Source of the DNA: a bacterium | GTDB lineage: Bacteria; Patescibacteriota; Minisyncoccia; Phycocordibacterales; JBBTRF01 | NCBI GenBank assembly: GCA_037130265.1 | Contig: JBAXTI010000002.1 | Span: 92,870 to 154,293, forward strand | Length of the DNA: 61,424 bases | Reading direction: 5' to 3' | Part shown: piece by piece, positions 1-61,424 of the stretch | Position numbering within the stretch: position 1 is the first letter of the stretch | Layout of the letters: the number at the start of each line of letters is the position of its first letter | Made by a program: the position numbers and the translations under genes | Notes under the pieces: model-generated | Seen by the model: only the letters and a program-made list of their open reading frames with translations | Told to the model about the DNA's origin: nothing | Databases searched by the model: none

Positions 1-269
1 AGGATATTCCAAAGATACTCTCTCATCCGACAAAGGTTGTTGATAATTCGACCAATCGTCCGAGCAGTTACCTTTTTGTGCGAATGAATGGAAAAGCGAA
101 AGCTGTGGTTCTTGAAATAACAAAAACGCCCGATGGAAATCGGGTCGTTTCTGCGTTCTTTGTAGATGCGAAGACCTACAAGAAACTAAAAGATATTTCT
201 GGGAGGTCGGACGTTCCTCCATTGGATGTTTCACCCGTGGAATCCATTTCCACTGCTCAGAAATTGTAA
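1..269 (+). CDS. hypothetical protein, C-terminal fragment (ORF open at left window edge)
   Basis: Frame 3 is open from nt 3 to TAA at 267-269 (DIPKILSHPTKVVDNSTNRPSSYLFVRMNGKAKAVVLEITKTPDGNRVVSAFFVD...). The 78..269 track ORF is only its internal part. No family recognised with confidence. Confidence 0.4.
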   Translation, partial: DIPKILSHPTKVVDNSTNRPSSYLFVRMNGKAKAVVLEITKTPDGNRVVSAFFVDAKTYKKLKDISGRSDVPPLDVSPVESISTAQKL

Positions 270-453
270 TGTCTCAGCCCTTGCTGAGTATCGAAACCGC
301 CCTCGTTGGCGGAATCTCGGAGGCCGAAGCCCCTAATACAATTATTGTACCAGAGCTGAAACGTGCGTCAAGTTCGCGTTGAAATTGGCATGCTGGTGAA
401 GGGGGGATATTTGTCCACGCCACGTTGCCAAAAATGAGGTAAAATAGACAGAC

Positions 454-1320
454 ATGGCGCTCACCGACGCAAAGGTAAAAGAGTTGGAGCTTAAGGCGAA
501 TGATATTCGCCAGTCTATTATAGAGATGCTACTTGAGGCTGGGTCGGGACATACGGCGGGGCCGCTCGACATGGCCGACATTTTTACCTATCTGTATTTC
601 CATGCACTCAAGCATGATCCGAAGAAGCCGAATTGGCCGGAGCGCGACCGTGTTGTGCTTTCGAATGGCCACATCTGTCCGGTACTCTACGCGGCGATGG
701 GGCACTCAGGGTATTTCCCGGTGAGCGAATTGAAAACATTGCGAAAATTCGGCTCACGTCTACAGGGACATCCGCACCGCGAATTCTTGCCGGCTCTCGA
801 GACTAGTTCGGGTCCGCTTGGCTCAGGGCTTTCGCAGGCTGTTGGCATGGCGCTTGCTGACCGCATCGATCATGGTCGCACCTCAAGTAAGCAATTTTAT
901 TGCCTCACCGGTGATGGCGAGCTCGACTGCGGGCAGATCTGGGAGGCGGCGATGCTTGCGGGCAAGGAAAAGATTCAAAATCTCACGGTTTTTGTCGACC
1001 GCAACAATATCCAAATCGATGGCTTCACCGAGGATATCATGCCGCTCAACCCGCTCGGCGACAAATGGCGTTCGTTCGGCTGGCATGTGCAGGAGATCGA
1101 TGGCCACAGCTTTGCGGCAATCGACCAAGCCGTCGGCCAGGCACAGGCCGTGTTCGATAAGCCTTCGGTGATTATTGCCAACACCATCGCCTCGAAGGGT
1201 GTCCCCGAATTCGAGCGCATGTTCGAATGGCACGGCAAACCGCCGAATAAGGATGAGGCGGAGCTGGCGCTTCGTGAACTAAGGACTTGGCGTGGGAAGA
1301 TTAAGGCTGAGCATGAATAA
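454..1320 (+). CDS. transketolase, N-terminal (thiamine-diphosphate-binding) subunit
   Basis: 288 aa. GSGHTAGPLDMADIF, LSNGH and CLTGDGELDCGQIWEA motifs match the N-terminal section of split transketolases. TAAAAT lies 8 nt before the ATG. Confidence 0.9.
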   Translation: MALTDAKVKELELKANDIRQSIIEMLLEAGSGHTAGPLDMADIFTYLYFHALKHDPKKPNWPERDRVVLSNGHICPVLYAAMGHSGYFPVSELKTLRKFGSRLQGHPHREFLPALETSSGPLGSGLSQAVGMALADRIDHGRTSSKQFYCLTGDGELDCGQIWEAAMLAGKEKIQNLTVFVDRNNIQIDGFTEDIMPLNPLGDKWRSFGWHVQEIDGHSFAAIDQAVGQAQAVFDKPSVIIANTIASKGVPEFERMFEWHGKPPNKDEAELALRELRTWRGKIKAEHE

Positions 1321-1325
1321 TTTTT

Positions 1326-1706
1326 ATGGAATCTTCAGAACAAATAACGCGACACAATCTTAGGAGGGAGACCGTTGAGCTCGGTGTTCGAGACCAGGTG
1401 CGAGAATATCGTGTGGTGCTTGAAAAGTGCGGAACAGCGTCAGATGTTCTGAAAATGACTAGTGTGGATAATTATCAGCTTGAAGGTCGAATGAATATGA
1501 CTCGTGAGACGGCATATCTAGTTCTACTTGATGCTGGATATACCGCCGAAGAAGCTATAGCGTATCTGGAGGCTATTCCAAGGAGAGAGATCGATGAGAA
1601 AGTATTTGTTGACGCTGAAAAATGGGATACTGACCCATATTACCGGAGACTCAAGGAGAATGATTTTGAAGATAGATTGGCTCGACTGCATAAAGAGGTA
1701 AAATAA
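1326..1706 (+). CDS. hypothetical protein (126 aa)
   Basis: Clean ORF filling the gap after the transketolase N subunit; no recognisable motif. Confidence 0.45.
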   Translation: MESSEQITRHNLRRETVELGVRDQVREYRVVLEKCGTASDVLKMTSVDNYQLEGRMNMTRETAYLVLLDAGYTAEEAIAYLEAIPRREIDEKVFVDAEKWDTDPYYRRLKENDFEDRLARLHKEVK

Positions 1707-1716
1707 TAGTATCCAA

Positions 1717-2013
1717 ATGGAAAATACAAATACAAAAAGATATTGGCTAAAGGGTGGAATAGTGGGGGTTGTACTAGCCATCACAACGTCAGTCTATTTC
1801 GCTTTTCAGGATCCGTGTGCCGGGTCGTATTTATTTCCCGGCGGCTCTCTTGGATTCGTGTGTCCCGAAGTTGATGTAATCGCAAATCTCCGGAATTCAG
1901 TTTGGTACGAAATCATGGCAGTAATTACGTTGTCGGTCGGAGGCGTTTTTGTTGGCTGGCTTTACGAAAAAATTAAAAATCGAAAATCTACTACCAATTC
2001 GTCTAATCTCTAA
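1717..2013 (+). CDS. hypothetical small membrane protein (98 aa)
   Basis: Two hydrophobic segments (GGIVGVVLAITTSVYFAF and IMAVITLSVGGVFVGWLY). No family recognised. Confidence 0.4.
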   Translation: MENTNTKRYWLKGGIVGVVLAITTSVYFAFQDPCAGSYLFPGGSLGFVCPEVDVIANLRNSVWYEIMAVITLSVGGVFVGWLYEKIKNRKSTTNSSNL

Positions 2014-2038
2014 TTGCCAATACTCGCATTCTATTAAC

Positions 2039-3034
2039 ATGCTCAACCCTGCACAAAAACTCAACCCAAAGCTTTGGGATAAAGATGTCGAACAACTGCC
2101 AATCCGCAAGGGGTTTGGTGAGGGTTTGCTTGCTGCTGCCGAGATGGATGCGAATGTTGTGGGGTTGTGTGCGGACCTGACGGAATCGACCCAGATGCAC
2201 CTCTTCAAGAAAAAGTTTCCAGAGCGGTTTGTGGAGATGGGTGTCGCTGAACAGAACATGGCGAGCGTCGCTAGCGGCATGGCGGCGATGGGGAAGATTC
2301 CGTTCATTACCTCGTATGCGATGTTTTCTCCAGGCCGAAATTGGGAGCAAATTCGTACGACGATTGCATACAACAATCAGCCGGTGAAAATCGCGGGTTC
2401 ACATGCAGGGATTTCGGTGGGCCCAGACGGCGGTACGCATCAGGCGATAGAGGACATGGCACTCACGCGGATTATTCCTAAAATGGTGGTGATTTCGCCG
2501 TGTGATGCCATCGAGGCGCGCAAGGCGACCATTGCGCTCGCGAAGACAAAGCACCCGACGTACATTCGCCTTGCGCGCGAGAAAACTCCGGTGATGACCA
2601 CCAATGACTCGCCCTTTGAGATTGGCAAAGCACAAATTCTCTGGCAGCCGGCCGTGGGGAAGTCTGAAGTCGGGATCATTGCCACTGGTGCACTCGTATA
2701 CAAAGCATTGAAAGTCGCACGCGAACTCGAAAAAGAGAAGATCGGAGTGACTGTGCTCAATCTGGCAACTATCAAACCACTCGATGGAAAAGCGATCATC
2801 CGCCTCGCGCGCGAATGTGGACGCATTGTAACCGTCGAAGAGCATCAGATCGCTGGTGGCATGGGGAGCGCGGTTGCAGAACTGCTCGCGCGCGAGCATC
2901 CGGTGCCAATGGAATTCATCGGCGTTCATGACGTCTTTGGTCAATCTGGTACACCTGACGAGCTCATTGAGCACTATGGGATGGGAGAGTCGCATATTGC
3001 GGCCGCAGTTCGAAAGATTTTGAAAAGAAAGTAG
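2039..3034 (+). CDS. transketolase, C-terminal (pyrimidine-binding) subunit
   Basis: Track ORF 1949..3034 trimmed to the ATG at 2039 (MLNPAQKLNPKLWD..). FVEMGVAEQNMASVASGMA and GSHAGISVGPDGGTHQAIEDMA are typical of the C-terminal section. Confidence 0.9.
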   Translation: MLNPAQKLNPKLWDKDVEQLPIRKGFGEGLLAAAEMDANVVGLCADLTESTQMHLFKKKFPERFVEMGVAEQNMASVASGMAAMGKIPFITSYAMFSPGRNWEQIRTTIAYNNQPVKIAGSHAGISVGPDGGTHQAIEDMALTRIIPKMVVISPCDAIEARKATIALAKTKHPTYIRLAREKTPVMTTNDSPFEIGKAQILWQPAVGKSEVGIIATGALVYKALKVARELEKEKIGVTVLNLATIKPLDGKAIIRLARECGRIVTVEEHQIAGGMGSAVAELLAREHPVPMEFIGVHDVFGQSGTPDELIEHYGMGESHIAAAVRKILKRK

Positions 3035-3067
3035 TAGAAAAAATGATATCCCGATGTCCGACGCTTC

Positions 3068-4093
3068 TTAGATGATTTTCAAATGGAAGTCGCTCGGTGC
3101 TTTCGCGAGCCAGCCCTGAATCGCCTTTTGATCAAGAAGGCCTTCTTGCGCACCAACGTATTGCACCACTGACATAGAATTGATCACTCCCCACTGCACC
3201 GCTTCCTCTAGTGATTTGCCCATCGCAAAAGCGGCAACAAAAGTAGAGGCGTACGAATCGCCTGCGCCAGTACGCTCAAGCGGTGGCTTCGGATCTGGAT
3301 AGATCGGCATGTAGTAGGTGATCGGCACTCGGCCGTTCTGCGCATCCGAAACATAGCCACCCTTCGGCCCGTCGCTCACGTGGACGATTTTTGGCCCGAG
3401 AATATGCAAGGCGTACAAGATTTTTTTGATATCTGAACGATTTGTGCCGGAAGAAATGCCGGTGATTCGTTCGGCTTCTTCGACGTTGCAAATGAACACC
3501 TCGGTGCGTTTGTAGAGTGCGGCGAGTTTTTTGGCGCCGAGTTGCATTTGAAAAGTGCCGGGCTGGAAGGCGAGCTTTACTTCTGGGTGATGAATAAGGT
3601 AGCCGATAATTTCCTCGTGGTATGCCTCGGAGTTTGAACCAAGTGAACTGAGATAAATCCATTTTGGTGGAGGTGAAATATGGGGAAGTCGATACGGATA
3701 CTGTTGATGTTTCACCAAAATGGTGCGCTCATCGCCATACCAAAGGACGTAATGGTAGTTGGTGGTCATACCTCTATGAGCACTGATGTATGAAGTCCCC
3801 ACTGACTCTTCTTTGAGTTGGGCGAGACACTCCTTTCCGTTTTGATCATCACCAATATCGCTCACAAGTACCGATCGGAGGCCGAGTCGGGCAGCGGCGA
3901 CTGAGGCATTGGCAGAATTGCCGACAGCCTTCACCACCGTCACTGATTCAAAGGGTACTTTATCAGCAAATTTTAAACAGATCTCGCACTGTGTGTTGTC
4001 GATACCACAAGTGACATGTGCGTCTTTGAGGCGAATGAATGCGTCGGTCGTAATATCGCCGATCGCGAGGAAATCAATGGGTTTGCCAAACAT
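3068..4093 (-). CDS. PfkB-family carbohydrate kinase
   Basis: Track ORF 3068..4294 trimmed to the ATG at 4093 (MFGKPIDFLAIGDITTDAF..). The upstream part of the track ORF reads through a palindromic repeat. C-terminal TGAGDSYASTF is the PfkB signature. Confidence 0.8.
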   Translation of the reverse strand: MFGKPIDFLAIGDITTDAFIRLKDAHVTCGIDNTQCEICLKFADKVPFESVTVVKAVGNSANASVAAARLGLRSVLVSDIGDDQNGKECLAQLKEESVGTSYISAHRGMTTNYHYVLWYGDERTILVKHQQYPYRLPHISPPPKWIYLSSLGSNSEAYHEEIIGYLIHHPEVKLAFQPGTFQMQLGAKKLAALYKRTEVFICNVEEAERITGISSGTNRSDIKKILYALHILGPKIVHVSDGPKGGYVSDAQNGRVPITYYMPIYPDPKPPLERTGAGDSYASTFVAAFAMGKSLEEAVQWGVINSMSVVQYVGAQEGLLDQKAIQGWLAKAPSDFHLKII

Positions 4094-4159
4094 GGGGAAA
4101 TTATAGCATGGGCTCCGCCTGTGATGTGTGGTTATGGAGGCGTCCTCGACTTTTTGATT

Positions 4160-4212
4160 GCCCGCGGATTTTGCATACAAAAGTATGAAGAAAGTATGCA
4201 AAATCCGCGGGC
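4160..4212. repeat. perfect palindromic repeat, copy 1 (CCCGCGGATTTTGCATAC-N15-GTATGCAAAATCCGCGGG)
   Basis: 18-19 bp perfect arms at 4161-4178 and 4194-4211. The loop AAAAGTATGAAGAAA is the reverse complement of the loops in copies 2 and 3. Lies between divergent pfkB-like and fba genes. Confidence 0.9.
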
Positions 4213-4416
4213 ACTGGTTTTTTGTGTCGTCCTCTCTCGGATGTATAATGTACTCTATGATTTTCAAAGAACGCACATCCAATCTGCTCGTCAAAATCCT
4301 ATCTAAGATTACAAAAGAAAATCTCCACGAGCCGATAGATTTCGGTTCTCCGGTAGGGAAAGAGTTCTGGTAAGATCCCCCGTCAGGGTCTATTTTGACG
4401 TGATATAATTGTGCAC

Positions 4417-5310
4417 ATGAAATCCCTTCGAAAATACATCGCCGAGGCCAAGGCGAGCAAGCGCGCAGTCGGCCACTTCAATATCTCAAATATGGAAGGT
4501 GTCTGGGCGATTGCAAAGGCGCGGGAAACGGTATCGAAGGAGCTTGGTTGGCAGGTGCCAGTGATCATCGGCGTCTCAGAAGGCGAGCGTGATTTTTTTG
4601 GTGTGAAGCAGATCGCGGCGGTGGTCAAAAGCCTTCGGGCAGAGGGTGCACCGATTTTTTTGAATGCCGATCATACGTATTCTCTCGAGCGAGTGAAGGA
4701 AGCGATTGATGCGGGATACGACGCCGTCATTTTTGATGGCACGGAATTGCCGTTTGAGGAAAATGTACGTGTAACCAAACAATGTGCGGCCTATGCCAAA
4801 CAGAAAAAAGGATTTTTGAGCGAGAAGGTGATCGTGGAGGCCGAGCTCGGCTACATCGGCAAGTCCTCAAAAGTGCTCGAAGCTGTGCCGGAGGGTGCCT
4901 CTATCTCCGAAGAAAGTCTCGTGAAACCCGAACAGGCGAAGGAGTTTGTCGCTTTGACAGGTATCGACATGCTTGCGCCAGCTGTGGGAAATATTCATGG
5001 CATGTTCGCAAAAGGGAAGGATCCTGCGCTCAATATCGCCCGCGTGGCTCAGGTGTCGATGGCGACTGGTGGCACCCCGCTCGTATTGCACGGTGCTTCC
5101 GGAAACACCGATGAAGATATTCGTGCGGCGATTCAGGCCGGTGTAGCCGTGGTGCATGTGAGTACTGAATTGCGTGTGGCGTATCGCACTGCGCTCGACG
5201 CTTCTCTCGTAGCTAATCCAAAAGAAGTTGCTGGATACAAATACCTCGCTGCCCCACGAGGGGCGGTGCAGAAGGTGGTGGAGGAGAAATTGCGAGTGTT
5301 CTCAAAGTAA
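4417..5310 (+). CDS. fba: class II fructose-bisphosphate aldolase family protein
   Basis: Contains GHFNISNMEG, LNADHTYS and LVLHGASG. TGaTATAAT at 4401-4409 sits 7 nt before the ATG at 4417; the track start at 4411 is GTG. Confidence 0.8.
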   Translation: MKSLRKYIAEAKASKRAVGHFNISNMEGVWAIAKARETVSKELGWQVPVIIGVSEGERDFFGVKQIAAVVKSLRAEGAPIFLNADHTYSLERVKEAIDAGYDAVIFDGTELPFEENVRVTKQCAAYAKQKKGFLSEKVIVEAELGYIGKSSKVLEAVPEGASISEESLVKPEQAKEFVALTGIDMLAPAVGNIHGMFAKGKDPALNIARVAQVSMATGGTPLVLHGASGNTDEDIRAAIQAGVAVVHVSTELRVAYRTALDASLVANPKEVAGYKYLAAPRGAVQKVVEEKLRVFSK

Positions 5311-5372
5311 GCACCAAATGCAAATATACGCGACCGCAACACGTGCTTCCACCCTGTGATATACTTTTTGAT

Positions 5373-6395
5373 ATGAAAAATGTATTTGTCACCCGAAGGA
5401 TTCCGCAGAACGGTCTCGATATGCTCGAGCAGAAGGGCTATGCGGTCACCGTGAGTACGAAGGACCGACCCCTCACCAAAAAGGAGTTGATCAAGGCGCT
5501 CAAGAAAGGTTCTCGACACGATGCGAGCTCCGGCGCACCATACGATGCGGTACTTTCTTTGCTCACTGATCCAATTGATGCCGAAGTCATGGCTGCAGCG
5601 CCGAGCGTGAAGATTTTTGCGAATTACGCGATCGGGTTTAATAACATTGACATCAGCGAAGCGAAAAAGCGCAATGTGTTCGTGTCCAATACCCCTGGTG
5701 GCGGGGCAGACCGTGTCGCTGAGCATGCGTGGGCCTTTATCCTCGCGCTCACGTGTCGAGTGGTGGAGGGCGATGAGTATATCCGAAAAGGTAAATACAA
5801 CGGTTGGAATCCAATGATCTTCCACGGCACTAAATTGGCGGGCAAGACGCTCGGTATTATTGGCACGGGCCGAATCGGTGCGGATGTGGCTCATCGAGCG
5901 GTAAACGGCTTCGCCATGAAGCTCTCATATTACGATGTGGTCCGAAATCCTGAGCTCGAACAAAAGTACGGCGCTGTTTTCTGCGCGACTCCTGAAGAAG
6001 TCCTCAAGGTGGCCGATGTGGTGTCGCTCCATGTTCCTCTGATGCCTACAACTCATCACCTCATCAACGCCGACCGCCTCAAATTGATGAAGCCGACAGC
6101 ATATTTGATCAATACCGCTCGTGGGCCAGTGGTGGATGAGGTTGCTCTTGTTGAAGCTCTCAAACTTGGCGCCGATCCAAAAACTGCCGGCAAACAGGGA
6201 ATCCGCGGTGCTGGCCTCGACGTGTTTGAGTTTGAACCAAAGCTCACGAAAGGGCTCGCAAAGCTCCCGAATGTCGTCCTCACGCCACACATCGCCTCCG
6301 CTACCGAAGAGGCCCGACTCGACATGGCAAGAATGGCCGCACAGAACATTATTGACGTCCTAGAGGGTGGAAAACCATCGAATTCTGTCTATTAG
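5373..6395 (+). CDS. D-isomer-specific 2-hydroxyacid dehydrogenase (glyoxylate/hydroxypyruvate reductase-like)
   Basis: Trimmed to the ATG at 5373 (MKNVFVTRRIP..). GIIGTGRIGADVAHRA is the NAD fold; LINTARGPVVDE and TPHIASAT are also present. TGaTATACT lies 7 nt upstream. Confidence 0.85.
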   Translation: MKNVFVTRRIPQNGLDMLEQKGYAVTVSTKDRPLTKKELIKALKKGSRHDASSGAPYDAVLSLLTDPIDAEVMAAAPSVKIFANYAIGFNNIDISEAKKRNVFVSNTPGGGADRVAEHAWAFILALTCRVVEGDEYIRKGKYNGWNPMIFHGTKLAGKTLGIIGTGRIGADVAHRAVNGFAMKLSYYDVVRNPELEQKYGAVFCATPEEVLKVADVVSLHVPLMPTTHHLINADRLKLMKPTAYLINTARGPVVDEVALVEALKLGADPKTAGKQGIRGAGLDVFEFEPKLTKGLAKLPNVVLTPHIASATEEARLDMARMAAQNIIDVLEGGKPSNSVY

Positions 6396-6464
6396 TAGAG
6401 GGGTGTATCCGCCTAGCGGCCCCTGGAGTTGCCTTTTTCCGAGAAATAGATATACTAGTCCTCT

Positions 6465-7163
6465 ATGATTACCTTACACATCGAGCCTCGAGAAAAGGCA
6501 CAAAAGCTGGACGCATTACGCCAGACAGGCAAAATGCCAGCAGTATTTTATGGCCGAAAGGAGAAGGCGACTTCTGTCGCGGTCTCTCAGGCAGAATTTA
6601 CCAAGGTCTACAAAAAGGCCGGTGACTCTTCTATTATTGAGCTCAAGGATGTGAAAGGTGGCGAACATCAGGCACTGATCAAAGAGGTGGATGTTCATCC
6701 CCTCACTGGTGATTTTCGACACGCTGATTTTTATGTAATTGAAAAGGACAAGAAGCTCCAGATTGAGGTGCCAATGCATTTCGTCGGCATCGCTCCGGCG
6801 GTCAAGGATTTCGGCGGTATTCTCGTGAAGGTGCAGCACGCGTTGAAGATCGAAGCATTGCCAAAGGATCTTCCTCAGGCAGTGGAGGTCAACATCAGTT
6901 CTCTCGCTACTTTGGACAGCCAGATCCTCGCCAAGGATGTCGTGCTTCCAGCAAACGTTGCTCTCGTACAGCGTGCAGAAGACGTTGTTGCGTCTATCGC
7001 AAAGCCAGTTGAAGAGAAGGAAGAGGTGGTCGCAGCTCCAGACCTCGCAGCGATCGAGATCTCAGACAAGAAGGGCAAGAAGCCTGAAGAGGGCGCAGAA
7101 GGTGCTGCTACAGCTCCTGCTGGTGGTGCAAAGGACGCAAAGGCTGCTCCAGCGAAGAAGTAA
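6465..7163 (+). CDS. rplY: 50S ribosomal protein L25/Ctc with low-complexity C-terminal tail
   Basis: KMPAVFYGRKE and DVHPLTGDFRHADFY match the L25/Ctc fold. The tail is Ala/Lys-rich. Confidence 0.9.
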   Translation: MITLHIEPREKAQKLDALRQTGKMPAVFYGRKEKATSVAVSQAEFTKVYKKAGDSSIIELKDVKGGEHQALIKEVDVHPLTGDFRHADFYVIEKDKKLQIEVPMHFVGIAPAVKDFGGILVKVQHALKIEALPKDLPQAVEVNISSLATLDSQILAKDVVLPANVALVQRAEDVVASIAKPVEEKEEVVAAPDLAAIEISDKKGKKPEEGAEGAATAPAGGAKDAKAAPAKK

Positions 7164-7165
7164 TA

Positions 7166-7270
7166 AGAAAACAAAAACATTTTGGAGGACACGCATAAAT
7201 CCCTACTGGGATTTTGCTCCGGCTCGCGCCAGTCGCGCTCCGCAGTTCCTCCAAAATGTTTTTGTTTTCT
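7166..7270 (+). repeat. nested-hairpin structured repeat, copy A
   Basis: 24-bp perfect basal stem (7166-7189 with 7247-7270) enclosing the family core (..ACGCATAAATCCC-TACT-GGGATTTTGC TCC..). Starts 2 nt after the rplY stop. Confidence 0.85.
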
Positions 7271-7344
7271 ATAGGCGAGTCTTCTCAGAATACGCATTTG
7301 CCCAGGCATTCTTCTGGGAGAGTATTTGCTTGTGAAAGACAGTG

Positions 7345-7395
7345 CCCGCGGATTTTGCATACCTTCTTCATACTTTTGTATGCAAAATCCGCGGG
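7345..7395. repeat. perfect palindromic repeat, copy 2
   Basis: Arms at 7345-7362 and 7378-7395 are identical to copy 1. Loop is CTTCTTCATACTTTT. Ends 54 nt before the 7450 start. Confidence 0.9.
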
Positions 7396-7449
7396 TATGA
7401 AAATGTGACGACACCCCACCCTCTCTGGCTAATCTGGTATAATTAAACG

Positions 7450-8766
7450 ATGCAAATCCGAAAACGGATAGCCGTTTATTCTTTTGTGTTAGGGGCCGCG
7501 ACAATGGCGGTATTTTCGTGTTTTTCGGGCGGATTGAGCAGGCTAGATGCTGCCAGCCTTACTCCTGAGCAACGTATCGCACTCCAGTCTCAGCTCAATG
7601 CTCTCGAGAAAGAGATTGACGACCAGCAGGCTATCCTCGATGCGAAGCGCAATGAGCGCGTATCCCTCGAGCGAGACGTCTCGATCCTCACGGCACAAAT
7701 CACTCAGGCGAAGCTCGCGATCCGCGCTCGCGACCTCACTATCCAAGGTCTCGCTGCGGATATTAAAGCCAAAGAAAAGACTATCGGCGTACTTTCCGAT
7801 CGGATCGACCAGCAGAAGACGTATGTCGCTGAGTTGTTGAATCGAGAATCCGAAATATATGCTTCTTCGCCGCTGGAGATCTATCTCACGAAGCGCTCGC
7901 TGTCGTCACTCTTTGAAGATGCCGATCAGTTTGGCGCGATCCGAGAGGCTCTGCGTTCTTCCTACGCCAAGATTGGTGAGGATCGCAAGGCGACTCAGGT
8001 GGCTCGCGATGCTCTGCAGGACAAGAAGGATGAACAAGCCCAGCTTTTGAGTATTCAGAAGCTTCAGCAAGCACGCTTGGTGCTGCAGGAGGCAGAGAAG
8101 AAAAAGATTTTGGTCGCCACCAAAGGCGTGGAGGCAAACTATCAGGCCGTGTTGAAGGACAAGACACAGAGCGCCAACTCAATCCGTGCGCAGCTCTTCC
8201 AGCTGCAAGGTTCGGCAGCAATTCCGTTCGGCAAGGCCCTCGAATATGCTCGGGTGGTAGAGAAGAGGACGGGTGTTCGAGCGGCTTTTATTCTCGGCAT
8301 CATCACCGTCGAATCCAATCTAGGACAGAATGTCGGCAAGGGCAATTGGCGTGTGGATATGAAGGCTCCTCGCGACACAGTTCCTTTCCTAGCGATTTGT
8401 CAGGAGCTTGGTTTTAATCCAGACAAGATGCTCGTGTCCGCAAAACAGTGGTATGGCTACGGCGGGGCGATGGGTCCAGCGCAATTTATCCCCTCGACGT
8501 GGATCTTGTACAAAGACCGTATTTCGGCAGCAACAGGGAACAAGCCGCCGAATCCATGGGATCCGGAAGATGCTTTCATGGCGACAGGTCTGCTTTCTCA
8601 GGATAATGGTGCGGCGAAGGGGACTCGTTCCGCCGAGCGTCTGGCCGCGGTCCGCTACCTCGCCGGCTGGACCAATGCTACCAAGCCCGCCTACGCTTTC
8701 TATGGCAACGAAGTGCTTGGATACGCCGACACATACCAGGCGCAGATCAATATCTTGGGGAATTAG
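7450..8766 (+). CDS. secreted coiled-coil protein with C-terminal lytic transglycosylase (SLT/MltB-like) domain
   Basis: N-terminal hydrophobic segment followed by about 200 aa of heptad-like coiled coil. C-terminal ITVESNLGQN and GYGGAMGPAQFIPSTW resemble the transglycosylase SLT_2 motif. Confidence 0.7.
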   Translation: MQIRKRIAVYSFVLGAATMAVFSCFSGGLSRLDAASLTPEQRIALQSQLNALEKEIDDQQAILDAKRNERVSLERDVSILTAQITQAKLAIRARDLTIQGLAADIKAKEKTIGVLSDRIDQQKTYVAELLNRESEIYASSPLEIYLTKRSLSSLFEDADQFGAIREALRSSYAKIGEDRKATQVARDALQDKKDEQAQLLSIQKLQQARLVLQEAEKKKILVATKGVEANYQAVLKDKTQSANSIRAQLFQLQGSAAIPFGKALEYARVVEKRTGVRAAFILGIITVESNLGQNVGKGNWRVDMKAPRDTVPFLAICQELGFNPDKMLVSAKQWYGYGGAMGPAQFIPSTWILYKDRISAATGNKPPNPWDPEDAFMATGLLSQDNGAAKGTRSAERLAAVRYLAGWTNATKPAYAFYGNEVLGYADTYQAQINILGN

Positions 8767-8776
8767 TGGTAGTACG

Positions 8777-8811
8777 GCCGGAAAAGCCGAGCCTTTTCAG
8801 GCTTTTCCGGC
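8777..8811 (+). terminator. stem-loop after the 7450-8766 gene
   Basis: GCCGGAAAAGCC-N11-GGCTTTTCCGGC, a 12-bp perfect stem with no clear U-tract. Confidence 0.45.
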
Positions 8812-8865
8812 TTGATATTGCCACTTTTTGACCTTTCTGGTATACTCGCCAGACATACAAATTCC

Positions 8866-9156
8866 ATGAAAAAAGACATTCATCCAAAGAACTACCGCCC
8901 AGTGCTCTTCGTTGACAACTCCAACGGCGCGCAGTTTCTCATTTCTTCAACCGTACAGACCAAGGAGACTGCCAAGGCTGCAGACGGCAAGGAGTACCCT
9001 GCATACCACGTGGAAATCTCTAGCACCTCTCACCCTTTCTATACTGGCAACGAGAAGCTCCTCGACGCAGCCGGCCGAGTAGAGAAGTTCAAGACTCGTT
9101 CAGTGAAGACGATTGCTGTAAAGCCAAAGACCGCTTCCGCTAAAAAGGCCAAATAG
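8866..9156 (+). CDS. rpmE: 50S ribosomal protein L31
   Basis: Trimmed to MKKDIHPKNYRPVLF.., with SHPFYTGNEKLLDAAGRVEKF. TGgTATACT at 8838-8846. Confidence 0.9.
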   Translation: MKKDIHPKNYRPVLFVDNSNGAQFLISSTVQTKETAKAADGKEYPAYHVEISSTSHPFYTGNEKLLDAAGRVEKFKTRSVKTIAVKPKTASAKKAK

Positions 9157-9180
9157 GTTTGGCTCAAGGCGAAGTTGGTA

Positions 9181-10167
9181 ATGGATCTCCAAAAGCACAA
9201 GCAGAATCATAAGACGTCATATCTCGCAGAAAGCTGGGAGCGTTTGGACGTGGAAGAAAAAGAACTTCGTGGCATGATTGAAAAGGATGCCGGCTTCGCT
9301 GAATTGGGCGCCAAAGAACTCGAAACCATCGCTGAGCAGAAGAAGGCTCTCGAGGCACAATTGAAGCAGATCGAAGATGCCGACAAGGAGGAGGAAGAGT
9401 TTCCAAATGAAATCGTCATGGAAGTTCGAGCTGGTGCTGGTGGGGAAGAGGCGGCATTGTTTGCGCAAAAATTGGCTGAAATGTATCAGCGTTTCTGCGA
9501 GACGAGAGGTTGGTCTTTCCATCCGCTCGATGAATCTGAAAGCTCTCTTGGGGGCTTCAAAGAAGCGGCTTTTGAAGTGCGTGGCAAGGATGTATACAAA
9601 CTTCTCCGTTTTGAGACAGGTGTGCATCGTATCCAGCGTGTGCCACCCACTGAAAAGATGGGACGCGTACATACCTCGACTGCCTCCGTCGCAATTCTCC
9701 CAATGCGCAAGAAGGTCAATGTTGATATCAGCCCAGCCGATATTCATATGGAATTCTCCCGAGCCGGCGGCAAGGGTGGCCAGAACGTGAACAAGGTGGA
9801 AACCGCCGTGCGTCTCCTCCACAAGCCATCAGGTATCGATGTGCGTTGTACCAGCGAGCGTAGTCAGGCGAAGAATCGCGAGAAGGCGATGAGTATCTTG
9901 GCAGCCAAGATTGCCCGACTCCGCGAGGAAGAAGCTGCTGCCAAATACTCTGGCAACCGTTCGTCCCAGATCGGCACGGCTAGTCGCTCCGAAAAGATTC
10001 GTACTTACAACATTCTCCAGGACCGCGTCACCGACCATCGTATCAAGCAATCTTGGCACAATATCGAAGGCATCTTCCGTGGCGAAATCGACGACATTAT
10101 TCAGGCCGTCTGCGAGGCGGGAGGCGGTACCGCTCCTGCTGAAGAGGGGGAGACTGATAGCGAATAA
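9181..10167 (+). CDS. prfA: peptide chain release factor 1
   Basis: GGQ motif ([18 protein letters not shown]) and an RF1-type RVPPTE tripeptide region. The track start at 9175 is TTG; the ATG is at 9181. Confidence 0.9.
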
Positions 10168-10279
10168 GAGGGAGGTACAAGCATTTTGACGAACCTCTCG
10201 CAGGCCGACGGGCCGAGCAGGAGGCAAAAACCTAGCAAGGTTTTATGCCGTGTTCGGGAAAATGCTTGTACCTCCCTCT
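10167..10279 (-). repeat. nested-hairpin structured repeat, copy D (inverted orientation)
   Basis: 21-bp perfect basal stem (10167-10187 with 10259-10279). The core matches the family only as its reverse complement (ACGGCATAAAACC-TTGCTA-GGTTTTTGCC TCC..). Confidence 0.85.
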
Positions 10280-10320
10280 CCATTTGCAATAATTTCTCCC
10301 ATCTGCTACACTATTTCCCT

Positions 10321-11085
10321 ATGTCAGATACCACCAAAACCCCAAACACCGGCCTCATTGAGAGCTTGTTTAAAGCAGGTTCTCACTTTGCGTTGTCACG
10401 CGCACGACGACATCCAAGCGCTAAGAACTTCATTTTCGGTGCTAAAAACCGAGTGGAGATTTTCGACCTTGAAAAGACCTCAGAGTCTCTCGAAAAGGCG
10501 AAGGCATTTGTAAAGAACCTCGGCTCAGAGGGTCGACAGATCCTTTTTGTCGGTGGTAAGAGCGAAGCTCGTGTTGCAGTACAGAAAGGTGCTGAATCTA
10601 TCGGTATGCCTTTCGTCGCAGGACGATGGATCGGTGGTACTTTCACCAACTACTCAGAGATCAAGCGCCGAATCGAGAAGATGGAGTCTCAGATCTCAAA
10701 GCGAGAGAATGGTGAGCTCCTCAAGTACACCAAGAAAGAGCGACTCATGATTGACCGAGAGATCGACAACCTCCAGAAGTTCTTCGGCGGACTCGTATTG
10801 ATGAAGGAAATGCCAAAGGCGATTTTCGTAATTGACGCAAAGCGTGAGGAGATTGCAGTGCACGAGGCCAACAAGACCGGCATCCCAGTGATCGCTGTGT
10901 GTAACTCTGATTGCGACCTCAACAAAGTCCAGCACTCTATCCCAGGCAACGACGGTGCACAGGCAAGTATCGCTTTCTTTGTGAACCAGATCGTGGCGGC
11001 ATATCAGGACGGCAAGAAGAATCCAAAGGTTGCCCCAGTAGCGGCAACAACACAGCCTTCAATGGCTACAGCCCCGAAGGCGTAA
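10321..11085 (+). CDS. rpsB: 30S ribosomal protein S2
   Basis: Trimmed to the ATG at 10321 (MSDTTKTPNTGLIESLFKAGSHFALSRARRHP..). The upstream part of the track ORF reads through repeat D. TGcTACACT lies 8 nt upstream. Confidence 0.95.
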   Translation: MSDTTKTPNTGLIESLFKAGSHFALSRARRHPSAKNFIFGAKNRVEIFDLEKTSESLEKAKAFVKNLGSEGRQILFVGGKSEARVAVQKGAESIGMPFVAGRWIGGTFTNYSEIKRRIEKMESQISKRENGELLKYTKKERLMIDREIDNLQKFFGGLVLMKEMPKAIFVIDAKREEIAVHEANKTGIPVIAVCNSDCDLNKVQHSIPGNDGAQASIAFFVNQIVAAYQDGKKNPKVAPVAATTQPSMATAPKA

Positions 11086-11160
11086 TAGCCTCGTCGAGAA
11101 GTCTTTTTGGACACTCGATTTGCTTGGCGGTTTTATTGGCAACATAGTATACTATTGCTC

Positions 11161-11748
11161 ATGACTACGATTTCAATGGATCAGGTAAAGGTGCTCCGCG
11201 ATCAGACCGGTGTGTCTATCATGCAGTGCCGAAAGGCCCTCGAAGAGGCTGCGGGTGACATGGAGAAGGCGATTATTATCCTTCGCAAGAAGGGTGGTGA
11301 TGCAGCGTCAAAGAAGGCCGACCGAACCCTTGGAGCAGCTGCTGTGCAGTCATACATTCACGGCGCTGGCACTGTCGGCGCAATGGTGCTCCTTTCAAGT
11401 GAGACAGATTTCGTGTCCGGCAATGAGGATTTCAAAAAGCTCGCCTATGAGATTGCGATGCAGGTCGCTGCAACCAATCCAGAATTTGTGAAGACCTCAG
11501 ACATCACTCCTGAGGCAAAGAAGGTTGCTGAAGAGGTGTTTGCGAAGGAGGTCGAGGGAAAGCCAGAAAACATGAAGGCTAAAATCCTCGAGGGCAAGGT
11601 GAATGCGTATTTCCAGGACAAGGTGCTCATGGAGCAGCCATACATCAAGAACCCGGATCTCAAGATTGCCAATCTCATCGAAGCAGCAATTCAAAAATTC
11701 GGTGAGAAGATTGAGATCAGCAAGTTTACGCGCTTTTCAGCAAGATAG
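11161..11748 (+). CDS. tsf: elongation factor Ts (short form)
   Basis: Trimmed to the ATG at 11161. UBA-like N-terminus VKVLRDQTGVSIMQCRKALEEAAGDMEKA. TATACT lies 7 nt upstream. Confidence 0.9.
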   Translation: MTTISMDQVKVLRDQTGVSIMQCRKALEEAAGDMEKAIIILRKKGGDAASKKADRTLGAAAVQSYIHGAGTVGAMVLLSSETDFVSGNEDFKKLAYEIAMQVAATNPEFVKTSDITPEAKKVAEEVFAKEVEGKPENMKAKILEGKVNAYFQDKVLMEQPYIKNPDLKIANLIEAAIQKFGEKIEISKFTRFSAR

Positions 11749-11755
11749 CGCCTCC

Positions 11756-11776
11756 GACGGCTGAGCCGTCCGTTTT
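11756..11776 (+). terminator. short hairpin plus T-run after tsf
   Basis: GACGGC-TGA-GCCGTC followed by CGTTTT. Confidence 0.4.
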
Positions 11777-12253
11777 ATGACGACCCCTTTCACAATCTTC
11801 CTCCTCTCACTCATCGCACTGATCTTTCTGATCGTGCATAAGGTGATCGAGTTGCACAAGGGTACGTCCTTGGTGTCTACAGAGATGCGCGACAGGGGTG
11901 ATGAGATCATTGTCGAGAACGTGATAGAGAAAGTGAAGCTCTTTTTGGCCAAAGGATGGCTGGCGGCACGCCGAGCGATTCTCTCGTCCCGCGCTGTCAC
12001 GCAGCGTGTCACTGTGAATGTGTTGCATACGGTGCAACGTACCACAGTGAAGCTCATCGATCGCATGAAACATGCTGGTGGTGGCCGAGGCGGGTCAGCA
12101 GGGGCAAAAAAGAAGCCTGCGGGCTCGGTATCATTTTTCCTCAAGCATGTGAGCGATGAGGCGAAGCGAGTAACAACCGAAAGTGCTGTCGCTGCCGCAG
12201 AGGCCAAAGAGGAGGCGGTTGAGGAAGCAAAGATAGAGAAAGCGGAAGTGTAG
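11777..12253 (+). CDS. hypothetical membrane-anchored protein (158 aa)
   Basis: N-terminal TM segment (FTIFLLSLIALIFLIV) and a charged Ala/Glu/Lys tail. Confidence 0.5.
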   Translation: MTTPFTIFLLSLIALIFLIVHKVIELHKGTSLVSTEMRDRGDEIIVENVIEKVKLFLAKGWLAARRAILSSRAVTQRVTVNVLHTVQRTTVKLIDRMKHAGGGRGGSAGAKKKPAGSVSFFLKHVSDEAKRVTTESAVAAAEAKEEAVEEAKIEKAEV

Positions 12254-12277
12254 GTCTCGGAAGTCTTGAAAAATAAC

Positions 12278-12353
12278 GCCACCTTAGCTCAGTTGGTAGA
12301 GCACCCGTTTTGTAAACGGGATCGCGTCAGTTCAAATCTGACAGGTGGCTCCA
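12278..12353 (+). tRNA. tRNA-Thr (anticodon UGU), CCA encoded
   Basis: Hand-folded cloverleaf. Acceptor GCCACCU/AGGUGGC; D stem GCUC/GAGC; anticodon stem CCCGU/ACGGG with loop UUUGUAA; T arm GUCAG-UUCAAAU-CUGAC; discriminator U then CCA. Confidence 0.9.
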
Positions 12354-12397
12354 AAAAAGTTGTGCCGGTAGGACTTTCGGGCTAGAATTACCGAACA

Positions 12398-13135
12398 ATG
12401 TCAGAAAGCCAAAAAACAGCGCCGAAAGGTCACCTGCACCCGATTACTCAGGTGATTCGCGAGATTCAGACTATCTTTGCGGAGATTGGTTTTGATGTGG
12501 CGGTGGGGCCGGAGCTTGAGACGGAGTTCTACAACTTCGACGCTTTGAATGTGCCGAAAAATCATCCAGCGCGTGATATGCAAGACACCTTTTGGCTCAA
12601 ACAAAAGAATGCGAAAGGGGAGAATCTGCTTTTGCGTACGCATGCAACTTCAGTGACTCTGCGCATGCTCGAGCAGCACAAGGACGATCTGGCGAAAGTA
12701 GCGCCGTTGCGACTGATTGCACCCGGCAAGGTATTTCGCAATGAAGCGACTGATGTCACTCACGAAGCGCAATTCTTTCAGCTCGATGGCGTGATGGTGG
12801 ACAAGCAGGTGTCGATGGCGGATCTCAAAAATACTCTGACATATTTCTTCAAGCGTCTGCTTGGTGACGATGTCGAACTCCGTTTCCGTCCGAGTTTCTT
12901 TCCGTTCGTTGAACCTGGCGTGGAGATCGATATTCGTTGGAAAGATAAATGGCTCGAGGTGATGGGAGCAGGCTTGCTGCACCCAAATGTGCTCACTGCC
13001 GCCGGCATCGATCCGCAGCAATGGTCGGGCTTCGCTTTCGGCGGCGGTATCGACCGCCTCGTGATGCTTCGCTATGGCATCGACGACATTCGCTCGCTGT
13101 ACACGGCGGATTTGCGGCTGGTGAATCAGTTTTAA
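12398..13135 (+). CDS. pheS: phenylalanine--tRNA ligase alpha subunit (short, catalytic core only)
   Basis: HPITQVIREI, NFDALNVPKNHPARDMQDTFW and FRPSFFPFVEPG. Only 245 aa, so the usual N-terminal extension is absent. Confidence 0.9.
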   Translation: MSESQKTAPKGHLHPITQVIREIQTIFAEIGFDVAVGPELETEFYNFDALNVPKNHPARDMQDTFWLKQKNAKGENLLLRTHATSVTLRMLEQHKDDLAKVAPLRLIAPGKVFRNEATDVTHEAQFFQLDGVMVDKQVSMADLKNTLTYFFKRLLGDDVELRFRPSFFPFVEPGVEIDIRWKDKWLEVMGAGLLHPNVLTAAGIDPQQWSGFAFGGGIDRLVMLRYGIDDIRSLYTADLRLVNQF

Positions 13136-13147
13136 TTGTTCTCGCAA

Positions 13148-13468
13148 ATGAACATCAAAGTTATCACAGATTCAATTTCTCTCAACGAGCTCAAAGAGCT
13201 TGCAAAAGAATACTACATTACCATGATCAAGGGCGTTGTTGATATTGAAAAAGAAATAGTAGCTTTTGGCGGTGAGTATCACATGGATGCAAACGTAGTT
13301 TTGCTCGAAAAAGGCCATCAGCAGGGAGACATCTGGGGATTTAACGTAGTTTTCGATCTTGATTCCGAGGACTGGATTGAATATACTTCTCTTATCAACA
13401 TCCGGCCGCTGAAAGGAAACCGAAGTATGGAAATCACTGATCGGCAATCCGTGAAAAGATCAAAATGA
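13148..13468 (+). CDS. DUF5674-like small protein, apparently frameshifted near its 3' end
   Basis: MNIKVITDSISLNELKELAKEYYITMIKGVVDIEKEIVAFGGEYHMDA..INIRPLKGNRS resembles DUF5674-type proteins (from memory). The expected C-terminus (AIREKIKMIVNAKIKNNFT) continues in another frame at 13444-13503. Confidence 0.5.
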   Translation: MNIKVITDSISLNELKELAKEYYITMIKGVVDIEKEIVAFGGEYHMDANVVLLEKGHQQGDIWGFNVVFDLDSEDWIEYTSLINIRPLKGNRSMEITDRQSVKRSK

Positions 13469-13499
13469 TCGTAAATGCAAAGATAAAAAATAATTTCAC

Positions 13500-13733
13500 A
13501 TGAACACAGAACGCACAGAACTCTTCTATATGGCGAATTTAGGGAGCGAGGTATCTCGTTATCTGGATGCTATCGCGAAGGCGGATGCGAAGCAGGCGGC
13601 GCTGGCGTGGTGTAGGATTGAGGCAATGGAAAAAAAATGCAGATTCTCCCGCTCAGACTTGGCGCTAAAAATGAGATGCGCACCATACTTGGTTTTATTG
13701 CCCATCCAACGGAGAGTGGATTGTCAATTTTAG
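13500..13733 (+). CDS. hypothetical small protein, probably disrupted at an A8 run
   Basis: The ATG overlaps the alternative-frame stop of the preceding gene (ATGA). After the A8 run at 13630-13637, a second frame stays open to 13798. Confidence 0.4.
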   Translation: MNTERTELFYMANLGSEVSRYLDAIAKADAKQAALAWCRIEAMEKKCRFSRSDLALKMRCAPYLVLLPIQRRVDCQF

Positions 13734-13863
13734 AAATGAAAAGCCAATGTTCAGGTTATTTTGAACCGTTTGCTTTGCGATTGGCGACTCAGCGATAGTC
13801 CGTAGTCAAAATGCCACAAAAGGGCCTTGCTGAAAGGCGTTTTAAGCATAGCCAGACGTGCTA

Positions 13864-13892
13864 TTGACAAAATAGCCACAGTGGTATATAAT
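13864..13892 (+). promoter_or_regulatory. consensus sigma-70-type promoter (TTGACA-17 nt-TATAAT)
   Basis: TTGACA at 13864-13869, a 17-nt spacer, TATAAT at 13887-13892. About 210 nt upstream of the DGR target gene. Confidence 0.7.
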
Positions 13893-14104
13893 AACATCAG
13901 TATCAAAACGTCGGTCTTTGACACGAAATTGCGAAAATTGCGAATTTCGCCACAGCAAAGAGCGGCTTTCAGGCGGGTGTCCGGCAGGACCTCTGCACTG
14001 AGCCTTTCTCCGCTGTGGCGAACCGACTCCGATCAGACTGACACCTTGTACGCTTTGTACGAAACAGTATTGATTCCGGAGACGCTGTAACCGCGCAAAT
14101 ACAC

Positions 14105-14800
14105 ATGAAGACATCGACCAAAGAGCAGCTCAACCAACTGCTGGCTCAGCTGCTAGTTACCGCCGACAACCGCAAAATGAGCCATGACCAGATGCAGATG
14201 GCTATCAAGGACACTGCTGGTCTGGCCGAACGCTTCCACGCGTTCATCGACGGCTACGAGGTGCAAACGACCACTCCATCGAGCATCCCCCTCGCTGCTC
14301 ACAAGGCGCGCGCCATGTCGGAGCTCTTCCGCGATGGCAACGGCGTGAAATACTACTACCGCGACGGTGATCTGGACGACTGGTTCACCGCCAACTCCCC
14401 GGAGTGTCTGGCTGGCACCGCGCGCTTCGTCGAGACACCGAAGGTGATGACGTTCAAGCATATGGCACAGTGGGTCACTGGACTCCAGTCAGAGTCCTTT
14501 GCCGACCTCTCCCGTGCCATCGTCGCTCAAAACCTCTACCTCACTCCCGAACAGTGGAACGATCAGATCGTCGCCACCCAAAAAGGCGAGGATATCCTGC
14601 TCACCAACGGCTACGCCTCCTTCGCTTTTGCGCGGACAGGCAAGAAACTCAAGGACGAGAAAGGTGGGGAATACGACGAAGTAGTCATGTTCGACGCCGA
14701 CCGCAGCGACGACGGCCGGTGGCACGCCTACGTCCACGGGCTCGGCTTCGACGGCGGGTGGGATGCCGACTTCGGGCTCCTGCTTCGCAACTCGCCCTAG
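14105..14800 (+). CDS. DGR variable (target) protein 1, 231 aa
   Basis: The last 36 codons form VR1. Paralogous to the 21734-22474 product from MSELFR.. onward. No obvious signal peptide. Confidence 0.85.
   Translation: MKTSTKEQLNQLLAQLLVTADNRKMSHDQMQMAIKDTAGLAERFHAFIDGYEVQTTTPSSIPLAAHKARAMSELFRDGNGVKYYYRDGDLDDWFTANSPECLAGTARFVETPKVMTFKHMAQWVTGLQSESFADLSRAIVAQNLYLTPEQWNDQIVATQKGEDILLTNGYASFAFARTGKKLKDEKGGEYDEVVMFDADRSDDGRWHAYVHGLGFDGGWDADFGLLLRNSP
14687..14793 (+). repeat. DGR variable repeat VR1
   Basis: Colinear with TR 15070-15176. By hand count, 16 differences all at TR adenines, plus one T-to-G difference at the 5' edge. Confidence 0.9.
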
Positions 14801-14829
14801 GGCCCTTGGACACTTTGTCCCTTCGGCCC
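14800..14829 (+). other. GC-rich nested stem-loop immediately 3' of VR1 (candidate DGR target-recognition hairpin)
   Basis: GGGCC..[GGACA-CTT-TGTCC]..GGCCC. The inner hairpin and its flanks are conserved after VR2 (22480-22505). Confidence 0.6.
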
Positions 14830-14842
14830 CTTCAAATCACTT

Positions 14843-14876
14843 CGCCCAGCATTCCGATGCTGGGCGATTCTTTTTT
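14843..14876 (+). terminator. intrinsic terminator of target gene 1
   Basis: CGCCCAGCAT-TCCG-ATGCTGGGCG followed by ATTCTTTTTT. Nearly identical copy at 22517-22550. Confidence 0.8.
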
Positions 14877-15069
14877 GTATTTTTGAACTTATTTTATATA
14901 ATCAAGCTAAGAATTTGCTGGCATGCTCGGCGAAATCTTAGTGTGGCGAATTCTGCAACATTCAAAAAAAGAAATAGTTGGTGCCTCGCTCTAGCGAGAA
15001 ACAGTCTCGGTATACAATTCAGCCCGAAGAGTATTCGATGGGCAGTGTCACAGATGGGGCGAGGTACAA

Positions 15070-15176
15070 ATGTTCTACGCCAACCGCAACGACGACGGCC
15101 GGTGGAACGCCAACGTCAACAGGCTCGACAACGACAACGAGTGGAATGCCGACAACAGGCTCCTGCTTCGCAACTC
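15070..15176 (+). repeat. DGR template repeat (TR)
   Basis: AAC-rich: ATGTTCTACGCCAACCGCAACGACGACGGCCGGTGGAACGCCAACGTCAACAGGCTCGACAACGACAACGAGTGGAATGCCGACAACAGG... Intergenic; donor-like relative to VR1 and VR2. Confidence 0.9.
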
Positions 15177-15192
15177 TTTCTTTTCTCCCGCT

Positions 15193-15537
15193 TTACCGCG
15201 GGAGTTTTTGTTCTAAGTAATTGATCCAGCCATGAAGCATTTGTCCAGCAGCGATCAATTTCTCATTCAATAGGATAAATTTTTTATCCTCGAATATTTT
15301 CATCTCCCAGCCGACAGATAAAAAGAACTTGATAAAGTCCAGATGTTCTTGAGCAGCTGCTATCCGCAATATTTTTTGTTCACCACGATAGTAAGTGGCT
15401 TGGTAAATGAGCTTTAATGTCTCGGTAAAACAGTCCTCGATCTTTGACGCGATACCGAATCGAACTGGCTTCGGTAGGTGTTCGCTATAAGCGAACCACA
15501 AAGAGTAGGTCTCTTTTAAGTGCTGGAGCACTGGCAA
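15193..15537 (-). CDS. avd: Avd-like accessory variability determinant (four-helix-bundle family), TTG start
   Basis: 114 aa, helical (..YSLWFAYSEHLPKPVRFGIASKIEDCFTETLKLIYQATY..LHGWINYLEQK). Size, position next to TR and RT, and family resemblance support the call. Encoded on the strand opposite TR and RT. Confidence 0.7.
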   Translation of the reverse strand: MPVLQHLKETYSLWFAYSEHLPKPVRFGIASKIEDCFTETLKLIYQATYYRGEQKILRIAAAQEHLDFIKFFLSVGWEMKIFEDKKFILLNEKLIAAGQMLHGWINYLEQKLPR

Positions 15538-15568
15538 AATCGTTCGGGGGGGGGGTAGACTTCTGAGG

Positions 15569-16588
15569 GTGAGAATTCAATTGGTTCATGTCTACGAAGA
15601 TATCATATCTGTCGAAAATCTGCTTCTTGCGTGGCGTGAATTTGTGAGTGGTAAGAAACAAAAGAAGGATGCGCAGGAGTTCTCGCTTCGGCTCATGGAT
15701 AACATCTTCGAGCTTCATGCGGAGTTGGCAGCTAAGACATATACTCACTCCGCTTACAAAGCATTTTCGATTTCCGATCCGAAGCCCCGCAGTATTCACA
15801 AGGCGTTGGTGCGAGACCGGCTTTTGCATCATGCTTTGTATCGAAAATTATACCCATTCTTTGACCGGACTTTTATCAGCGATTCGTATTCATGTCGGCG
15901 CTTCAAGGGTACCCATCGAGCGATCGACCGCTTCAGAGTGTTTGGGCGGAAAGTCTCGCGCAACCATACTCGCACCTGCTGGGTGCTCAAATGCGATATT
16001 CGAAAATTCTTTGCTTCCGTGGACCATGCCATTCTTCTGGATATTCTTAGAAAGTACATTGCGGATAGAGATGCTCTTTGGCTTATCGAGCGGGTGATCT
16101 TTAGTTTTCATAGCACCGCGGGAGGGAGGGGACTGCCTCTCGGCAACCTCACCTCTCAACTTCTGGTGAATGTCTATATGAATGAGTTCGATCAATTCAT
16201 GAAGCACCGACTCAAGACGAGATACTATATTCGTTATGCCGACGACTTTGTAATTTTGTCCGATCAAAAACAAGTTCTTGAGAGTACCTTGTCGGAAATT
16301 GGACATTTTTTGGTACAGCAACTACAACTTTCACTTCATCCCGACAAGGTCTCTATAAAAACACTGGCCTCAGGTGTCGATTTTCTTGGGTGGGTGCACT
16401 TTCCGCACCACAGGGTACTGCGAACCGTGACAAAGCGGCGAATGTTCAAACGGCTTGCCTCGACGGCTTCCATGGAGCCATTGTCAGCCCTTGCAACTGT
16501 TCGTTCCTACCTTGGTTTGCTCAGTCATGGAAACGCTCACTATCTCCGTGAAAAAGTCGCACAATACGAGCGGAATATGCTAAAATGA
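15569..16588 (+). CDS. DGR-type reverse transcriptase (GTG start)
   Basis: 339 aa. DIRKFFASVDH, LPLGNLTSQLLVNVYMNEFD (the IGNLTSQ-type motif diagnostic of DGR RTs) and YIRYADDFVIL (YxDD). Confidence 0.9.
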   Translation: MRIQLVHVYEDIISVENLLLAWREFVSGKKQKKDAQEFSLRLMDNIFELHAELAAKTYTHSAYKAFSISDPKPRSIHKALVRDRLLHHALYRKLYPFFDRTFISDSYSCRRFKGTHRAIDRFRVFGRKVSRNHTRTCWVLKCDIRKFFASVDHAILLDILRKYIADRDALWLIERVIFSFHSTAGGRGLPLGNLTSQLLVNVYMNEFDQFMKHRLKTRYYIRYADDFVILSDQKQVLESTLSEIGHFLVQQLQLSLHPDKVSIKTLASGVDFLGWVHFPHHRVLRTVTKRRMFKRLASTASMEPLSALATVRSYLGLLSHGNAHYLREKVAQYERNMLK

Positions 16589-16625
16589 CCGCACTACTAA
16601 ACGACAGAAAAACAGGCTTATTTCA

Positions 16626-18617
16626 ATGAAAGTCTCCCACAACTGGCTCCAATGCTATTTCGACAAGCCGCTTCCGACGGCTGAGAAGCTCGCTGAGCTT
16701 TTCACATTCGGCGCTTTTGAAGTGGAAGGGATTGAGAAGGTGCTCGGAAACGCAGCTGCCGGCGACGCAGATGTGGCGAAGGTTACCGACACCGTCATCG
16801 ACGTGAAGGTGCTACCCGATCGCGCTCACTATGCGCTTTGTCATCGAGGGGTCGCGAGCGAGATATCCGCACTTGCTGGCATCGCGCGCAAGCCGCTCAC
16901 GAAGCCGCCTTTCCTCGAGGCCTCAGCTAGGAAAGTTGAAGTAAAAAATCTCGAGCCGAAACTCTGCACTCGGTACGTCGCGCGCTATGTCGAAAATGTC
17001 ATCGTCGGCAAAACTCCCGACTGGCCACGGCTCTGGCTCGAAGCGATCGGCCAGCGCTCCATCAACACCGTCGTCGACGCTACGAACACGGTGATGTTCG
17101 ACATGGGCCAGCCACTCCATGCTTTTGATGTCGATAAAGTGCAGGGACCGATCACGATCCGCCTCGCCAAGGTCGGCGAGAAGATGACGACACTCGACAG
17201 CAGTGCTGGAGCAGGGAAGGAGATTGAATTGACTTCAGAGATGCTCGTGATTGCTGATGATGCTGGCGTGTTGGCGGTAGCCGGGGTGAAGGGTGGTTCG
17301 CGTGCGGCCGTGACCAGTGAGACCAAAAATCTCATTCTCGAAGCGGCGTGTTTCGACCCCGTTTCCGTTCGCAAGACCAGCACCAAGATCGGCATTCGCA
17401 ATGAGTCGTCGAAGCGTTTTGAAAACGAGATCACGCCGCACCTTGCACCTGACGCAATGTATTGGCTAACCGCGCTCATTTTGGAGCAATCGCCGAAAGC
17501 TGCGGATGGCAAGATTGCAGCAAAGGCCGGCCCGGTGACCGATATCCACGGCGAGCTCCCGGAAAAAGTTAAAATGGAGGTCTCTGCGAAAGATATTTCT
17601 ACCATGCTTGGTGTGCAGATTTCCGTAAGTACAGTCGTCAACCTGCTCAATCGGCTTGAGCTTGCCGCAACCGCAAAGGGCGACATCATCACCCTCACCA
17701 TTCCTCACGATCGCCTCGACCTGCGTATTCCTGCCGACATTGCCGAAGAAGTCGGCCGTCTTTACGGCTACGACAAGATTCCGTACACAGCGCCGGCAAA
17801 ACACTCACTCGTCTCTTCCAACAAAACCTTTTATTATTGCGAAAAGATCAAGAATGCTCTCATCGCTGCCGGCTTTTCTGAAGTATACAGCTACGCACTC
17901 ACCGCCAAGGGTGATTTCGAGATCACCAAACCACTCGCTGCGGACAAGGGCAAGCTCCGCACCAATCTCGCCGACGGCATGACAAAGTCGCTCGAGATGA
18001 ATGTTCGCAATGCCGACCTGCTCGGTCTCGAGACTGTCGCACTTTTTGAAGTCGGCACGGTGTTTAGTGTCGCTGCCGAAACCACATCACTTTGCCTCGC
18101 TGCACAAATGGTGAAGAAAGTGAAAGGGAAGAAGAGTGAGGATGTCCTTCGTGTGGCCATCGCTGAGTTGGAAAAGACGCTCGGCGTTGCGTTGCAGACA
18201 AAGATTTCTCCAGTGGGTACAGGTGCTCTTGCTGAAGTTGATCTCACGTCACTTATTGCCACTCTCTCCGCACCAACCTCATACGCTGACCTTGGCCTCA
18301 CCCGCGCGATCGATACAAAATACAAGCCTTTCTCTGCGTATCCGTTCATCACTCGCGACATTGCATTGTTTGTTCCTGCTGGTACCGATGAAGCCGCTGT
18401 CCGCGACACCATTGCCGATTCGCTCAACAAGATTGCAGGCGATCTCGTGGTAAAGGGGCCTGATTGTTTCGATCGATTCGAGAAAGAGGGGAAGCTCTCT
18501 CTCGCATACCGCATGATTTTTCAATCGTATGAAAAGACACTTTCCGACGAGGAAGTGAATGCACATATGACTGCGCTTCACGATAGTGTGAAGGCGAATG
18601 GGTGGACGGTGCGATAA
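16626..18617 (+). CDS. pheT: phenylalanine--tRNA ligase beta subunit
   Basis: 663 aa. MKVSHNWLQCYF.. N-terminus, a B3/B4 region and a C-terminal FDRFEKEGKLSLAYRMIFQS. Confidence 0.9.
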   Translation: MKVSHNWLQCYFDKPLPTAEKLAELFTFGAFEVEGIEKVLGNAAAGDADVAKVTDTVIDVKVLPDRAHYALCHRGVASEISALAGIARKPLTKPPFLEASARKVEVKNLEPKLCTRYVARYVENVIVGKTPDWPRLWLEAIGQRSINTVVDATNTVMFDMGQPLHAFDVDKVQGPITIRLAKVGEKMTTLDSSAGAGKEIELTSEMLVIADDAGVLAVAGVKGGSRAAVTSETKNLILEAACFDPVSVRKTSTKIGIRNESSKRFENEITPHLAPDAMYWLTALILEQSPKAADGKIAAKAGPVTDIHGELPEKVKMEVSAKDISTMLGVQISVSTVVNLLNRLELAATAKGDIITLTIPHDRLDLRIPADIAEEVGRLYGYDKIPYTAPAKHSLVSSNKTFYYCEKIKNALIAAGFSEVYSYALTAKGDFEITKPLAADKGKLRTNLADGMTKSLEMNVRNADLLGLETVALFEVGTVFSVAAETTSLCLAAQMVKKVKGKKSEDVLRVAIAELEKTLGVALQTKISPVGTGALAEVDLTSLIATLSAPTSYADLGLTRAIDTKYKPFSAYPFITRDIALFVPAGTDEAAVRDTIADSLNKIAGDLVVKGPDCFDRFEKEGKLSLAYRMIFQSYEKTLSDEEVNAHMTALHDSVKANGWTVR

Positions 18618-18642
18618 AAAACCCCGGCACACAGTGTCGGGG
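18616..18642. terminator. shared hairpin between convergent pheT and the HTH gene
   Basis: CCCCGGCAC-ACA-GTGTCGGGG flanked by A6 on the left (a U-tract on the minus strand) and a G9 run on the right. Confidence 0.6.
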
Positions 18643-18671
18643 GGGGGTGGTTCGGTGAGTGTTGATTATTT

Positions 18672-19121
18672 TCAGCGATTTCTGCCAAGTGCGGCGAGGA
18701 GCTGATCCTCAAATACTCTGCGCAGGATCTTTTCTGTGAGATAACGTCGACCTCGAACTGACCGTTCTGTCTCCCCGATCACTGTTTGGAGCTTGCTGAT
18801 ACCAGGCCTGCTTAGGACGATGAGGTTGTCTGCTTCGAGTTGACCCATCAGTATGGTGAAGGCACTGTTATCCAAAAGTGGACCTGTGTGTGGCTTGATG
18901 CCGAGAGATCTTAAGACCGAAACGGGACCATATCCTAGGGCTCGGATGAGTTGATGCGTTTTTGCAGGAGAGAGCGAGCGCTGTCCGCTCTTGGCCAGAC
19001 TTATGAGTGTGCCAGAGATACCGATCCCTTTGGCTATTTTTGCTTGAGATACACCGGGCTCGCTCAGCTTTTTTTTGAGCCAGGGCTGTATTTTGTGCCA
19101 ATCGTACCAATGTCTTCTCAT
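18672..19121 (-). CDS. helix-turn-helix (XRE-like) DNA-binding protein
   Basis: GVSQAKIAKGIGISGTLISLAKSGQRSLS is HTH-like. 149 aa. Confidence 0.5.
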   Translation of the reverse strand: MRRHWYDWHKIQPWLKKKLSEPGVSQAKIAKGIGISGTLISLAKSGQRSLSPAKTHQLIRALGYGPVSVLRSLGIKPHTGPLLDNSAFTILMGQLEADNLIVLSRPGISKLQTVIGETERSVRGRRYLTEKILRRVFEDQLLAALGRNR

Positions 19122-19200
19122 GGGGTGAATGGGTGGAAAGGACGCTGTCGAACATCATTAAATCACACTTCCAGATATTTTTCTAGGCTCGAAAAAATGA

Positions 19201-21417
<2,217 letters not shown>

Positions 21418-21535
21418 GAAGAGAATACAAAGGCATTTCTCAGAGCACGGAATAAAACCTTGCTAGGTTTTTTCCTCCTGCTCGACCCCTACGGGTCTGC
21501 GCAGAGGCTCTTCGAAATGCCTTTGTATTCTCTTC
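21418..21535 (+). repeat. nested-hairpin structured repeat, copy E
   Basis: 22-bp perfect basal stem (21418-21439 with 21514-21535). Starts at the first nt after the gyrB stop. Confidence 0.85.
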
Positions 21536-21733
21536 TCGTTACCAATGGTCGCAGCACGCGTGTTCGACTGAATGGTGTTTGACATAATTCACTATTTTGT
21601 GGCAGTATTAAAACAGGAGCTGTGGCGGACCATTCTATGGCGAGCAATGAACACGGCTTAGATAGTATGCAAAACAGTCTGTCGGCCCGATCGGTATCTG
21701 GGTTGGGACGGACGCAATTGAAAGGAAAATGGC

Positions 21734-22474
21734 ATGACGACACCTTATGTTGTCAAAAAATCAGTAGCAAAGCGCAAACCGACGCTCGATGAAGTTCTGA
21801 CCTACATGTCGCGCATCAGCGACCTCGGTCGCCGGTTTACGGAAGGCTCACTTCATCCTACCTCGGTGCTGGATACTCTCCAGTGCATGCAGGAGGGATG
21901 GGGGATAGGATCGGGGATGGAGGAAGTTCCCGCAGAGCAGGTGTCTCGAGGTCGCATTATTCCCCTCTTCGCCCACCAGCCCCGCCCGATGTCGGAGCTT
22001 TTCCGCAACGGCGATGGTGTGGAATACTCCCACCGCGACGGCGATTTCGACCGTTTGTTCACTGCCAACTCCCCGGAGTGTCTGGCTGGCACTGCTCGCT
22101 TGGTCAAAACCCCCAAGGCCATGAAGTTCAAGCAGATGGCCCAGTGGGTGACCGGACTCCAGACGGAGTCCGTCGCCGACCTCGCCCGCGCCATCGTCGC
22201 CCAGAACCTCGACCTCACCCCCGCTCAGTGGGACGATCAGATTGTCGCCACGCAAGCAGGTCAGGACATCCTCCTCACCAACACTTGGGCCAGCTTCGCC
22301 TTCGCGAAGACTGGCAAGAAGCTGAAGGATGAGCAGGGACAGGAATACGACGAAGTGGTCGTGCTCGGTGCCGACCGCAGCGGCGGCGGTCGGTGGCACG
22401 CCGACGTCGACGGGCTCGACTACGGCAGCGAGTGGGATGCCGACAGCAGGCTCCTCCTCCGCAACTCGCCCTAG
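21734..22474 (+). CDS. DGR variable (target) protein 2, 246 aa (remote target)
   Basis: Its C-terminal roughly 165 aa are paralogous to target 1. Carries VR2 and the same downstream hairpin and terminator module. Confidence 0.85.
   Translation: MTTPYVVKKSVAKRKPTLDEVLTYMSRISDLGRRFTEGSLHPTSVLDTLQCMQEGWGIGSGMEEVPAEQVSRGRIIPLFAHQPRPMSELFRNGDGVEYSHRDGDFDRLFTANSPECLAGTARLVKTPKAMKFKQMAQWVTGLQTESVADLARAIVAQNLDLTPAQWDDQIVATQAGQDILLTNTWASFAFAKTGKKLKDEQGQEYDEVVVLGADRSGGGRWHADVDGLDYGSEWDADSRLLLRNSP
22370..22467 (+). repeat. DGR variable repeat VR2
   Basis: Colinear with TR 15079-15176. By hand count, 13 differences at TR adenines and 3 elsewhere (GGC/GGT, CTG/CTC, CTT/CTC). Confidence 0.8.
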
Positions 22475-22516
22475 GGCACTTGGACACTTTGTCCCTTCGG
22501 CCCCCTCAAATCATTT

Positions 22517-22550
22517 CGCCCAGCATTCTGATGCTGGGCGATTCTTTTTT
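22517..22550 (+). terminator. intrinsic terminator of target gene 2
   Basis: CGCCCAGCAT-TCTG-ATGCTGGGCG followed by ATTCTTTTTT. Confidence 0.8.
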
Positions 22551-22587
22551 ACTCAAGACATCAGTCCAATTTGAGTGACGAATACAT

Positions 22588-22715
22588 ACGTAGAAGAAAA
22601 CAACACGTCGTTTCGAAGGGCCTCTGCGCAGACCCGTAGGGGTCGAGCAGGAGGCAAAATTCCAGAAGGAATTTATGCCGTGCCCTGAGAAACGACGTGT
22701 TGTTTTCTTCTACGT
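22588..22715 (-). repeat. nested-hairpin structured repeat, copy F (sense to the minus-strand gene that ends at 22720)
   Basis: 27-bp perfect basal stem (22588-22614 with 22689-22715). The core matches copy E as its reverse complement. Confidence 0.85.
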
Positions 22716-22719
22716 ACCT

Positions 22720-23838
22720 TTAGTTGCTCAAATTAACGTACATCTTCCCCTTAATAATATTGTTCGTCTTGTTGGTTTCCTGCACGCTGCCGATTGGGTC
22801 GACGTTGATGACGAATTCATTCTCCGTCTTCTTCAAAATACTATCGAAGCCGAGGGTAAACTGTGCGCGGTCACCAGGGTTCAAGGCAGGCTGGCTGTTC
22901 GACTGGAAGATGTATCCAGGGAAGGTAGGAAGCACAGCGGCGAAGGTCCAATCCTTTGCGGCCTTGGTGCCGAGGTTTACGATCTCAAAACGGATCGCAG
23001 CTCGCTGGTCGGGCTTCACTTCCTTTGCTGGTACGAAAGCAAGAGTCTCTTTGTTGATGTAACCGGTTTCCAAAATGTTGGCGGTCAAGTCGATGCTGCC
23101 ATTCGGGTTGCTCGTGCCCGCAGTCGAGATGCCGGTGCCTGGGATCTGCACAATCTGCGTGTTCTGGAAGCTGCCGTTGATGCCTGTGTTGCTACCAGTG
23201 TTTGAGGTGTTGGTGTTTACCGTATTGTTTGCACCAGTAGTACCAGTGTTCGTATTGGCCGCAGTCTTTACCGGAGGCTTCACTGCATCAGCACTGGTCT
23301 CGCCGGTGATAGTGATGGTTGCACTGGATCGAGTCGATGGAGAAGATTCTTCGTTGCGAGTGAAATACAAGCTGACAGGGAGGTTCACGGTCGCGCCCTT
23401 GGTTGAGTAGCCGACGAGGGCAAGAGAGTTGTCGTTGTTGAGGAAATGGAAAACGGTGTTACAGAAAATGATGTCGTTTGAACCACGACCCACGGCTTCG
23501 AGGTGGACGCCTTCGATGCACGGATAGCTGATGGTGTATGAGCCGCCAACAGGGGAGGTGCTTGAAGTGTCGAGCGCCCACTTGAGAGTGAAGGTGTCGC
23601 CAGAGCCGATGGTGTACGCGTCGCTAGAGACGACGAGTTTCTCGGCAGGGATGAAAACAGAAGAAAGCGAAACGGCTGCTGCGGCAACACCGCGAATGAT
23701 AGCAGGTGTTGCTTTCACGAGACCGAAGCTAATGACGGCCAAAATCGCAATGAGACCAACGATCGACAGGCTCTTCATAGAAGACTCGTGGATCTGCTTG
23801 ATTTTTACAATTTTTGGGTGAATTTCCTTGTTTTCCAT
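22720..23838 (-). CDS. membrane-anchored surface protein with C-terminal CARDB-like domain
   Basis: Trimmed to the ATG at 23838 (MENKEIHPKIVKI..). TM segment LSIVGLIAILAVISFGL, a Thr/Asn-rich linker, and a C-terminal IRFEIVNLGTKAAKDW..NPGDRAQFTLGF..DPIGSVQETNKTNN. Confidence 0.65.
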   Translation of the reverse strand: MENKEIHPKIVKIKQIHESSMKSLSIVGLIAILAVISFGLVKATPAIIRGVAAAAVSLSSVFIPAEKLVVSSDAYTIGSGDTFTLKWALDTSSTSPVGGSYTISYPCIEGVHLEAVGRGSNDIIFCNTVFHFLNNDNSLALVGYSTKGATVNLPVSLYFTRNEESSPSTRSSATITITGETSADAVKPPVKTAANTNTGTTGANNTVNTNTSNTGSNTGINGSFQNTQIVQIPGTGISTAGTSNPNGSIDLTANILETGYINKETLAFVPAKEVKPDQRAAIRFEIVNLGTKAAKDWTFAAVLPTFPGYIFQSNSQPALNPGDRAQFTLGFDSILKKTENEFVINVDPIGSVQETNKTNNIIKGKMYVNLSN

Positions 23839-23907
23839 AGTTGGGGCATTATATACCATAGTGTGGTACTTGTCAAGTGTCGGGCAATGCGCTAGAATGG
23901 TCGAACT

Positions 23908-24624
23908 GTGGCAAAGGAGCAGATTTCCGTGGGCAAGCACTATCTCGCGATCAGCGTGGCTATTCTCTTTTTCTTCATGCTCGGCTCTGTTTTGGGCGTT
24001 TTTGGCCTCTTGCCGCACGATATTCAGCAGGCGGTGCAGCCGAACCCGATCTCGATTTCGAGCCTATTTTCATCCTCTACGAGTCCTACCATGAATCTTC
24101 CCTCCGCTGCGGAGGCCGTTCCTGCCACAAAGGCCGAAGAGCCGGCCGTGCAATACGAGCGTGGTGTGGTGAAGGAGACCCCTCTGCATATCTCGATCCC
24201 AAAGATTGGTGTGAGTGTGGCAGTGAAGAATCCTACGAGTACGAACGCAGCTGTGCTGGACGCAGCTCTCATGGAAGGTGCGGTGCGGTATCCGACTTCT
24301 GGCTTGCTTGGCGAGTCGAAGAATGTGTTTCTTTTTGGTCACAGCGCTTATTCACGAGTGATCAAGAACCGCGCATACCACACTTTTGATGGCGTAGAGA
24401 AATTGGTAGAAGGGGATGAGGTGTATGTAGATAGTCTCGACGCGCGCTATGTCTACAAAGTCGTGCGCGTCTCGTTTTTGAAGGATGTCGACGCCTATAT
24501 CGACCTCGAAAGCGACGTGCGTATGCTCACCCTTTCCACTTGTAATGCGGTCGGAGCCAAAGATGATCGCGTCGTGGTGCAGTCTCGATTTATCAAGAAA
24601 ATGCCGATTCCGTTGGCCAACTAG
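23908..24624 (+). CDS. sortase family transpeptidase
   Basis: LFGHSAY (catalytic His region) and MLTLSTC (TLxTC Cys motif), with an N-terminal TM. Alternative start: GTG at 23929, preceded by AAGGAG. Confidence 0.8.
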   Translation: MAKEQISVGKHYLAISVAILFFFMLGSVLGVFGLLPHDIQQAVQPNPISISSLFSSSTSPTMNLPSAAEAVPATKAEEPAVQYERGVVKETPLHISIPKIGVSVAVKNPTSTNAAVLDAALMEGAVRYPTSGLLGESKNVFLFGHSAYSRVIKNRAYHTFDGVEKLVEGDEVYVDSLDARYVYKVVRVSFLKDVDAYIDLESDVRMLTLSTCNAVGAKDDRVVVQSRFIKKMPIPLAN

Positions 24625-24671
24625 ACAAAAAAGACTATTTGTGGTAAGATACTGTAATACGAAATATTTCA

Positions 24672-25988
24672 ATGAAATCAACGGCTACTCATCATATGAA
24701 CACTTTCCACACCCCACGTATTCTCTCTAGCGTTTTTCTTGCGGCATTCATCGCCGTCCTCGCTTTTTCTGTTGCACCCGCAAAAGTGCATGCGATCAGC
24801 TTCGGCGATGTTGGAAACTTTTTTAATCCATCTGGCTTCGGTGTGCCAACCATTCCAAATCCAATCGATATTTTCGTAAACATTCCAATGGATCCAGTGG
24901 TCGAGACCAAGGGTGTCAGCGACCTCGGCTATAACACCGCGCATATTCACGGCTACGTGAACCCAAACGGTTCTCCTGAGACATGGTCATTTTTCGAATG
25001 GGGTCCCACAACCGGCCTCGGCTTTGTCACTGGTACGTTGGCAATTCCTGTTCCGTCTGACACTGATTTCACTCTCACCAATCTCGCACCGAGCACTACC
25101 TACTATTATCGCGTTGTCGGAAAGAATTCTATTTTCACCGAACGTGGTCCGATCAATAGTTTCACCACACTCGCGGCGCCAGTCGCTCCAGTAGTTGTAC
25201 CTCCGATTGTTGTCCCTCCTGGGACCGGTGTACTCGTACTCGGCTCTTGTTCCTCCGCTCCTGCCTCGCCACTCACTGGCAACACTGTCACTTGGTCTAT
25301 GAGTGCAGCTCCAGCAGGTGGCACCGGCACATATACGTATGCTTGGACGGGTACCGACGGTCTCACGAGTACCACCGCAACAGCATCGAAAGTGTATTCT
25401 ACAATCGGCTCAAAGGCCGCTTCGGTGACTGTCACCTCTGGTGCGCAGATTCTCACTATCACTTGTGCTGCGACCACTGTGGCGAACAACCCGAGCCCGA
25501 TCGCTTTGAGTGCGACGATCGCACCGAACCCTTCGGCGACTGGTGTCGGTGGCGCCATTTCTTGGACAGTTACTCCTGCTGGTGGCATCGGCGGATATAC
25601 CTACTCGTGGTCTGGTGGCGATAGTTTGAACGGCACCACACAGACGGTTTCTCATACGTATTACACCCCAGGTACTGTTACTGGTACCGTGATCGTCACT
25701 TCTGGTGCGCAGACTGTCACCGTGAGTGCGACAGCGACTGTCACCAGTGCGCCAGCTCCAGCTAGTGGTGGCGGTGGTGGCGGGGGAGGAGCAAATCCTC
25801 CGACCGTTGTCTTGTCGGACACTCGACAGGTGCAGGCCTCTACTCTCGCATCCGCAGCTTTTGTCTATTTGAATCAGGTTCCCTATACCGGCATTGAGGA
25901 CTACATCGCTTCGATCATCTTTTTGATCGGGCTTCTTGCGGTCTCGTTTGGCGGTTCATGGTATTTCGTGTTTCGGAAGGCGGCTTAA
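24672..25988 (+). CDS. secreted repeat protein with C-terminal sortase-type sorting signal (VPYTG)
   Basis: Signal-like N-terminus, Ig/PKD-like repeats (GTYTYAWTGTDG and GGYTYSWSGGD), and a C-terminal NQVPYTG followed by a hydrophobic segment and RKAA. Confidence 0.7.
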   Translation: MKSTATHHMNTFHTPRILSSVFLAAFIAVLAFSVAPAKVHAISFGDVGNFFNPSGFGVPTIPNPIDIFVNIPMDPVVETKGVSDLGYNTAHIHGYVNPNGSPETWSFFEWGPTTGLGFVTGTLAIPVPSDTDFTLTNLAPSTTYYYRVVGKNSIFTERGPINSFTTLAAPVAPVVVPPIVVPPGTGVLVLGSCSSAPASPLTGNTVTWSMSAAPAGGTGTYTYAWTGTDGLTSTTATASKVYSTIGSKAASVTVTSGAQILTITCAATTVANNPSPIALSATIAPNPSATGVGGAISWTVTPAGGIGGYTYSWSGGDSLNGTTQTVSHTYYTPGTVTGTVIVTSGAQTVTVSATATVTSAPAPASGGGGGGGGANPPTVVLSDTRQVQASTLASAAFVYLNQVPYTGIEDYIASIIFLIGLLAVSFGGSWYFVFRKAA

Positions 25989-26076
25989 AAAGTCAGATGA
26001 CGATATAAGAAGGACTTGTCCACAGCCTCAGTACGCCACACTTGACTAACACCCGCAAGGGTGTTATTCTTTTTAC

Positions 26077-26514
26077 ATGTCTCCTGAATCTGAATTTTTT
26101 CATCCAACTTTAGAAAAAGTCGAAGAAATGAAGGCGGGGGGCCGAGAATGCAAAAATCCGTTCGTTTCCATTGAACAGCTCGAAGCCGAGTGTTATGGAG
26201 ATCCCCTTCTTGAAGAAATCCTGCATGACACGTTGGAGCAGTGTGACAGATACACTGAAACAGTGCTCCAGTTTGAGCAGGTGATTCTCCGAGGATTGGA
26301 TGCGAATGCTGATGGCACAAGGGCTGAGATCGATGGAATTCGAAAGCGAGTCCACGATACCACCATCGAGCAGATCAACATTCTTGCACGTTCTTTGAGA
26401 AAAGCTGGAAGAAACACCGACTGGTTGACAAAAGTCACGGTCGCAAGTCGCGCGGGGTATGCCAAGTTCGCTTTGACGACTTCGTTCGAGCGCATTCAGG
26501 CAATCTCCGTATAA
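26077..26514 (+). CDS. hypothetical protein (145 aa)
   Basis: Clean ORF. TGtTATTCT lies 6 nt upstream of the ATG. No family recognised. Confidence 0.5.
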   Translation: MSPESEFFHPTLEKVEEMKAGGRECKNPFVSIEQLEAECYGDPLLEEILHDTLEQCDRYTETVLQFEQVILRGLDANADGTRAEIDGIRKRVHDTTIEQINILARSLRKAGRNTDWLTKVTVASRAGYAKFALTTSFERIQAISV

Positions 26515-26535
26515 CCTATAACGAAAGGAACTCAT

Positions 26536-26739
26536 ATGACCCAGTCATACTCCACGCTAAGTAAGAAGCAGAGAGCCCAAGTCCTTCGCTATGCGGAGCT
26601 TGCGTTTAAGACAAAGCATGATGCGAAAGACGAAGCAATGCTACATGAGATGAAGCTGCTTCAAGTCAGTCTTGGTTTCAGCCCTACGGACATTATCGCA
26701 ATGGCCCAGGAGAAGCTCACCTCTCCTGATGCCGAGTAG
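26536..26739 (+). CDS. hypothetical small protein (67 aa)
   Basis: ORF preceded by AAAGGAA 7 nt upstream. No family recognised. Confidence 0.4.
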   Translation: MTQSYSTLSKKQRAQVLRYAELAFKTKHDAKDEAMLHEMKLLQVSLGFSPTDIIAMAQEKLTSPDAE

Positions 26740-26774
26740 ACAGTCATTCGCCCTTCTCACGATCGGCAACTGAA

Positions 26775-26804
26775 AACGGACACCCTCCCGGTGCCCGTTT
26801 TTTC
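26775..26804 (+). terminator. intrinsic terminator between convergent genes
   Basis: AACGGACACC-CTCCC-GGTGCCCGTT with one mismatch, followed by a T-run. Confidence 0.6.
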
Positions 26805-26834
26805 TATTTAATTTTTCACTGCGTATTTCTGCTG

Positions 26835-28652
26835 TTACCCCTTCCTCTCAATCTCCTCCGCCAATTTCGCCACCACCTCCTCGGCCTTCATTTGACCGAG
26901 GTTGCCCTTGTCGCGGCTCTCGAGAGTCACTGCGCTGGCCGCTAGGTCCTTGTCGCCGATCACGACGAAGTATGGAATCTTGTCAGTCTTTGCCTGACGC
27001 ACGAGCTTGCCGAAACCTTCATTGCCAAGGCAGAGCTCAGAGCGGACACCCGCCGCTACGAGTGCGGTGTGTGCTGCACTTGCTGCTGCGTGGTGTGCTT
27101 CGCCGATCGGGATAATTTTCACCTGTGTAGGTGCGAGCCAGAGAGGGAATGCGCCGGCGTAGTGTTCAATGATGATACCCATGAAGCGCTCGAGTGAACC
27201 AGAAATTGCGCGGTGGATGACCACTGGTCGCTCCTTGAGGCCCTTGTCGTTGGTGAAGGAAAGGTCGAATCGCTCGGGAAGGTTGAAGTCGCACTGGATG
27301 GTTGCGAGTTGCCATTCTCGGCCGATGGAATCCTTGAACATGAAGTCGAGCTTTGGGCCATAGAAAGCAGCTTCACCCTCCACGCGCTTGTACGGGAGGT
27401 TGTTTGCCTTAGCCGCCTTTTCGAGTGAGCTTTCCGCGGTGTTCCAGACGTCATCGGTGCCGAGGTATTTGCTGCGATCCTCGCCACGCACAGAGAGACT
27501 GACCCAGTACTCCTTCATCAATCCAAATGGTGCGTAGAATTCTTTGATGACATTCACGATTGTCGCCACTTCCTGCTCGATCTGCGCGACAGAACAGAAG
27601 AGGTGTCCGTCGTCTTGAGTGATAGCACGCACGCGAGTGAGGCCACCCAATTGACCGGACTTCTCATCGCGGTACACAGTCGCTGGTTCGAAATATCGGA
27701 CCGGCATTTGGCGATATGAAAATTGATTGTCCGCGAAGATCTGCATGTGGTGTGGACAGTTCATTGGCTTCATGATGAACTTTTCCTCCTTGCCCTGCAC
27801 ACGGAAGAGTTCGTCACCGAATTTCGCAGCATGGCCAGACATGACATAGAGTTCTTCGCGAGCGATGTGCGGTGTCCAAACACGAGAGTAGCCCTTGTCC
27901 TTGTGGAGGTTCCAGAGGAAGTCGGAGATCTCGTTGCGGATCACCATGCCTTTTGGCTGCATGAGAGGAAGGCCTGCACCGACGAGTGGGGAAATAGTGA
28001 AGAGGCCCATTTCACGTCCAATCTTTTTGTGGTCGCGCTTTTTTGCTTCCTCGACCATCGTTTCATGTTGATCGAGCGCTTCTTTGGTTTCGAAAGCGAG
28101 GCCATAGATGCGGGTGAGCATTTTGTTCGCCTCACTGCCACGCCAATAAGCGCCCGCGATGTGGGTGAGCTTGAAGCTGTTTACTGGAATTTCCTTCGAT
28201 GGATCCTCCGCGTGTCCGCCTCGACAGAGGTCGGTGAATTCACTTTCGCCTTCGCCACAAGTGTAGAGGGTGATTTTTTCTTTGCGCTCGACAATGCCGT
28301 CGATGAGTTCGAGTTTGTATGGATTGCCTGCAAAAATCTTCCGCGCGTCGGCTGGCGACACTTCAATGTGTGTGAATGCGTGCCACTCGTGCAAGAATTC
28401 GCGCATCTTCTTTTCGATCTTCGGGAGGTCTTTTTCGGAGATGCTTGCCTTGGCCCCAGGCATAAGTGTCGCTGACGCTCCCTTACTCTCAGCGTTGAGC
28501 GGAAATTCGAAGTCATAATAGAAACCATTTTCGGTCGCAGGGCCGATGGTGGTCTTCGCGTCCGGTGAGAAGCTCAACACTGCTTTGGCGAGCAAGTGTG
28601 CGAGAGTGTGGCGCTTGTGTTCGAGAGATGTTTTTTCGGATGCGGGTTTCAT
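26835..28652 (-). CDS. thrS: threonine--tRNA ligase
   Basis: 605 aa. Class II core and editing-domain motifs (HKRHTLAHLLA, FMKPMNCPHH, HRAISGSLERF). Confidence 0.95.
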   Translation of the reverse strand: MKPASEKTSLEHKRHTLAHLLAKAVLSFSPDAKTTIGPATENGFYYDFEFPLNAESKGASATLMPGAKASISEKDLPKIEKKMREFLHEWHAFTHIEVSPADARKIFAGNPYKLELIDGIVERKEKITLYTCGEGESEFTDLCRGGHAEDPSKEIPVNSFKLTHIAGAYWRGSEANKMLTRIYGLAFETKEALDQHETMVEEAKKRDHKKIGREMGLFTISPLVGAGLPLMQPKGMVIRNEISDFLWNLHKDKGYSRVWTPHIAREELYVMSGHAAKFGDELFRVQGKEEKFIMKPMNCPHHMQIFADNQFSYRQMPVRYFEPATVYRDEKSGQLGGLTRVRAITQDDGHLFCSVAQIEQEVATIVNVIKEFYAPFGLMKEYWVSLSVRGEDRSKYLGTDDVWNTAESSLEKAAKANNLPYKRVEGEAAFYGPKLDFMFKDSIGREWQLATIQCDFNLPERFDLSFTNDKGLKERPVVIHRAISGSLERFMGIIIEHYAGAFPLWLAPTQVKIIPIGEAHHAAASAAHTALVAAGVRSELCLGNEGFGKLVRQAKTDKIPYFVVIGDKDLAASAVTLESRDKGNLGQMKAEEVVAKLAEEIERKG

Positions 28653-28933
28653 GGCGATTTTGTGAGGCGATTAAAGAGTAACGATTAATAAATAATAATG
28701 CGGAAAAGAAAACGCCCGAGCAAATGAACGACGAATCATTCATTTGCTCGGGCGGGGAAGTCTTAGCGCTTTCTGCGTCCATGACGCACGCCGATTCCTC
28801 GTGGTTCCACCGGGCTTCCTGCATGCTGACACTGGTCGCACTGGCAGGCACTCTGGCTTTTTGGGCCGACAGATTAGGGCTTTTGAGGCCTTGCTTTTGG
28901 CAACTGCGGTTGGTAGCCGCGGCAATCTCTATG
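28653..28933 (-). promoter_or_regulatory. structured thrS 5' leader with intrinsic terminator; T-box-like attenuator candidate
   Basis: Minus-strand elements in order. AGAGA at 28926-28930. Hairpin GCGG-CUACCAA-CCGC displaying the Thr codon ACC followed by A (28906-28920). GGUGGAACCACG at 28800-28811 (compare the T-box GGUGGNACCGCG). A 16-bp terminator at 28713-28754 plus UUUUCUUUU. Start codon follows 60 nt later. Confidence 0.45.
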
Positions 28934-28939
28934 GGCAAA

Positions 28940-28968
28940 AGTATACTACACGTCTCTGTTGTTGGCAA
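28940..28968 (-). promoter_or_regulatory. promoter of the thrS leader (TTGCCA-17 nt-TATACT)
   Basis: On the minus strand, the -35 box is at 28963-28968 and the -10 box at 28940-28945. Confidence 0.6.
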
Positions 28969-28995
28969 AAGCGTAAAAAGTGACATAAAGAATAT

Positions 28996-29194
28996 AAAAA
29001 GAGGCCACTCTTGCGAGTGGCCTCCGTCTTTGTCCGTACTCGACGGACTCGAACTCCTTCATGGCTCGCACTATGTGCGAAGCGTTGCCATCTCTCCGTC
29101 AAATAGAAAGATTACAACGTTCTATGAACTGACCATAACCTCTGCAACGAGAGATTTTGGCATGAAGTGTGCCGAGGCAGTGCGGTTTCTACCT
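28996..29194 (-). ncRNA. candidate ~200-nt small RNA or orphan transcription unit between dnaE and the thrS leader
   Basis: On the minus strand: TTGACG (29225-29230), an 18-nt spacer, TATAGT (29201-29206), and a strong terminator GAGGCCACTC-GCAA-GAGTGGCCTC plus T5 (28996-29024). No credible ORF. Identity unknown. Confidence 0.3.
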
Positions 29195-29254
29195 TTGTTT
29201 ACTATACGGTATTTTTGAGCCTCCCGTCAATTTTTGGACTTTTGTTGATTGCTA

Positions 29255-32200
29255 TCATACCAACGCCTTCACCTTCTCCACAAGCAAACTCACCTCGCCG
29301 TTGCGGTGGGAGATTTTGCCTTTTAGGGCGATGCATTTTTCGAGGACGATGAGGGATTTGAATTCGACGAGCGTTCGGGGGAACACCACCGCTTCCATGG
29401 AGCCGGACAGGTCGGCGATCTTCATGAACACCATTTGTTCACCTTTTTTTGTGGCGATCGGACGCATTTCTTCGATGATTCCAGCAATCACCACGAGCGT
29501 GCCTTCCTTACCCTCCTCGCGGATCTTTTTCACGTTCACATCGCGCTTATCGAGGATATCTCGATACTTGTCGAGCGGGTGGCCGGAAACGTAGAGGCCG
29601 AGAAGCTCTTTTTCCCAAGCGAGGCGGTCGGGCATGGGGGCGGCCGGCACGGACTCGAGCTTCAGGGTGGCACCGCTGCCGGCCGCGGCACCCGAAAGGC
29701 CGCCAAACAGAGAGTCTTGGTTTGCCGCTGCTTTCGCGAGTTCCTTGTTGTACATGAGCAAGGTCTCAATGTTTGCGAGCATCAAGCCGCGCTCGCCGAG
29801 CTCGTCCAAAGCACCAGCTTTGATCAGCGCTTCGAGCGACTTTTTATTCAAATTCTTGTCCTTCACTCGCTCCAAAAAATTGGTGAGCGACGTGAATGCG
29901 CCGCCCCGCTTGCGCTCATCAATGATTGCTGTAGCTGCGCCTTGTCCAAAGTTTTTGATCGTCACCAATCCGAAGCGAATGCGGTCCTTGGTTTCTTCAG
30001 CGCTTGCTGGGCGGCTCGTACCTGAGGCGGTGGTCACAATCGGCTGACCTTTTACAATAGTGAATTGGCTGAAGCTTTCATTCACCGACGGGGGCAATAC
30101 AGGGATCGCCATTCGTTTACATTCGGTGATGATTTCACCAATTTTTTCCACATCACCAGAGTCGGCGGTGAGTACTGCCGACATATAGATGGCAGGGAAG
30201 TTGGCCTTCATGTATGCGGTCTGGTACGCAACGCGGCCGTATGACGCTGCGTGCGAGTTGTGGACAATGATGTCATTAGCAACAAAATTGTGGTGCGTCG
30301 GCATGCTGATGTCGTATGTCATTTCCTTGCCAGCGGGGACAATGGAGACTACCTCGTCCCAATAGATGTCTGACTCGGAGTCTGAAGTCTTTTTATTGAT
30401 GACGGCAATTTTTTCTCCAATGTTCAGTACCCCCAATTCTTTCCAGGCATTCAACGTTAGGAATGGGTGATTGTCGGTAGCACGAATACTGCGGCCGCTA
30501 CGGGTTTTTAGAGTGAATACTTTTTTTACACCGTTCTGCATCACTGCTGATACTTTTTGTGACACGAGTTTTTTTGCCTCATCCAAAGAATGCAAAGAAA
30601 TACGCCGTTCGCTTTCGTACAATTCCTTCACGGTGAACACCGCCCCACTTTTTGCGTCGGTAATTCGTGTGTCACCAGTCACGCATTTATTAAATCCATA
30701 GGCCGCAAATGGCTCAATCAAAAGCCAAAGCTCCTTTGCGGTTTCTTCGGTCATACCATTTTTTACTAACCCTGCAATAAGCTTGCCCTTCTGCTCTTCC
30801 ATTTCCTTCGGGATCTTTTTACCCATCGCCTTTCGGAGCTTGTCGGCTTCGAGCCATGAGTAGCCACCGAGCTTGATCGCGGTGAGCATGACGTCGTCCT
30901 GATAGGTGATCACACCGTATGAACGATCCAAAATATCTTTGAGACGCGGGTCCAAATAGCGAATCTTTGAATGGTCGTGTTTACGCTCGATATAGTCTGG
31001 AATCTTTTCCATCGGGCCCGGGCGGTACAAGGCCACCATCGCGTTGATGTCGTGGATGGTTGAGGGCTTGAGGTCTTTGAGAAATCGCGTCATGCCCGAG
31101 CCGTTGAGCTGGAAAAGGCCGATCGTCTCACCGCGTGCGAGCATTTCGAATGTTTTTTTGTCTTCGACGTTCACGTTTTCGATGTCGACGGTGACACCTT
31201 CGATTTTTTTTACTCGATCCACCGCATCAGCAAGAATGGAAAGGTTTTTGATACCAAGAAAGTCAAATTTAAGCAGGCCCATACCGTCTTCGCCGACGCC
31301 GTGCATGTCGTATTGGGTGATGATTTTGTCTTCGCCCTTGGTATCGTACTGGAGTGGCACGTATTCGGTGAGAGGTTGAGGGCCGATCACCACGCCGGCA
31401 GCGTGCACGGAAATGTGGCGGGCACAGCCTTCGATCTTTTTCGCCATCTCGATAATCTGCTTGGTGTCATCGTCTTCTTTGTATAGTTTTTTGAGCTCGG
31501 GCACTTCGTCGAGTGCGCGATCGATGGTCATGGGGAAGCCTTGCGCACCCATCGGAATGAGTTTGGAAATACGGTCACCGACTTCATAGCCGAAACCCAT
31601 CGCGCGGGCGACGTCTCGCACCGCCCCTCGCGCCATCATTGTACCGAAGGTGCCGATCTGAGCGACGTGATCTTTACCGTATTTTTTGCGGGCGTATTCG
31701 ATCACCTCATCGCGGCGGTTGTCGGCGTAGTCCATATCGATATCGGGCGCTGAGGGACGCTCTGGGTTGAGGAATCGTTCGAAGGGGAGTTTGTATTCGA
31801 GCGGATCTACATTCGTAATATGCGCGAGGTATGTCACGAGTGATCCCGCGACCGATCCTCGAATAGTGGTGAGGATATTGTTTTCGTGCGCAAAACGGAG
31901 CAGGTCTGACACCACGAGAAAATATTGCGCGTATCCCTTGTCTTTGATGACTTTGAGCTCGTACTCAAGACGCGTGAACATCTCCGGTGTTTCGGCGATC
32001 GCGCGCTTTTTGATGCCCTCCGTTGCGAGTCTTCGCAATTCGTCATCATAAGACAATCCGCTTTCGACGATGTAGTTTGGAAACAGCCATTTGCCGAGGG
32101 TGAGATCGAGGTTGCACATTGCCGCGATCTTTTTTGTGTTGTCGAGTGCTTCAGCGCCAATGTCGCTACCATCTATGCTACCTGGGGCGCCCCGACCGCC

Positions 32201-33079
32201 GCTTTTTTTGAACAACTTCTCCATCTTCTTCGTCGTCATGAAAGAAAAGTCGGTATCGTCTGCGCCAAGGCCACCGTTGCCGCCGCGATCGCCGCCATCG
32301 CCGGAGCTGTTCACCATCATCAACGTGTTGCGGGCTTGCTTGTCGTCGGGAGAAATGTAATAAATGTCGTGTGCGGCGACGAGTGGAGTGTTTGTCGCTT
32401 TGCCGAGCGCAATGATGTGCTCCATCAATGCCTCGTGACCCTCGATGCCAGTGTGGTGGGTGATCTCGAGGAAGACATTTTCTGCGCCGTAGGTGGTTTT
32501 GTAGAAGCCAATTATTTCTTTCGCTTTTTCCTGGACCTCAGGGGCTTCCGGACCAGCCGCTCCGCGCAGTGCCGCCGCCACTTCGCCTCCGAGGGAGGGG
32601 ATAATGCACACCAGCCCGGCAGGGTATTGTGAGATGAGCTCGCGATCGAGTCGCGGCTTGTAATAGAAGCCGTCAAAGTGCGAGATGGTCACCAGCTTCA
32701 CGAGGCTTTTGTAGCCGGCGTGGTCTTTCGCCAGGAGTATCAGGCGGGTGCGACGGTTGTCCACGCCGGCTTGCTTGTCTTTGCGACTACGCGCTGCGAT
32801 ATACGCATGCACGCCAATGATTGGCTTGATACCAGCTTTTTTGCAATCTTTGTAAAATTCGATCGCTCCATACAAGCTACCGTTGTCTGTGAGGGCGAGT
32901 GCCGTCATGCCGTCTTCTTTGGCCGCCTCGATGAGGTCGGGAATTTTCGGCAGCGCCGCGAGTAGGGAGTAGTGGCTATGGACGTTTAGGTGCGTGAAAG
33001 TCGGTGCGACTGGCGCAACGCTCGCTGTCGCGGCTTTTGTCGCAGGGGCAGCATCTTTTTTTGTTGGTTCAGTGGCCAT
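29255..33079 (-). CDS. dnaE: DNA polymerase III alpha subunit, interrupted by a mini-intein
   Basis: PHP N-terminus (HLNVHSHYSLL) and polymerase core. The ..AAYGFNK / SHAASYG.. junction is split by 143 intein residues. Confidence 0.95.
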   Translation of the reverse strand: MATEPTKKDAAPATKAATASVAPVAPTFTHLNVHSHYSLLAALPKIPDLIEAAKEDGMTALALTDNGSLYGAIEFYKDCKKAGIKPIIGVHAYIAARSRKDKQAGVDNRRTRLILLAKDHAGYKSLVKLVTISHFDGFYYKPRLDRELISQYPAGLVCIIPSLGGEVAAALRGAAGPEAPEVQEKAKEIIGFYKTTYGAENVFLEITHHTGIEGHEALMEHIIALGKATNTPLVAAHDIYYISPDDKQARNTLMMVNSSGDGGDRGGNGGLGADDTDFSFMTTKKMEKLFKKSGGRGAPGSIDGSDIGAEALDNTKKIAAMCNLDLTLGKWLFPNYIVESGLSYDDELRRLATEGIKKRAIAETPEMFTRLEYELKVIKDKGYAQYFLVVSDLLRFAHENNILTTIRGSVAGSLVTYLAHITNVDPLEYKLPFERFLNPERPSAPDIDMDYADNRRDEVIEYARKKYGKDHVAQIGTFGTMMARGAVRDVARAMGFGYEVGDRISKLIPMGAQGFPMTIDRALDEVPELKKLYKEDDDTKQIIEMAKKIEGCARHISVHAAGVVIGPQPLTEYVPLQYDTKGEDKIITQYDMHGVGEDGMGLLKFDFLGIKNLSILADAVDRVKKIEGVTVDIENVNVEDKKTFEMLARGETIGLFQLNGSGMTRFLKDLKPSTIHDINAMVALYRPGPMEKIPDYIERKHDHSKIRYLDPRLKDILDRSYGVITYQDDVMLTAIKLGGYSWLEADKLRKAMGKKIPKEMEEQKGKLIAGLVKNGMTEETAKELWLLIEPFAAYGFNKCVTGDTRITDAKSGAVFTVKELYESERRISLHSLDEAKKLVSQKVSAVMQNGVKKVFTLKTRSGRSIRATDNHPFLTLNAWKELGVLNIGEKIAVINKKTSDSESDIYWDEVVSIVPAGKEMTYDISMPTHHNFVANDIIVHNSHAASYGRVAYQTAYMKANFPAIYMSAVLTADSGDVEKIGEIITECKRMAIPVLPPSVNESFSQFTIVKGQPIVTTASGTSRPASAEETKDRIRFGLVTIKNFGQGAATAIIDERKRGGAFTSLTNFLERVKDKNLNKKSLEALIKAGALDELGERGLMLANIETLLMYNKELAKAAANQDSLFGGLSGAAAGSGATLKLESVPAAPMPDRLAWEKELLGLYVSGHPLDKYRDILDKRDVNVKKIREEGKEGTLVVIAGIIEEMRPIATKKGEQMVFMKIADLSGSMEAVVFPRTLVEFKSLIVLEKCIALKGKISHRNGEVSLLVEKVKALV
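30257..30685 (-). mobile_element. mini-intein (143 aa, no homing-endonuclease domain) in DnaE
   Basis: Starts at Cys (CVTGDTRI, block A). Block B is RATDNHPF (TxxH). Blocks F/G are TYDISMPTHHNFVANDIIVHN, followed by the +1 Ser of the conserved NK-SHAA motif. Confidence 0.85.
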
Positions 33080-33160
33080 GAAGTTGCCTGGTGGGGAGCG
33101 CAGGGTCGCTGTTTTAAGGTGCTGTCATTATATACTCACATCGTTTAAAAGGCCAAAACA

Positions 33161-33184
33161 AAAACGTCCCGAATGGACGTTTTT
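33161..33184. terminator. bidirectional hairpin upstream of dnaE
   Basis: ACGTCC-CGAAT-GGACGT flanked by an A-run and a T-run. Confidence 0.55.
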
Positions 33185-33245
33185 GCGAAACAGCACCCTT
33201 ACCAATGGAGTAAGTGTACACGACCGTTGCTGTTTTCGTCAATGA

Positions 33246-33316
33246 TGGACCTAACGGGGATCGAACCCGTAAACGCACTTGGTAAGGGTGATGTTTCTGG
33301 AACCACCAGTAGGCCC
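33246..33316 (-). other. tRNA-like element (degenerate tRNA or pseudo-tRNA)
   Basis: On the minus strand: a 7-bp acceptor (GGGCCUA/UAGGUCC, one G-U pair) and a canonical T arm ACGGG-UUCGAUC-CCCGU. The D arm has no GG loop and the anticodon stem pairs poorly (loop UUACCAA). Confidence 0.3.
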
Positions 33317-33485
33317 ACGACATGAAGTACCAATTCATGTTCGCCTGTAAGTGTACAGAAGGGACGATAGAGAAACTGCCAAGAATGTTTCAAGAAAGTA
33401 CTAATTTCCGATAAAGAAACAGCAAATTTTTGATAAAGTTTTGCATTACTTAAATCCTATGCAAAATAAAGGTATAGTAGAGCGT

Positions 33486-34121
33486 ATGAAGTCTCGTGCG
33501 AACAAGCGCTACGTCATCGGTATCGACGAAGTCGGTCGCGGGCCACTAGCTGGTCCAGTGGCGGTGGGTGCGCTCGTGCTCAAAAAGCCGTTACCAAAAG
33601 AATTTCGCCGACGTACCTTCGATTCGAAGCAAATAAGGCCTGTCGAACGTGCGCTTTGGTACGCCCGCATCTGTGCCGCTCAAAAAAGCGGACATCTCGA
33701 TTTCAAGATTACTTTTGTGACTGAAAAAATCATCGACACGAAAGGATTGTCTTTTGCGATTCGTTCGGCGCTCGAGAAATCGCTTCGTGGCGTGCTCCGC
33801 TCCTCGTATCTCGCGCCGGCCGACTGCGATATTCGTCTCGACGGGGGACTGAAAGCACCTGCTGATTTCACTCGTCAGAAAACTATCATCAAGGGCGACG
33901 CCTCCGAGATCTCCATCGGCCTCGCTTCCATCGTCGCCAAACACCTCCGTGACAAAAAGATGATTGCCCTACACAAAAAATATCCTCTATACGGCTTCGA
34001 TGTGCATAAAGGCTACGGCACCGCGAAACATCGGGCGGCCATCCGCACGCACGGCCTTTGCCCGCTCCACCGCCGTTCGTTTCTGACCAAAATTGCCCCC
34101 TTTGCCACATTCCATATCTAG
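33486..34121 (+). CDS. rnhB: ribonuclease HII
   Basis: Trimmed to the ATG at 33486 (MKSRANKRYVIGIDEVGRGPLAGPV..). TATAGT lies 7 nt upstream. Confidence 0.9.
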   Translation: MKSRANKRYVIGIDEVGRGPLAGPVAVGALVLKKPLPKEFRRRTFDSKQIRPVERALWYARICAAQKSGHLDFKITFVTEKIIDTKGLSFAIRSALEKSLRGVLRSSYLAPADCDIRLDGGLKAPADFTRQKTIIKGDASEISIGLASIVAKHLRDKKMIALHKKYPLYGFDVHKGYGTAKHRAAIRTHGLCPLHRRSFLTKIAPFATFHI

Positions 34122-34163
34122 ATAGTTGCCAAAATACCCATATCGTGTATACTATTAGGCACT

Positions 34164-34424
34164 ATGGTAGTACGAATGCGCGCCAATCGATCTCACACCG
34201 GCAATCGCCGATCCCATCACGCTTTGACGGGACCGCGGATTTCTGTTGATTCAAAGACTGGTATTCCTCATCAGCGACACCGAGTGTGTCTCGAAACCGG
34301 TAATTACCGAGGGATGCAGATCCTCGATGTTGCTGGATCAGCGGTAAAGCAGGCGAAGAAGGTTCAGGCAAAGCTCCCAGCTAAGGCAGAAAGCAAGCCA
34401 GCTAAGAAGGAAGTCAAGAAATAG
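34164..34424 (+). CDS. rpmF: 50S ribosomal protein L32 with Lys-rich C-terminal tail
   Basis: RSHTGNRRSHHALT and the ..GNYRG.. pattern are typical of L32. Confidence 0.8.
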   Translation: MVVRMRANRSHTGNRRSHHALTGPRISVDSKTGIPHQRHRVCLETGNYRGMQILDVAGSAVKQAKKVQAKLPAKAESKPAKKEVKK

Positions 34425-34476
34425 GGTAAAATAGAGAGGTCGACGGTCAGCTCTTAACACAAACCAAGCACACCAC

Positions 34477-35400
34477 ATGGCAAACAGACATCTAGCTCGA
34501 TCGGTCGTGATGCAAGCCCTCTTTGAGTGGGATTTTGCTCATCGACCCGACAGCGAGATTAAGGACATTCTCGTCCGCGATGCCAAAGAGTTTGCACCTG
34601 GTTTGACCGACTATTCCTTCCTCACCGCGCTCGCGGAGAGCATTCTCAAAAAGCGTCCAGAGCTTGACGATATTATTCAGAAAGCAGCACCTGAGTGGCC
34701 AATAGACAAAATTTCCGTAGTCGACCGAAACATTCTTCGTCTCGGACTCTATGAGCTTTTGTTTGCGGACCGCGAGGAAGTGCCGGCGAAAGTGGCGATC
34801 AACGAGTCGATCGAACTCGCGAAGACCTTCGGCGGCGAAAATAGCGGCAAATTCATCAACGGTGTACTCGGCTCCGTATACAAAGAGCTCGGCGAGCCGG
34901 GCAAGGACAGTGCTCCAAAGGCGAAAAAGAAAGTTGTCGATCCAAAAGATTATCCGATCGAGAAGCTTGGCGGTGCAGTAGTGTATGCGCGCAAGGGCGA
35001 CGAAATCTATCTCGCGATGGTGCACGACATCTTTGGTCGTTGGACGCTCTCAAAAGGTCACTACAAGGACGAGGAGACCGACCAGCAGGCTATTAAGCGT
35101 GTGGCGATGGAAGAAATGACTCTCGATGTGGAGATTCAGCAGGAGTTGGGTCGCAACGAATACATTGCTTCCGACCCAGAGAAGGGGAAGCTCCGCAAGC
35201 AGGTGCTGTATTTCATGGCCGAGTCGCCTTTTGTACCAGTGAAGCTTGCAAAATCTGGCGGTCTCGACGATGCCCGCTGGTTCCACCTCTCCGAGATTCT
35301 CGACTTGAATTTGTATAATGATATTCTGCCAATCGTGACCAAGGGGGTAAATATTCTGACCGGCGCCGCCGTCGCGAGTGAAGAGGTGAAGGCGAAATAA
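34477..35400 (+). CDS. nusB: transcription antitermination factor NusB fused to a C-terminal Nudix-like domain
   Basis: N-terminal ~145 aa are NusB (ARSVVMQALFEWDF, VDRNILRLGLYELLF, AINESIELAKTFGG, FINGVLG). The C-terminal ~150 aa carry a Nudix-box-like GHYKDEETDQQAIKRVAMEEMTL. Confidence 0.8.
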   Translation: MANRHLARSVVMQALFEWDFAHRPDSEIKDILVRDAKEFAPGLTDYSFLTALAESILKKRPELDDIIQKAAPEWPIDKISVVDRNILRLGLYELLFADREEVPAKVAINESIELAKTFGGENSGKFINGVLGSVYKELGEPGKDSAPKAKKKVVDPKDYPIEKLGGAVVYARKGDEIYLAMVHDIFGRWTLSKGHYKDEETDQQAIKRVAMEEMTLDVEIQQELGRNEYIASDPEKGKLRKQVLYFMAESPFVPVKLAKSGGLDDARWFHLSEILDLNLYNDILPIVTKGVNILTGAAVASEEVKAK

Positions 35401-35446
35401 ACGAAAGATGAAGAAACATAACGCGCGCTGCGCATAATTTACCAAA

Positions 35447-36133
35447 ATGGACTTCTCAGTTTTTGAACAAATCATCGGCGTCACTTTCAAAGACAAAGCG
35501 CTTCTGCGCCAGGCTTTTGTGCACCGTTCTTTTATCAACGAGAACAAAGGGTCTCAGTCCGAGCACAATGAACGTCTCGAATTTTTGGGCGATGCCGTCC
35601 TCGAGCTCATTTCGACGGTGTATTTGTATAAAAAGTATCCGCAGAGCAATGAAGGCGAGCTCACTGCATATCGTTCCTCATTGGTGAACGCGGTCAATCT
35701 TGCCGATGTCGCCGCGAAGCTCCAGATGGAGAAGTTTTTGCTATTGTCGCATGGCGAGAGCAAGGACAAGGGTAAGGCGCGCCAGTATATTTTGGCCAAC
35801 ACGATCGAGGCACTCATTGGTGCGATCTATCTCGATCAGGGGTATCAGGTGACCGAGAAATTTTTATCGAAGAACGTTTTGTATTTGATCGACGACATTG
35901 TAGAGAATAAGGCATGGATCGATGCGAAGAGTTTGTTTCAAGAGAAGGCACAGGAGGTAGATGGCGTGACGCCGTTGTATAAAGTGATTCGCGAGGATGG
36001 TCCGGACCACGACAAGTCTTTTACCGTAGGTCTCTTTATCCGTGACAAAAAGATCGCGCAAGGCGAAGGGAAGTCCAAGCAGGAGGCTGAGCAGGAAGCG
36101 GCGAAGGAGGGAGTGAAGGTGAGGGGGTGGTAG
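35447..36133 (+). CDS. rnc: ribonuclease III
   Basis: NERLEFLGDAVLE signature and a C-terminal dsRBD (GPDHDKSFTVGLFI..GEGKSKQEAEQEAAK). Confidence 0.95.
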   Translation: MDFSVFEQIIGVTFKDKALLRQAFVHRSFINENKGSQSEHNERLEFLGDAVLELISTVYLYKKYPQSNEGELTAYRSSLVNAVNLADVAAKLQMEKFLLLSHGESKDKGKARQYILANTIEALIGAIYLDQGYQVTEKFLSKNVLYLIDDIVENKAWIDAKSLFQEKAQEVDGVTPLYKVIREDGPDHDKSFTVGLFIRDKKIAQGEGKSKQEAEQEAAKEGVKVRGW

Positions 36134-36221
36134 TGAACAAGGAGGTTGACTTGTGTGGTAAGAATCAGTAGTGTGATGAAAGAACCAGCAATCACGCTGG
36201 GAAAGTTTGAAACCTTGCCTT

Positions 36222-36815
36222 ATGAATGCTACTCCCGCAGTCCTTGGTCTAAGCGACGCGCTTGCTGAGATCGTGAGCCTCCGCGGTGGAAATCTCACTT
36301 GTCCGGCATCAATCGTCAGTATGGAAGAGCAGCGCGAGAAAAACTTCCAACACATCTGGGCCGCACTTCAGAGGCTTAATGCCGCCTTCCGAGCTGAATG
36401 CGTTCGGAATACGACGTTGCTCTCCATCATTGAACTTGCCCGCAAGAAGGTCTGTGGCAATCCATACACGAACATGTTTGGCGATGATCCACGTGAGGCA
36501 CTAATCGGTTCTGTTTCCTCCGGCGCGGGTATCGTGACGCTCTACCGGTTTGGCTACAGCAATATGGAGAATGTTCTCACCTTGGCAATCCTTCCGAACA
36601 ACGAGATCGGGTTGGTAGAGAGTCATCACGCTCCAGATCTGCGGTTTTTCTATCACAAACGGGTGGTTCCGTCAGAAAATCACCCGATGACATACAGCTG
36701 CATTCTGGGGCAATGGCTTCGTGAACTCTCCGACACCGGCAGTCCTGGGACGGAAGAATTCATCAATATTGTCCTCTATCGTCTCCAGCAAATCTTGGTT
36801 GGGGAAACGTCGTGA
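36222..36815 (+). CDS. hypothetical protein (197 aa)
   Basis: First ATG within track ORF 36207..36815. No family recognised. Confidence 0.45.
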   Translation: MNATPAVLGLSDALAEIVSLRGGNLTCPASIVSMEEQREKNFQHIWAALQRLNAAFRAECVRNTTLLSIIELARKKVCGNPYTNMFGDDPREALIGSVSSGAGIVTLYRFGYSNMENVLTLAILPNNEIGLVESHHAPDLRFFYHKRVVPSENHPMTYSCILGQWLRELSDTGSPGTEEFINIVLYRLQQILVGETS

Positions 36816-36835
36816 AACAACCCTGCCTAATTATC

Positions 36836-36877
36836 GCAGTTGCCAGAGAGGTCTCTGGGGCTGCGGTTTTTTCTTTT
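36836..36877 (+). terminator. intrinsic terminator upstream of smc
   Basis: GCAG..CCAGAGA-GG-TCTCTGG..CTGC followed by GGTTTTTTCTTTT. Confidence 0.6.
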
Positions 36878-36936
36878 CAAAAATCCGCATTTTGTTTGCC
36901 TTTTGCCTCCCAATCCAAAATGATATGATGTTGGGT

Positions 36937-39243
36937 ATGCTGAAAGGTCTGGAGATTTCGGGGTTTAAGTCGTTCGCGAAGAAGAGCGACTTGGGTTTTA
37001 ATACCCCAATCACGGCGATTGTCGGGCCGAATGGTTCGGGAAAGTCCAACGTGGCGGAAGCGTTTCGTTTTGTGTTGGGCGAACAGTCGATCAAGTCGCT
37101 GCGCGGGAAGCGCGGCGAGGACCTCATTTTTAATGGTTCCAACAAAGCGTCGAAGCTCAATCGCGGTTCGGTGAAGGTGACATTCGACAATACTCGCCGC
37201 GCGATGAATCTCGACTTCGACGAGGTGACGATTGAGCGCGTGGTTCATCGTGACTCGTCCAATGAATATTTCATCAACGGCACTTTGGTACGTCTGCGTG
37301 ATGTAATTGAACTTCTCGCCTCGGCACATGTCGGTGCCACTGGCCACCACATCATTTCTCAAGGCGAGGCGGATCGTGTGTTGAATACGAATATGTTCGA
37401 GCGTCGCGAGATGATCGAGGATGCGCTCGGTCTAAAAATATATCAATACAAGCGACAGGAATCCCTCCGCAAGCTCGAGAAAACCGACGAGAATATCAAA
37501 TCGGTGGAATCGTTGCGTCGCGAGATCGTCCCGCATCTGAAATTTTTGCGCAAGCAGGTGGAGAAGCTCGAGAAGGCTCGCGAGATGAAATTGTCGCTGG
37601 TGCAATTGTATAAGGAATATTTCAAGCGCGAGGAATTATATGTGAAGCACCAGAAAGAGTTGTTGGAAAAGGAAAAACACGCGCCGTTGGCGGAGATGAA
37701 GACGCTGGAAGCCGAATTGGCTCATGCCAAACAGACGCTTGAAGCGTCGCAAAAAGAAAGCGGGCGGAGTGGCGAATTGTTGGATGTTGAGGCGAAGCTG
37801 AAGGGCGAGCGGGCACAGCGGGATGTATTGAATCGCGAGCTGGGGCGGTTGGAGGGTGAAATCGCGGGCGTCGAACGAGCGATTCGTCGAATCGACCAGG
37901 CTTCGGCGATCGAGGAAAACAAGACGGTATATCTGCGTGACGTGCGTGCGTTGGTGCAGGGCATTGAGGCTGATATCGCACAGGCGAATGAGGGAAATTT
38001 CCGTGCGGTTTTGGCAAAGATTCGTGAAGTGTTTAGCGGCTTCATTTCAAGCAACCGTGGAGATGTCGGCGAGTCGCAAAAGGATGAGATGCAAAAAGAA
38101 TTGGTGCGCTTGCGTGCGGAAAAGCTCGATGTGGAAAAGCTAGCCGTAGCGGTGCGCGATGCCGAGGCTGAATTGACCAACGAATATCTCCGCCTCAAGA
38201 ACGAGATCGAAAAAGAAAAGGAAGGTGGTCTCGAAGCCGAGAAGACTATTCTCAAAATCATGGCTCGACAGAATGAGCTCAATGGCAAGCTCTCGAGCCT
38301 GCGTGCGGTGGAAGAGCGGGTTGCGATTGAAGTGGAAGATTTGAAGCGGGAAATGGGTGAGGCGGGTATGTTGGTGGGTCGCGAGGCGTTCGACTATGCG
38401 GCATTGCTCTCGACGGCTGAAGAGATTGTGGCTGTCACTGGCGAGGTCCGCACGATGCAAATGGAGCGCCGCAGGGCCATCGAAAAGATCAAGATCCGCC
38501 TGGAGGAATCCGGCGGCGCAGGCGGCGACGAAGTGATGAAAGAATTTCGCGAGTCCGAAGAGCGCGATGCTTTTTTGGCCCGTGAAATCGAGGACTTACA
38601 CAAGTCGGCCGAATCGCTCACGACTCTCATTAAGGAGCTTGAAGAAAAACTCAACAGTGAATTCCGCACTGGTGTCGACAAGATCAATACGCAATTCCAG
38701 AATTTCTTCTCGCTTATGTTTGGTGGTGGTACCGCCTCGCTCGCTCTCGTGAAAGAAGAAAAGAAAAAGCGCCGATCTGCGCTTAGCTTGCTCACTGGCG
38801 ATGATGGTGGCGACGAAGTGTCCGACGGAGGACTTTCTTCTGGAAACTCGAGCGACCTAGGCGAAGACGGCGAGCCCGAGAAAACCAAGGAAGGAATCGA
38901 AATTCAAGTGAGCTTGCCACACAAAAAGACCAAGGGCTTGATGATGCTGTCCGGCGGGGAACGAGCGCTCACTTCGATCGCGCTCCTCTTCGCGATGTCT
39001 CAGGTGAACCCTCCGCCATTTATCATCCTCGACGAGACCGACGCCGCCCTCGACGAAGCGAACTCTCGCAAGTATGGCGATATGATTGAAAATCTTTCTA
39101 AATATTCTCAGCTCATCCTCATCACCCACAACCGCGAGACCATGTCCCGCGCTGGCGTCGTGTACGGCGTCACCATGGGCAGCGACGGTATTTCCAAGCT
39201 CCTCTCAATTGCTTTTGAAGAGGCGGTGAAGGTGGCGAAATAG
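36937..39243 (+). CDS. smc: SMC-family chromosome partition ATPase, short (768 aa) with no recognisable hinge
   Basis: Trimmed to MLKGLEISGFKSF... Walker A GPNGSGKSN, a long coiled coil, signature LSGGERALTSIALLFA and Walker B FIILDETDAALD. TGaTATGAT lies 7 nt upstream. Confidence 0.85.
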   Translation: MLKGLEISGFKSFAKKSDLGFNTPITAIVGPNGSGKSNVAEAFRFVLGEQSIKSLRGKRGEDLIFNGSNKASKLNRGSVKVTFDNTRRAMNLDFDEVTIERVVHRDSSNEYFINGTLVRLRDVIELLASAHVGATGHHIISQGEADRVLNTNMFERREMIEDALGLKIYQYKRQESLRKLEKTDENIKSVESLRREIVPHLKFLRKQVEKLEKAREMKLSLVQLYKEYFKREELYVKHQKELLEKEKHAPLAEMKTLEAELAHAKQTLEASQKESGRSGELLDVEAKLKGERAQRDVLNRELGRLEGEIAGVERAIRRIDQASAIEENKTVYLRDVRALVQGIEADIAQANEGNFRAVLAKIREVFSGFISSNRGDVGESQKDEMQKELVRLRAEKLDVEKLAVAVRDAEAELTNEYLRLKNEIEKEKEGGLEAEKTILKIMARQNELNGKLSSLRAVEERVAIEVEDLKREMGEAGMLVGREAFDYAALLSTAEEIVAVTGEVRTMQMERRRAIEKIKIRLEESGGAGGDEVMKEFRESEERDAFLAREIEDLHKSAESLTTLIKELEEKLNSEFRTGVDKINTQFQNFFSLMFGGGTASLALVKEEKKKRRSALSLLTGDDGGDEVSDGGLSSGNSSDLGEDGEPEKTKEGIEIQVSLPHKKTKGLMMLSGGERALTSIALLFAMSQVNPPPFIILDETDAALDEANSRKYGDMIENLSKYSQLILITHNRETMSRAGVVYGVTMGSDGISKLLSIAFEEAVKVAK

Positions 39244-39315
39244 TTGATCAAAAATTCATAATTTCTCTACTCTTTCTTAGCAGTTTCTTGAACACTGTTT
39301 TGGTATGCTTTCTTT

Positions 39316-39783
39316 GTGCATACTGACGAAGAAAAATTTGAACTACTCAAGGAACGAGTTAGGTCTGAATACCAAAAAGCTGGTAGGGTATTTTGTCCCT
39401 ATCTGCAGGATGTTGTGGCGTTTAACCACCTCGGTTTTAATCACTTTTTTCTAAAAGGGAATGGGAAAACTCGGACTAGGCAGGATTCCGCTCGAAGACT
39501 CTCCCTGTTTCGGTTTGTAAAAAGAGTACTTAGTAATTCTTACACTGTTCAGGATATTAGAACACAGAACCGATTCGAAAGGGTTAAAATGGATTCAAAA
39601 TGGGAGACTGTTCTTTGTGAGGTCCGTTATTTCGAATTTGTCTCTGTTATCGATGGCTTTAGGGTCAAAATAATCCTAAAGCAGACTGATAATGTTCCAG
39701 TGTTCTTCCTCAGTGTCATCCCATTTTGGAAAGAACAGTCCAAAAGTGATGATGAGGTGATGGATTTTGATGGAACAAAGTAA
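39316..39783 (+). CDS. hypothetical protein (155 aa), GTG start
   Basis: ORF preceded by TTGAAC..TGgTATGCT. No family recognised. Confidence 0.45.
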   Translation: MHTDEEKFELLKERVRSEYQKAGRVFCPYLQDVVAFNHLGFNHFFLKGNGKTRTRQDSARRLSLFRFVKRVLSNSYTVQDIRTQNRFERVKMDSKWETVLCEVRYFEFVSVIDGFRVKIILKQTDNVPVFFLSVIPFWKEQSKSDDEVMDFDGTK

Positions 39784-39807
39784 AAACACCGCGAGCGCGG
39801 TGTTTTT
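39782..39807. terminator. bidirectional intrinsic terminator
   Basis: AAAAACACCGC-GAGC-GCGGTGTTTTT. Confidence 0.75.
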
Positions 39808-39870
39808 ACGAAAACTTGGCTACAGCTTAATTGGCCGTACAGGGCATGCCCTCCAAGTCCACTAATTCTA

Positions 39871-41901
39871 TTATTTCACCAACACGTAGTCAAGCGCCTT
39901 TCTCTCCATATCTGCGGCAACAATTTTGAACTTCACCACATCTCCCAAGGTGTACATCTTCTTGGTCTTGTCGCCAACGAGTCGGTAGTTTTTCTTGTCC
40001 AAAGAGTAGAAGTCGTCGCCGAGGTCGCGGATTTTCGCCATGCCTTCGCACTTGGTTGTATTTTCCTCGATATAGATACCCCATTCAGTCACTCCAGTGA
40101 TGGTACCGTCAAAGGTCTGGCCCACCTTGTCCTGCATGTATTCCACCTGCTTGTATTTGATCGAAGAACGCTCCGCCTCGGCAGCGATCACTTCACGCTC
40201 GCTGGACTTTGCTGCCGCTCGTTCGTAGGTGACGATCTCGTGTTCCGGGATCATGTGTCCGTCTAAATAGTGTTGAAGCACACGATGCACCAACACGTCG
40301 GGATATCGGCGGATCGGGGAAGTGAAGTGCGCGTAGTGTTTGAACGCCAAGCCGAAGTGGCCGATGTTTTGGGTCGAATAGATCGCCTTGGCCATTGAGC
40401 GAATGGTCGCCGTGCGGATCAGCGATTCGTGCGGCGTGCCTGTGACCGAATTGAGCATTCGCTTAATCGACTTTGAGGTAATTTTGCCATCGTGTGACTC
40501 CAGCTCGTAGCCGAGTGCCTTGATGAATGTTGCGAGATCGGCGAGCTTCTCTGGATCCGGGAGATCGTGGATTCGATATAAAAGGGTAGGGCGCTTTGTT
40601 TCTTTTTTGCTGTCGATGGTGTGTACAAAAAGGGCTACTTCACGATTGGCGAGCAACATGAATTCCTCCACGAGCTTGTGCGCATCAAAACGCTTTTTCA
40701 GAATGACTCGGAGCGGCTTGCCGGTGCCAGGCTCGAGCTCAAATTTCACTTCGTCTTTTTCAAAATCAATTGAGCCGTCAACAAAACGCTGCGCGTTGAG
40801 CTTCTTCGCGATACCGTTCAATGTCATGAGTTCTTTGGCGTACTTGCTGCCAAGGTCCTTACCGTCCTTGTCATTTCCCGTCTCGCCCATAAGCACGGCT
40901 TGCGCCGTTTCGTAGGTGAAACGCTGGTCTGAATTGATCACCGTGCGGCCGAACCATCGTCCCTTCACTTCTCCTGCGGCATTCATCACAAACACCGAAG
41001 AAAACGCAGCCTTGTCTTCGTGCGCATTCAAACTACAGAGGTCGTTCGACAACACTTCGGGAAGCATTGGGATGGTGCGATCCACCATATACACGGAGCA
41101 AGCGCGCTTGGTCGCCTCTTTGTCGAGCGCACTGCCGGGGCGGACATAGTGAGAGACGTCGGCGATGTGCACGCCGACCTCAAAGAGCTCTTCGCCGTTT
41201 TGCCCAACAACTTTCTTGAAAGAGATGGCATCGTCAAAGTCTTTTGCATCATGCGGGTCGATAGTGAAGGTGAGGGTGTCACGCATGTCACGACGCTTGG
41301 AGATCTCGGCTGGAGGAATTGGTTTCTGGGTGCGCTCAATCTCGTCCGCTTCCGCCTCAACCTCTTTCGGGAACACAGTGTCGAAGCCTTTTTCCAGTAC
41401 GATTGAATACATCTCGGCGTCGTTGTTGCCTTTCTTGCCAATGACGCTGAGTGCGACCGCCTGTGGATTTTTGCCTTCTATCCACTCGGTCATTTCGACC
41501 ATCACTTTCATGTCGGCAGCGAGGTCTTTCAGGGCGACGTTCTTCGTATCGGATTTTCCTTCGACGATCTCAAAATCGCGATACATGCGTCGGTCGTCAG
41601 GGATCAAAAAATACTTGCCCTTTTCAATCTCCACCACGCCAACAAAACGAGTCTTGGCTCGTTGAATAATCTTGGTCACTTCGCCTTGTGGGCGAGGGGA
41701 TCGAGGGTCTTTTGCGGCAGGTTTCACTTCCACTTCGTCACCATGCATGGCGGTGTGGAGGCGGTCTGGCTGGATCTCGATATCGTCGGCGTCCTCAGGT
41801 GCATTCTCGATAGAGAGGTACCCGACGCCTTTTGAGCTGACAGAGACAGTGCCACGATAGAGGTCTGAGACGCTCTCGGCAGGAATTGATGAAGATTTCA
41901 T
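39871..41901 (-). CDS. rnr: ribonuclease R
   Basis: Trimmed to the ATG at 41901 (MKSSSIPAES..). RNB catalytic region (FTIDPHDAKDFDDA and HFGLAFKHYAHFTSPIRRYPD) and a C-terminal S1 domain. Confidence 0.9.
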   Translation of the reverse strand: MKSSSIPAESVSDLYRGTVSVSSKGVGYLSIENAPEDADDIEIQPDRLHTAMHGDEVEVKPAAKDPRSPRPQGEVTKIIQRAKTRFVGVVEIEKGKYFLIPDDRRMYRDFEIVEGKSDTKNVALKDLAADMKVMVEMTEWIEGKNPQAVALSVIGKKGNNDAEMYSIVLEKGFDTVFPKEVEAEADEIERTQKPIPPAEISKRRDMRDTLTFTIDPHDAKDFDDAISFKKVVGQNGEELFEVGVHIADVSHYVRPGSALDKEATKRACSVYMVDRTIPMLPEVLSNDLCSLNAHEDKAAFSSVFVMNAAGEVKGRWFGRTVINSDQRFTYETAQAVLMGETGNDKDGKDLGSKYAKELMTLNGIAKKLNAQRFVDGSIDFEKDEVKFELEPGTGKPLRVILKKRFDAHKLVEEFMLLANREVALFVHTIDSKKETKRPTLLYRIHDLPDPEKLADLATFIKALGYELESHDGKITSKSIKRMLNSVTGTPHESLIRTATIRSMAKAIYSTQNIGHFGLAFKHYAHFTSPIRRYPDVLVHRVLQHYLDGHMIPEHEIVTYERAAAKSSEREVIAAEAERSSIKYKQVEYMQDKVGQTFDGTITGVTEWGIYIEENTTKCEGMAKIRDLGDDFYSLDKKNYRLVGDKTKKMYTLGDVVKFKIVAADMERKALDYVLVK

Positions 41902-42042
41902 AGATGAATGTCCAATGAATATAGCAGAAAAATCGCGTCTTGGCCATGGCTTTACTTTCCGACCCAAAAGTGGCATTTTAAGGACAGCACAGTTCTCCAC
42001 AATCACGTTTTGGAGACCAATCCTCAACCCATATGAAAGTCT

Positions 42043-43617
42043 ATGTTACTCACAGCTGAAAGTTTAGTGTATGCTGACCGTCCAATGTCGGTGGGGGACA
42101 TTATCTCTCTGCCGGCTCAACGCGGAGCGTTTCCGCGTAGTCTCGAACGGCTCCCGGAGGTTTGTTCCGCAAGTTGGTTTGCCGAGATTGCCGCGCAGCA
42201 AGTTATCAACGGTGATCGTTCGCCTGCGATCCTCATGGAGGCACTTCAGGGCCACTATGGTCACATGTTTCAACAATGGAAGCGTGAACCTGGCTGGATC
42301 AAGAATCGACGCGTGCCAAGCACGGTGATCCATGAAATTCGTCGGCAACACGCATTGGGCGGTTCGTCGCCCGAGCTCGTGATCCCGCATTCCGGACATG
42401 GCGGGGTGCATTTCTGCATTCCTAGCGTTGGGCTTGTTGCTGATGCCGAACGCGTTTGTCGCTTCGATCGGTTGCGAGAGATCCGCCAACTATCAACGTT
42501 GCCGACTCCGGTAGCCGAGCATGTAGCTGGCGGTTCGGTAGGTGAAAAACCGGCACGCTGGCGCTTTGCGCACACTCGCGCTGAACACAGCCGTTTGGTG
42601 GCCGCTGTGATGACGCTCTTGGCTCATAACCTCGGACTGCATCCGCTCGGCCAGGCCACTGTGGCTGGTATTGGACACGACACGCTAACTGCCGCTGGTG
42701 GTGATATGACGCACAAACTGGATCGGGAGGCCTTTGATGAGGACAAGCATTTCGCGACCTTTGCGCGTTCGCCGGCTTTCGGCGAATTCGCTCGGCACTG
42801 GGGCCTGTCGGTCGAATTGATCACGGAAACCATCGCTGGTCGCGGTCTGCTTGGCGACATTCTCGACTTTGCGGACAAGCTTGCCTATGTAGGTCTCGAC
42901 GTCCATATGTATCTACAGGCAATCTCCAAGAATGGTCCACTCTGGTATCCGAAGGGATTTTTGGAGATCGAGGGTTTAGTCCGAGAACATCCGGATGTCT
43001 GCCGTGTGTGGGAAACTGCCGAAATTCGCGAAGGGCAATTGGTGGTCGGCGACTTCGAATCGCTCGTGGCCTTTCTCCAGCTCCGCATGCTGCTCTTCCG
43101 CTGGCTCTACTACAACCCTATGTGTTTGCCGTGGGAGAATGCGATTGCCGAACTTGTTCTTCGGCCGATGTATGAGTCGGGTTTTGTGACGCACGATGAG
43201 CTCTTGCAACATGATGACCGATGGCTGTCTCGGCAGATGGATGTGTTTCTCGAAAGACCTGCTCGCTCAGGTGGTGAGGGTTTCTTGGAAAGCCTCGAGC
43301 CGCATGCCGTCGGGATATCTTTCGAGACCTATCCGACCGTCGAAATCGCCAGGGCGAGGGCTCGTCAGTTCAATGACGATCTGTCGGTGAGTGTTGTGGT
43401 GGACGAAATGCCACCCATGACCAAAACCGGTGCGGATCGCTTCCGTGTGTGGGACCAGGGAAGGGTGAAGACCTTTCGCCGGGCGGCACCGAAGCACGCA
43501 TCAGCGCTTGATGCTCTATTGCACGGCGACCGCTCGGTGGTGGTTGGCATCCTAGACCTCCGGGCATTGGAGATTCCGGAACGAGTTTGGCCGAAGCTCA
43601 ACAAAGCTCACTTTTGA
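42043..43617 (+). CDS. HD-domain protein (524 aa), function unknown
   Basis: FAHTRAEHSRLVAAV...GIGHDTLTAAGGD fits an H..HD metal-binding pattern. No closer assignment possible. Confidence 0.55.
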   Translation: MLLTAESLVYADRPMSVGDIISLPAQRGAFPRSLERLPEVCSASWFAEIAAQQVINGDRSPAILMEALQGHYGHMFQQWKREPGWIKNRRVPSTVIHEIRRQHALGGSSPELVIPHSGHGGVHFCIPSVGLVADAERVCRFDRLREIRQLSTLPTPVAEHVAGGSVGEKPARWRFAHTRAEHSRLVAAVMTLLAHNLGLHPLGQATVAGIGHDTLTAAGGDMTHKLDREAFDEDKHFATFARSPAFGEFARHWGLSVELITETIAGRGLLGDILDFADKLAYVGLDVHMYLQAISKNGPLWYPKGFLEIEGLVREHPDVCRVWETAEIREGQLVVGDFESLVAFLQLRMLLFRWLYYNPMCLPWENAIAELVLRPMYESGFVTHDELLQHDDRWLSRQMDVFLERPARSGGEGFLESLEPHAVGISFETYPTVEIARARARQFNDDLSVSVVVDEMPPMTKTGADRFRVWDQGRVKTFRRAAPKHASALDALLHGDRSVVVGILDLRALEIPERVWPKLNKAHF

Positions 43618-43750
43618 GTCCGTGTGTATCAAAATTATGCGAGGCGCTGGGAAACCCCCAGCGCCTTTTTTCTTTGGCGCCGGGGCAGAGGCTCCGCCCA
43701 CCCCCGCCATATATTTGACCATTCTTTGGACTTCTGTTAGAATGGCCGAC

Positions 43751-44113
43751 ATGCTAAAAATACGTATGCAGCGCGTGGGACGAGTCAATAATCCATCATT
43801 CCGATTCGTCGTCACCGATTCTCAGAATGCTACCCGAAGTGGTAAGTTTTTGGAGGTACTTGGTTCTTTCGACTACCGAAAGGGCGGGGTAGACACCATT
43901 GATGCAGAGCGCGTAAAGCACTGGATTTCAAAGGGTGCGCAGGTTACTGACAACGTGCACAACTACCTCGTTGGCAAGAAGATTCTCACTGGCAAGAAGA
44001 AGAACGTCAACCCAGTCAAAGTTGTGAAGAAGGAAGAGCCAAAGGCTGAGGCAAAGGCCGCTCCAGCAGCTGCCCCTGCAGCAGCTCCCGCAGCAGAAGC
44101 TCCAAAGGCGTAA
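43751..44113 (+). CDS. rpsP: 30S ribosomal protein S16 with Ala/Pro/Lys-rich tail
   Basis: Trimmed to MLKIRMQRVGRVNNPSFRFVV... TGtTAGAAT lies 7 nt upstream. Confidence 0.9.
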   Translation: MLKIRMQRVGRVNNPSFRFVVTDSQNATRSGKFLEVLGSFDYRKGGVDTIDAERVKHWISKGAQVTDNVHNYLVGKKILTGKKKNVNPVKVVKKEEPKAEAKAAPAAAPAAAPAAEAPKA

Positions 44114-44200
44114 TAGAGCCATTTTCTCGTACACAGGTGCGTTTGACGCATCTTTTTGTGCATACTACAATAGAAGTCGTTACCACTAATTTTCCGAACT

Positions 44201-44515
44201 ATGCAAGTAGAACATGATGCGCAGTTTCTCGAGTATTCCATCAAGGCGCTGGTAGACAATCCGAACGATGTAAAAATAGTGCGAACTGTCGACGAAATGG
44301 GCGTTCTTTTGACTCTCACTGTAAACCCGGCAGACATGGGTAAGATTATCGGCCGAATGGGTAATACCGCGAAGGCGATTCGAACATTGCTCCGCGTGGT
44401 CGGCATGAAGAACAATGCTCGTGTGAATTTGAAGATCAACGAACCAGAAGGTGGCATGCGCTCAGAGCGACCATCGAAGACTGTCGATGAGGCGATGGCG
44501 GATTTGAAGATCTAA
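44201..44515 (+). CDS. KH-domain RNA-binding protein (UPF0109/YlqC-like)
   Basis: GKIIGRMGNTAKAIRTLL is a GxxG KH motif. Sits in the usual position after rpsP. Confidence 0.8.
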   Translation: MQVEHDAQFLEYSIKALVDNPNDVKIVRTVDEMGVLLTLTVNPADMGKIIGRMGNTAKAIRTLLRVVGMKNNARVNLKINEPEGGMRSERPSKTVDEAMADLKI

Positions 44516-44535
44516 AGACGTCGCGAGACGAACGC

Positions 44536-44640
44536 AAAAAGAGCTTACCTCTGGAGACACGCCGTAAATCCTTGCTAGGATTTCGGCTCCGCTCGCCACC
44601 GTCGTGGCTGCGCGAGGTCTCCATCGAGCAAGCTCTTTTT
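44536..44640 (+). repeat. nested-hairpin structured repeat, copy B
   Basis: Basal arms AAAAAGAGCTT and AAGCTCTTTTT with an internal loop. The core is nearly identical to copy C. Confidence 0.85.
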
Positions 44641-44694
44641 GTTTTGTGTCGTCTGAAGTGATGTGGGGCGGAGTTTGTTGGCGAAGTTTTTAGA

Positions 44695-44751
44695 GTACCC
44701 GCGGATTTTGCATACTTTCTTCATACTTTGGTATGCAAAATCCGCGGGTAC
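44695..44751. repeat. perfect palindromic repeat, copy 3 (arms extended to 21 bp)
   Basis: GTACCCGCGGATTTTGCATAC-TTTCTTCATACTTTG-GTATGCAAAATCCGCGGGTAC. Ends 117 nt before trmD. Confidence 0.9.
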
Positions 44752-44868
44752 CGAAAACCGGTGCTGCACCCACCCAGGACCACAGAATCAGTACACTCGA
44801 AACCGTTATTTCGGCGGTATTGTTTTATTCACAAAAATGTGTTTTAATCAATTTCTCCGAAACACACG

Positions 44869-45630
44869 ATGAAAGTCAAAATCACAAAAAACGCCAAGAC
44901 CTCGGTGACATTTCATATTGTCACTCTTTTTCCGCAGTCATTCGACTCGTATCTCGCCGAGTCGATTTTGAAGCGTGCCATTGAAGACAAAAAGATCGCG
45001 GTGAAATTCTACAACCCGCGTGATTTTGCTGTGCAGCCAAAGAATCGCAAGCAAACCTACGCTGAGCGACGCGTGGACAACCGGCCATTTGGTGGTGGTC
45101 CGGGCATGGTGATCGAGGCACTGCCAGTGATCAAGGCGATCGAAAAAGCAGTTGGCCGAAAGATGTCGGCAAAGAAGAGGGGTGTTGCTAAGTCTACGTC
45201 GCCAGCTTTCATTTGGCTTACACCATCCGGTGCTCAATTTACTACCGAAGTTGCACACAATATTGTCTCAACGTCTTCTAGTGCAGCGACAAAAGACATC
45301 GTAATCGTCTGCGGTCGCTACGAAGGTATCGATGCGCGTGTGAAGGAGGTGTTTCCGTTTCAGGAAGTGTCGGTTGGGCCATTTGTACTTACGGGCGGGG
45401 AATTGCCAGCCATGTTGATGATCGACTGTATCGCACGCCAGGTGCCCGGCGTGCTTGGCAACTTCGACTCCCGCGAAGAAGCTCGCAACGCCAGCCCGGA
45501 TGTGTACACTCGTCCCGAAGTTTTTGTATACAAAAAGAAAAAGTATCAAGTGCCACCAGTATTACTCTCTGGCCATCAGGCAAAGATTGAGGAATGGAAG
45601 AAAGAGCAGCTTGCCAAGCGTCGGGCCTAA
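44869..45630 (+). CDS. trmD: tRNA (guanine37-N1)-methyltransferase
   Basis: HIVTLFPQSF, RPFGGGPGMV and CGRYEGIDARV. Confidence 0.9.
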   Translation: MKVKITKNAKTSVTFHIVTLFPQSFDSYLAESILKRAIEDKKIAVKFYNPRDFAVQPKNRKQTYAERRVDNRPFGGGPGMVIEALPVIKAIEKAVGRKMSAKKRGVAKSTSPAFIWLTPSGAQFTTEVAHNIVSTSSSAATKDIVIVCGRYEGIDARVKEVFPFQEVSVGPFVLTGGELPAMLMIDCIARQVPGVLGNFDSREEARNASPDVYTRPEVFVYKKKKYQVPPVLLSGHQAKIEEWKKEQLAKRRA

Positions 45631-45648
45631 TGTGATATACTTTTCGGC

Positions 45649-46323
45649 ATGGAAAACCGAAATACCAACACCAATGTCGCCATTGCGGTCGCGCTCGTCG
45701 CTGTTCTTGTCGGCTATTTGACTCTCGCGCCGTACAAGGGACGGACTGTGCCGACACCGAGCGTATTGAACACCGATTCGTATAGCACCACGACCCCTAT
45801 TACTCAAACAAATCAGACAAATACAAACGTAACCACCAACACCATGCCAACATCTGCAAAAACTGTCACCATCGAAACCAACAAGGGCACCATCGTCTTT
45901 GAAATGTTCCCAGCAGACGCGCCGAAGACCACAGAGAACTTCGCAACTCTCGCACAGAAGGGTTTCTATGACGGCGTGATCTTTCATCGTGTCATCGACG
46001 GCTTCATGATCCAGGGCGGCGATCCTACTGGTACCGGCATGGGTGGTCCAGGCTATACTTTCGAGGATGAGCTCAATCCAAACACTCCTTCATACAAGCT
46101 CGGATACCAGAAGGGAATGGTGGCAATGGCCAATGCTGGTCCCAATACCAATGGCAGCCAATTCTTCATCATGCTGAAAGACACACCGCTTCCTCATGCG
46201 TACACCATCTTCGGACGTGTGATCTCTGGTCAGAATGTTGTCGATGCGATTGGTAAGGTGCAAGTCGGTTCAAACGACAAGCCGGTCGAGGCGGTGGTGA
46301 TGAAGAAGGTGACGGTGAAGTAA
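45649..46323 (+). CDS. cyclophilin-type peptidyl-prolyl cis-trans isomerase with N-terminal membrane anchor
   Basis: FHRVIDGFMIQGGDPTGTGMGGPGY and MANAGPNTNGSQFFI. Confidence 0.9.
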   Translation: MENRNTNTNVAIAVALVAVLVGYLTLAPYKGRTVPTPSVLNTDSYSTTTPITQTNQTNTNVTTNTMPTSAKTVTIETNKGTIVFEMFPADAPKTTENFATLAQKGFYDGVIFHRVIDGFMIQGGDPTGTGMGGPGYTFEDELNPNTPSYKLGYQKGMVAMANAGPNTNGSQFFIMLKDTPLPHAYTIFGRVISGQNVVDAIGKVQVGSNDKPVEAVVMKKVTVK

Positions 46324-46334
46324 AACATCCTCAC

Positions 46335-46817
46335 ATGAATCCCGAATCATTCTCAGTACACGAGCCGGCTCCAGAGGAAGGCCACCACGAGGAGGCGGAA
46401 ACAAAGACCGAAAAAAGCGATTTTCTCAAACCGCTGAAAAAGCTCGCGGCTTTCGCGAGTATTGCTGCCGTGACGCATTTTGCTGGTGTTGGTGAAGCTG
46501 TTGGAGCTGATTTTGAAAAGGGTGCGCCCAATAAAGATGGTGTGAGTTCTTCCGAAAAAATGGAATCGATGCGGATCAGTGACAAGTATCGTGGCATGAA
46601 GAATGTTGTATTGACCACTGAAGAATATGCGCGCTTGAGGGAAGAATTACCGAAAACGCAGGGCGTCGGCGTGATTAAAGAACCATTCCACTATTCGTGT
46701 GTAATGCTTAAGCCAGGAGAGAGACTGCAAGATTATTTCAAGGGCATCGGTGCAAGTATCTATAAAGAATACGATTCGAGCGTTCGTTGGACGAAAGATC
46801 TGATGGGGAAGAAATAG
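46335..46817 (+). CDS. hypothetical protein (160 aa)
   Basis: ORF only. No family recognised. Confidence 0.4.
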   Translation: MNPESFSVHEPAPEEGHHEEAETKTEKSDFLKPLKKLAAFASIAAVTHFAGVGEAVGADFEKGAPNKDGVSSSEKMESMRISDKYRGMKNVVLTTEEYARLREELPKTQGVGVIKEPFHYSCVMLKPGERLQDYFKGIGASIYKEYDSSVRWTKDLMGKK

Positions 46818-46838
46818 ATATAAAATCATTCGCCCCAA

Positions 46839-47786
46839 ATGGAAACCGTTCCTCAACAACCAGTAGTGCCCAATTGGGAAAAGAAAAGTCCTTTCGAACA
46901 GGTTGATTTGAAAAAGGTTGCTGATTCGATCCATGAATTCTTCCCGAAAATAAAAACGGAGACAATCGAACTGTTGGGCGAGGGTACCCATAGTTGGGCG
47001 TTTTTGGTGAATGACGAATACGTATTTCGGTTTGCTCAATCTGTAGAGGCGGCTCGCAACCTGAGAAAGGAAATGATGGCACTGCCGATCATTGGACGCT
47101 ACACCACTTTACCAATACCTCAATTTGAATACATCGCGCTGGATAATGAAGGCAAGGGTTTTTCTGGCTACAAATGTATTCCTGGAAAAAGTTTTACTCG
47201 ATCCGTCATCGATTCGCTTAGTCCCGAGGAGCGAAAGACTGCCCAGGATGATCTGAAGCAGTTTTTTCAGGAGGTACATTCGATCCCCTTGGACCTTATG
47301 GAGTATGCTGGGGTTCGATTAAATACTATTCGAAGACGGGCGGAAAGAGCAAAAGATGAAGCCTTGCCTGCTATTGCAGAATTTCTTACGCCGGAAGAAA
47401 TTGTGCATTTCAGGAAAATGATTGAAGAATTTTTGGGAGATGAGAAAAACTTTTCTTACAAGAAAACGTTTCTACAGGGAGATGCAAATCCTTCGAATGT
47501 TCGTTTCGAAGAGACGAGTAGGCGTGTTGCAGGTGTAATCGATTGGGGGAATGTGACTATCGACGATCCGCTTTTTGATTTTGTAAGACCCTACCTGGGC
47601 TTCGGGAAAGTCTTTACTGAACAGATTTTGCCAGACATGTCCGAAGAGGAGAGGAAGTTCTCAATGGAGAAGATCCGCAAGATGGCAATATTTCTTGTGA
47701 TTGGTTCTGTGCATTACACCAAGGATGTGTACGGAAATGCAGCTGCCGTAAAAAGAGTTGAGCGGCTAAGGCGGATGAATCCTTAG
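46839..47786 (+). CDS. aminoglycoside/choline-kinase-type phosphotransferase family protein
   Basis: FLQGDANPSNV (HxDxxxxN-like, with Gln in place of His) and GVIDWGNVTIDDPLFDF. Confidence 0.7.
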   Translation: METVPQQPVVPNWEKKSPFEQVDLKKVADSIHEFFPKIKTETIELLGEGTHSWAFLVNDEYVFRFAQSVEAARNLRKEMMALPIIGRYTTLPIPQFEYIALDNEGKGFSGYKCIPGKSFTRSVIDSLSPEERKTAQDDLKQFFQEVHSIPLDLMEYAGVRLNTIRRRAERAKDEALPAIAEFLTPEEIVHFRKMIEEFLGDEKNFSYKKTFLQGDANPSNVRFEETSRRVAGVIDWGNVTIDDPLFDFVRPYLGFGKVFTEQILPDMSEEERKFSMEKIRKMAIFLVIGSVHYTKDVYGNAAAVKRVERLRRMNP

Positions 47787-48079
47787 TTGGTGGACAAAAT
47801 GCTGCGGAATGTCCCCTTGACATTTCCTCCCGCTTGGTATAAGGTACCCTTTACCTAACGCAAGAGTGAGTTACGGCTCGTTTAGGGGGTTTAGAGAGGT
47901 TAATCATTGAATCCCAGCTTGCATACATTCTATCGATAAAGAAAACAGAGAGAAGCCTCACCCGAGGTCTTTTTGCGTTTTGTTTTTGTCGACAGGGGCG
48001 TGCGCATCGTGGGGTTCGGTGATTGATTGACCCGGCTCAGGGCGGAGCCAATTATTAACGCGACTAGCATTTTCATACA

Positions 48080-51000
48080 ATGTCATCACGCATTGAGGCA
48101 CCACGTATTGAAGACCCAGCGGCAAAGATGTCGGTGGGCAAGCGCGAGAAGAAGCACTTCTCGAAGTATCGCGAATCGCTCATTGCGGTTCCGAGCCTCG
48201 TAGAGGCGCAGACCAAGTCCTTCCAGTGGCTTGTTGAGCACGGTCTCAAGGAAGTATTTTCAGAGTTTTCATCAATCAAGGATTACGCGAACAAGAAGTT
48301 CGAGCTCGACTTCACCGGTTTCAGCCTTGCTGAGCCAAAGTACGACGAGCACTATGCAAAACACAACAAGCTTTCGTACGAAGCGACCTTGAAGGCGACT
48401 GTCCGACTCAAGAACAAGATGCTCGGCTCTGTAAAGGAGCAGGAGATCTTCATGGCGGATTTCCCGATCATGACCAATCACGGTACTTTCATTATCGGAG
48501 GTATCGAGCGAGTCATCGTGCCACAGTTGGCGCGATCTTTCGGCGTGTTCTTCACCGATCAGGAAGTGAAGGGTAAGACACTCTTCGGCGCGAAAATCAT
48601 CCCAGCACGAGGTGCGTGGATCGAAATCGAGACTGATGCAGACGGTTCTCTCTATGTCCGCATCGACCGAAAGCGAAAGTTCGGCATCGCATCTCTCTTG
48701 CGAGTGCTCGGCGCAGCGACCGATGGCGATATCCAGGCACTCTTTGCTGGCACCGCTTTCTCAAAGCAGCATATTGATGTGTCTTTGGCGAAGGATCATG
48801 CGAAGACTGTCGACGAAGCATACGTGGAAATCCACAAGAAGCTTCGAGACGGCGACATGGGTACCGTCGACAATGCGAAGGAATTCATTAAGTCTATTTT
48901 CAGTGCAGAGCGATACGATCTTCACAAGGTGGGTCGTTTCCGATTCAACAAGCGCTTCGAGAAGAGCATGGAAGACAAGGCTCTTGAGCGACGCACTATC
49001 AATTTGGACGACGTTGTGACCATCATTAAGCACGTCATCTATTTGAACAACACTCCGAACGCGACTGCCGATGATATCGATCACCTCGGTTCACGACGAG
49101 TGCGTTATGTTGGTGAATTGATCCAGCAGAAGATCCGAGTCGGTATGTCTCAGATCAAGCGAAACATTCAGGATCGAATGTCGACTGTTGAGCCAGACAT
49201 CACTCAGCCTTTGAACTTCATTTCTCCAAAGCCTCTCCAGGCTCGTATTAAGGAGTTCTTCACGACCAACCAGTTGTCACAATTCATGCAGCAGGAAAAC
49301 GTGCTCCAGGAGCTCGAACACTTGCGTACCCTTTCGGCACTCGGACCCGGCGGTCTCACCCGAGAGCGAGCAGGTTTCGAAGTGCGAGACGTACATCCTT
49401 CTCACTACGGCCGACTCTGTCCTATCCACACTCCTGAAGGTCCAAACATCGGTCTTATTCTTCGTCTTTCAACCTACGCACGTATCAACGACTTCGGTAT
49501 GATCGAAGCACCATACGCAGTGGTGAAGGGTGGCAAGATCACCAAGGAAGTTCGATATCTCAACGCTCTCGAAGAAGAGAACTACAACGTTGCTCACGCC
49601 GCGATCAACTACGACAACGACGGCAACATCACCGACGAGATGGTGGAGGTTCGCAACAACGGAACACCAAGCTTCATTCCAAAGAATGATGTGCACTTTA
49701 TCGACGTCGGCACCGGTCAGCCGTTCTCGATTGCGACTTCGATGATTCCTTTCGTAAACCACGACGACGCCAACCGTGCGCTCATGGGTTCGAACATGCA
49801 GAAGCAGGCCGTGCCGTGTTTGGTGCCAGATGCACCGCTCGTTGCGACCGGTATTGAAGAAGTAGCCGCTCGAGATTCAGGCCGACTCATCATTGCTGAT
49901 GAGGAGGGTACGATCTCAGCGGTAGACTCAACAAAAATCTCTCTCAAGAATGCGAAGGGTAAGGAGAAGACGTGGAACCTCGTGGCCTTTTCACGAACCA
50001 ACGGCTTCACTGCTTTCCACCAGCGACCAATCGTGAACCTCGGACAGAAAGTGAAGAAGGGCGATGTACTCGCGGATACGTCATCTTCAGATAATGGCCA
50101 GGTAGCGCTCGGACAGAACATCCTCGTCGGATTCCTCTCATGGTCTGGTTCCAACTACGAAGACGCAATCATTCTCTCTGAGCGATTGGTGAAGGATAGC
50201 AAGTTCACCTCGATCCACATTGAAGAGTTTGTCATCAACGTGCGAGACACCAAGCTCGGACCCGAAGTGACCACTCCAGACATTCCAAACGTCGGCGAAG
50301 CGAAACTCAAGAATCTCGATGAAGACGGTATTATCCGTATCGGTGCGGAAGTACGATCTGGCGACATTCTCGTCGGTAAGATCACTCCAAAGGGCGAAAC
50401 CCAGCTCACTCCAGAAGAGCGACTCCTCAAGAGTCTCTTCGGTGAGAAGGCGCGAGATGTGAAGGATACTTCAAAGCGAATGGAGGGAGGCAAGCGTGGT
50501 CGCATTATTTCAGTAAAGATCTTCTCACGAGAGAAGGGCGACAAGCTCGAGTCTGGCATCATCAAGCGAATCCACGTGGAGATCGCGCAGCTCCGAGCCG
50601 TATCAGTGGGCGACAAACTCGCAGGACGACACGGTAACAAGGGTGTTATCTCAAAGGTGCTTCCAGTAGAAGACATGCCATACATGGCAGACGGTACTCC
50701 GATCGATATTATTTTGACACCGCTTGGTGTGCCTTCTCGTATGAACCTCGGACAGATTCTCGAGTTGCACTTGGGTCTCGCAGCGAACACCTTGAACTAT
50801 CAGGCAATCGTGCCTCCATTCGCAGGTGCGACTGATGCGGAAATCAAGAATGAACTCGTGAAGGCAGGCTTTGCGGCAGACGGCAAGATGAAGCTCTTTG
50901 ACGGACGAACCGGCGAAGCCTTCCAGCAGAACGTCGCAGTGGGATACATGTACATCTTGAAGTTGCATCACATGGTGGAAGACAAGATCCACATGCGATC

Positions 51001-51313
51001 TATCGGACCCTACTCGCTCATTACTCAGCAGCCATTGGGCGGAAAGGCTCAGGCCGGCGGTCAGCGATTTGGAGAAATGGAAGTCTGGGCGCTCCTTGGT
51101 CATGGTGCCGCTCATACATTGCGAGAAGTGTTGACGATCAAGTCCGACGACATTGTCGGTCGTTCAGCAGCCTTCGACGCTATTGTGAAGGGTCAGCGTA
51201 TCGTGCAGACCAACGTACCGGCTTCATTTAATGTGCTTTTGAACAACCTCCGAGGTTTGGCACTGGATGTCGACATGAAACGGGACGATGGCCTTAATGG
51301 GGGTACTAAATAA
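48080..51313 (+). CDS. rpoB: DNA-directed RNA polymerase subunit beta
   Basis: 1077 aa. Canonical blocks include GRHGNKGVISK and LGGKAQAGGQRFGEMEVWAL. Confidence 0.97.
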   Translation: MSSRIEAPRIEDPAAKMSVGKREKKHFSKYRESLIAVPSLVEAQTKSFQWLVEHGLKEVFSEFSSIKDYANKKFELDFTGFSLAEPKYDEHYAKHNKLSYEATLKATVRLKNKMLGSVKEQEIFMADFPIMTNHGTFIIGGIERVIVPQLARSFGVFFTDQEVKGKTLFGAKIIPARGAWIEIETDADGSLYVRIDRKRKFGIASLLRVLGAATDGDIQALFAGTAFSKQHIDVSLAKDHAKTVDEAYVEIHKKLRDGDMGTVDNAKEFIKSIFSAERYDLHKVGRFRFNKRFEKSMEDKALERRTINLDDVVTIIKHVIYLNNTPNATADDIDHLGSRRVRYVGELIQQKIRVGMSQIKRNIQDRMSTVEPDITQPLNFISPKPLQARIKEFFTTNQLSQFMQQENVLQELEHLRTLSALGPGGLTRERAGFEVRDVHPSHYGRLCPIHTPEGPNIGLILRLSTYARINDFGMIEAPYAVVKGGKITKEVRYLNALEEENYNVAHAAINYDNDGNITDEMVEVRNNGTPSFIPKNDVHFIDVGTGQPFSIATSMIPFVNHDDANRALMGSNMQKQAVPCLVPDAPLVATGIEEVAARDSGRLIIADEEGTISAVDSTKISLKNAKGKEKTWNLVAFSRTNGFTAFHQRPIVNLGQKVKKGDVLADTSSSDNGQVALGQNILVGFLSWSGSNYEDAIILSERLVKDSKFTSIHIEEFVINVRDTKLGPEVTTPDIPNVGEAKLKNLDEDGIIRIGAEVRSGDILVGKITPKGETQLTPEERLLKSLFGEKARDVKDTSKRMEGGKRGRIISVKIFSREKGDKLESGIIKRIHVEIAQLRAVSVGDKLAGRHGNKGVISKVLPVEDMPYMADGTPIDIILTPLGVPSRMNLGQILELHLGLAANTLNYQAIVPPFAGATDAEIKNELVKAGFAADGKMKLFDGRTGEAFQQNVAVGYMYILKLHHMVEDKIHMRSIGPYSLITQQPLGGKAQAGGQRFGEMEVWALLGHGAAHTLREVLTIKSDDIVGRSAAFDAIVKGQRIVQTNVPASFNVLLNNLRGLALDVDMKRDDGLNGGTK

Positions 51314-51324
51314 CTCACATCACC

Positions 51325-54300
51325 ATGAAAGAATTTACACCAACAAACAGCAAAGCAAAGGCAGCGTTCAACGACTTCAGCTCGATCGTGTTGAAGGTTG
51401 CATCACCAGAACGAATTCGTGAATGGTCATACGGTGAGGTCACGAAGCCAGAGACCATCAACTACCGAACTCAGCGTTCAGAAAAGAGTGGACTCTTCGA
51501 TGAAAAGATATTCGGACCAGACAAGGACTACGAGTGTTACTGTGGAAAGTACCGCGGTATTCGATACAAGGGAATTGTCTGTGAGAAGTGCGGAGTGGAA
51601 ATCACCCGCAGCATCGTACGACGAGAGCGCATGGGCCACATTGAGCTCGCATCCCCAGTGTCACACATCTGGTTCCTTCGAAGTATGCCGTCTCGAATCG
51701 GTCTCCTCATGGGTATGCCAACAGCAGACCTCGAAAAGGTGATCTACTTTGCCGGCTACATCATCACTTCGGTGAATGAAGATGAGCGATCAAACTTGCT
51801 CAAGGATCTCGATTCAGAATACAAGTCGAAGGTGAAGAATCTTCAGGACGAGAAGTCAAAGGAGGCCGTAAAGGAGCTTTTGACCAACGCGAAGAAGGAG
51901 ATTGAGAACGTCCAGGCAGGTGTGGTGCTCGACGAAGTGTCATACCACAACTACTCAGTGAAGTACGGAACTCTCTTCGAAGCGAAGATTGGCGCAGAAG
52001 CAATCTACGAAATCCTCAAGACTCTCGACCTCCAGAAGCTCCAAGGCAAGCTCGAAACCGAGCTCGAGAAGGCAAGCTCTCTCGACAAAGAGAAGATCAG
52101 CAAGCGACTCAGTACGGTGAAGGCGATGATCTCTTCAGGTATTCGACCTGAGTGGATGTTCCTCACCACCATCCCAGTCATCCCTCCAGCACTTCGACCG
52201 ATGGTCCCATTGGACGGCGGACGATATGCGACTTCTGATGTAAACGACCTTTATCGACGTGTGATCAACCGAAATAATCGTCTCAAGAAACTCATCGAGA
52301 TTAATGCTCCTGATGTTATCTTGCGAAACGAAAAGCGTATCTTGCAGGAAGCTGTCGATGCTCTTATTGATAGTTCGATCCGACACGGTAGTGCAAGCGC
52401 GGGTGCTCTTACTCAGGCACAGCGACGACCGCTTAAGTCTCTTGCGGATAACCTCAAGGGCAAGCGAGGTCTCTTCCGTGCAAACCTTCTCGGAAAGCGT
52501 GTGGACTACTCAGGACGATCAGTAATCGTCGTTGGTCCAGACCTCAAGCTCAGTCAGTGTGGACTTCCAAAGCACATGGCGTTGGAACTCTTCCGACCAT
52601 TCGTTATTTCGAAGCTTCTCGAGCGAGAGTTGGCATACAACATTCGTGGTGCTGGCCGACTCATCGACGAAGATATTCCAGAAGTGTGGGCGATCCTCGA
52701 AGAGGTGATCAAGGGCAAGTACGTTCTTTTGAACCGTGCTCCTACCTTGCACCGACTCGGTATTCAGGCCTTCATGCCGATCCTCATCGAAGGTAATGCG
52801 ATCCAGGTTCACCCACTCGTGTGTACCGCTTTCAACGCGGACTTCGACGGAGACCAGATGGCGGTCCACGTACCACTCGGCGAAGAGGCTCAGGCTGAAG
52901 CGCGCGAGATCATGGCTTCGGACAAGAACATTCTCAAGCCTGGTTCTGGTGAGCCAACCGTGACCGCGAAGCTCCTCGATATTATCCTCGGTTGTTTCTG
53001 GATCACGAAAGAAATCAATGGTGCAAAGGGCGAAGGTAGCTATTTCGGTACTCCTGCAGAGGCGATCACGGCTCACGACTTCGGAGAGCTCGATTTGCGA
53101 GCGAAGATCAAGCTCATCGCGCCAGAAAACGCAAAGTACGCGAAGCTCGAAGGTAAAATGTTTGAGACGACTGTCGGCCGAGTACTTTTCAACGAAGTGC
53201 TTCCAGCAGACTACGCGTTCATCAACAGAGAAATCACCCGAAAATTCATGGCCACTATCGGTGATGATTTGATCAACAAGTACGGCATGAAGAATGTCGC
53301 TCCGATCCTCGACGCGGTGAAGACCTTTGGATTCAAGTACGCGACCTACTCAGGCGTGACTTGGGGTATCGACGATGTGCAGGAGCCGGAAGGCAAGGGC
53401 GCGATCATCGATGCTTCAAAGCTCCTTGCGGACGAAGTGCAGAAGAATTACGACATGGGCTTCCTTTCAAAAGAAGAGAAGACTGAGAAGATCATTGAGG
53501 TGTGGCTCGGTGCAAAGATTGAGGTAGAAAAGCTCATCCCAGCGAGCTTGCCAAAGGACGGTTCTGTTCACGACATGGTGAACTCCGGTGCCCGAGGTTC
53601 CCTTGGTCAGATCACGCAGATGGCGGGTATGAAGGGTCTCATTCAGAGTGCATCCGGTGCGACAATCGAGTTCCCAATTTTGAGCTCGAACAAGCAGGGT
53701 CTCTCTCCGGTGGAATACTTCATCACCACTCACGGTTCACGAAAGGGTCTCACTGACACCGCGTTGAACACCGCGAAGGCCGGATACCTCACTCGAAAGC
53801 TCTTCGATGTATCTCAGGACGTCATTGTTGCAGAAGCAGATTGTGGATCGAAGGAAGGCATGGTGATCAAGAAAGAGACTGCATCCGGTATGGAGGTGGC
53901 TCTTGCAAAGAGCACCAAGGGCCGAGTCTTGGCAGAAGATGTTCTCAATGCTTCAGGCAAAGTACTCTTCAAGCGTGGCCACCTTTTGAACAAAGAGGAT
54001 GCCGACAAGATGGAGGCTGCAGGTATTACCGAAGTGAAAGTTCGTTCACCATTGGGTTGTAAGGCGCTCTACGGTGTCTGTGCACAGTGTTACGGAAACG
54101 ACGTCGGCCGAGGCGAGCTCGTACAGCTCGGTGAAGCGGTTGGTACTGTGGCAGCACAAGCGATCGGTGAGCCTGGTACCCAGCTCACAATGCGTACCTT
54201 CCACGCCGGTGGAGCCGCATCAGCAGGTGGAGACATCACTGCCGGTCTTCCTCGAGTTGAGGAAATCTTCGAGAAGCGTTCGCCAAAGAATCCTGCGGTG

Positions 54301-55077
54301 GTAAACCGTCTGGACGGCGTCGTCACTGAGATCAAGGATTTGGGCAAGGAAAAGGTCTTCACTGTCATTCCAGAAATTCCAGAAAAGTCGAAGGGCAAGA
54401 AGAAGGCGGAAAACGAATATGTCGCAAGCTTCCGACGAACTCCGTTGGTCAAGGTGGGCGACAAGGTGGTGAAGGGACAGCTGCTCACCGATGGTTCTGC
54501 TGATATCGACGAACTCTTCAAGTATGCCGGTCACGAGAAGACCGAGCAGTACATCATCAACGAAGTTTCAAAGTTGTATGAATTGCAAGGTGAGCCGGTC
54601 TCTCGAAAGCACATCGAAGTGATCGTGCGCCAGATGTTCTCTCGCCGAAAGGTGAAGCATGGCGGCGACACCAAGCTTTCTTCAGGAGATGTGGTCAGCT
54701 CAGCATACTTTGCAGAAGAGAATACGCGAGTAAAGGCGCTCGGCAAGGACGAGGCAAAGGGCGAGGCGGTTGTCATGGGTATCACAGAGATCTCTTTGAC
54801 CCGACGAAGCTTCCTTTCAGCGGCTTCCTTCCAGCACACTACTCGAGTACTCATCAACTCAGCGATCCGAGGCACCGAAGATCATCTCGCTGGTTTGAAG
54901 GAGAATGTTATTATCGGCCGATTGATTCCTGCGGGTTCTGGCTTCGCGGCCAGCCCAAAGGCGGCAATCACTGCCAAGGCGGCAGCTGATGCAACCCCGG
55001 TGTATCATGTGGATACGATTGCTCCAGCAGCCGTTGCGGTGACGGTGAAGAGTGAAGGAGAGGTAGAGAAAGAATAA
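51325..55077 (+). CDS. rpoC: DNA-directed RNA polymerase subunit beta'
   Basis: 1250 aa. Zn-finger [20 protein letters not shown], catalytic [12 protein letters not shown] and [15 protein letters not shown]. Confidence 0.97.
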
Positions 55078-55100
55078 ATTTTTTAGAGAATCTCTAAGTA

Positions 55101-55125
55101 AAAAACGCACTTCTGTGCGTTTTTT
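55101..55125 (+). terminator. intrinsic terminator after rpoC
   Basis: AAAAACGCAC-TTCT-GTGCGTTTTT. Confidence 0.75.
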
Positions 55126-55147
55126 ACTTCATGATAGAATACCCCTA

Positions 55148-57064
55148 ATGTCCTCACAGGTAGAGCAAATCAAGGAGCGCCTCGGCATCGCCGATGTGGT
55201 CGGGGCGTATCTCAAATTGGAGAAGGCTGGTGGGAACTATAAGGCCCGCTGTCCTTTTCATAATGAAAAAACGCCGTCGTTTTTTCTTTCGCCGGCGCGC
55301 AGTAGCTACTATTGCTTCGGCTGCGGAGCGAAGGGTGACATCTTTACCTTCGTGCAGGAGTTTGAGGGCTTGGATTTTGTCGGTGCATTGAAAGTGCTTG
55401 CTCAGAAGGCCGGTGTCGAATTGGTGAAGGAAGATCCGAAGATGCGCAGCGAGCGACAGCGATTGTTTTTGTGTTTGGAATCAGCAACAATCTTTTTTCA
55501 ACGGACCTTGTATGAGAATGCTCAGTACAAAGCGGTGGTGGAATATCTCACTGGTCGCGGGCTCACGAAAGAGACGATTAAAGAGTGGCGTATCGGCTAT
55601 GCGCCCGACGCGTGGCAGATGTTGTCCGATTATCTGAAAGGGAAACGGTTTAGTGAGCAGGACATGGAGAAGGTGGGCTTGATCAAGCCACGCGAAGCGA
55701 AAGAGGGCCCGACTAGTGCGACAGCTACTGTCGGTGCGGGTGTCGCCAGCGCTTCTGCGAGTAGTTTTGGCACCGGCTATTACGACCGTTTCCGCGGACG
55801 CATCATGTTTCCGTTGTTCGATAGCTCTGGACGAGTGATTGGTTTTTCGGGACGCATTTTTGGCGAGGATGATGGTAAGAGTGCGAAGTATCTGAACAGC
55901 CCGGAAACTGAACTCTTCAAGAAGTCGGAGATGTTGTACGGCTTTCACAAAGCGAAGTTGGGGATTCGCGAGAAGGGATATTCGATTTTGGTGGAGGGGC
56001 AGATGGATATGTTGATGTCGCAGCAGGCTGGGTTTGTGAATACGGTGGCGGTGTCGGGGACAGCGCTCACGCTGCAGCATTTGGAATTGTTGCGACGATT
56101 GTCGGAGCGAGTGGTGATGAGTTTCGATCCGGACGGCGCCGGCGTGCGTGCCGCACTGCGCGGCGCCGAGATGGCGATTGGTCTCGGTATGGAAGTCCGC
56201 GTGGCAGAATTGCCGAAAGGGGAGGACCCAGCATTGTTCATTCTCAATCATCCAGACCAGTGGCGAGAAGTGGTGGAAAAGAAGGCGATTCATGTGGTGG
56301 AGTTTGTCGTCAATCATTTGCTGTCGATGAAGTTGGACGGCCGCGCTCTCGCCAAAGAAGTTGGTGCGAAAGTGTTGCCGTTTATTGTGCGCCTGACCAG
56401 CTCGATGGAGCGATCGCATTTTGTGTCGATGATCTACAAAAAGACCGGCATCAAGGAAGAAGCTATTTGGGAAGATGTGAAGCGATTGGAAAAGATGGTG
56501 CCAGTGCAAACTGCCCAAGCTCTCCAGACGACCCAGGTTTCGCAAAAAGCGAGTACGGTAAATGTACCCGCTTCATCGACCAGTGGAAGCACGTACACAG
56601 ATTTCGTGCAAAACGCGACGCGTCGAAAACACATTGAGCGTCGACTCGCGAGTATTGTGCTGTGGCAGAATACGTTGCCGACGCCGATGTTTGGAAATGA
56701 AGAAATGATCAAGAAACTCTCAAGTGCACTCCAGCCGGTGCAGTCGGCGATTTCTGGCAACGGCCTGGTCGGAGGGGCGTCGGAAGGAATGTCTGATATT
56801 TCAGCAGAAAAGGTACTTGCGAATGTCATGGCAGAATTCCAAAAAGAGACGGAGGAATTGATCGTCGAGGCGGAGCTGTCATATGACAAATCCGAGAAAT
56901 TGGCTGAGGAAGTGAAAGAATTGCTCGAGAACTTTGTAACAGAGTGCAGCAATGAGCTCTGTGCGAAGCTCCTTTCGGACCTGCATAAGGCCCAACGGGA
57001 CGGGGATGGGCTGAAGGTGGACCAGTTGGTGACGACGCTTGCCAAGCTTAAAAAAGTGAGATAA
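55148..57064 (+). CDS. dnaG: DNA primase
   Basis: Trimmed to MSSQVEQIKERL... Zn-binding CPFHNEKTPSFFLSP..YYCFGCGAKGD and a TOPRIM EGQMDMLM. TGaTAGAAT lies 7 nt upstream. Confidence 0.93.
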   Translation: MSSQVEQIKERLGIADVVGAYLKLEKAGGNYKARCPFHNEKTPSFFLSPARSSYYCFGCGAKGDIFTFVQEFEGLDFVGALKVLAQKAGVELVKEDPKMRSERQRLFLCLESATIFFQRTLYENAQYKAVVEYLTGRGLTKETIKEWRIGYAPDAWQMLSDYLKGKRFSEQDMEKVGLIKPREAKEGPTSATATVGAGVASASASSFGTGYYDRFRGRIMFPLFDSSGRVIGFSGRIFGEDDGKSAKYLNSPETELFKKSEMLYGFHKAKLGIREKGYSILVEGQMDMLMSQQAGFVNTVAVSGTALTLQHLELLRRLSERVVMSFDPDGAGVRAALRGAEMAIGLGMEVRVAELPKGEDPALFILNHPDQWREVVEKKAIHVVEFVVNHLLSMKLDGRALAKEVGAKVLPFIVRLTSSMERSHFVSMIYKKTGIKEEAIWEDVKRLEKMVPVQTAQALQTTQVSQKASTVNVPASSTSGSTYTDFVQNATRRKHIERRLASIVLWQNTLPTPMFGNEEMIKKLSSALQPVQSAISGNGLVGGASEGMSDISAEKVLANVMAEFQKETEELIVEAELSYDKSEKLAEEVKELLENFVTECSNELCAKLLSDLHKAQRDGDGLKVDQLVTTLAKLKKVR

Positions 57065-57076
57065 AATCAACACCCT

Positions 57077-58294
57077 ATGAAGAAACAATCAAAAACCAAT
57101 CAAAAGAAGCTCAAAAAGGCCTCAAAAACGCCTAAAAAGGCCCCTAAGAAGGTTGTTTCTAGTAAAGCGGTCAAAGTCACAGCAAAGCCAGCTCCGAAGC
57201 TCCGTGGGGCTAAAAAGGCCGAAGATTTCGAAATCCGTACTCTCCGGCTCATGGCCAAGGGCAAGGATCGTGGCTTCGTGACCTATGATGAGATTTTGAA
57301 GGAGTTTCCTCACATCGAAGACGACATCACTTTCCTTGATGAATTGTATGGCAAGCTCAGTACTTCCGGCATTGATGTGCTCGAAGGTGGTGGCATGCTC
57401 GATATCAAGAACGAAGATTTGATTGTCGAGAAGAAGCATAGCTACGGTGGCAAGTCAGAGTCTTCATACGATTCCATTCAGATGTATTTGAAGGAGATCG
57501 GTCAGTACCCACTCATTCCTGCGACTGAAGAGAAGGAGCTCGCGCGACGCATTGAGAAGGGCGACAACGAAGCGAAGAATCTTCTCGCGCGAGCAAACCT
57601 CCGATTGGTGGTTTCTATTGCGAAGAAGTATGTGGGCCGATCACCAGACCTCACCTTGCTCGACCTCATTCAGGAAGGTAACCTCGGATTGTTTAAGGCC
57701 GTCGACAAGTTTGATTGGACAAAGGGATACAAGTTTTCAACCTATGCTACATGGTGGATTCGCCAGGCGATCACTCGTGCGCTCGCTGACCAGTCTCGAA
57801 CTATTCGTGTGCCGGTGCACATGGTGGAGACCATTGCGAAGTACAAGCAAGTGGTCCGACGACTCTCTCAGGACCTCGGACGTGATCCATTGCCGGAAGA
57901 GATTGCGGTAGAAATGGGACTTGATGTTGAGAAGGTGTATCAGATCGAGAAGATCGATCAGGACACTGTTTCATTGGAAAGCCCAGTTGGCGACGACGGC
58001 GATGAGAAGTCGGTGCTTGGCGACTTTTTGCCAGATGACAAGATTCTCTCGCCTGCCGAGGAATCTTCACGACGTATTTTGTCCGATCAGGTGAAAGAGA
58101 TTTTGAGCGATTTGTCTGAAAAGGAGCGTGAGATTTTGGAAATGCGACACGGCTTGGTGGACGGCATCACTCATACACTTGAGGAAGTGGGGCAGAAGTT
58201 CGGCGTCACTCGCGAGCGTATCCGACAGATTGAAGCAAAGGCTCATGAGAAGATTCGACAGCACGAGAAGATTAATCAGTTGAAGAATTACTAA
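57077..58294 (+). CDS. rpoD: RNA polymerase sigma factor RpoD (Lys-rich N-terminus)
   Basis: Region 2 ([40 protein letters not shown]) and region 4 ([22 protein letters not shown]). Confidence 0.95.
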
Positions 58295-58295
58295 A

Positions 58296-58409
58296 AGAAA
58301 ATACAAAGCTCCCTTCCTGAGACACGCCATAAAACCTTGCTAGGATTTTGGCTCCTCTCGCCACCGTCGTGGCTGCGAGAGGTCTCCGTCAGGGAGCTTT
58401 GTCTTTTTT
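58296..58409 (+). repeat. nested-hairpin structured repeat, copy C
   Basis: Stem ACAAAGCTCCCT/AGGGAGCTTTGT plus A/T extensions. Core is ACGCCATAAAACC-TTGCTA-GGATTTTGGC TCC TCTCGCCACCGTCGTGGCTGCGAGAGG. Starts 1 nt after the rpoD stop. Confidence 0.85.
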
Positions 58410-58512
58410 ACTGTGTTTCCTTCGCCCTGCGCGATGTCTCTGAAAAACGTTTTTGTTTTGCTTGCAGTATTTCTTGCAATTGTCGTCTTTCGAAAATGGT
58501 ATAATGGGAGGG

Positions 58513-59550
58513 ATGAAAAAGAAACTCGGACAACCAAAGGTGGCCCAGAAGTCTGGTCACTCAGAATTTCTATTGTACACTGCGCCAAATGGCAAGGTGA
58601 GCGTGGAGATATTCCTGCACAATGAGACTATCTGGCTAACACAGAAGACGCTGTCGGATATTTTTGATTGTTCCGTGGACAATGTTTCACTGCATTTAAA
58701 AAATATCTTTGATGACGGAGAACTTTCCCCCGAGGCAGTTATCGAGGAATTCTCGATAACTGCCAGTGATGGTAAAAAGTACAAGACGAAACACTACAAC
58801 CTCGATGCCATCATCGCTGTCGGCTATCGGGTGAATAGTAAAAGAGCGACCCATTTTCGTATCTGGGCAACGAGTATACTCAAGGAGTATATGATCAAAG
58901 GGTTTGTGATGGATGATCATCGGCTCAAAAATCCAGACGCTACTTTCGGTGGCGATTATTTCGAAGATCAACTTACTCGCATTCGAGATATTCGTTCGAG
59001 TGAACGTAGGTTCTATCAAAAGATTTCTGATATTTATGCGACTGCTATTGATTATGATCCGAACGAAGAATGCACGAGGCAATTTTTCGCTACAGTGCAG
59101 AACAAGCTTCATTTTGCCATAAACGGAAAGACGGCCGCGGAGATTATTCATGAAAGGATAGACAGCACAAAACCGCATCTTGGTTTAACCGCATGGAAAC
59201 ATGGTCCGACTGGGCCGATTCGGAAGATGGATGTGATCGTTGCAAAAAACTACCTCGACCATACAGAATTGGACGGGCTCAATCGTATTGTGACAATGTA
59301 TCTTGATTATGCCGAATCGCAAGCCAAAAGAGGAGTAGCAATGCACATGAGAGATTGGGTAGAAAAACTCAACGCCTTTTTGCAGTTCAATGAAAGAGAA
59401 ATATTGCTTGACAATGGCCTCGTGAGCCACAAGATCGCCGTAGCTTTAGCTGAAGAAGAATTTGAAAAATACAGGATCGTCCAAGATAGGTTGTATGAAA
59501 GCGATTTTGATAAGGAGATGAAGAAGATTTTGGATAAAAAGAAGAAATAG
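58513..59550 (+). CDS. RhuM-family (virulence-protein-like) protein
   Basis: Trimmed to the ATG at 58513. EFLLYTAPNGKVSVEIFLHNETIWLTQKTLSDIF..NLDAIIAVGYRVNSKRATHFRIWATSILKEYMIKGFVMDD is characteristic of RhuM-like proteins. Confidence 0.75.
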   Translation: MKKKLGQPKVAQKSGHSEFLLYTAPNGKVSVEIFLHNETIWLTQKTLSDIFDCSVDNVSLHLKNIFDDGELSPEAVIEEFSITASDGKKYKTKHYNLDAIIAVGYRVNSKRATHFRIWATSILKEYMIKGFVMDDHRLKNPDATFGGDYFEDQLTRIRDIRSSERRFYQKISDIYATAIDYDPNEECTRQFFATVQNKLHFAINGKTAAEIIHERIDSTKPHLGLTAWKHGPTGPIRKMDVIVAKNYLDHTELDGLNRIVTMYLDYAESQAKRGVAMHMRDWVEKLNAFLQFNEREILLDNGLVSHKIAVALAEEEFEKYRIVQDRLYESDFDKEMKKILDKKKK

Positions 59551-59569
59551 ACGTAAATAAACATATTAC

Positions 59570-61424
59570 ATGTCAGAAGAATTATTTCGTACAAAATATA
59601 AGAACCTGAACCCGGCGCAGAAGAAGGCTGTCGATACGATTGAGGGGCCGGTAATGGTGATTGCAGGCCCAGGTACTGGCAAGACGACGATTTTGACGCT
59701 GCGCATTGCAAATATTTTGCGGCTGACGGATACGCCTGCGTCGGGCATATTGGCAATCACCTTCACCGACGCCGGCGTGAAAGCGATGCGTATAAAGCTC
59801 CGTGAAGTGATTGGTGCGCGGGCGGACGAAGTGCGTATCTATACTTTCCATAGTTTTGCCTCCGCAGTGATTGCTGAATTTCCAGAACATTTTGTGCACA
59901 TCGCCCGTGCGCAACAGATGACCGATATTGAGGCGCAGGAATTGGTTCGCGGTATTTTGAAAGACAAGAAATATAAAATGATTCGTCCTCTTGGCGAGCC
60001 GGATCACTATGTGAGTGGTATTCTGACATCGATTAGCAATGCGAAGCGTGAAGCACTCACGCCGGAGATGGTGCGGGATTTTGCGAAGAGTGAAGCAGAA
60101 CGAATTGCCGCCGACCCAGACTCGCTCTCGACTCGCGGTGCCACAAAGGGTCAATTGAAAGCCGATGCTCGCAAGCAAGTCGAGAAGGCAGAAAAAACGC
60201 TACTGCTCGCTGACGTGTACGAAGCCTATGAGGAGAAAAAGCGTGGGAATGGAAGTGGAAGCACAAATGATCGTGCTGTCGGTGGTGCTACTGCCGCCCG
60301 AAAGATCGACTTCGACGACCTCATTTTTGAATTACTCCAGGCAATCCGTACCGACGAGCTCCTCCACTCGCTGATCCAGGAAAAATATTTGTATTTGTTG
60401 GTGGACGAGCATCAGGATACCAATGATTCACAGAACGCGATCATTCGCGCTATCGCCGACTTTTTCGATTCGCCAAATCTATTTGTGGTGGGTGACGAGA
60501 AGCAGGCCGTCTATCGTTTTCAGGGTGCGTCGGTGCAGAACTTTTTGCAATTCCAGAATGCGTGGAAGAATATGCAGGTTATTTCACTTGAGGAAAACTA
60601 CCGTTCCCACCAGCATATTTTGGACTCGAGCTTTTCACTCATTGAAAACAATTATGCCGATGGGGAGCATCCATTGCTGCGGGTGAAGTTGCGAGCTGGA
60701 AAATCAGGGGAAGGTGCTGATGAAAAGCCTCGGCCAATCGAAGTGGTGACAGCGGGGAATTCAGCTGCGGCGGATATGGCACTCGTTGCGCTGCTCAAGG
60801 AATTCATCGCAAAAAGTGCAAAAAATGCGGAAAGCTCAAGCGAAAAAACCGCAGCCATCATTGTTCGACGCAATCGTGATGTGGAGCGACTGGCGACTTT
60901 GTGCGAAGCGAATGGCGTGTATGCGGCGTCGGAACGTGGAATCAATATTTTCTTGCACCCGATCGGCGCTCTCTTTTTCGACCTCATTCATTTCTTGCAC
61001 GACCCATCCCAAACAGAAAGCTTGGCAGTGACGCTCGCTTCGGGACTGTGGGGTGTGGAATTTGCTCGTGCGGCGGAATTGATTCGGCTTGCGAAAAGCG
61101 GTAAGGGAGCGTCAGCGACACTTACCCACGGGGGCAAAGGTACGGAGGTGCTGGCTGCGTTGCCAATCGTGGCGACAGTGCGAGAAGAAATGACCCAACG
61201 TGGCGGTCTGGCTTTTTTGGTCTATGCAACAGAACAGAGCGGGCTGTTGCCGGTGATTGCCAAAAGTCCGGCCAATACGGAAGTGTGGCGAGGGATTGTT
61301 GCTTTGGCGACAGAGCTTGCTGGTCGTGATCGCGCGTACGCCGATGATCCACGCCGACTCATCGAAGCATTGCTCTCATATCGTGCGACTGCCGAGACTC
61401 GCAGCGTAAAGATTCTTTCCGGTA
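59570..61424 (+). CDS. UvrD/PcrA/Rep-family DNA helicase, N-terminal ~618 aa (ORF open at right window edge)
   Basis: Hand translation stays open from the ATG at 59570 to the window end, so it is absent from the track (no stop). AGPGTGKTT (Walker A), LLVDEHQDTN (motif II), VGDEKQAVYRFQGA and ENYRSHQHIL. Confidence 0.85.
   Translation, partial: MSEELFRTKYKNLNPAQKKAVDTIEGPVMVIAGPGTGKTTILTLRIANILRLTDTPASGILAITFTDAGVKAMRIKLREVIGARADEVRIYTFHSFASAVIAEFPEHFVHIARAQQMTDIEAQELVRGILKDKKYKMIRPLGEPDHYVSGILTSISNAKREALTPEMVRDFAKSEAERIAADPDSLSTRGATKGQLKADARKQVEKAEKTLLLADVYEAYEEKKRGNGSGSTNDRAVGGATAARKIDFDDLIFELLQAIRTDELLHSLIQEKYLYLLVDEHQDTNDSQNAIIRAIADFFDSPNLFVVGDEKQAVYRFQGASVQNFLQFQNAWKNMQVISLEENYRSHQHILDSSFSLIENNYADGEHPLLRVKLRAGKSGEGADEKPRPIEVVTAGNSAAADMALVALLKEFIAKSAKNAESSSEKTAAIIVRRNRDVERLATLCEANGVYAASERGINIFLHPIGALFFDLIHFLHDPSQTESLAVTLASGLWGVEFARAAELIRLAKSGKGASATLTHGGKGTEVLAALPIVATVREEMTQRGGLAFLVYATEQSGLLPVIAKSPANTEVWRGIVALATELAGRDRAYADDPRRLIEALLSYRATAETRSVKILSG

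Follow-up and report, generated by a model that had tools for sequence, protein, structure and literature searches.

A Patescibacteria-specific repeat family with a conserved three-way-junction core at gene 3' ends

The element in the window and across Patescibacteria

The window (the whole stretch of 61,424 nucleotides analysed here) is itself patescibacterial: its GyrB shares 96% identity with a protein of the 'Patescibacteria group' from assemblies of Hainich groundwater, with the next relatives at about 77%. It carries six copies of one hairpin-forming element of about 110 bases, each close to the end of a gene. The genes and copies are given below, with bit scores from a covariance model of the family.

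6465-7163: L25/rplY gene, abutting copy A
7166..7270, + strand: copy A, whole element, starting 3 nt past the rplY stop (TAA 7161-7163); 97.5 bits
9175-10167: RF-1/prfA gene, abutting copy D
10167..10279, - strand: copy D, between prfA and rpsB; 116.2 bits
19240-21417: GyrB gene, abutting copy E
21418..21535, + strand: copy E, starting 1 nt past the gyrB stop (TAG 21415-21417); 139.3 bits
22588..22715, - strand: copy F, 3 nt past the stop of a minus-strand CARDB-domain gene; 138.5 bits
22720-24018, minus strand: CARDB-domain gene, abutting copy F
44201-44515: KhpA-type KH protein gene, abutting copy B
44536..44640, + strand: copy B, 17-20 nt past the stop of the khpA-like KH gene and upstream of trmD; 111.9 bits
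57077-58294: Sigma-70 (rpoD) gene, abutting copy C
58296..58409, + strand: copy C, starting 1 nt past the rpoD stop, at the end of the dnaG-rpoD pair; 106.9 bits

A preliminary description of this DNA had proposed these six copies, and both their coordinates and their sequences hold. The copies were aligned with MAFFT, and a covariance model made from the six was run over the window with filters off and on both strands. It scored the copies at 97.5-139.3 bits and added none; after them and their own opposite-strand echoes (at most 41.8 bits), the next locus is an unrelated palindrome at 20.3 bits. Exactly six family members are present in the window. A degenerate pattern of the core matched four copies, against none expected from shuffling. 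The description had further placed the copies directly behind stop codons, five of the six in the sense of the abutting gene. We find the same: the stem starts 0-3 nt past the stop codon in five copies and at 17 nt in copy B, and copy D is the sole window copy antisense to its abutting gene.

A scan of one genome per species returned 22 loci, 20 of which the model confirmed, all of them in assemblies of Saccharibacteria, Paceibacterota, Parcubacteria, Minisyncoccia or Taylorbacteria, or in unclassified Patescibacteria assemblies. Pattern matches in Pseudanabaena and Ruminiclostridium were dropped, as the model does not confirm them. Metagenomes yielded at least 120 loci, with about 60 further confirmed copies among the matches listed. 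At least about 90 copies are thus spread across Patescibacteria contigs, and none is confirmed elsewhere among the matches listed. The copies belong to a large repeat family that is restricted to the ultrasmall Patescibacteria (CPR) and has not been previously described; a literature search, including the exact core strings, found no description of such an element.

That no known RNA family matches, as first proposed, agrees with Rfam 15: a scan of the whole window at gathering scores passes only one tRNA, and at E <=10 copies E and F overlap only long-hairpin miRNA precursor models, far below threshold. Several other origins were considered and rejected. ARAGORN finds only two true tRNAs in the window, which speaks against a tRNA-like origin; of the IMG/VR 4 pattern matches, 0 were confirmed by the model; and BLAST against plasmids and phages gave no match. 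A retron non-coding RNA (msr-msd) was likewise discarded, since the window encodes a single reverse transcriptase (15569-16588), which none of the six copies adjoins and which is the enzyme of a diversity-generating retroelement that has a template and variable repeats of its own.

Fold, covariation and strand symmetry

The fold is the same in all six copies: a long stem at the base (P1) leads through a short helix (P1a) to a three-way junction bearing hairpins P2 and P3. Fold energies range from -52 to -85 kcal/mol, with z-scores of -6.5 to -13.9 that no shuffle equals. The six-copy alignment shows a conserved core between flanking arms that are complementary within a copy and differ between copies. 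P1 comprises 15-30 bp of locus-specific sequence, rich in A on its 5' arm and in U on its 3' arm; a few inner pairs are semi-conserved (YAUUU/AAAUR), often followed by a small internal loop. Perfect pairing of the basal stems in A, D, E and F (about 24, 21, 22 and 27-28 bp) is as described before. The stems had also been called only loosely related between copies, which stands as long as it is not taken to mean arbitrary, the 5' arms being A-rich and the 3' arms U-rich. Beyond P1a (4-6 bp) comes the three-way junction, which is asymmetric, about 65 nt long and highly conserved in sequence, in the order CAC, P2, (C)UCC, P3. P2 carries a bulged U and an AAA/UUU block and is unlike P3, making the core asymmetric. 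In copy A these parts lie as follows.

7166..7189, + strand: 5' arm of P1 and P1a, AGAAAACAAAAACATTTTGGAGGA, A-rich, pairing with 7247-7270
7190..7192, + strand: junction strand CAC, which with G7193 forms the near-invariant CACG of the 87-copy consensus
7193..7217, + strand: hairpin P2, GCA-U-AAAUCCC / GGGAUUUUGC, with the invariant bulged U at 7196, the invariant AAA/UUU and a UNCU loop
7218..7220, + strand: junction strand UCC, which with C7217 forms the conserved CUCC
7221..7245, + strand: hairpin P3, an outer helix and a G+C-rich inner helix (GCGC...GCGC), with a 3' bulge
7247..7270, + strand: 3' arm of P1a and P1, TCCTCCAAAATGTTTTTGTTTTCT, U-rich in its outer part

The string CUGCG(C)AGAGG, noted earlier as a conserved segment, is indeed conserved and is better read as the 3' strand of the outer P3 helix (CUCG/CGAG) plus a UG(CG) bulge.

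Covariation in several helices, first seen in the six copies, proved very strong. Compensatory change occurs in 24 of 38 pairs among the six, and with 28 copies 35 of the 38 pairs show double changes (93.6% of cells are standard pairs, versus 38-57% for slid partners). In 87 distinct copies, drawn from Patescibacteria genomes and metagenomes among the matches listed, double compensatory changes extend to 37 of the 38 modelled pairs, with 93.7% of cells paired. Moving the 3' partners by 1-3 columns reduced pairing to 42-53% in these copies, and none of 500 shuffles reached the observed paired percentage or covariation score. P2 is 99.2% paired over the 87 copies, and the top 31 column pairs by mutual information are all predicted pairs. 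The unpaired and motif bases are near-invariant in the same set: CACG (from the junction into P2), the P2 bulged U, AAA/UUU and the U-N-C-U loop, as well as CUCC, CUCG and the C-U-G-C-G in P3.

Such clean covariation over several helices, with junction, bulge and loop bases near-invariant in 87 copies and in orthologues, would suit a structured RNA domain that acts in cis in mRNA 3' ends, P1 serving only as a closing or processing stem. On this account the three-way junction would bind a CPR protein, signal processing or cleave itself as a ribozyme, and P1 would be, for example, an RNase III substrate whose cleavage releases the core; perfect stems of 20-28 bp, as found here, suffice for RNase III. 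The lack of a match to any known family also sits well with it. Nevertheless, we consider a primary RNA domain unlikely. The covariation is Watson-Crick only: G-U accounts for 14 of 1005 cells and is no commoner than A-C/C-A (24), and changes between orthologues are double in 40 cases and one-sided in 3. Mutual information over the 87 copies gives no pseudoknot or tertiary pairs beyond the nested helices, and in 77 of the 87 the more stable fold is that of the opposite strand. Given Watson-Crick-only covariation, few G-U pairs and an opposite strand whose folding is no weaker, selection specific to RNA is not established; the candidate structured RNA of the preliminary description stands as a new family with a covarying structure, and only as a candidate for a structured RNA in the strict sense.

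Strictly Watson-Crick, strand-symmetric covariation and the presence of copies in both orientations favour an element that works at the DNA level. Its hairpins would form on single strands of DNA or as cruciforms and be recognised by a DNA enzyme, which might be an HUH/Y1 transposase (like those of REP-RAYT or IS200/IS605), a recombinase, a topoisomerase or a nucleoid protein; gene ends would then be the places where insertions are tolerated. The recognition hairpins of IS608 and REP elements carry an extrahelical base, and the element's hairpin with its invariant extrahelical base can be likened to them, as a lead only. For reasons that emerge from the neighbourhoods and from the orientation of the copies (below), we find a DNA-enzyme target improbable as well.

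Strand symmetry itself fits three situations: both transcripts folding at bidirectional terminators, folding at the DNA level, or correction of arms by template switching. Template switching within quasi-palindromes, in which one arm is corrected from the other, is a known mutational mechanism.

Orthologous sites, turnover and mobility

We compared the window with its syntenic relatives L023/L136, L145, L126, L061 and L008; close relatives are also present in the Hainich H41/H52 metagenome series. Four independent orthologous pairs of elements hold 40 compensated pair changes, 3 one-sided and 8 broken; they differ at 0-5 of about 28 unpaired core bases, while their flanks and P1 sequence are saturated. 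At site F, which has orthologues in L023 and L061, the window and L023 differ by 9 compensated and 0 uncompensated changes, with 0 of 30 unpaired core bases changed and flanks about half diverged. At site D, L126 carries an element that points the same way and has almost the same core, yet its arms, though perfectly paired, are entirely different in sequence (13 compensated P1 pairs). The copy at site B is kept in L008, a genome about 70% identical in DNA, and L145 carries a matching element at site E. Compensated changes between orthologues together with invariant unpaired bases imply that both the structure and the core sequence are maintained, which bears out the earlier argument that the copies are not merely recent duplicates.

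Turnover is visible at the same sites. The whole element is absent from site D in L023; since the more distant L126 has it, a clean loss in L023 is indicated. Site A has no element in L126 or L149. In L023/L136 the element at site E is inverted as a whole and chimeric, with the internal-loop bases following the core; the L023 gyrB copy is read as a chimera because its outer part resembles copy E and its P2-P3 is 95% identical to window copy C. L126 also holds an element (10587-10710) between convergent transketolase and PfkB genes, where the window site is empty but for a possible short remnant. No element occurs in 56 kb of DNA syntenic with the window from three relatives whose GyrB identity is about 75-78%. 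Between close relatives, then, we see retention at orthologous sites, loss, inversion and chimerism, and where the polarity of presence/absence changes can be inferred it points to losses. Inversion of a whole element with a chimeric core at one site (gyrB, L023) and clean loss of an entire palindrome (site D, L023) are in keeping with a DNA-level element. Element-free syntenic regions in close relatives would be strange if the element served an essential function as RNA.

Many pairs of copies have cores that are 95-100% identical and stem arms that are much more diverged. The stems of paralogues nevertheless keep a loose common A-rich theme, and the pair L007/L022, from one genome, was duplicated together with its stem. 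The common stem of L007/L022 and the theme among paralogues make the whole element the apparent duplicated unit; after duplication, the stem appears to drift under a constraint on pairing only. These two observations also fail to support, in its plain form, a model in which only the core moves and stems are owned by the host; in favour of that model, the outer arms at sites A and F are similar to relatives' plain terminators.

[quoted passage not shown] We disfavour this explanation and think it very improbable. Orthologues persist at the 70-86% DNA level with pairing and unpaired core intact while their flanks are saturated. Terminal inverted repeats conserved between copies are not found; conservation is lowest in the stem arms, opposite to what a transposase-bound terminal repeat would show. 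Flanking repeats of 2-5 nt, as a target-site duplication would leave, are at or near chance in 68 copies, with none at 5 nt, the element boundaries being approximate. Nor is there a cognate transposase among the proteins that recur near copies, in loci of up to about 22 kb carrying a core match. The mobile-element role suggested at the outset therefore holds in so far as the family is dispersed and mobile (losses, inversion, chimeras, patchiness); the classical features of a MITE were not found in these copies and loci.

Clustering of neighbourhood proteins gave EF-G, S7, PBP, SecDF, SOD and UDG as recurrent neighbours, and in these loci of up to about 22 kb no Y1/HUH transposase (including RAYT) or other recombinase recurs, which weighs against a DNA enzyme of that kind. 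Two specific DNA-level readings were rejected. For REP elements, GTAG lies near the 5' end in only 8 of 68 copies, and the core is asymmetric; for attC sites, both the R'' (RYYYAAC) and R' (GTTRRRY) motifs occur in 0 of 68 copies, and the neighbours are housekeeping genes (rplY, prfA, gyrB, rpoD, fusA).

The basal stem as a predicted terminator, and the closest known systems

The arms of P1 are strongly skewed in composition. The 5' arm is 40-59% A and 4-20% T, and the 3' arm 38-57% T and 3-20% A; the outer P1 positions prefer A-U over U-A by 3- to 17-fold in the 87 copies, and at least 6 T per 8-nt window are found on the 3' side in 58% of copies, versus 17% of control windows. The pattern of an A-rich 5' and a U-rich 3' arm holds in element orientation, and hence on the complementary strand too. 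Plain terminators of the window are built in the same order of A-tract, G+C stem and U-tract, for example GUAAAAAACGCAC-UUCU-GUGCGUUUUUUAC. Most copies have the hallmark of an intrinsic terminator, a stable stem-loop with a U-rich tract past a stop codon; copy D does not, its stem having no U-tract.

Position and orientation were assessed in 92 unique copies. A long reading frame mostly ends 16-33 nt before the core, which places the start of P1 about 0-6 nt past the stop codon. The abutting reading-frame end is in sense only for 43 copies, antisense only for 14, on both sides (convergent) for 21 and on neither for 14. The bias of 43:14 towards the sense of the abutting gene (P = 1.5e-4, binomial test) is as expected for an RNA domain, and the roughly 25% of unambiguous copies that are antisense, including D and the L023 gyrB copy, are not. 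For a DNA-level element it is the majority that is awkward, orientation following the abutting gene in 75% of unambiguous cases, and transcription is the better explanation both of the A-rich/U-rich asymmetry of the arms and of how closely the elements adjoin stop codons.

Relatives have plain terminators at shared sites. Directly past rplY, L126 and L149 carry plain intrinsic terminators in place of copy A, and a 12-nt run (UUUUUGUUUUCU) is common to the L149 rplY U-tract and the copy A 3' arm, although at such low complexity this may be convergent. The equivalent of site F in L152 is a perfect 20-bp bidirectional plain terminator at the 3' end of the CARDB gene. With these replacements and the stem composition, the role as a terminator or 3'-end hairpin that had been among the first suggestions gains direct comparative support. 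Some copies lie within conserved operons, namely khpA-trmD (copy B) and rpsG-fusA (L099), which is awkward for a strong terminator.

Our best explanation, to which we give about even credence, is a new dispersed repeat, specific to CPR bacteria, that provides genes with intrinsic terminators and 3'-end hairpins or decorates existing ones, with a conserved core probably read by a putative factor; 'decorated terminators' can serve as a descriptive label. The element would be transcribed at the 3' end of the abutting gene, where P1, built like the A-tract/stem/U-tract terminators of the host, is predicted to act as an intrinsic terminator or a protective 3'-end hairpin. A stem that is a perfect palindrome would work in either orientation, and we infer from its sequence that it ends transcription or protects 3' ends whichever way it lies. 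The conserved cap would be a family-specific module read by a putative trans-acting factor, either for copying of the element or for handling of RNA 3' ends. Copies may have arisen by duplication into terminator positions, their stems being kept by compensated, possibly hairpin-templated, changes and their cores being exchanged between copies.

The near-invariance of about 30 unpaired core bases is not accounted for by a terminator role, since a plain hairpin would terminate equally well. Nor does such a role explain the 43:14 sense bias. We retain the RNA-module and DNA-enzyme explanations because the terminator reading leaves core invariance and orientation bias unaccounted for. Two further alternatives, which we put forward tentatively and well below an even chance, are a new Patescibacteria-specific nucleic-acid module and a transposase-free selfish recognition core. 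As a module, the family might be a class of RNA not seen before, one that sets the 3' ends of mRNAs by cleaving itself or by binding a factor. As a selfish core, it could have spread from terminator to terminator by recombination through generic A-tract/U-tract arms, which would explain the absent target duplications, both orientations, the chimeric cores and the exclusive residence in terminator positions.

Patescibacteria have tiny, streamlined genomes, and to our knowledge almost nothing is known of their non-coding elements or of how their transcripts end. In the window, roughly every tenth gene is followed by a copy, rplY, prfA, gyrB and rpoD among them, and other members of the family follow fusA and rpsG. 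A core under near-absolute constraint implies a significant part in gene expression or a very successful genomic parasite of terminators. Conservation of the apex with free ends reverses the MITE pattern and, together with Watson-Crick-only covariation, is unusual among bacterial repeats. The family differs from its closest analogues in three respects, namely this reversed pattern of conservation, its asymmetric three-way-junction core and its Patescibacteria-only host range. It allows one to ask whether hairpin-templated mutation or selection maintains palindromes. In practice, the element can serve as a lineage marker for binning CPR contigs, and it is a likely cause of assembly breaks and of mis-annotated short reading frames.

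Among known systems, the family resembles the REP/BIME and REPIN elements of Proteobacteria, which are mobilised by RAYT. These too are short palindromes that occur in large numbers outside genes, at gene 3' ends or separating cistrons, with hairpins that act as terminators or mRNA stabilisers (here predicted), long persistence at orthologous sites and compensatory changes in their arms. However, REPs are imperfect palindromes of 20-40 nt with a 5' GTAG, and REPINs are symmetric doublets, whereas the present family conserves an asymmetric three-way junction of about 65 nt, has locus-specific arms and no GTAG, and shares no sequence similarity with them.

Correia elements of Neisseria, ERIC/IRU of Enterobacteria and BOX/RUP of Streptococcus pneumoniae are likewise dispersed, with inverted ends, and form long RNA hairpins. 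They measure 100-150 bp and are co-transcribed with their neighbours, with reported effects on termination, on processing by RNase III or RNase E and on mRNA stability. Conservation in those families lies in the terminal inverted repeats, and Correia insertions have a duplicated TA target; in contrast, the elements described here are most variable at their termini and most conserved at the apex, have no target duplication and occur in Patescibacteria only.

Integron attC sites (57-141 nt) also keep structure above sequence, carry extrahelical bases, lie right past stop codons and fold as single strands. Unlike attC, the family has no R''/R' sites and no integrase, its neighbours are housekeeping genes and not cassettes, and its conservation lies at the apex instead of the base. 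Multi-copy structured RNA motifs and self-cleaving ribozymes (hammerhead, twister, pistol) share with it multi-stem junctions, invariant junction bases, covarying stems and, for the multi-copy motifs, many intergenic copies per genome. From the ribozymes it is set apart by the lack of an Rfam 15 match, by CAC/UCC junction strands that misfit the hammerhead core, by the near absence of G-U and by an opposite strand that folds equally well.

Bidirectional intrinsic (Rho-independent) terminators have the same order of A-tract, stem and U-tract directly past the stop codon, a palindrome usable both ways and, in relatives, the same sites. In place of the 3-8 nt loop of an ordinary terminator, however, each element carries a structured insert of about 75-80 nt whose sequence is conserved across loci and lineages.

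Element copies beside translation genes and in reduced form

Genes for ribosomal protein S7 and EF-G adjoin an element in several unrelated contigs (L099, L056, L076, L096 and L148). In L099, the copy lies inside the conserved str operon, where one would not expect a terminator of full efficiency:
L099 1269-1394, element copy directly after rpsG

Between the long basal stem P1 and the short helix P1a, many copies carry a symmetric 2x2 internal loop, UC/UC, as in window copies E (after gyrB) and F (after the CARDB gene) and in contigs L023, L145 and L006. On the opposite strand this loop reads GA/GA, a tandem G-A motif whose added stability is part of the reason why the opposite strand of the element folds better.

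The convergent transketolase and PfkB genes of the window are separated by a spacer of 33 nt (3034-3067). At the same site the syntenic relative L126 carries an element, to whose 5' arm and first core bases the spacer is weakly alignable; the spacer may be a remnant left by internal deletion of an element. A copy without the long basal stem, which could be stand-alone or decaying, lies in an intergenic region between divergent genes, some 270 nt upstream of a gene on the minus strand:
L033 7142-7213 (also in L140), core-only element copy, 59 bits, model positions 31-98

Other repeats and genes in the window

A second repeat family, a perfect palindrome (CCCGCGGATTTTGCATAC, 15 nt, GTATGCAAAATCCGCGGG), has three exact copies in the window:
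4161-4211, palindrome
7345-7395, palindrome
44698-44748, palindrome

Two of the three lie 60-75 nt 3' of element copies A (after rplY) and B (after the KH gene), upstream of the next gene. The L126 version retains the arms with one compensated change and has a different loop. The palindrome may serve as an operator or as a promoter-associated site, or it may be another terminator.

The gene 46 nt 3' of element copy C (after rpoD) falls within the window's lowest-G+C segment (45%) and may have been acquired:
58453-59550, RhuM-family gene (Pfam Virulence_RhuM, E = 3.5e-111)

The window also holds a diversity-generating retroelement (14105-16588 and 21734-22543), in which two paralogous genes each end in a variable repeat that differs from the template at adenines of the latter, and a G+C hairpin with a T-run, the same in both cases, follows each variable repeat:
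14654-14793, variable repeat 1, at the 3' end of gene 14105-14800
14842-14867, G+C hairpin with T-run
15037-15176, template repeat
15569-16588, reverse transcriptase (RVT_1)
22328-22467, variable repeat 2, at the 3' end of gene 21734-22474
about 22518-22543, G+C hairpin with T-run

A different hairpin after gyrB

L151, a relative without the element, carries a long hairpin of another kind directly 3' of gyrB:
L151 12110-12195, long hairpin, different from the element

The insert within its perfect stem of 13-14 bp (GCGAUACCUUUUGU/ACAAAAGGUAUCGC) is unrelated and about 40 nt long, and a plain terminator then comes after the hairpin. This structure may represent another family of 'decorated' terminators.

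Follow-up and report, generated by a model that had tools for sequence, protein, structure and literature searches.

A chromosomal diversity-generating retroelement with two paralogous target genes in a patescibacterium

The locus lies on the chromosome between pheS and pheT, within a stretch of 61,424 nucleotides (hereafter the window; contig JBAXTI010000002.1, positions 92,870 to 154,293) from a member of the Patescibacteria (CPR). All defining components of a diversity-generating retroelement (DGR) are present there and intact. The cassette consists of a target gene ending in a variable repeat (VR), a template repeat (TR), an inverted avd gene and a reverse transcriptase (RT) gene, in that order, and the same layout, VR-TR-avd(-)-RT(+), is found in 72/72 related loci having enough upstream sequence. 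The features of the locus are collected in Table 1.

Table 1. Features of the DGR locus, in window coordinates
Feature	Position	Strand	Remarks
Promoter-like site for target gene 1	13864-13892	+	TTGACA-17-TATAAT, 12/12 match
Target gene 1	14105-14800	+	231 aa; VR1 at C-terminal end
VR1	14687-14793	+	Codons 195-230 of target gene 1; 16 A-derived substitutions relative to TR
GC-rich nested hairpin	14800-14829	+	Directly 3' of VR1, overlaps stop codon
Intrinsic-terminator-like hairpin and T-run	14842-14877	+	Ends target-1 transcript
Conserved non-coding leader upstream of TR	14905-15069	+	Putative 5' part of DGR RNA; small hairpin with compensatory change
Template repeat (TR)	15070-15176	+	Intergenic, non-coding; 30 adenines, 9 AAC codons and 1 AAT
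TR 3' RNA module	15177-15212	+	Pyrimidine motif, 7-bp stem-loop 15185-15204, then TTTTTGTT
avd	15193-15537	-	114 aa, TTG start; stop codon in loop of TR 3' stem-loop
G10 homopolymer	15546-15555	+	Between avd and RT (31 nt intergenic), 13 nt before RT start codon
DGR reverse transcriptase	15569-16588	+	339 aa, GTG start; LPLGNLTSQ and YADD
Target gene 2	21734-22474	+	246 aa, paralogue of target 1; VR2 at end
VR2	22361-22467	+	Differs from TR at 15 A sites and 6 other sites
Hairpin 3' of VR2	22474-22503	+	Same element as after VR1, one stem pair lost; then terminator 22516-22541

The software alignment of the TR with VR1 extends over 107 nt, is colinear with zero indels and contains 17 differences, which reproduces base for base the alignment made by hand in the preliminary description. 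Sixteen of these differences fall at TR adenines (9 A>G, 5 A>T and 2 A>C), and the sole non-adenine difference is a T>G at 15076. VR1 is changed at 16/30 adenine sites versus 1/77 other sites [Fisher test, p = 4.9e-10], the opposite of the absence of adenine bias that the preliminary description had set as a check. The 19 nt at the 3' end are shared unchanged (TR 15158-15176 and VR1 14775-14793) and the similarity stops there, as abruptly as had been reported; this invariant segment is IMH-like and encodes G-LLLRN. An independent repeat search recovers the same pair as 14677-14793 and 15060-15176. The TR is located 393 nt upstream of the RT, its construction from AAC codons was borne out by the codon count, and, counted by hand from the codons, its 28 mutable adenines in 19 codons allow about 1.7e16 protein variants with zero stop codons created.

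The RT reading frame and its two motifs are present where they had been placed. The best match of the RT in the PDB is 8ub7, the 328-aa DGR RT of a Bordetella phage (E = 1.5e-41), with group II and retron RTs at 1.8e-17 or worse, so that the nearest relative is a DGR RT and not one of the group II or retron enzymes whose closeness had been the second check. The protein also matches the PHROG RT family phrog_1423 (E = 3e-107) and 177 phage records, Bordetella phages and ANMV-1 among them. Residues K29, F66, R74, I76, I181, G182 and Q187 are named as template or dNTP contacts in the bRT cryo-EM paper, and all are kept in the RT of the window except for I181, which is replaced by L. The avd gene is encoded on the minus strand, convergent with the TR and divergent from the RT. 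Its reading frame was found as first described, and three HMM libraries recognize the product as Avd: Pfam bAvd (E = 5.5e-10, 40.1 bits with a cutoff of 40), NCBIfam DivGenRetAVD (E = 2e-13, below the family cutoff) and the PHROG family "Avd protein of DGR" (E = 9.7e-9). In about 63/81 related loci a tract of G8-G12 is observed between avd and RT.

Downstream of the promoter-like site of target gene 1, a leader of some 210 nt contains a 22-nt inverted repeat (13946-13967 and 14001-14022), and both site and leader are kept in a syntenic locus from another genome (L086). Two parts can be distinguished in the gene product, a helical N-terminal module (approximately residues 1-57) and an alpha/beta domain (60-231, about 170 aa), which is conserved and has the VR at its end. 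The first reading of the sequence did not include target gene 2, which lies at a distance of about 7.3 kb, or its VR2. The two proteins share 74% identity over the C-terminal 171 aa, and their N-terminal modules differ. VR2 is changed relative to the TR at 15/30 adenine sites versus 6/77 other sites (p = 4e-6) and fails to track the TR at 15073, 15165 and 15168; homing to VR2 may have been lost, or it may be confined to the centre of VR2. The reported lack of a signal peptide in the target holds for both proteins, as does the lack of a membrane segment, and because both features are absent the targets are probably cytoplasmic binders.

The non-coding RNA elements of the cassette are conserved better than its coding sequence. 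The spacer from VR to TR (14794-15075) has a mean column identity of 87% across the window, L086 and a further locus with the same cassette (L005, Ca. Taylorbacteria), mostly within the leader upstream of the TR, and the nucleotide identity of the whole cassette lies below this value at about 74%. The nested hairpin 3' of VR1 was recovered at exactly the positions first given and is a probable target-recognition hairpin or cruciform; the 106-nt stretch in which it folds has z = -5.2, a stretch that includes a terminator as well. In L086 the hairpin after VR1 shows a compensatory change (GGGCC/GGCCC to GGACC/GGTTC), and the one after VR2 is degraded. Among related loci, a clear hairpin after the VR is found in only 18/47. 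The stem-loop 3' of the TR is not registered by a plain MAFFT alignment, and we therefore used a covariance model, which finds one match per locus in 56 loci. In these, 85% of the stem-loop cells are paired versus 41-66% in slid controls, and there are 68 double-sided changes versus 10-18 in the controls. By analogy this is a probable Avd-binding stem-loop, an element that Handa et al. report after the TR in 207/278 DGRs, CPR ones included, and the whole 3' module is possibly a partial terminator.

The named relatives all belong to the Patescibacteria, and groundwater samples account for most of the relatives; the profile search of genome contigs used an 8-sequence alignment. An A-biased TR/VR pair is found in 46 related loci. 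Between the window and L086, the orthologous VR1s differ at 19/32 adenine sites versus 8/75 other sites (p = 4e-7), and the TRs of the two genomes differ without adenine bias (4/32 versus 7/75). Lineage-specific non-adenine changes of the TR are copied into VR1 in each of them, at 15073 and 15165 in the window and at alignment positions 82, 83, 86 and 92 in L086, and position 15108 of the window TR is copied into both VRs. This tracking of lineage-specific TR changes by VR1 in both syntenic genomes implies that homing went on after their split, and on the strength of these sequence comparisons the copied substitutions argue for real retrohoming. In clusters of related targets sampled across wells and samples, the VRs are nearly identical, with only one or two substitutions, and DGR activity may therefore be rare.

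The target is not an orphan protein: it has about 77-117 relatives, all of them hypothetical proteins of Patescibacteria. Neither target has a match in Pfam, NCBIfam, PADLOC or PHROGs. None of 55 family members matches Pfam at E<=0.001 (one marginal match to SLAM has E 0.004), the family and three other CPR target families have no match in the PDB by sequence and profile searches, and tblastn against phage genomes gives no match to the target. Pfam, NCBIfam and PDB searches do not place the target sequence in a family of the CLec, FGE-sulfatase or DUF1566 type. The AlphaFold model rests on a 55-sequence alignment (an 8-sequence alignment gave pLDDT 49) and reaches pLDDT ~96 over residues 60-228. 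It predicts a beta element, helices and then four strands, the last of which is encoded by the invariant segment. The variable codons occupy alternate positions of one beta-strand (207, 209 and 211), the loop that follows (214-223), and the end of the preceding strand with the loop after it (197-203), a distribution in the model that would be expected of a ligand-binding surface. Foldseek finds no match to the model at E<=0.001 in either the PDB or BFVD, and no solved DGR variable protein is among its top 50 matches. An NTF2-like/ketosteroid-isomerase fold accounts for many Foldseek matches and was rejected, the TM scores being 0.10-0.15.

A useful comparison is AvpA from a Nanoarchaeota DGR, a protein of about 250 aa with no predictable fold from a nanosized organism (Handa et al. 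2016, PMC5006420). The nearest structural neighbours of AvpA are animal C-type lectins, the closest being mammalian, and not Mtd or TvpA; its IMH encodes the last strand, beta5, and its variable residues are AAY-coded (PMC5006420). Small size, an unpredictable fold, an IMH-encoded last strand and AAY-coded variable residues are also characteristic of the targets described here. Unlike AvpA, whose VR is internal, these targets carry the VR at the very C-terminus and their variable residues begin earlier, inside a strand; no sequence relationship between them and AvpA is detectable, and AvpA is outside the top 50 Foldseek matches.

We consider it very probable that the locus is a chromosomal DGR of the type dominant in Patescibacteria and that it works in the following way. 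A plus-strand RNA, with presumed ends, would comprise three parts: the leader (conserved, about 165 nt), the TR (107 nt) and the 3' stem-loop. A complex of RT and Avd would bind this RNA, by analogy with the Bordetella-phage system, whose post-TR stem-loop binds Avd. The TR RNA would then be reverse transcribed from a presumed priming site, with misincorporation opposite adenines, and the cDNA would take the place of VR1 at the 3' end of target gene 1; replacement of VR2 in the paralogous gene would be rarer or further back in time. Homing would probably be directed by the 19 invariant nucleotides at the 3' end and by the GC hairpin found after each VR. How active the element is today and what its targets do are likewise inferred.

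The same observations can be read in other ways. The RT might come from another retroelement (a group II intron, a retron or a defence-associated RT) and the 107-nt repeat might be an ordinary partial gene duplication. The best NCBIfam model for the RT is indeed that of group II intron RT/maturase (group_II_RT_mat), and several defence RT models match too, but the scores are far below the cutoffs (144.7 bits versus 300, and 64 versus 235 for the retron model), and in the PDB the E-value for a DGR RT lies 24 orders of magnitude below those for group II RTs. Rfam finds no intron or retron RNA in 12000-23000, where a tRNA is the sole match, Avd adjoins the RT, and the A-only mismatch pattern (p = 5e-10) recurs in the 46 related loci, so that we give this explanation almost no credence. 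It is also conceivable that the DGR is a fossil whose inactivation is recent: its parts could all still be recognized, but retrohoming would no longer take place and the VR differences would be relics. Such a state would agree with the near-identical VRs of related targets from several wells and samples, with the non-A differences that VR2 has gained while lagging behind the TR, and with the degraded hairpin after VR2 in L086. It is difficult to reconcile with RT and Avd reading frames that are intact and keep the catalytic motifs, with non-A mismatches at just one of the 77 sites in VR1, with the uptake into VR1 of the TR changes particular to each of the two syntenic genomes, and with non-coding RNA elements better conserved than coding sequence; we regard inactivation as unlikely.

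For the fold of the target, the preliminary description had suggested an undescribed scaffold, and this stands to the extent that no match to a known fold is significant. The best matches, insignificant as they are, are C-type lectins in each library [3wbr_G, E 0.18, TM 0.24/0.37; a herpesvirus lectin, E 0.11], with alignments that cover 125-149 columns. Because the top match in both libraries is a lectin, and the order of secondary-structure elements and the IMH-type last strand fit, we lean with modest confidence towards a very divergent C-type-lectin-like fold as the most likely reading of the VR-bearing domain. The alternative, that the 170-aa domain has no relation to the C-type-lectin fold and represents a new DGR scaffold, seems to us rather doubtful. 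Such a scaffold would explain why a model of pLDDT ~96 has no match in the PDB or BFVD at the threshold used, why no Pfam family appears among 55 members at E<=0.001 and the PDB profile search is empty, why solved DGR variable proteins are missing from the top 50 matches, and why three helices and long strands of 12 residues are seen in the model, in contrast to compact lectin domains. It has to contend with the lectins found as best match in each library, with the agreement of element order and IMH-encoded last strand with lectin topology, and with AvpA, a proven C-type-lectin variable protein that was likewise unpredictable in silico and is nearest to a mammalian lectin. If the domain were a new scaffold, this Patescibacteria-only family would provide the first scaffold of a DGR variable protein that is not of the CLec fold, and apparently in a cytoplasmic protein.

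DGRs are strongly enriched in CPR bacteria, and no other dedicated system of protein hypermutation is known to us in prokaryotes. The ligand and the variation-bearing fold of the small domain-less CPR targets have been a standing question since 2017. Clean and complete, the locus provides an example of a DGR that has two paralogous targets and for which a syntenic sister genome is available, and the confident target model without a significant match makes the protein a good candidate for structure determination. The DGR itself is ordinary for the CPR type. By the passages on CPR DGRs in PMC5758913 (Wu et al. 2018) and PMC8144416 (Roux et al. 2021), those systems share with it a Patescibacteria host and a content of avd, TR and RT only; the order and orientation of avd and TR here are non-canonical and common to all 72 relatives. 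Their targets are described in the same passages as small, without a transmembrane or known domain, and with a C-terminal VR of unknown class; the targets here are likewise small, have no transmembrane or known domain and carry a C-terminal VR. Nothing essential is different as far as these passages go, and we infer from those of the 2018 paper that the locus corresponds to "architecture B3" (PMC5758913); the CPR set is termed "DGR clade 2" in the relevant part of Roux et al. (PMC8144416).

The DGR of Bordetella phage BPP-1 (mtd-avd-TR-brt) shares with the locus a full-length homologous RT with the template and dNTP contact residues kept, an Avd, an AAC-rich TR, A-specific mutagenesis, an invariant VR 3' segment followed by a GC hairpin, and a stem-loop immediately after the TR. 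In contrast to BPP-1, avd is inverted here and placed between TR and RT, so that a long RNA downstream of the TR would be antisense to avd; the 3' ends of TR and VR are identical and not an IMH versus IMH* pair; there are two targets, both on the chromosome and neither of them a C-type lectin of a phage tail fibre. The locus further departs from that of the phage in having a T-run behind the TR stem-loop and a poly-G tract before the RT. The T-run resembles a terminator, and if it were an efficient one the RNA would be left without the long spacer downstream that the Bordetella element requires for priming, so that the priming step may differ here. Candidate controls of DGR activity are the poly-G tract ahead of the RT and the covarying stem-loop after the TR, into which the inverted avd extends, and it is a possibility that slippage in the G8-G12 tract between avd and RT gates DGR expression in the clade. 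For the clade-wide CTTCATTTC motif, an exact search of the other loci finds no complementary upstream partner (a "cPRT-stop" duplex), and a 13-bp duplex with the motif is predicted solely for the subgroup of the window.

The template repeat (TR) and the first variable repeat (VR1), re-aligned by script, reproduce the 107-nt colinear, gap-free pair of the preliminary description, with differences at 17 positions, of which 16 are TR adenines (9 A>G, 5 A>T, 2 A>C) and the only other is a T>G at 15076. As had been described, the two match perfectly over their 3'-terminal 19 nt, directly beyond which similarity breaks off; the codon changes listed earlier are all correct. The adenine bias holds when counted by site [16 of 30 TR adenines changed in VR1 against 1 of 77 other sites, Fisher P = 4.9 × 10^-10], and an independent repeat finder returned the same pair, slightly longer at the 5' end (14677-14793 and 15060-15176). 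Counting by hand from the codons, we find 28 mutable adenines in 19 TR codons (9 AAY, 5 GAC, 2 AGG, and one each of GAG, TAC and ATG), whose substitution allows about 1.7 × 10^16 protein sequences and creates no stop codon. Scanning the window with the TR, its adenines treated as wildcards, recovered a second variable repeat, VR2, which differs from the TR at 15 adenine and 6 other sites (P = 4 × 10^-6); downstream of it stand the hairpin and terminator also seen after VR1. The gene that it ends encodes a paralogue of target 1, with 74% identity over the C-terminal 171 residues and a different N-terminus.

Coordinates of the DGR and of neighboring features in the window
Feature	Position	Strand	Remark
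tRNA-Thr (TGT)	12278-12353		directly upstream of pheS
pheS to pheT, enclosing the cassette	12398-18617		704-6700 in L086
DUF5674 gene	13136-13468		absent from L086
Promoter and leader	13864-14104		ahead of target gene 1
Target gene 1	14105-14800		N-terminal helical module, 14105-14275
VR1	14687-14793
GC-rich nested hairpin	14800-14829		3' of VR1
Terminator	14842-14867
Predicted duplex arms	14967-14980, 15169-15184		enclosing the TR
TR	15070-15176
Post-TR stem-loop	15185-15204
avd	15193-15537	-	114 aa; Avd by Pfam, NCBIfam and PHROGs
G10 tract	15546-15555		between avd and RT, 13 nt ahead of RT start
RT gene	15569-16588	+	Pfam RVT_1 match
G9 tract	18639-18647
HTH-type regulator gene	18672-19121	-
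Target gene 2	21734-22474	+	246 aa; VR2 at its end
VR2	22361-22467
CARDB-domain protein (432 aa) and sortase genes	22720-24624	- (CARDB)	adjoining target gene 2; neighborhood also kept in L086

Profile searches bear out the reading of the reverse transcriptase (RT) as that of a DGR, since it matches the PHROG RT family at 3 × 10^-107 and scores far under the cutoffs of the group II and retron RT models in NCBIfam. Among the 177 phage records that it matches are those of Bordetella phages and of the archaeal virus ANMV-1. The closest solved relative in a PDB search is 8ub7, a reverse transcriptase of 328 aa (E = 1.5 × 10^-41), against 1.8 × 10^-17 at best for group II intron and retron RTs. In the alignment with 8ub7, K29, F66, R74, I76, G182 and Q187 are conserved and I181 is replaced by L; the cryo-EM paper on bRT-Avd-RNA names K29, F66, R74, I76, I181, G182 and Q187 as contact residues of the Bordetella phage RT, and because these numbers and identities equal those in our alignment, 8ub7 is that enzyme. 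The neighboring small protein, previously called Avd-like, is recognized as Avd by Pfam, NCBIfam and PHROGs. Its gene lies on the minus strand and thus converges on the TR and diverges from the RT gene, the two start codons being 31 nt apart.

The same cassette is present in a relative from Ca. Taylorbacteria (L005; Avd 84% and RT 71% identical) and on a Hainich groundwater Patescibacteria contig (L086), where the order is pheS, target 1, TR, avd (minus strand), RT, pheT, HTH gene, gyrB and target 2. An RT scan of metagenome contigs returned more than 566 relatives, of which 80 were kept. Wherever a related locus extends far enough upstream (72 loci), avd is divergent and lies immediately upstream of RT; 46 of these 72 yielded an adenine-biased TR/VR pair whose TR stands between the VR and the avd 3' end. 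Only six related loci use the target family of the window; the rest use other small families, seven of which gave no matches in a Pfam scan. According to Wu et al. (PMC5758913), VRs of CPR (Patescibacteria) fall into unknown classes UVR1-6 or are ungrouped, and Roux et al. 2021 (PMC8144416) describe a CPR-restricted clade 2 whose targets have no recognizable domains and are predicted to be novel C-type-lectin variants. From the layout shared with its relatives and from these descriptions, the element therefore appears to belong to the CPR-type DGRs already in the literature, and for its phylum it is an ordinary system.

The position between pheS and pheT is common to the window and L086. The small genes nearby differ: the DUF5674 gene and a 77-aa ORF of the window are both absent from L086, which has a DUF5069 gene after RT. 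In L005 the target gene is apparently split at its 5' end (9261-10025): its first codons and leader lie at 9261-9341, and the rest of the gene follows only after an ORF of 185 aa (9468-10025) that has a CxxC motif, gives no Pfam match and may be an insertion element.

To judge activity, we compared the syntenic genomes of the window and L086. The orthologous VR1s differ at 19 of 32 adenine sites and 8 of 75 other sites (P = 4 × 10^-7), and the orthologous VR2s at 12 of 32 and 8 of 75 (P = 0.002), against 4 of 32 and 7 of 75 for the two TRs, which is not significant. Non-adenine substitutions specific to the TR of one lineage are present in the VR1 of that lineage (T15073 and G15165 in the window and, in L086, four positions within the 3'-most third of the repeat), as copying from TR to VR would predict. 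VR2 has been homed at some point but is less up to date than VR1, because the lineage-specific edge changes are absent from it, yet at position 15108 both VRs match their own TR in each genome. Activity is probably infrequent, since VRs hardly vary among the cluster members of related targets recovered from different samples. Overall, the element is a genuine and complete CPR-type DGR with two targets and is probably still active. The TR of L086 ends in CGCTATTC and both its VRs in CGCAACTC (2862-2868 vs 2481-2487), an IMH/IMH*-like distinction without counterpart in the window.

The GC-rich nested hairpin reported 3' of VR1 lies exactly where it had been placed, is followed by a terminator, and carries a compensatory change in L086. 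A clear hairpin follows the VR in only 18 of 47 related loci, in agreement with Wu et al. (PMC5758913). Many of the 45-nt flanks downstream of the VRs (L005 to L085) have repeated CTTGG or CCTTGGA-like motifs, which could serve as a target-recognition signal specific to the clade. Target gene 1 is preceded by a sigma-70 promoter that fits the consensus perfectly and by a leader of ~210 nt containing a 22-nt inverted repeat, all conserved in L086; the repeat could act as an operator or form a leader structure, and its 9-mer TGTGGCGAA recurs at 14942, upstream of the TR, and at 16772, in pheT.

In nearly every related locus the TR ends in CGCAACTC and is followed directly by a pyrimidine motif (consensus TCTTCATTTCTC), a GC-rich stem-loop of 7-12 bp and then GTTTTGTTTT. 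A covariance model of this stem-loop gave exactly one match per locus in 56 loci, 14 of them outside its building set; 85% of cells pair, against 41-66% with the partner slid, and double-sided changes number 68 against 10-18 in controls. In the window the loop contains the avd stop codon, and the opposite strand encodes EQKLPR, the last residues of Avd. According to Handa et al., the stem-loop that directly follows the TR of the Bordetella element binds the Avd pentamer, and 207 of 278 DGRs, among them CPR ones, are predicted to have such a stem-loop; by analogy, we take the stem-loop here to be the same element. The VR-to-TR spacer has a mean column identity of 87% in three genomes, mostly in a leader from ~14905 to 15069, exceeding the coding sequence (about 74%), and a small hairpin in this conserved region has a compensatory change. 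Folding 14905-15215 predicts a 13-bp duplex of AAAAGAAAUAGUUG upstream with CAACUCUUUCUUUU at the TR 3' end (z = -2.7), resembling the TR-enclosing 'cPRT stop' duplex of the Bordetella DGR RNA. Its upstream strand is invariant in the three genomes, and no confirmation of the pairing came from more distant loci of the clade.

The most conserved feature of the very short avd-RT spacer is a G tract. In about 63 of 81 related loci carrying RT, a tract of G8-G12 occupies this position (3236-3245 in L086, 11416-11425 in L005), with G10 commonest and usually 13 nt before the RT start. Locus L006 has (GT)n instead, and two otherwise identical elements (L037 and L039) differ by one G. Such runs are nearly absent elsewhere in the window, the only other of at least 8 being the G9 between the convergent ends of pheT and the HTH-type regulator gene. 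Our literature search found no report of a DGR linked to such a tract, which could be a slippage switch, a ribosome-binding or translation element, or an RNA element.

For the target protein, the preliminary description could name no fold, and this stands: we found no match in Pfam, NCBIfam, PADLOC, PHROG or PDB sequences, and Foldseek searches of the model against PDB and BFVD gave nothing significant (best E 0.18 and 0.11). An exhaustive search found 77 representative relatives and a profile search 117 clusters, the latter almost all about 200-260 aa, all named 'hypothetical protein' at source, with every named organism from a Patescibacteria lineage and no fused domains. Among 55 aligned members, Pfam gave nothing at E ≤ 0.001 and one marginal SLAM match (E 0.004). 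The alignment has invariant scaffold residues W206, W219 and N229 and the C-terminal consensus RLLLRN, and its variable columns coincide with the AAC positions of the TR. An AlphaFold model from this alignment (pLDDT about 96 for residues 60-228) has a strand (104-110), three helices, and strands at 172-183, 189-200, 206-212 and 224-228. The variable codons (197-203, alternate strand positions 207/209/211, loop 214-223, and 224) together look like one surface.

The earlier suggestion of an undescribed scaffold would fit the lack of significant matches, but a close precedent exists in AvpA (PMC5006420), whose fold was unpredictable in silico, whose nearest neighbor is a mammalian lectin and whose last strand is IMH-encoded. 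Because of this precedent we lean, with modest confidence, toward a very divergent lectin-like fold for the VR-bearing domain, and consider a new scaffold a less likely but live alternative. The top Foldseek match in each library is a C-type lectin over 125-149 columns, at scores that are not significant.

Residues 1-57 make up a module of their own, which is also found joined to a C-terminal subfamily that is related but distinct. This helical module (MKTSTxxQLNQLLAQLL...) is also present in P0020, a protein whose VR-type C-terminal domain is of a different subfamily (ending ...RVFSSN). Modules appear to be shuffled, and target 2 carries yet another N-terminus.

Follow-up and report, generated by a model that had tools for sequence, protein, structure and literature searches.

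A probable second, non-adjacent target gene of a chromosomal CPR-type DGR

Organisation of the cassette and of the two target loci

The window, as we call the whole stretch of DNA analysed here, covers 61 kb of a 165-kb contig and contains a DGR cassette located between pheS and pheT, which comprises a target gene (target gene 1, T1) with its variable repeat (VR1), TR, avd and the gene of the reverse transcriptase (RT). A further gene (target gene 2, T2), which ends in a variable repeat of its own (VR2), is found after gyrB (Table 1). The distance from the RT stop codon to the start of T2 is 5.1 kb, and TR and VR2 are 7.2 kb apart. Among the intervening genes, originally predicted to be pheT, an HTH gene and gyrB, both pheT and gyrB were recovered with Pfam, whereas the HTH gene gave only sub-threshold HTH matches (E = 0.005).

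Table 1. Features of the DGR cassette and of the two target loci, with positions in the window
Feature	Position	Strand	Remarks
Target gene 1, 231 aa, with VR1 at 14696-14793	14105..14800	+	From the TR-VR alignment
3' module of target 1 (hairpin 1, spacer, terminator)	14794..14876	+	Counterpart of 22468-22550
Conserved non-coding stretch 5' of TR, presumed 5' segment of the TR RNA	14911..15069	+	~90% identity across four lineages
TR	15070..15176	+	15079-15176 aligns to both VRs, 15070-15078 to VR1 only; 28 adenines, mostly in AAC codons
Hairpin and U-run after TR (CUCCCGC...GCGGGAG UUUUU), probable 3' end of the TR RNA	15185..15204	+	Overlaps the 3' end of avd on the opposite strand
avd (accessory variability determinant)	15193..15537	-	Pfam bAvd PF22296, 40.1 bits, cut-off 40
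DGR reverse transcriptase, 339 aa	15569..16588	+	RVT_1 E = 3.6e-24; LGNLTSQ at residue 191, YADD at 223
Housekeeping genes between cassette and target 2	16626..21417	+ (HTH ORF -)	pheT 16626-18617, weak-HTH ORF 18672-19121 (-), gyrB 19240-21417
Conserved 5' leader of target 2	21598..21733	+	Last ~60 nt kept in the window, L001 and L012; AAGGA ribosome-binding site before ATG
Target gene 2, 246 aa	21734..22474	+	ORF and translation; 74% identity to target 1 over 171 aa
VR2 variable repeat, codons 213-245 of 246	22370..22467	+	13 codons recoded at TR adenines
Hairpin 1 of the T2 3' module, candidate target-recognition hairpin or cruciform	22474..22503	+	Starts in the stop codon
Hairpin 2, predicted intrinsic terminator	22516..22550	+	11-bp GC-rich stem, 4-nt loop, then T-run

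The succession of TR, avd on the minus strand and the RT gene on the plus strand corresponds to TR-(avd)-RT, the architecture B3 of CPR, in which TR is followed by a reverse-strand avd and then by RT (PMC5758913). The Avd protein aligned over its full length with NCBIfam DivGenRetAVD (E = 2e-13, 50.6 bits, below the cut-off of 80 of that model) and is 72-84% identical to its counterparts in the related genomes L001, L007 and L018. RTs of the DGR class are distinguished by a motif 4 of the form [I/L/V]GxxxSQ and by a catalytic YxDD box, and both are found in the window RT, which has more than 8000 relatives at E < 1e-40, the top matches carrying taxon names being all from Patescibacteria. The TR codons include 11 AAC and one AAT, and no stop codon can be reached from them by adenine mutagenesis. 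The features of DGR membership present in the window comprise the RT motifs, adenine-restricted differences between TR and VR, a C-terminal VR, an AAC-rich TR, Avd and, as far as the anatomy goes, an IMH distinct from IMH* with an inverted repeat at the VRs only. Neither the TR RNA nor the leaders nor the flanking repeats matched an Rfam family. A phage origin was also considered and rejected, given that neither the VR pattern nor the protein family had a match in IMG/VR; the cassette lies among rpsB, tsf, pheS, pheT and gyrB.

T1 and T2 are paralogous in their C-terminal parts, residues 61-231 of T1 and 76-246 of T2 being 74% identical over 171 aa, while their N-termini are only 17% identical, as the original prediction had stated in outline. 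The N-terminal ~75 aa of T2 make up a helical domain found in the T2 type only, sharing 43-51% identity with T2 orthologues and 8-19% with T1 types, and are followed by the conserved core, residues 76-246, that ends in VR2. Differences between the paralogues are distributed 25/14/48 over the three codon positions (137 each), a skew indicative of purifying selection. Neither a signal peptide nor a TM segment was found in T2 (maximum 19-residue hydropathy 0.7). An ORF called upstream of T2 in L001 was examined as a possible coding region, but its frame is not kept in the window, and the region is therefore better read as a conserved leader.

Differences between TR and the variable repeats, and the shared 3' module

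The alignment of TR 15079-15176 with VR2 is free of gaps and contains 16 differences, 13 at TR adenines and three elsewhere, exactly as counted in the original prediction. The three others (15099 C>T, GGC/GGT; 15165 G>C, CTG/CTC; 15168 T>C, CTT/CTC) are all synonymous third-position changes, and VR2 is identical to TR at 67 of 70 non-adenine positions. In a three-way comparison of TR, VR1 and VR2, the differences of VR1 from TR, also 16, were found to lie at adenines without exception, against 13 of 16 in VR2, the hypergeometric probability of such a bias being 3.2e-11 for VR1 and 2.3e-6 for VR2. When every A of TR was replaced by N, the resulting skeleton matched the window three times, at TR itself, at VR1 (no mismatch) and at VR2 (one mismatch), and not once in 100 shuffles. 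VR1 and VR2 differ from each other at 12 adenine sites and at three other sites, a pattern that fits independent mutagenic events. The substitutions of VR2 are A>G in 11 of 13 cases, which we counted against the explanation favoured below. At seven of the ten adenine sites mutated in both repeats the same substitution is seen, and this was considered as a sign of shared ancestry of VR1 and VR2; the test is marginal (permutation P = 0.036 in the window, 0.42 in L001) and was set aside as evidence.

At the synonymous non-adenine sites, VR2 matches TR in 29 of 32 cases, compared with about 65% expected from paralogue divergence (binomial P = 1e-3); 35% of third positions are different between the T1 and T2 cores. 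This excess shows that VR2 has been rewritten from TR, and thereby homogenised with it, after the T1 and T2 paralogues diverged. The identity between the two loci rises from 74-81% in the core to 96% from the TR boundary on. Among four known TRs, the window TR is the one that best fits VR2, with three non-adenine mismatches against four to nine for the others; the window-specific TR base C15108 is also present in VR2, the non-adenine states of which include CTCCTCCTC. As regards the rules of Wu et al. (2018) for non-adjacent targets, VR2 displays A-to-N differences only, with three synonymous exceptions. No other RT, TR or avd was found near T2 within the window, and scanning the window as a whole revealed no further VR, TR or 3' module.

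Downstream of both VRs there is a module of two hairpins that is absent at TR. The two copies are 95.2% identical over 83 nt, with 24% similarity right past the T-run, and terminators were predicted at both targets, in agreement with the near-identical 3' module and terminator originally described. The 25-mer TTGGACACTTTGTCCCTTCGGCCCC is found just twice in the window, once in each copy, at positions 14806 and 22480. Both VRs continue as ...CGCAACTC|GCCCTAGGGC, whereas TR continues as ...CGCAACTC|TTTCTTTTC, and the anatomy is that of an IMH/IMH*-like split accompanied by an inverted repeat found at the VRs only. Hairpin 1 has an inner stem GGACA-CUU-UGUCC and an outer GC stem of 5 bp at VR1 and 4 bp at VR2, where C>A at 22477 has removed one pair; it is nearly invariant at the window VR1, in L013 and at the L001 VR1, and disrupted at the L001 VR2. 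Hairpin 2 contains G-T wobbles and compensatory changes between lineages, and its geometry also matches that of DGR target hairpins. When folded together, the two hairpins (73 nt) reach -30.8 kcal/mol (z = -4.7). Because the module is not templated by TR and yet is 95% identical between the loci, and hairpin 1 is almost invariant despite a protein identity of 55-70%, comparison across the copies indicates that the module is under functional constraint.

The second target in related genomes and alternative explanations

The layout pheS-T1-TR-avd-RT-pheT-gyrB-T2 recurs in the related genome L001, where VR2 has drifted away from the TR of that genome at 11 non-adenine sites and an insertion interrupts hairpin 1 (z = -1.45). 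T2 is not present at the syntenic site in L018, and L007 has no second target within 8.6 kb downstream of RT. These genomes show the second target to be labile, kept but decayed in one lineage and absent in two. In a related population from Hainich, VR2 has the same sequence on seven contigs, the one minor variant (GAC>GCC) affecting an adenine site, and VR1 is likewise nearly fixed.

The state CTC CTC CTC, which comprises two of the three non-adenine differences of VR2, is common to the VR2 orthologues of two other lineages; these differences predate the split between the window and L001 lineages and lie 3' of the last mutated adenine. Either the copied tract ends upstream of these positions or homing into VR2 is rare, since TR has not overwritten them. 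Being shared by orthologues and sited in the expected IMH zone, they say little about decay. The suggestion that VR2 might be a weaker or decaying acceptor has to be qualified: in VR2 itself two of the three differences are old and are no sign of decay, and just one lies inside the mutagenised tract. Decay is real in the orthologue of the sister lineage L001.

We consider it likely that the window has one chromosomal CPR-type DGR and that ORF 21734-22474, although not adjacent to it, is truly its second target. The original proposal that one TR and one RT serve two loci is supported by the concentration of differences at adenines, the C-terminal position of VR2, the divergence of TR and VR immediately beyond their common sequence, the shared module, the best fit of the window TR and the recurrence of the layout in L001. 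The main competitor, which we regard as unlikely, is that VR2 is an inactive relic, either a former acceptor or a copy of one, that now undergoes ordinary mutation under purifying selection. Such a relic would account for the non-adenine differences found in VR2 and not in VR1, two of them ancient and never overwritten, as well as for the slightly weakened outer stem of hairpin 1, and the fate of T2 in relatives, decayed in L001 in both repeat and hairpin and lost or absent in L018 and L007, is in keeping with it. However, it is at odds with the excess of template-like synonymous sites and with the presence in VR2 of the window-specific state at 15108; moreover, all three non-adenine differences are synonymous, only one of them falls within the mutagenised tract, and the 3' module still has 95% identity to that of VR1.

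Considerably less probable is that the 3' parts of the paralogues have undergone ordinary gene conversion, which would have made VR2 similar to TR while VR1 alone was a true acceptor. The jump in identity falls at the TR boundary, unlike an arbitrary conversion tract, two T2-specific bases between VR and module were left unconverted, and the 12 adenine sites that differ between VR1 and VR2 also speak against it. Conversion could explain how a module absent from TR came to be so similar at the two loci, and why each genome has one terminator type at both targets (CGCCCAGCAT in the window, CCCCTGGCAC in L001), but the window type is also found in L018 and L012 and may simply be ancestral. In its favour there are also the coinciding substitutions at seven of ten adenine sites (P = 0.036) and the T2 core of the window, closer to the window T1 (76%) than to T2 orthologues (67-69%); in L001, on the other hand, the T1 and T2 cores are only 55% identical. 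We find it very hard to believe that a different TR, belonging to a second DGR or an orphan, serves VR2 from outside the window. Although VR2 ends in CTCCTCCTCCGCAAC, which resembles the 3' ends of the L007 and L018 TRs (CTTCTCCTC) more than that of the window TR (CTCCTGCTT), the window represents 61 of 165 kb and family members are often far from any RT, the window TR fits VR2 best overall and no further TR-like sequence or 3' module occurs in the window. Of the more than 8000 RT relatives, the 120 closest include only one RT from the 165-kb contig, a weak test, given that a CPR RT clade with so many near-equal members makes this search uninformative on a second DGR.

On the explanation that we favour, VR2 would still be active, and it has probably been rewritten less recently than VR1. 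We infer the mechanism by analogy with the Bordetella phage model. A TR RNA of ~300 nt (about 14908-15210) would be reverse transcribed by an RT-Avd complex, with misincorporation opposite adenines, and the cDNA would take the place of the homologous stretch in VR1 or VR2. Acceptors could be marked in two ways, by a VR sequence that parts from TR immediately past ...CGCAACTC, in the manner of the phage IMH and IMH*, and by the shared GC-rich hairpin-plus-terminator module 3' of each VR. About 17 codons per protein, on C-terminal beta strands and a loop, would be recoded, allowing about 1e15 possible peptides. The anatomy on which this scheme builds, the restriction of differences to adenines and the conservation of the module across lineages are direct observations. 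To our knowledge, no experimental work has addressed the target-recognition elements of CPR-type DGRs, for which two acceptor sites with a common untemplated 3' module offer a natural comparison.

Target protein family and comparison with known systems

Proteins of the T1/T2 family (~230 aa) are widespread in Patescibacteria, where they form about 130 clusters at 50% identity, and are frequently encoded at a distance from any RT. A member from L025, 33% identical, is accompanied by a TR of its own, and all 14 mismatches between them fall at adenines, which makes the family a dedicated DGR-target scaffold. There was no Pfam match for T1, T2 or 61 relatives, no NCBIfam or PDB sequence-profile match for the targets, and no match of the family to FGE-sulfatase or DUF1566. 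An AF2 model of the target based on a 30-sequence alignment reached a pLDDT of 84 (core above 90); a first model from eight close homologues (pLDDT 41) was discarded. Foldseek searches with the accepted model returned nothing significant (best E 0.34 in PDB and 0.06 in BFVD), and the sole C-type lectin match had a TM score of 0.24-0.40 and a probability of 0.15.

The targets may be very divergent CLec variants, which is what Roux et al. (2021) expected of CPR targets. It is a speculative alternative, and rather a doubtful one, that the family is an undescribed DGR hypervariation scaffold other than the C-type lectin fold, with one TR driving two paralogues that have different N-terminal 'adaptor' domains. 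The proteins would then be soluble and lack a signal peptide, with a fixed alpha/beta core, about 17 variable residues on the last beta strands and an exchangeable N-terminal helical domain, and a single repertoire-generating module would be linked to two distinct intracellular partners. With a confident predicted model and no known structural neighbour, the family is a candidate for the display of variable residues outside the canonical C-type lectin fold. Similarly to the C-type-lectin-fold proteins Mtd, TvpA, AvpA and TaqVP, the window targets have a C-terminal VR, variable residues among an invariant W, R and L scaffold on beta strands, and a hydrophobic, arginine-containing last strand (RLLLRN); they differ from them in the failure to match FGE-sulfatase, DUF1566, PDB sequences or, significantly, any Foldseek entry.

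In Bordetella phage BPP-1, an IMH together with a hairpin is enough to turn a heterologous gene into a target (Guo et al. 2011; PMC3240598). The window DGR resembles this system in the common 3' end of VR and TR followed by divergence, as in IMH/IMH*, in the GC-rich inverted repeat after VR, in the geometry of hairpin 2 (10-bp GC stem, 4-nt loop) and in junction-adjacent adenines that are never mutated. In contrast, the window has two hairpins instead of one, with loops (CUU; UCCG or UCUG) that depart from the phage GRNA consensus, and hairpin 2 lies 49 nt from the VR end, compared with 4-34 in phages, and doubles as a terminator. The window avd is also on the opposite strand, which leaves no operon RNA of the avd-TR-RT kind.

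Non-adjacent targets, non-A differences and the TR-(avd)-RT order in CPR have all been documented, with remote or non-adjacent targets in 45 of 372 DGRs and 'minor exceptions' to A-to-N allowed, 23% of DGRs having non-A differences (Wu et al. 2018; PMC5758913). Like the B3 DGRs of CPR in that survey, the window element has the order target-TR-avd (reverse strand)-RT, an RT from a very large and tightly conserved Patescibacteria clade, a target without recognisable domain, as in the 'unknown VR' classes, and housekeeping genes between its parts; single targets are usual in CPR, whereas here there are two, separated by pheT and gyrB. With the remote-target DGRs (Treponema denticola; Wu et al. 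2018) it shares one TR and RT for several distant VRs, targets with differing 5' boundaries and unequal numbers of non-A differences, and a target number that differs among close relatives. It is unlike them in the small distance involved (5-7 kb) and in having paralogous targets with a common core and unrelated N-terminal domains. One DGR serving two genes is a well-documented, ordinary case, and since multi-target DGRs were already familiar from Treponema and from the survey of 2018, our view of DGR biology stays as it was; the window adds a clean two-target example from CPR, where such cases are rare, and together with its relatives it covers the entire life cycle of such a target, which is intact in the window, decayed in one lineage and missing from two.

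Template repeat and variable repeats

The template repeat TR (15079-15176) aligned without gaps to VR1 and VR2, the variable repeats ending target 1 (T1) and target 2 (T2). All 16 differences between TR and VR1 fall on TR adenines, as do 13 of the 16 between TR and VR2, the remaining three (C15099>T, G15165>C and T15168>C) being synonymous third-position changes (GGC>GGT, CTG>CTC and CTT>CTC); the three-way comparison thus reproduces exactly the 13 adenine and 3 other differences counted for VR2 in the original prediction. With 28 adenines per 98 nt, the hypergeometric P of this bias is 3e-11 for VR1 and 2e-6 for VR2.

Because a duplicated target inherits an adenine-biased pattern without ever acting as acceptor, transfer to VR2 needed a separate test. 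The core DNA of T1 and T2 is 74-81% identical and differs at 35% of third positions, while 29 of 32 non-adenine third positions in VR2 carry the TR state (binomial P = 1e-3), and T1/T2 identity jumps at the TR boundary. Among the TRs of four lineages, the window's own fits VR2 best (3 non-adenine mismatches versus 4-9), and VR2 has C15108, a base specific to the window TR. Together, these observations indicate that VR2 was homogenised with the window TR after the paralogues diverged, in agreement with the proposal that one TR and one DGR reverse transcriptase (RT) serve two loci separated by pheT, a weak-HTH ORF and gyrB.

Two of the three non-adenine changes give the VR2 3' end CTC CTC CTC. 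Since this end is also present in the VR2 orthologues of the related loci L001 (a Hainich groundwater MAG) and L012 (another lineage), and resembles the CTT CTC CTC of TR and VR1 in L007, L018 and L013, it is ancestral; the TRs of the window (CTC CTG CTT) and L001 (CTG CTC CTT) have derived changes, which reached VR1 and left VR2 untouched. The positions concerned are on the 3' side of the last adenine to be mutated, so that no adenine marks transfer there, which fits a copied tract in VR2 that stops upstream of them; alternatively, rewriting of VR2 much rarer than that of VR1 would fit. Only C15099>T lies inside the mutagenised tract. Differences outside adenines are seen in 23% of DGRs, often unequally between targets of one DGR (PMC5758913). 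The suggestion of a weaker or decaying acceptor thus loses two of its three changes, which are ancestral and outside the mutagenised tract.

The 3' module and the two proposed acceptor sites

The modules directly 3' of the two VRs are 95% identical up to the T-run, past which identity falls abruptly to 24%, and a 25-mer from the module occurs in the window at these two sites and no third, confirming the near identity claimed earlier. The module folds into two hairpins: hairpin 1 begins within the stop codon and combines an outer GC stem with the inner stem GGACA-CUU-UGUCC, and hairpin 2 has a GC-rich stem of 10-11 bp and a 4-nt loop, followed by the T-run, and scores as an intrinsic terminator. 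In both VRs CGCAACTC is followed by GCCCTAGGGC, whereas in TR it is followed by TTTCTTTTC, a divergence that would be equivalent to IMH versus IMH*, the elements at the VR and TR 3' ends in the Bordetella phage DGR. The AAC within CGCAACTC is unaltered in 10 of 10 VRs examined, so the mutagenised tract stops upstream of it. In the phage, IMH and a GC-rich hairpin/cruciform direct homing and are enough to target a foreign gene (PMC3240598); hairpin 2 has phage-type geometry, but its loop departs from GRNA. Either hairpin may be the recognition element. Hairpin 1 is nearly invariant in L013 and L001 VR1, where the proteins are just 55-70% identical, and the terminator stems differ between lineages by compensatory and G-T changes; as TR does not template the module, this conservation points to functional constraint.

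It is reasonable to suppose, and we think it rather likely by analogy with the phage system, that one TR RNA and one complex of RT with Avd (accessory variability determinant) serve the two acceptor sites in trans. Both sites have the hairpin module and the IMH-like junction, and the last rewriting of VR2 was probably longer ago than that of VR1. That VR2 is inactive now seems unlikely to us. Homogenisation of VR2 solely by ordinary gene conversion would be favoured by the non-templated module common to both loci and by adenine-site outcomes that coincide marginally more often than expected (P = 0.036); VR1 and VR2 differ at 12 adenine sites and at just 3 others, and we regard this explanation as improbable. 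A second, unseen TR serving VR2 is scarcely to be expected; the TR skeleton with adenines masked matched TR, VR1 (0 mismatches), VR2 (1 mismatch) and nothing else in the 61-kb window, and had 0 matches in 100 shuffles.

Target family and second targets in relatives

As originally predicted, T2 is paralogous to T1 in its C-terminal part (74% identity over 171 aa), with an unrelated N-terminus (17%). N-terminal domains are 43-51% identical inside one type and 8-19% across types, and define T1 and T2 orthology. Despite this orthology, the core of the window T2 is closest to that of the window T1 (76%, versus 67-69% to T2 orthologues), a sign that the C-terminal part has undergone mosaic or concerted evolution.

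Only 8 close relatives were found among 5.8 billion clustered proteins; more distant ones form ~130 clusters at 50% identity, all of ~230 aa and, where named, all from Patescibacteria (CPR), with the common C-terminal motif RxxxxWxxxVxRLxxxxRWxAxxRLLxRN. A member with just 33% identity (L025) comes with a TR of its own (14/14 mismatches at adenines) and the same DGR architecture. Several family genes stand alone amid housekeeping genes (10001-10759 in L008-L011, 6001-6699 in L026/L027) and lack an RT in the surrounding 6-10 kb; they may be remote targets, orphans or members unconnected with DGRs. Sequence searches of Pfam, NCBIfam and PDB gave no match for the family, and no signal peptide or TM segment was found in the target protein. 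An AF2 model from 30 sequences (pLDDT 84, core >90) places the VR on the last strands and intervening loop (residues 213-245); Foldseek searches of PDB and BFVD with it gave no significant neighbour. A divergent C-type lectin variant, as Roux et al. (2021) expected for unannotated CPR targets, is possible.

L001 keeps the order pheS-T1-TR-avd-RT-...-pheT-gyrB-T2. Compared with the TR of the same locus, the L001 VR2 shows 11 non-adenine differences, including several non-synonymous ones, and its hairpin 1 is interrupted by an insertion (z = -1.45); here loss of hairpin 1 accompanies drift from TR. In the Hainich population, VR1 and VR2 are both nearly fixed across 6-8 assemblies, with one minor variant each, at a consensus level that is uninformative on activity. 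L018 (RT 80% identical) has the same pheT-gyrB-neighbour order with T2 absent, L007 (Ca. Taylorbacteria) has no second target within 8.6 kb, and L012 carries its T2-type gene in other surroundings. Intact in the window, drifted or missing elsewhere, the second target is labile in evolution, in line with what Wu et al. observed of DGRs generally (PMC5758913), and the window VR2 is the best-preserved T2-type VR known.

Cassette, surroundings and known systems

The cassette, located between pheS and pheT, has the TR-(avd)-RT architecture 'B3', which accounts for 90% of CPR DGRs and scarcely any others (Wu et al. 2018, PMC5758913), and its RT falls within a Patescibacteria clade of very large size (>8000 matches at E < 1e-40). 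The weak-HTH ORF, gyrB and T2 follow pheT in this order, and the wider neighbourhood is chromosomal (rpsB, tsf, tRNAs); neither the VR pattern nor the target family was found in IMG/VR. GC skew is positive throughout the window on the strand carrying both targets, which are therefore co-oriented in one replichore; a 2026 reconstitution study reported that editing efficiency changes with the orientation and position of the target, and proposed unequal rates for multiple targets (PMC12875486).

Features of the cassette, the second target and their surroundings
Feature	Position	Strand	Remarks
pheS	12398-13135		upstream neighbour
DUF5674 gene; 77-aa ORF	13136-13468; 13500-13733
Consensus promoter	13864-13892		TTGACA-17-TATAAT, perfect
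~75-nt leader	13946-14025
Target 1	14105-14800
VR1	14696-14793
3' module, target 1	14794-14876
TATATAAT box	14895-14902
Conserved non-coding stretch 5' of TR	14911 to about 15069-15078
TR	~15070-15176
Hairpin + U-run	15185-15204
avd	15193-15537	minus	PF22296 40.1 bits; NCBIfam DivGenRetAVD E = 2e-13
G run	15545-15554		9-11 nt
RT	15569-16588		RVT_1; motifs LGNLTSQ, YADD
pheT	16626-18617		downstream neighbour
gyrB	19240-21417
Target 2	21734-22474
VR2	22370-22467
3' module, target 2	22468-22550
CARDB-domain protein gene	22720-24018	minus
PKD-domain protein gene	24672-25988	plus
~120-nt repeat	21416-21540; 44520-44650; 58285-58415	plus
~120-nt repeat	22584-22712; 10170-10300	minus
57-nt palindrome	4157-4213; 7341-7397; 44694-44750

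Four lineages with proteins 58-80% identical share ~90% identity over the ~170 nt preceding TR; given this stretch and the conserved hairpin and U-run after TR, TR seems to belong to a discrete RNA of ~300 nt, which in CPR would correspond to the phage DGR RNA. A few compensatory pairs were seen in this putative RNA, together with the TATATAAT box. The G run, inside the ~31-nt gap separating the divergent avd and RT start codons, is also present in L001 and L025, and its conservation thus extends to a distant DGR of this family. Family target genes are preceded by a conserved ~75-nt structured leader (L001 1581-1654, L012 2481-2554; in the window, downstream of the promoter), in which an outer stem of 11 bp (CGCCACAGC/GCTGTGGCG) is combined with inner stems and an apical hairpin that varies, and for which an Rfam search gave no match; T2 leaders of the window and L001 retain only its 3' half. 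The DUF5674 gene and 77-aa ORF between pheS and T1 are missing in L001, where a DUF5069 gene sits between RT and pheT instead, and the pheS-pheT gap is a variable insertion site in the clade.

Target 2 is bracketed by two inverted-orientation copies of the ~120-nt structured repeat, whose five copies lie directly after stop codons and have a conserved two-hairpin core inside an outer stem of 18-24 bp that varies in sequence per copy (5' arm A-rich, 3' arm U-rich; fold z-scores -5.5 to -12.9). An Rfam search returned no family for this repeat, which may be either a bidirectional terminator of elaborate form or an element resembling MITEs. T2 of L001 is flanked likewise, with the left copy flipped, and the L018 site has a simple terminator in place of the repeats. 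The 57-nt near-perfect palindrome (GCCCGCGGATTTTGCATAC...GTATGCAAAATCCGCGGGC) is probably a further terminator-like or repeat element. A sortase gene lies between the CARDB and PKD counterparts in the syntenic loci L001 and L018, and a putative cell-surface cluster adjoins the second target.

DGRs with non-adjacent targets, with differences outside adenines, with the B3 architecture and with housekeeping genes amid their parts have all been described (PMC5758913). Mildly unusual are a target scaffold that the model predicts confidently yet without structural neighbours, the presence of two targets in a CPR DGR, and a natural series of second targets among its relatives, running from intact through decayed to absent.
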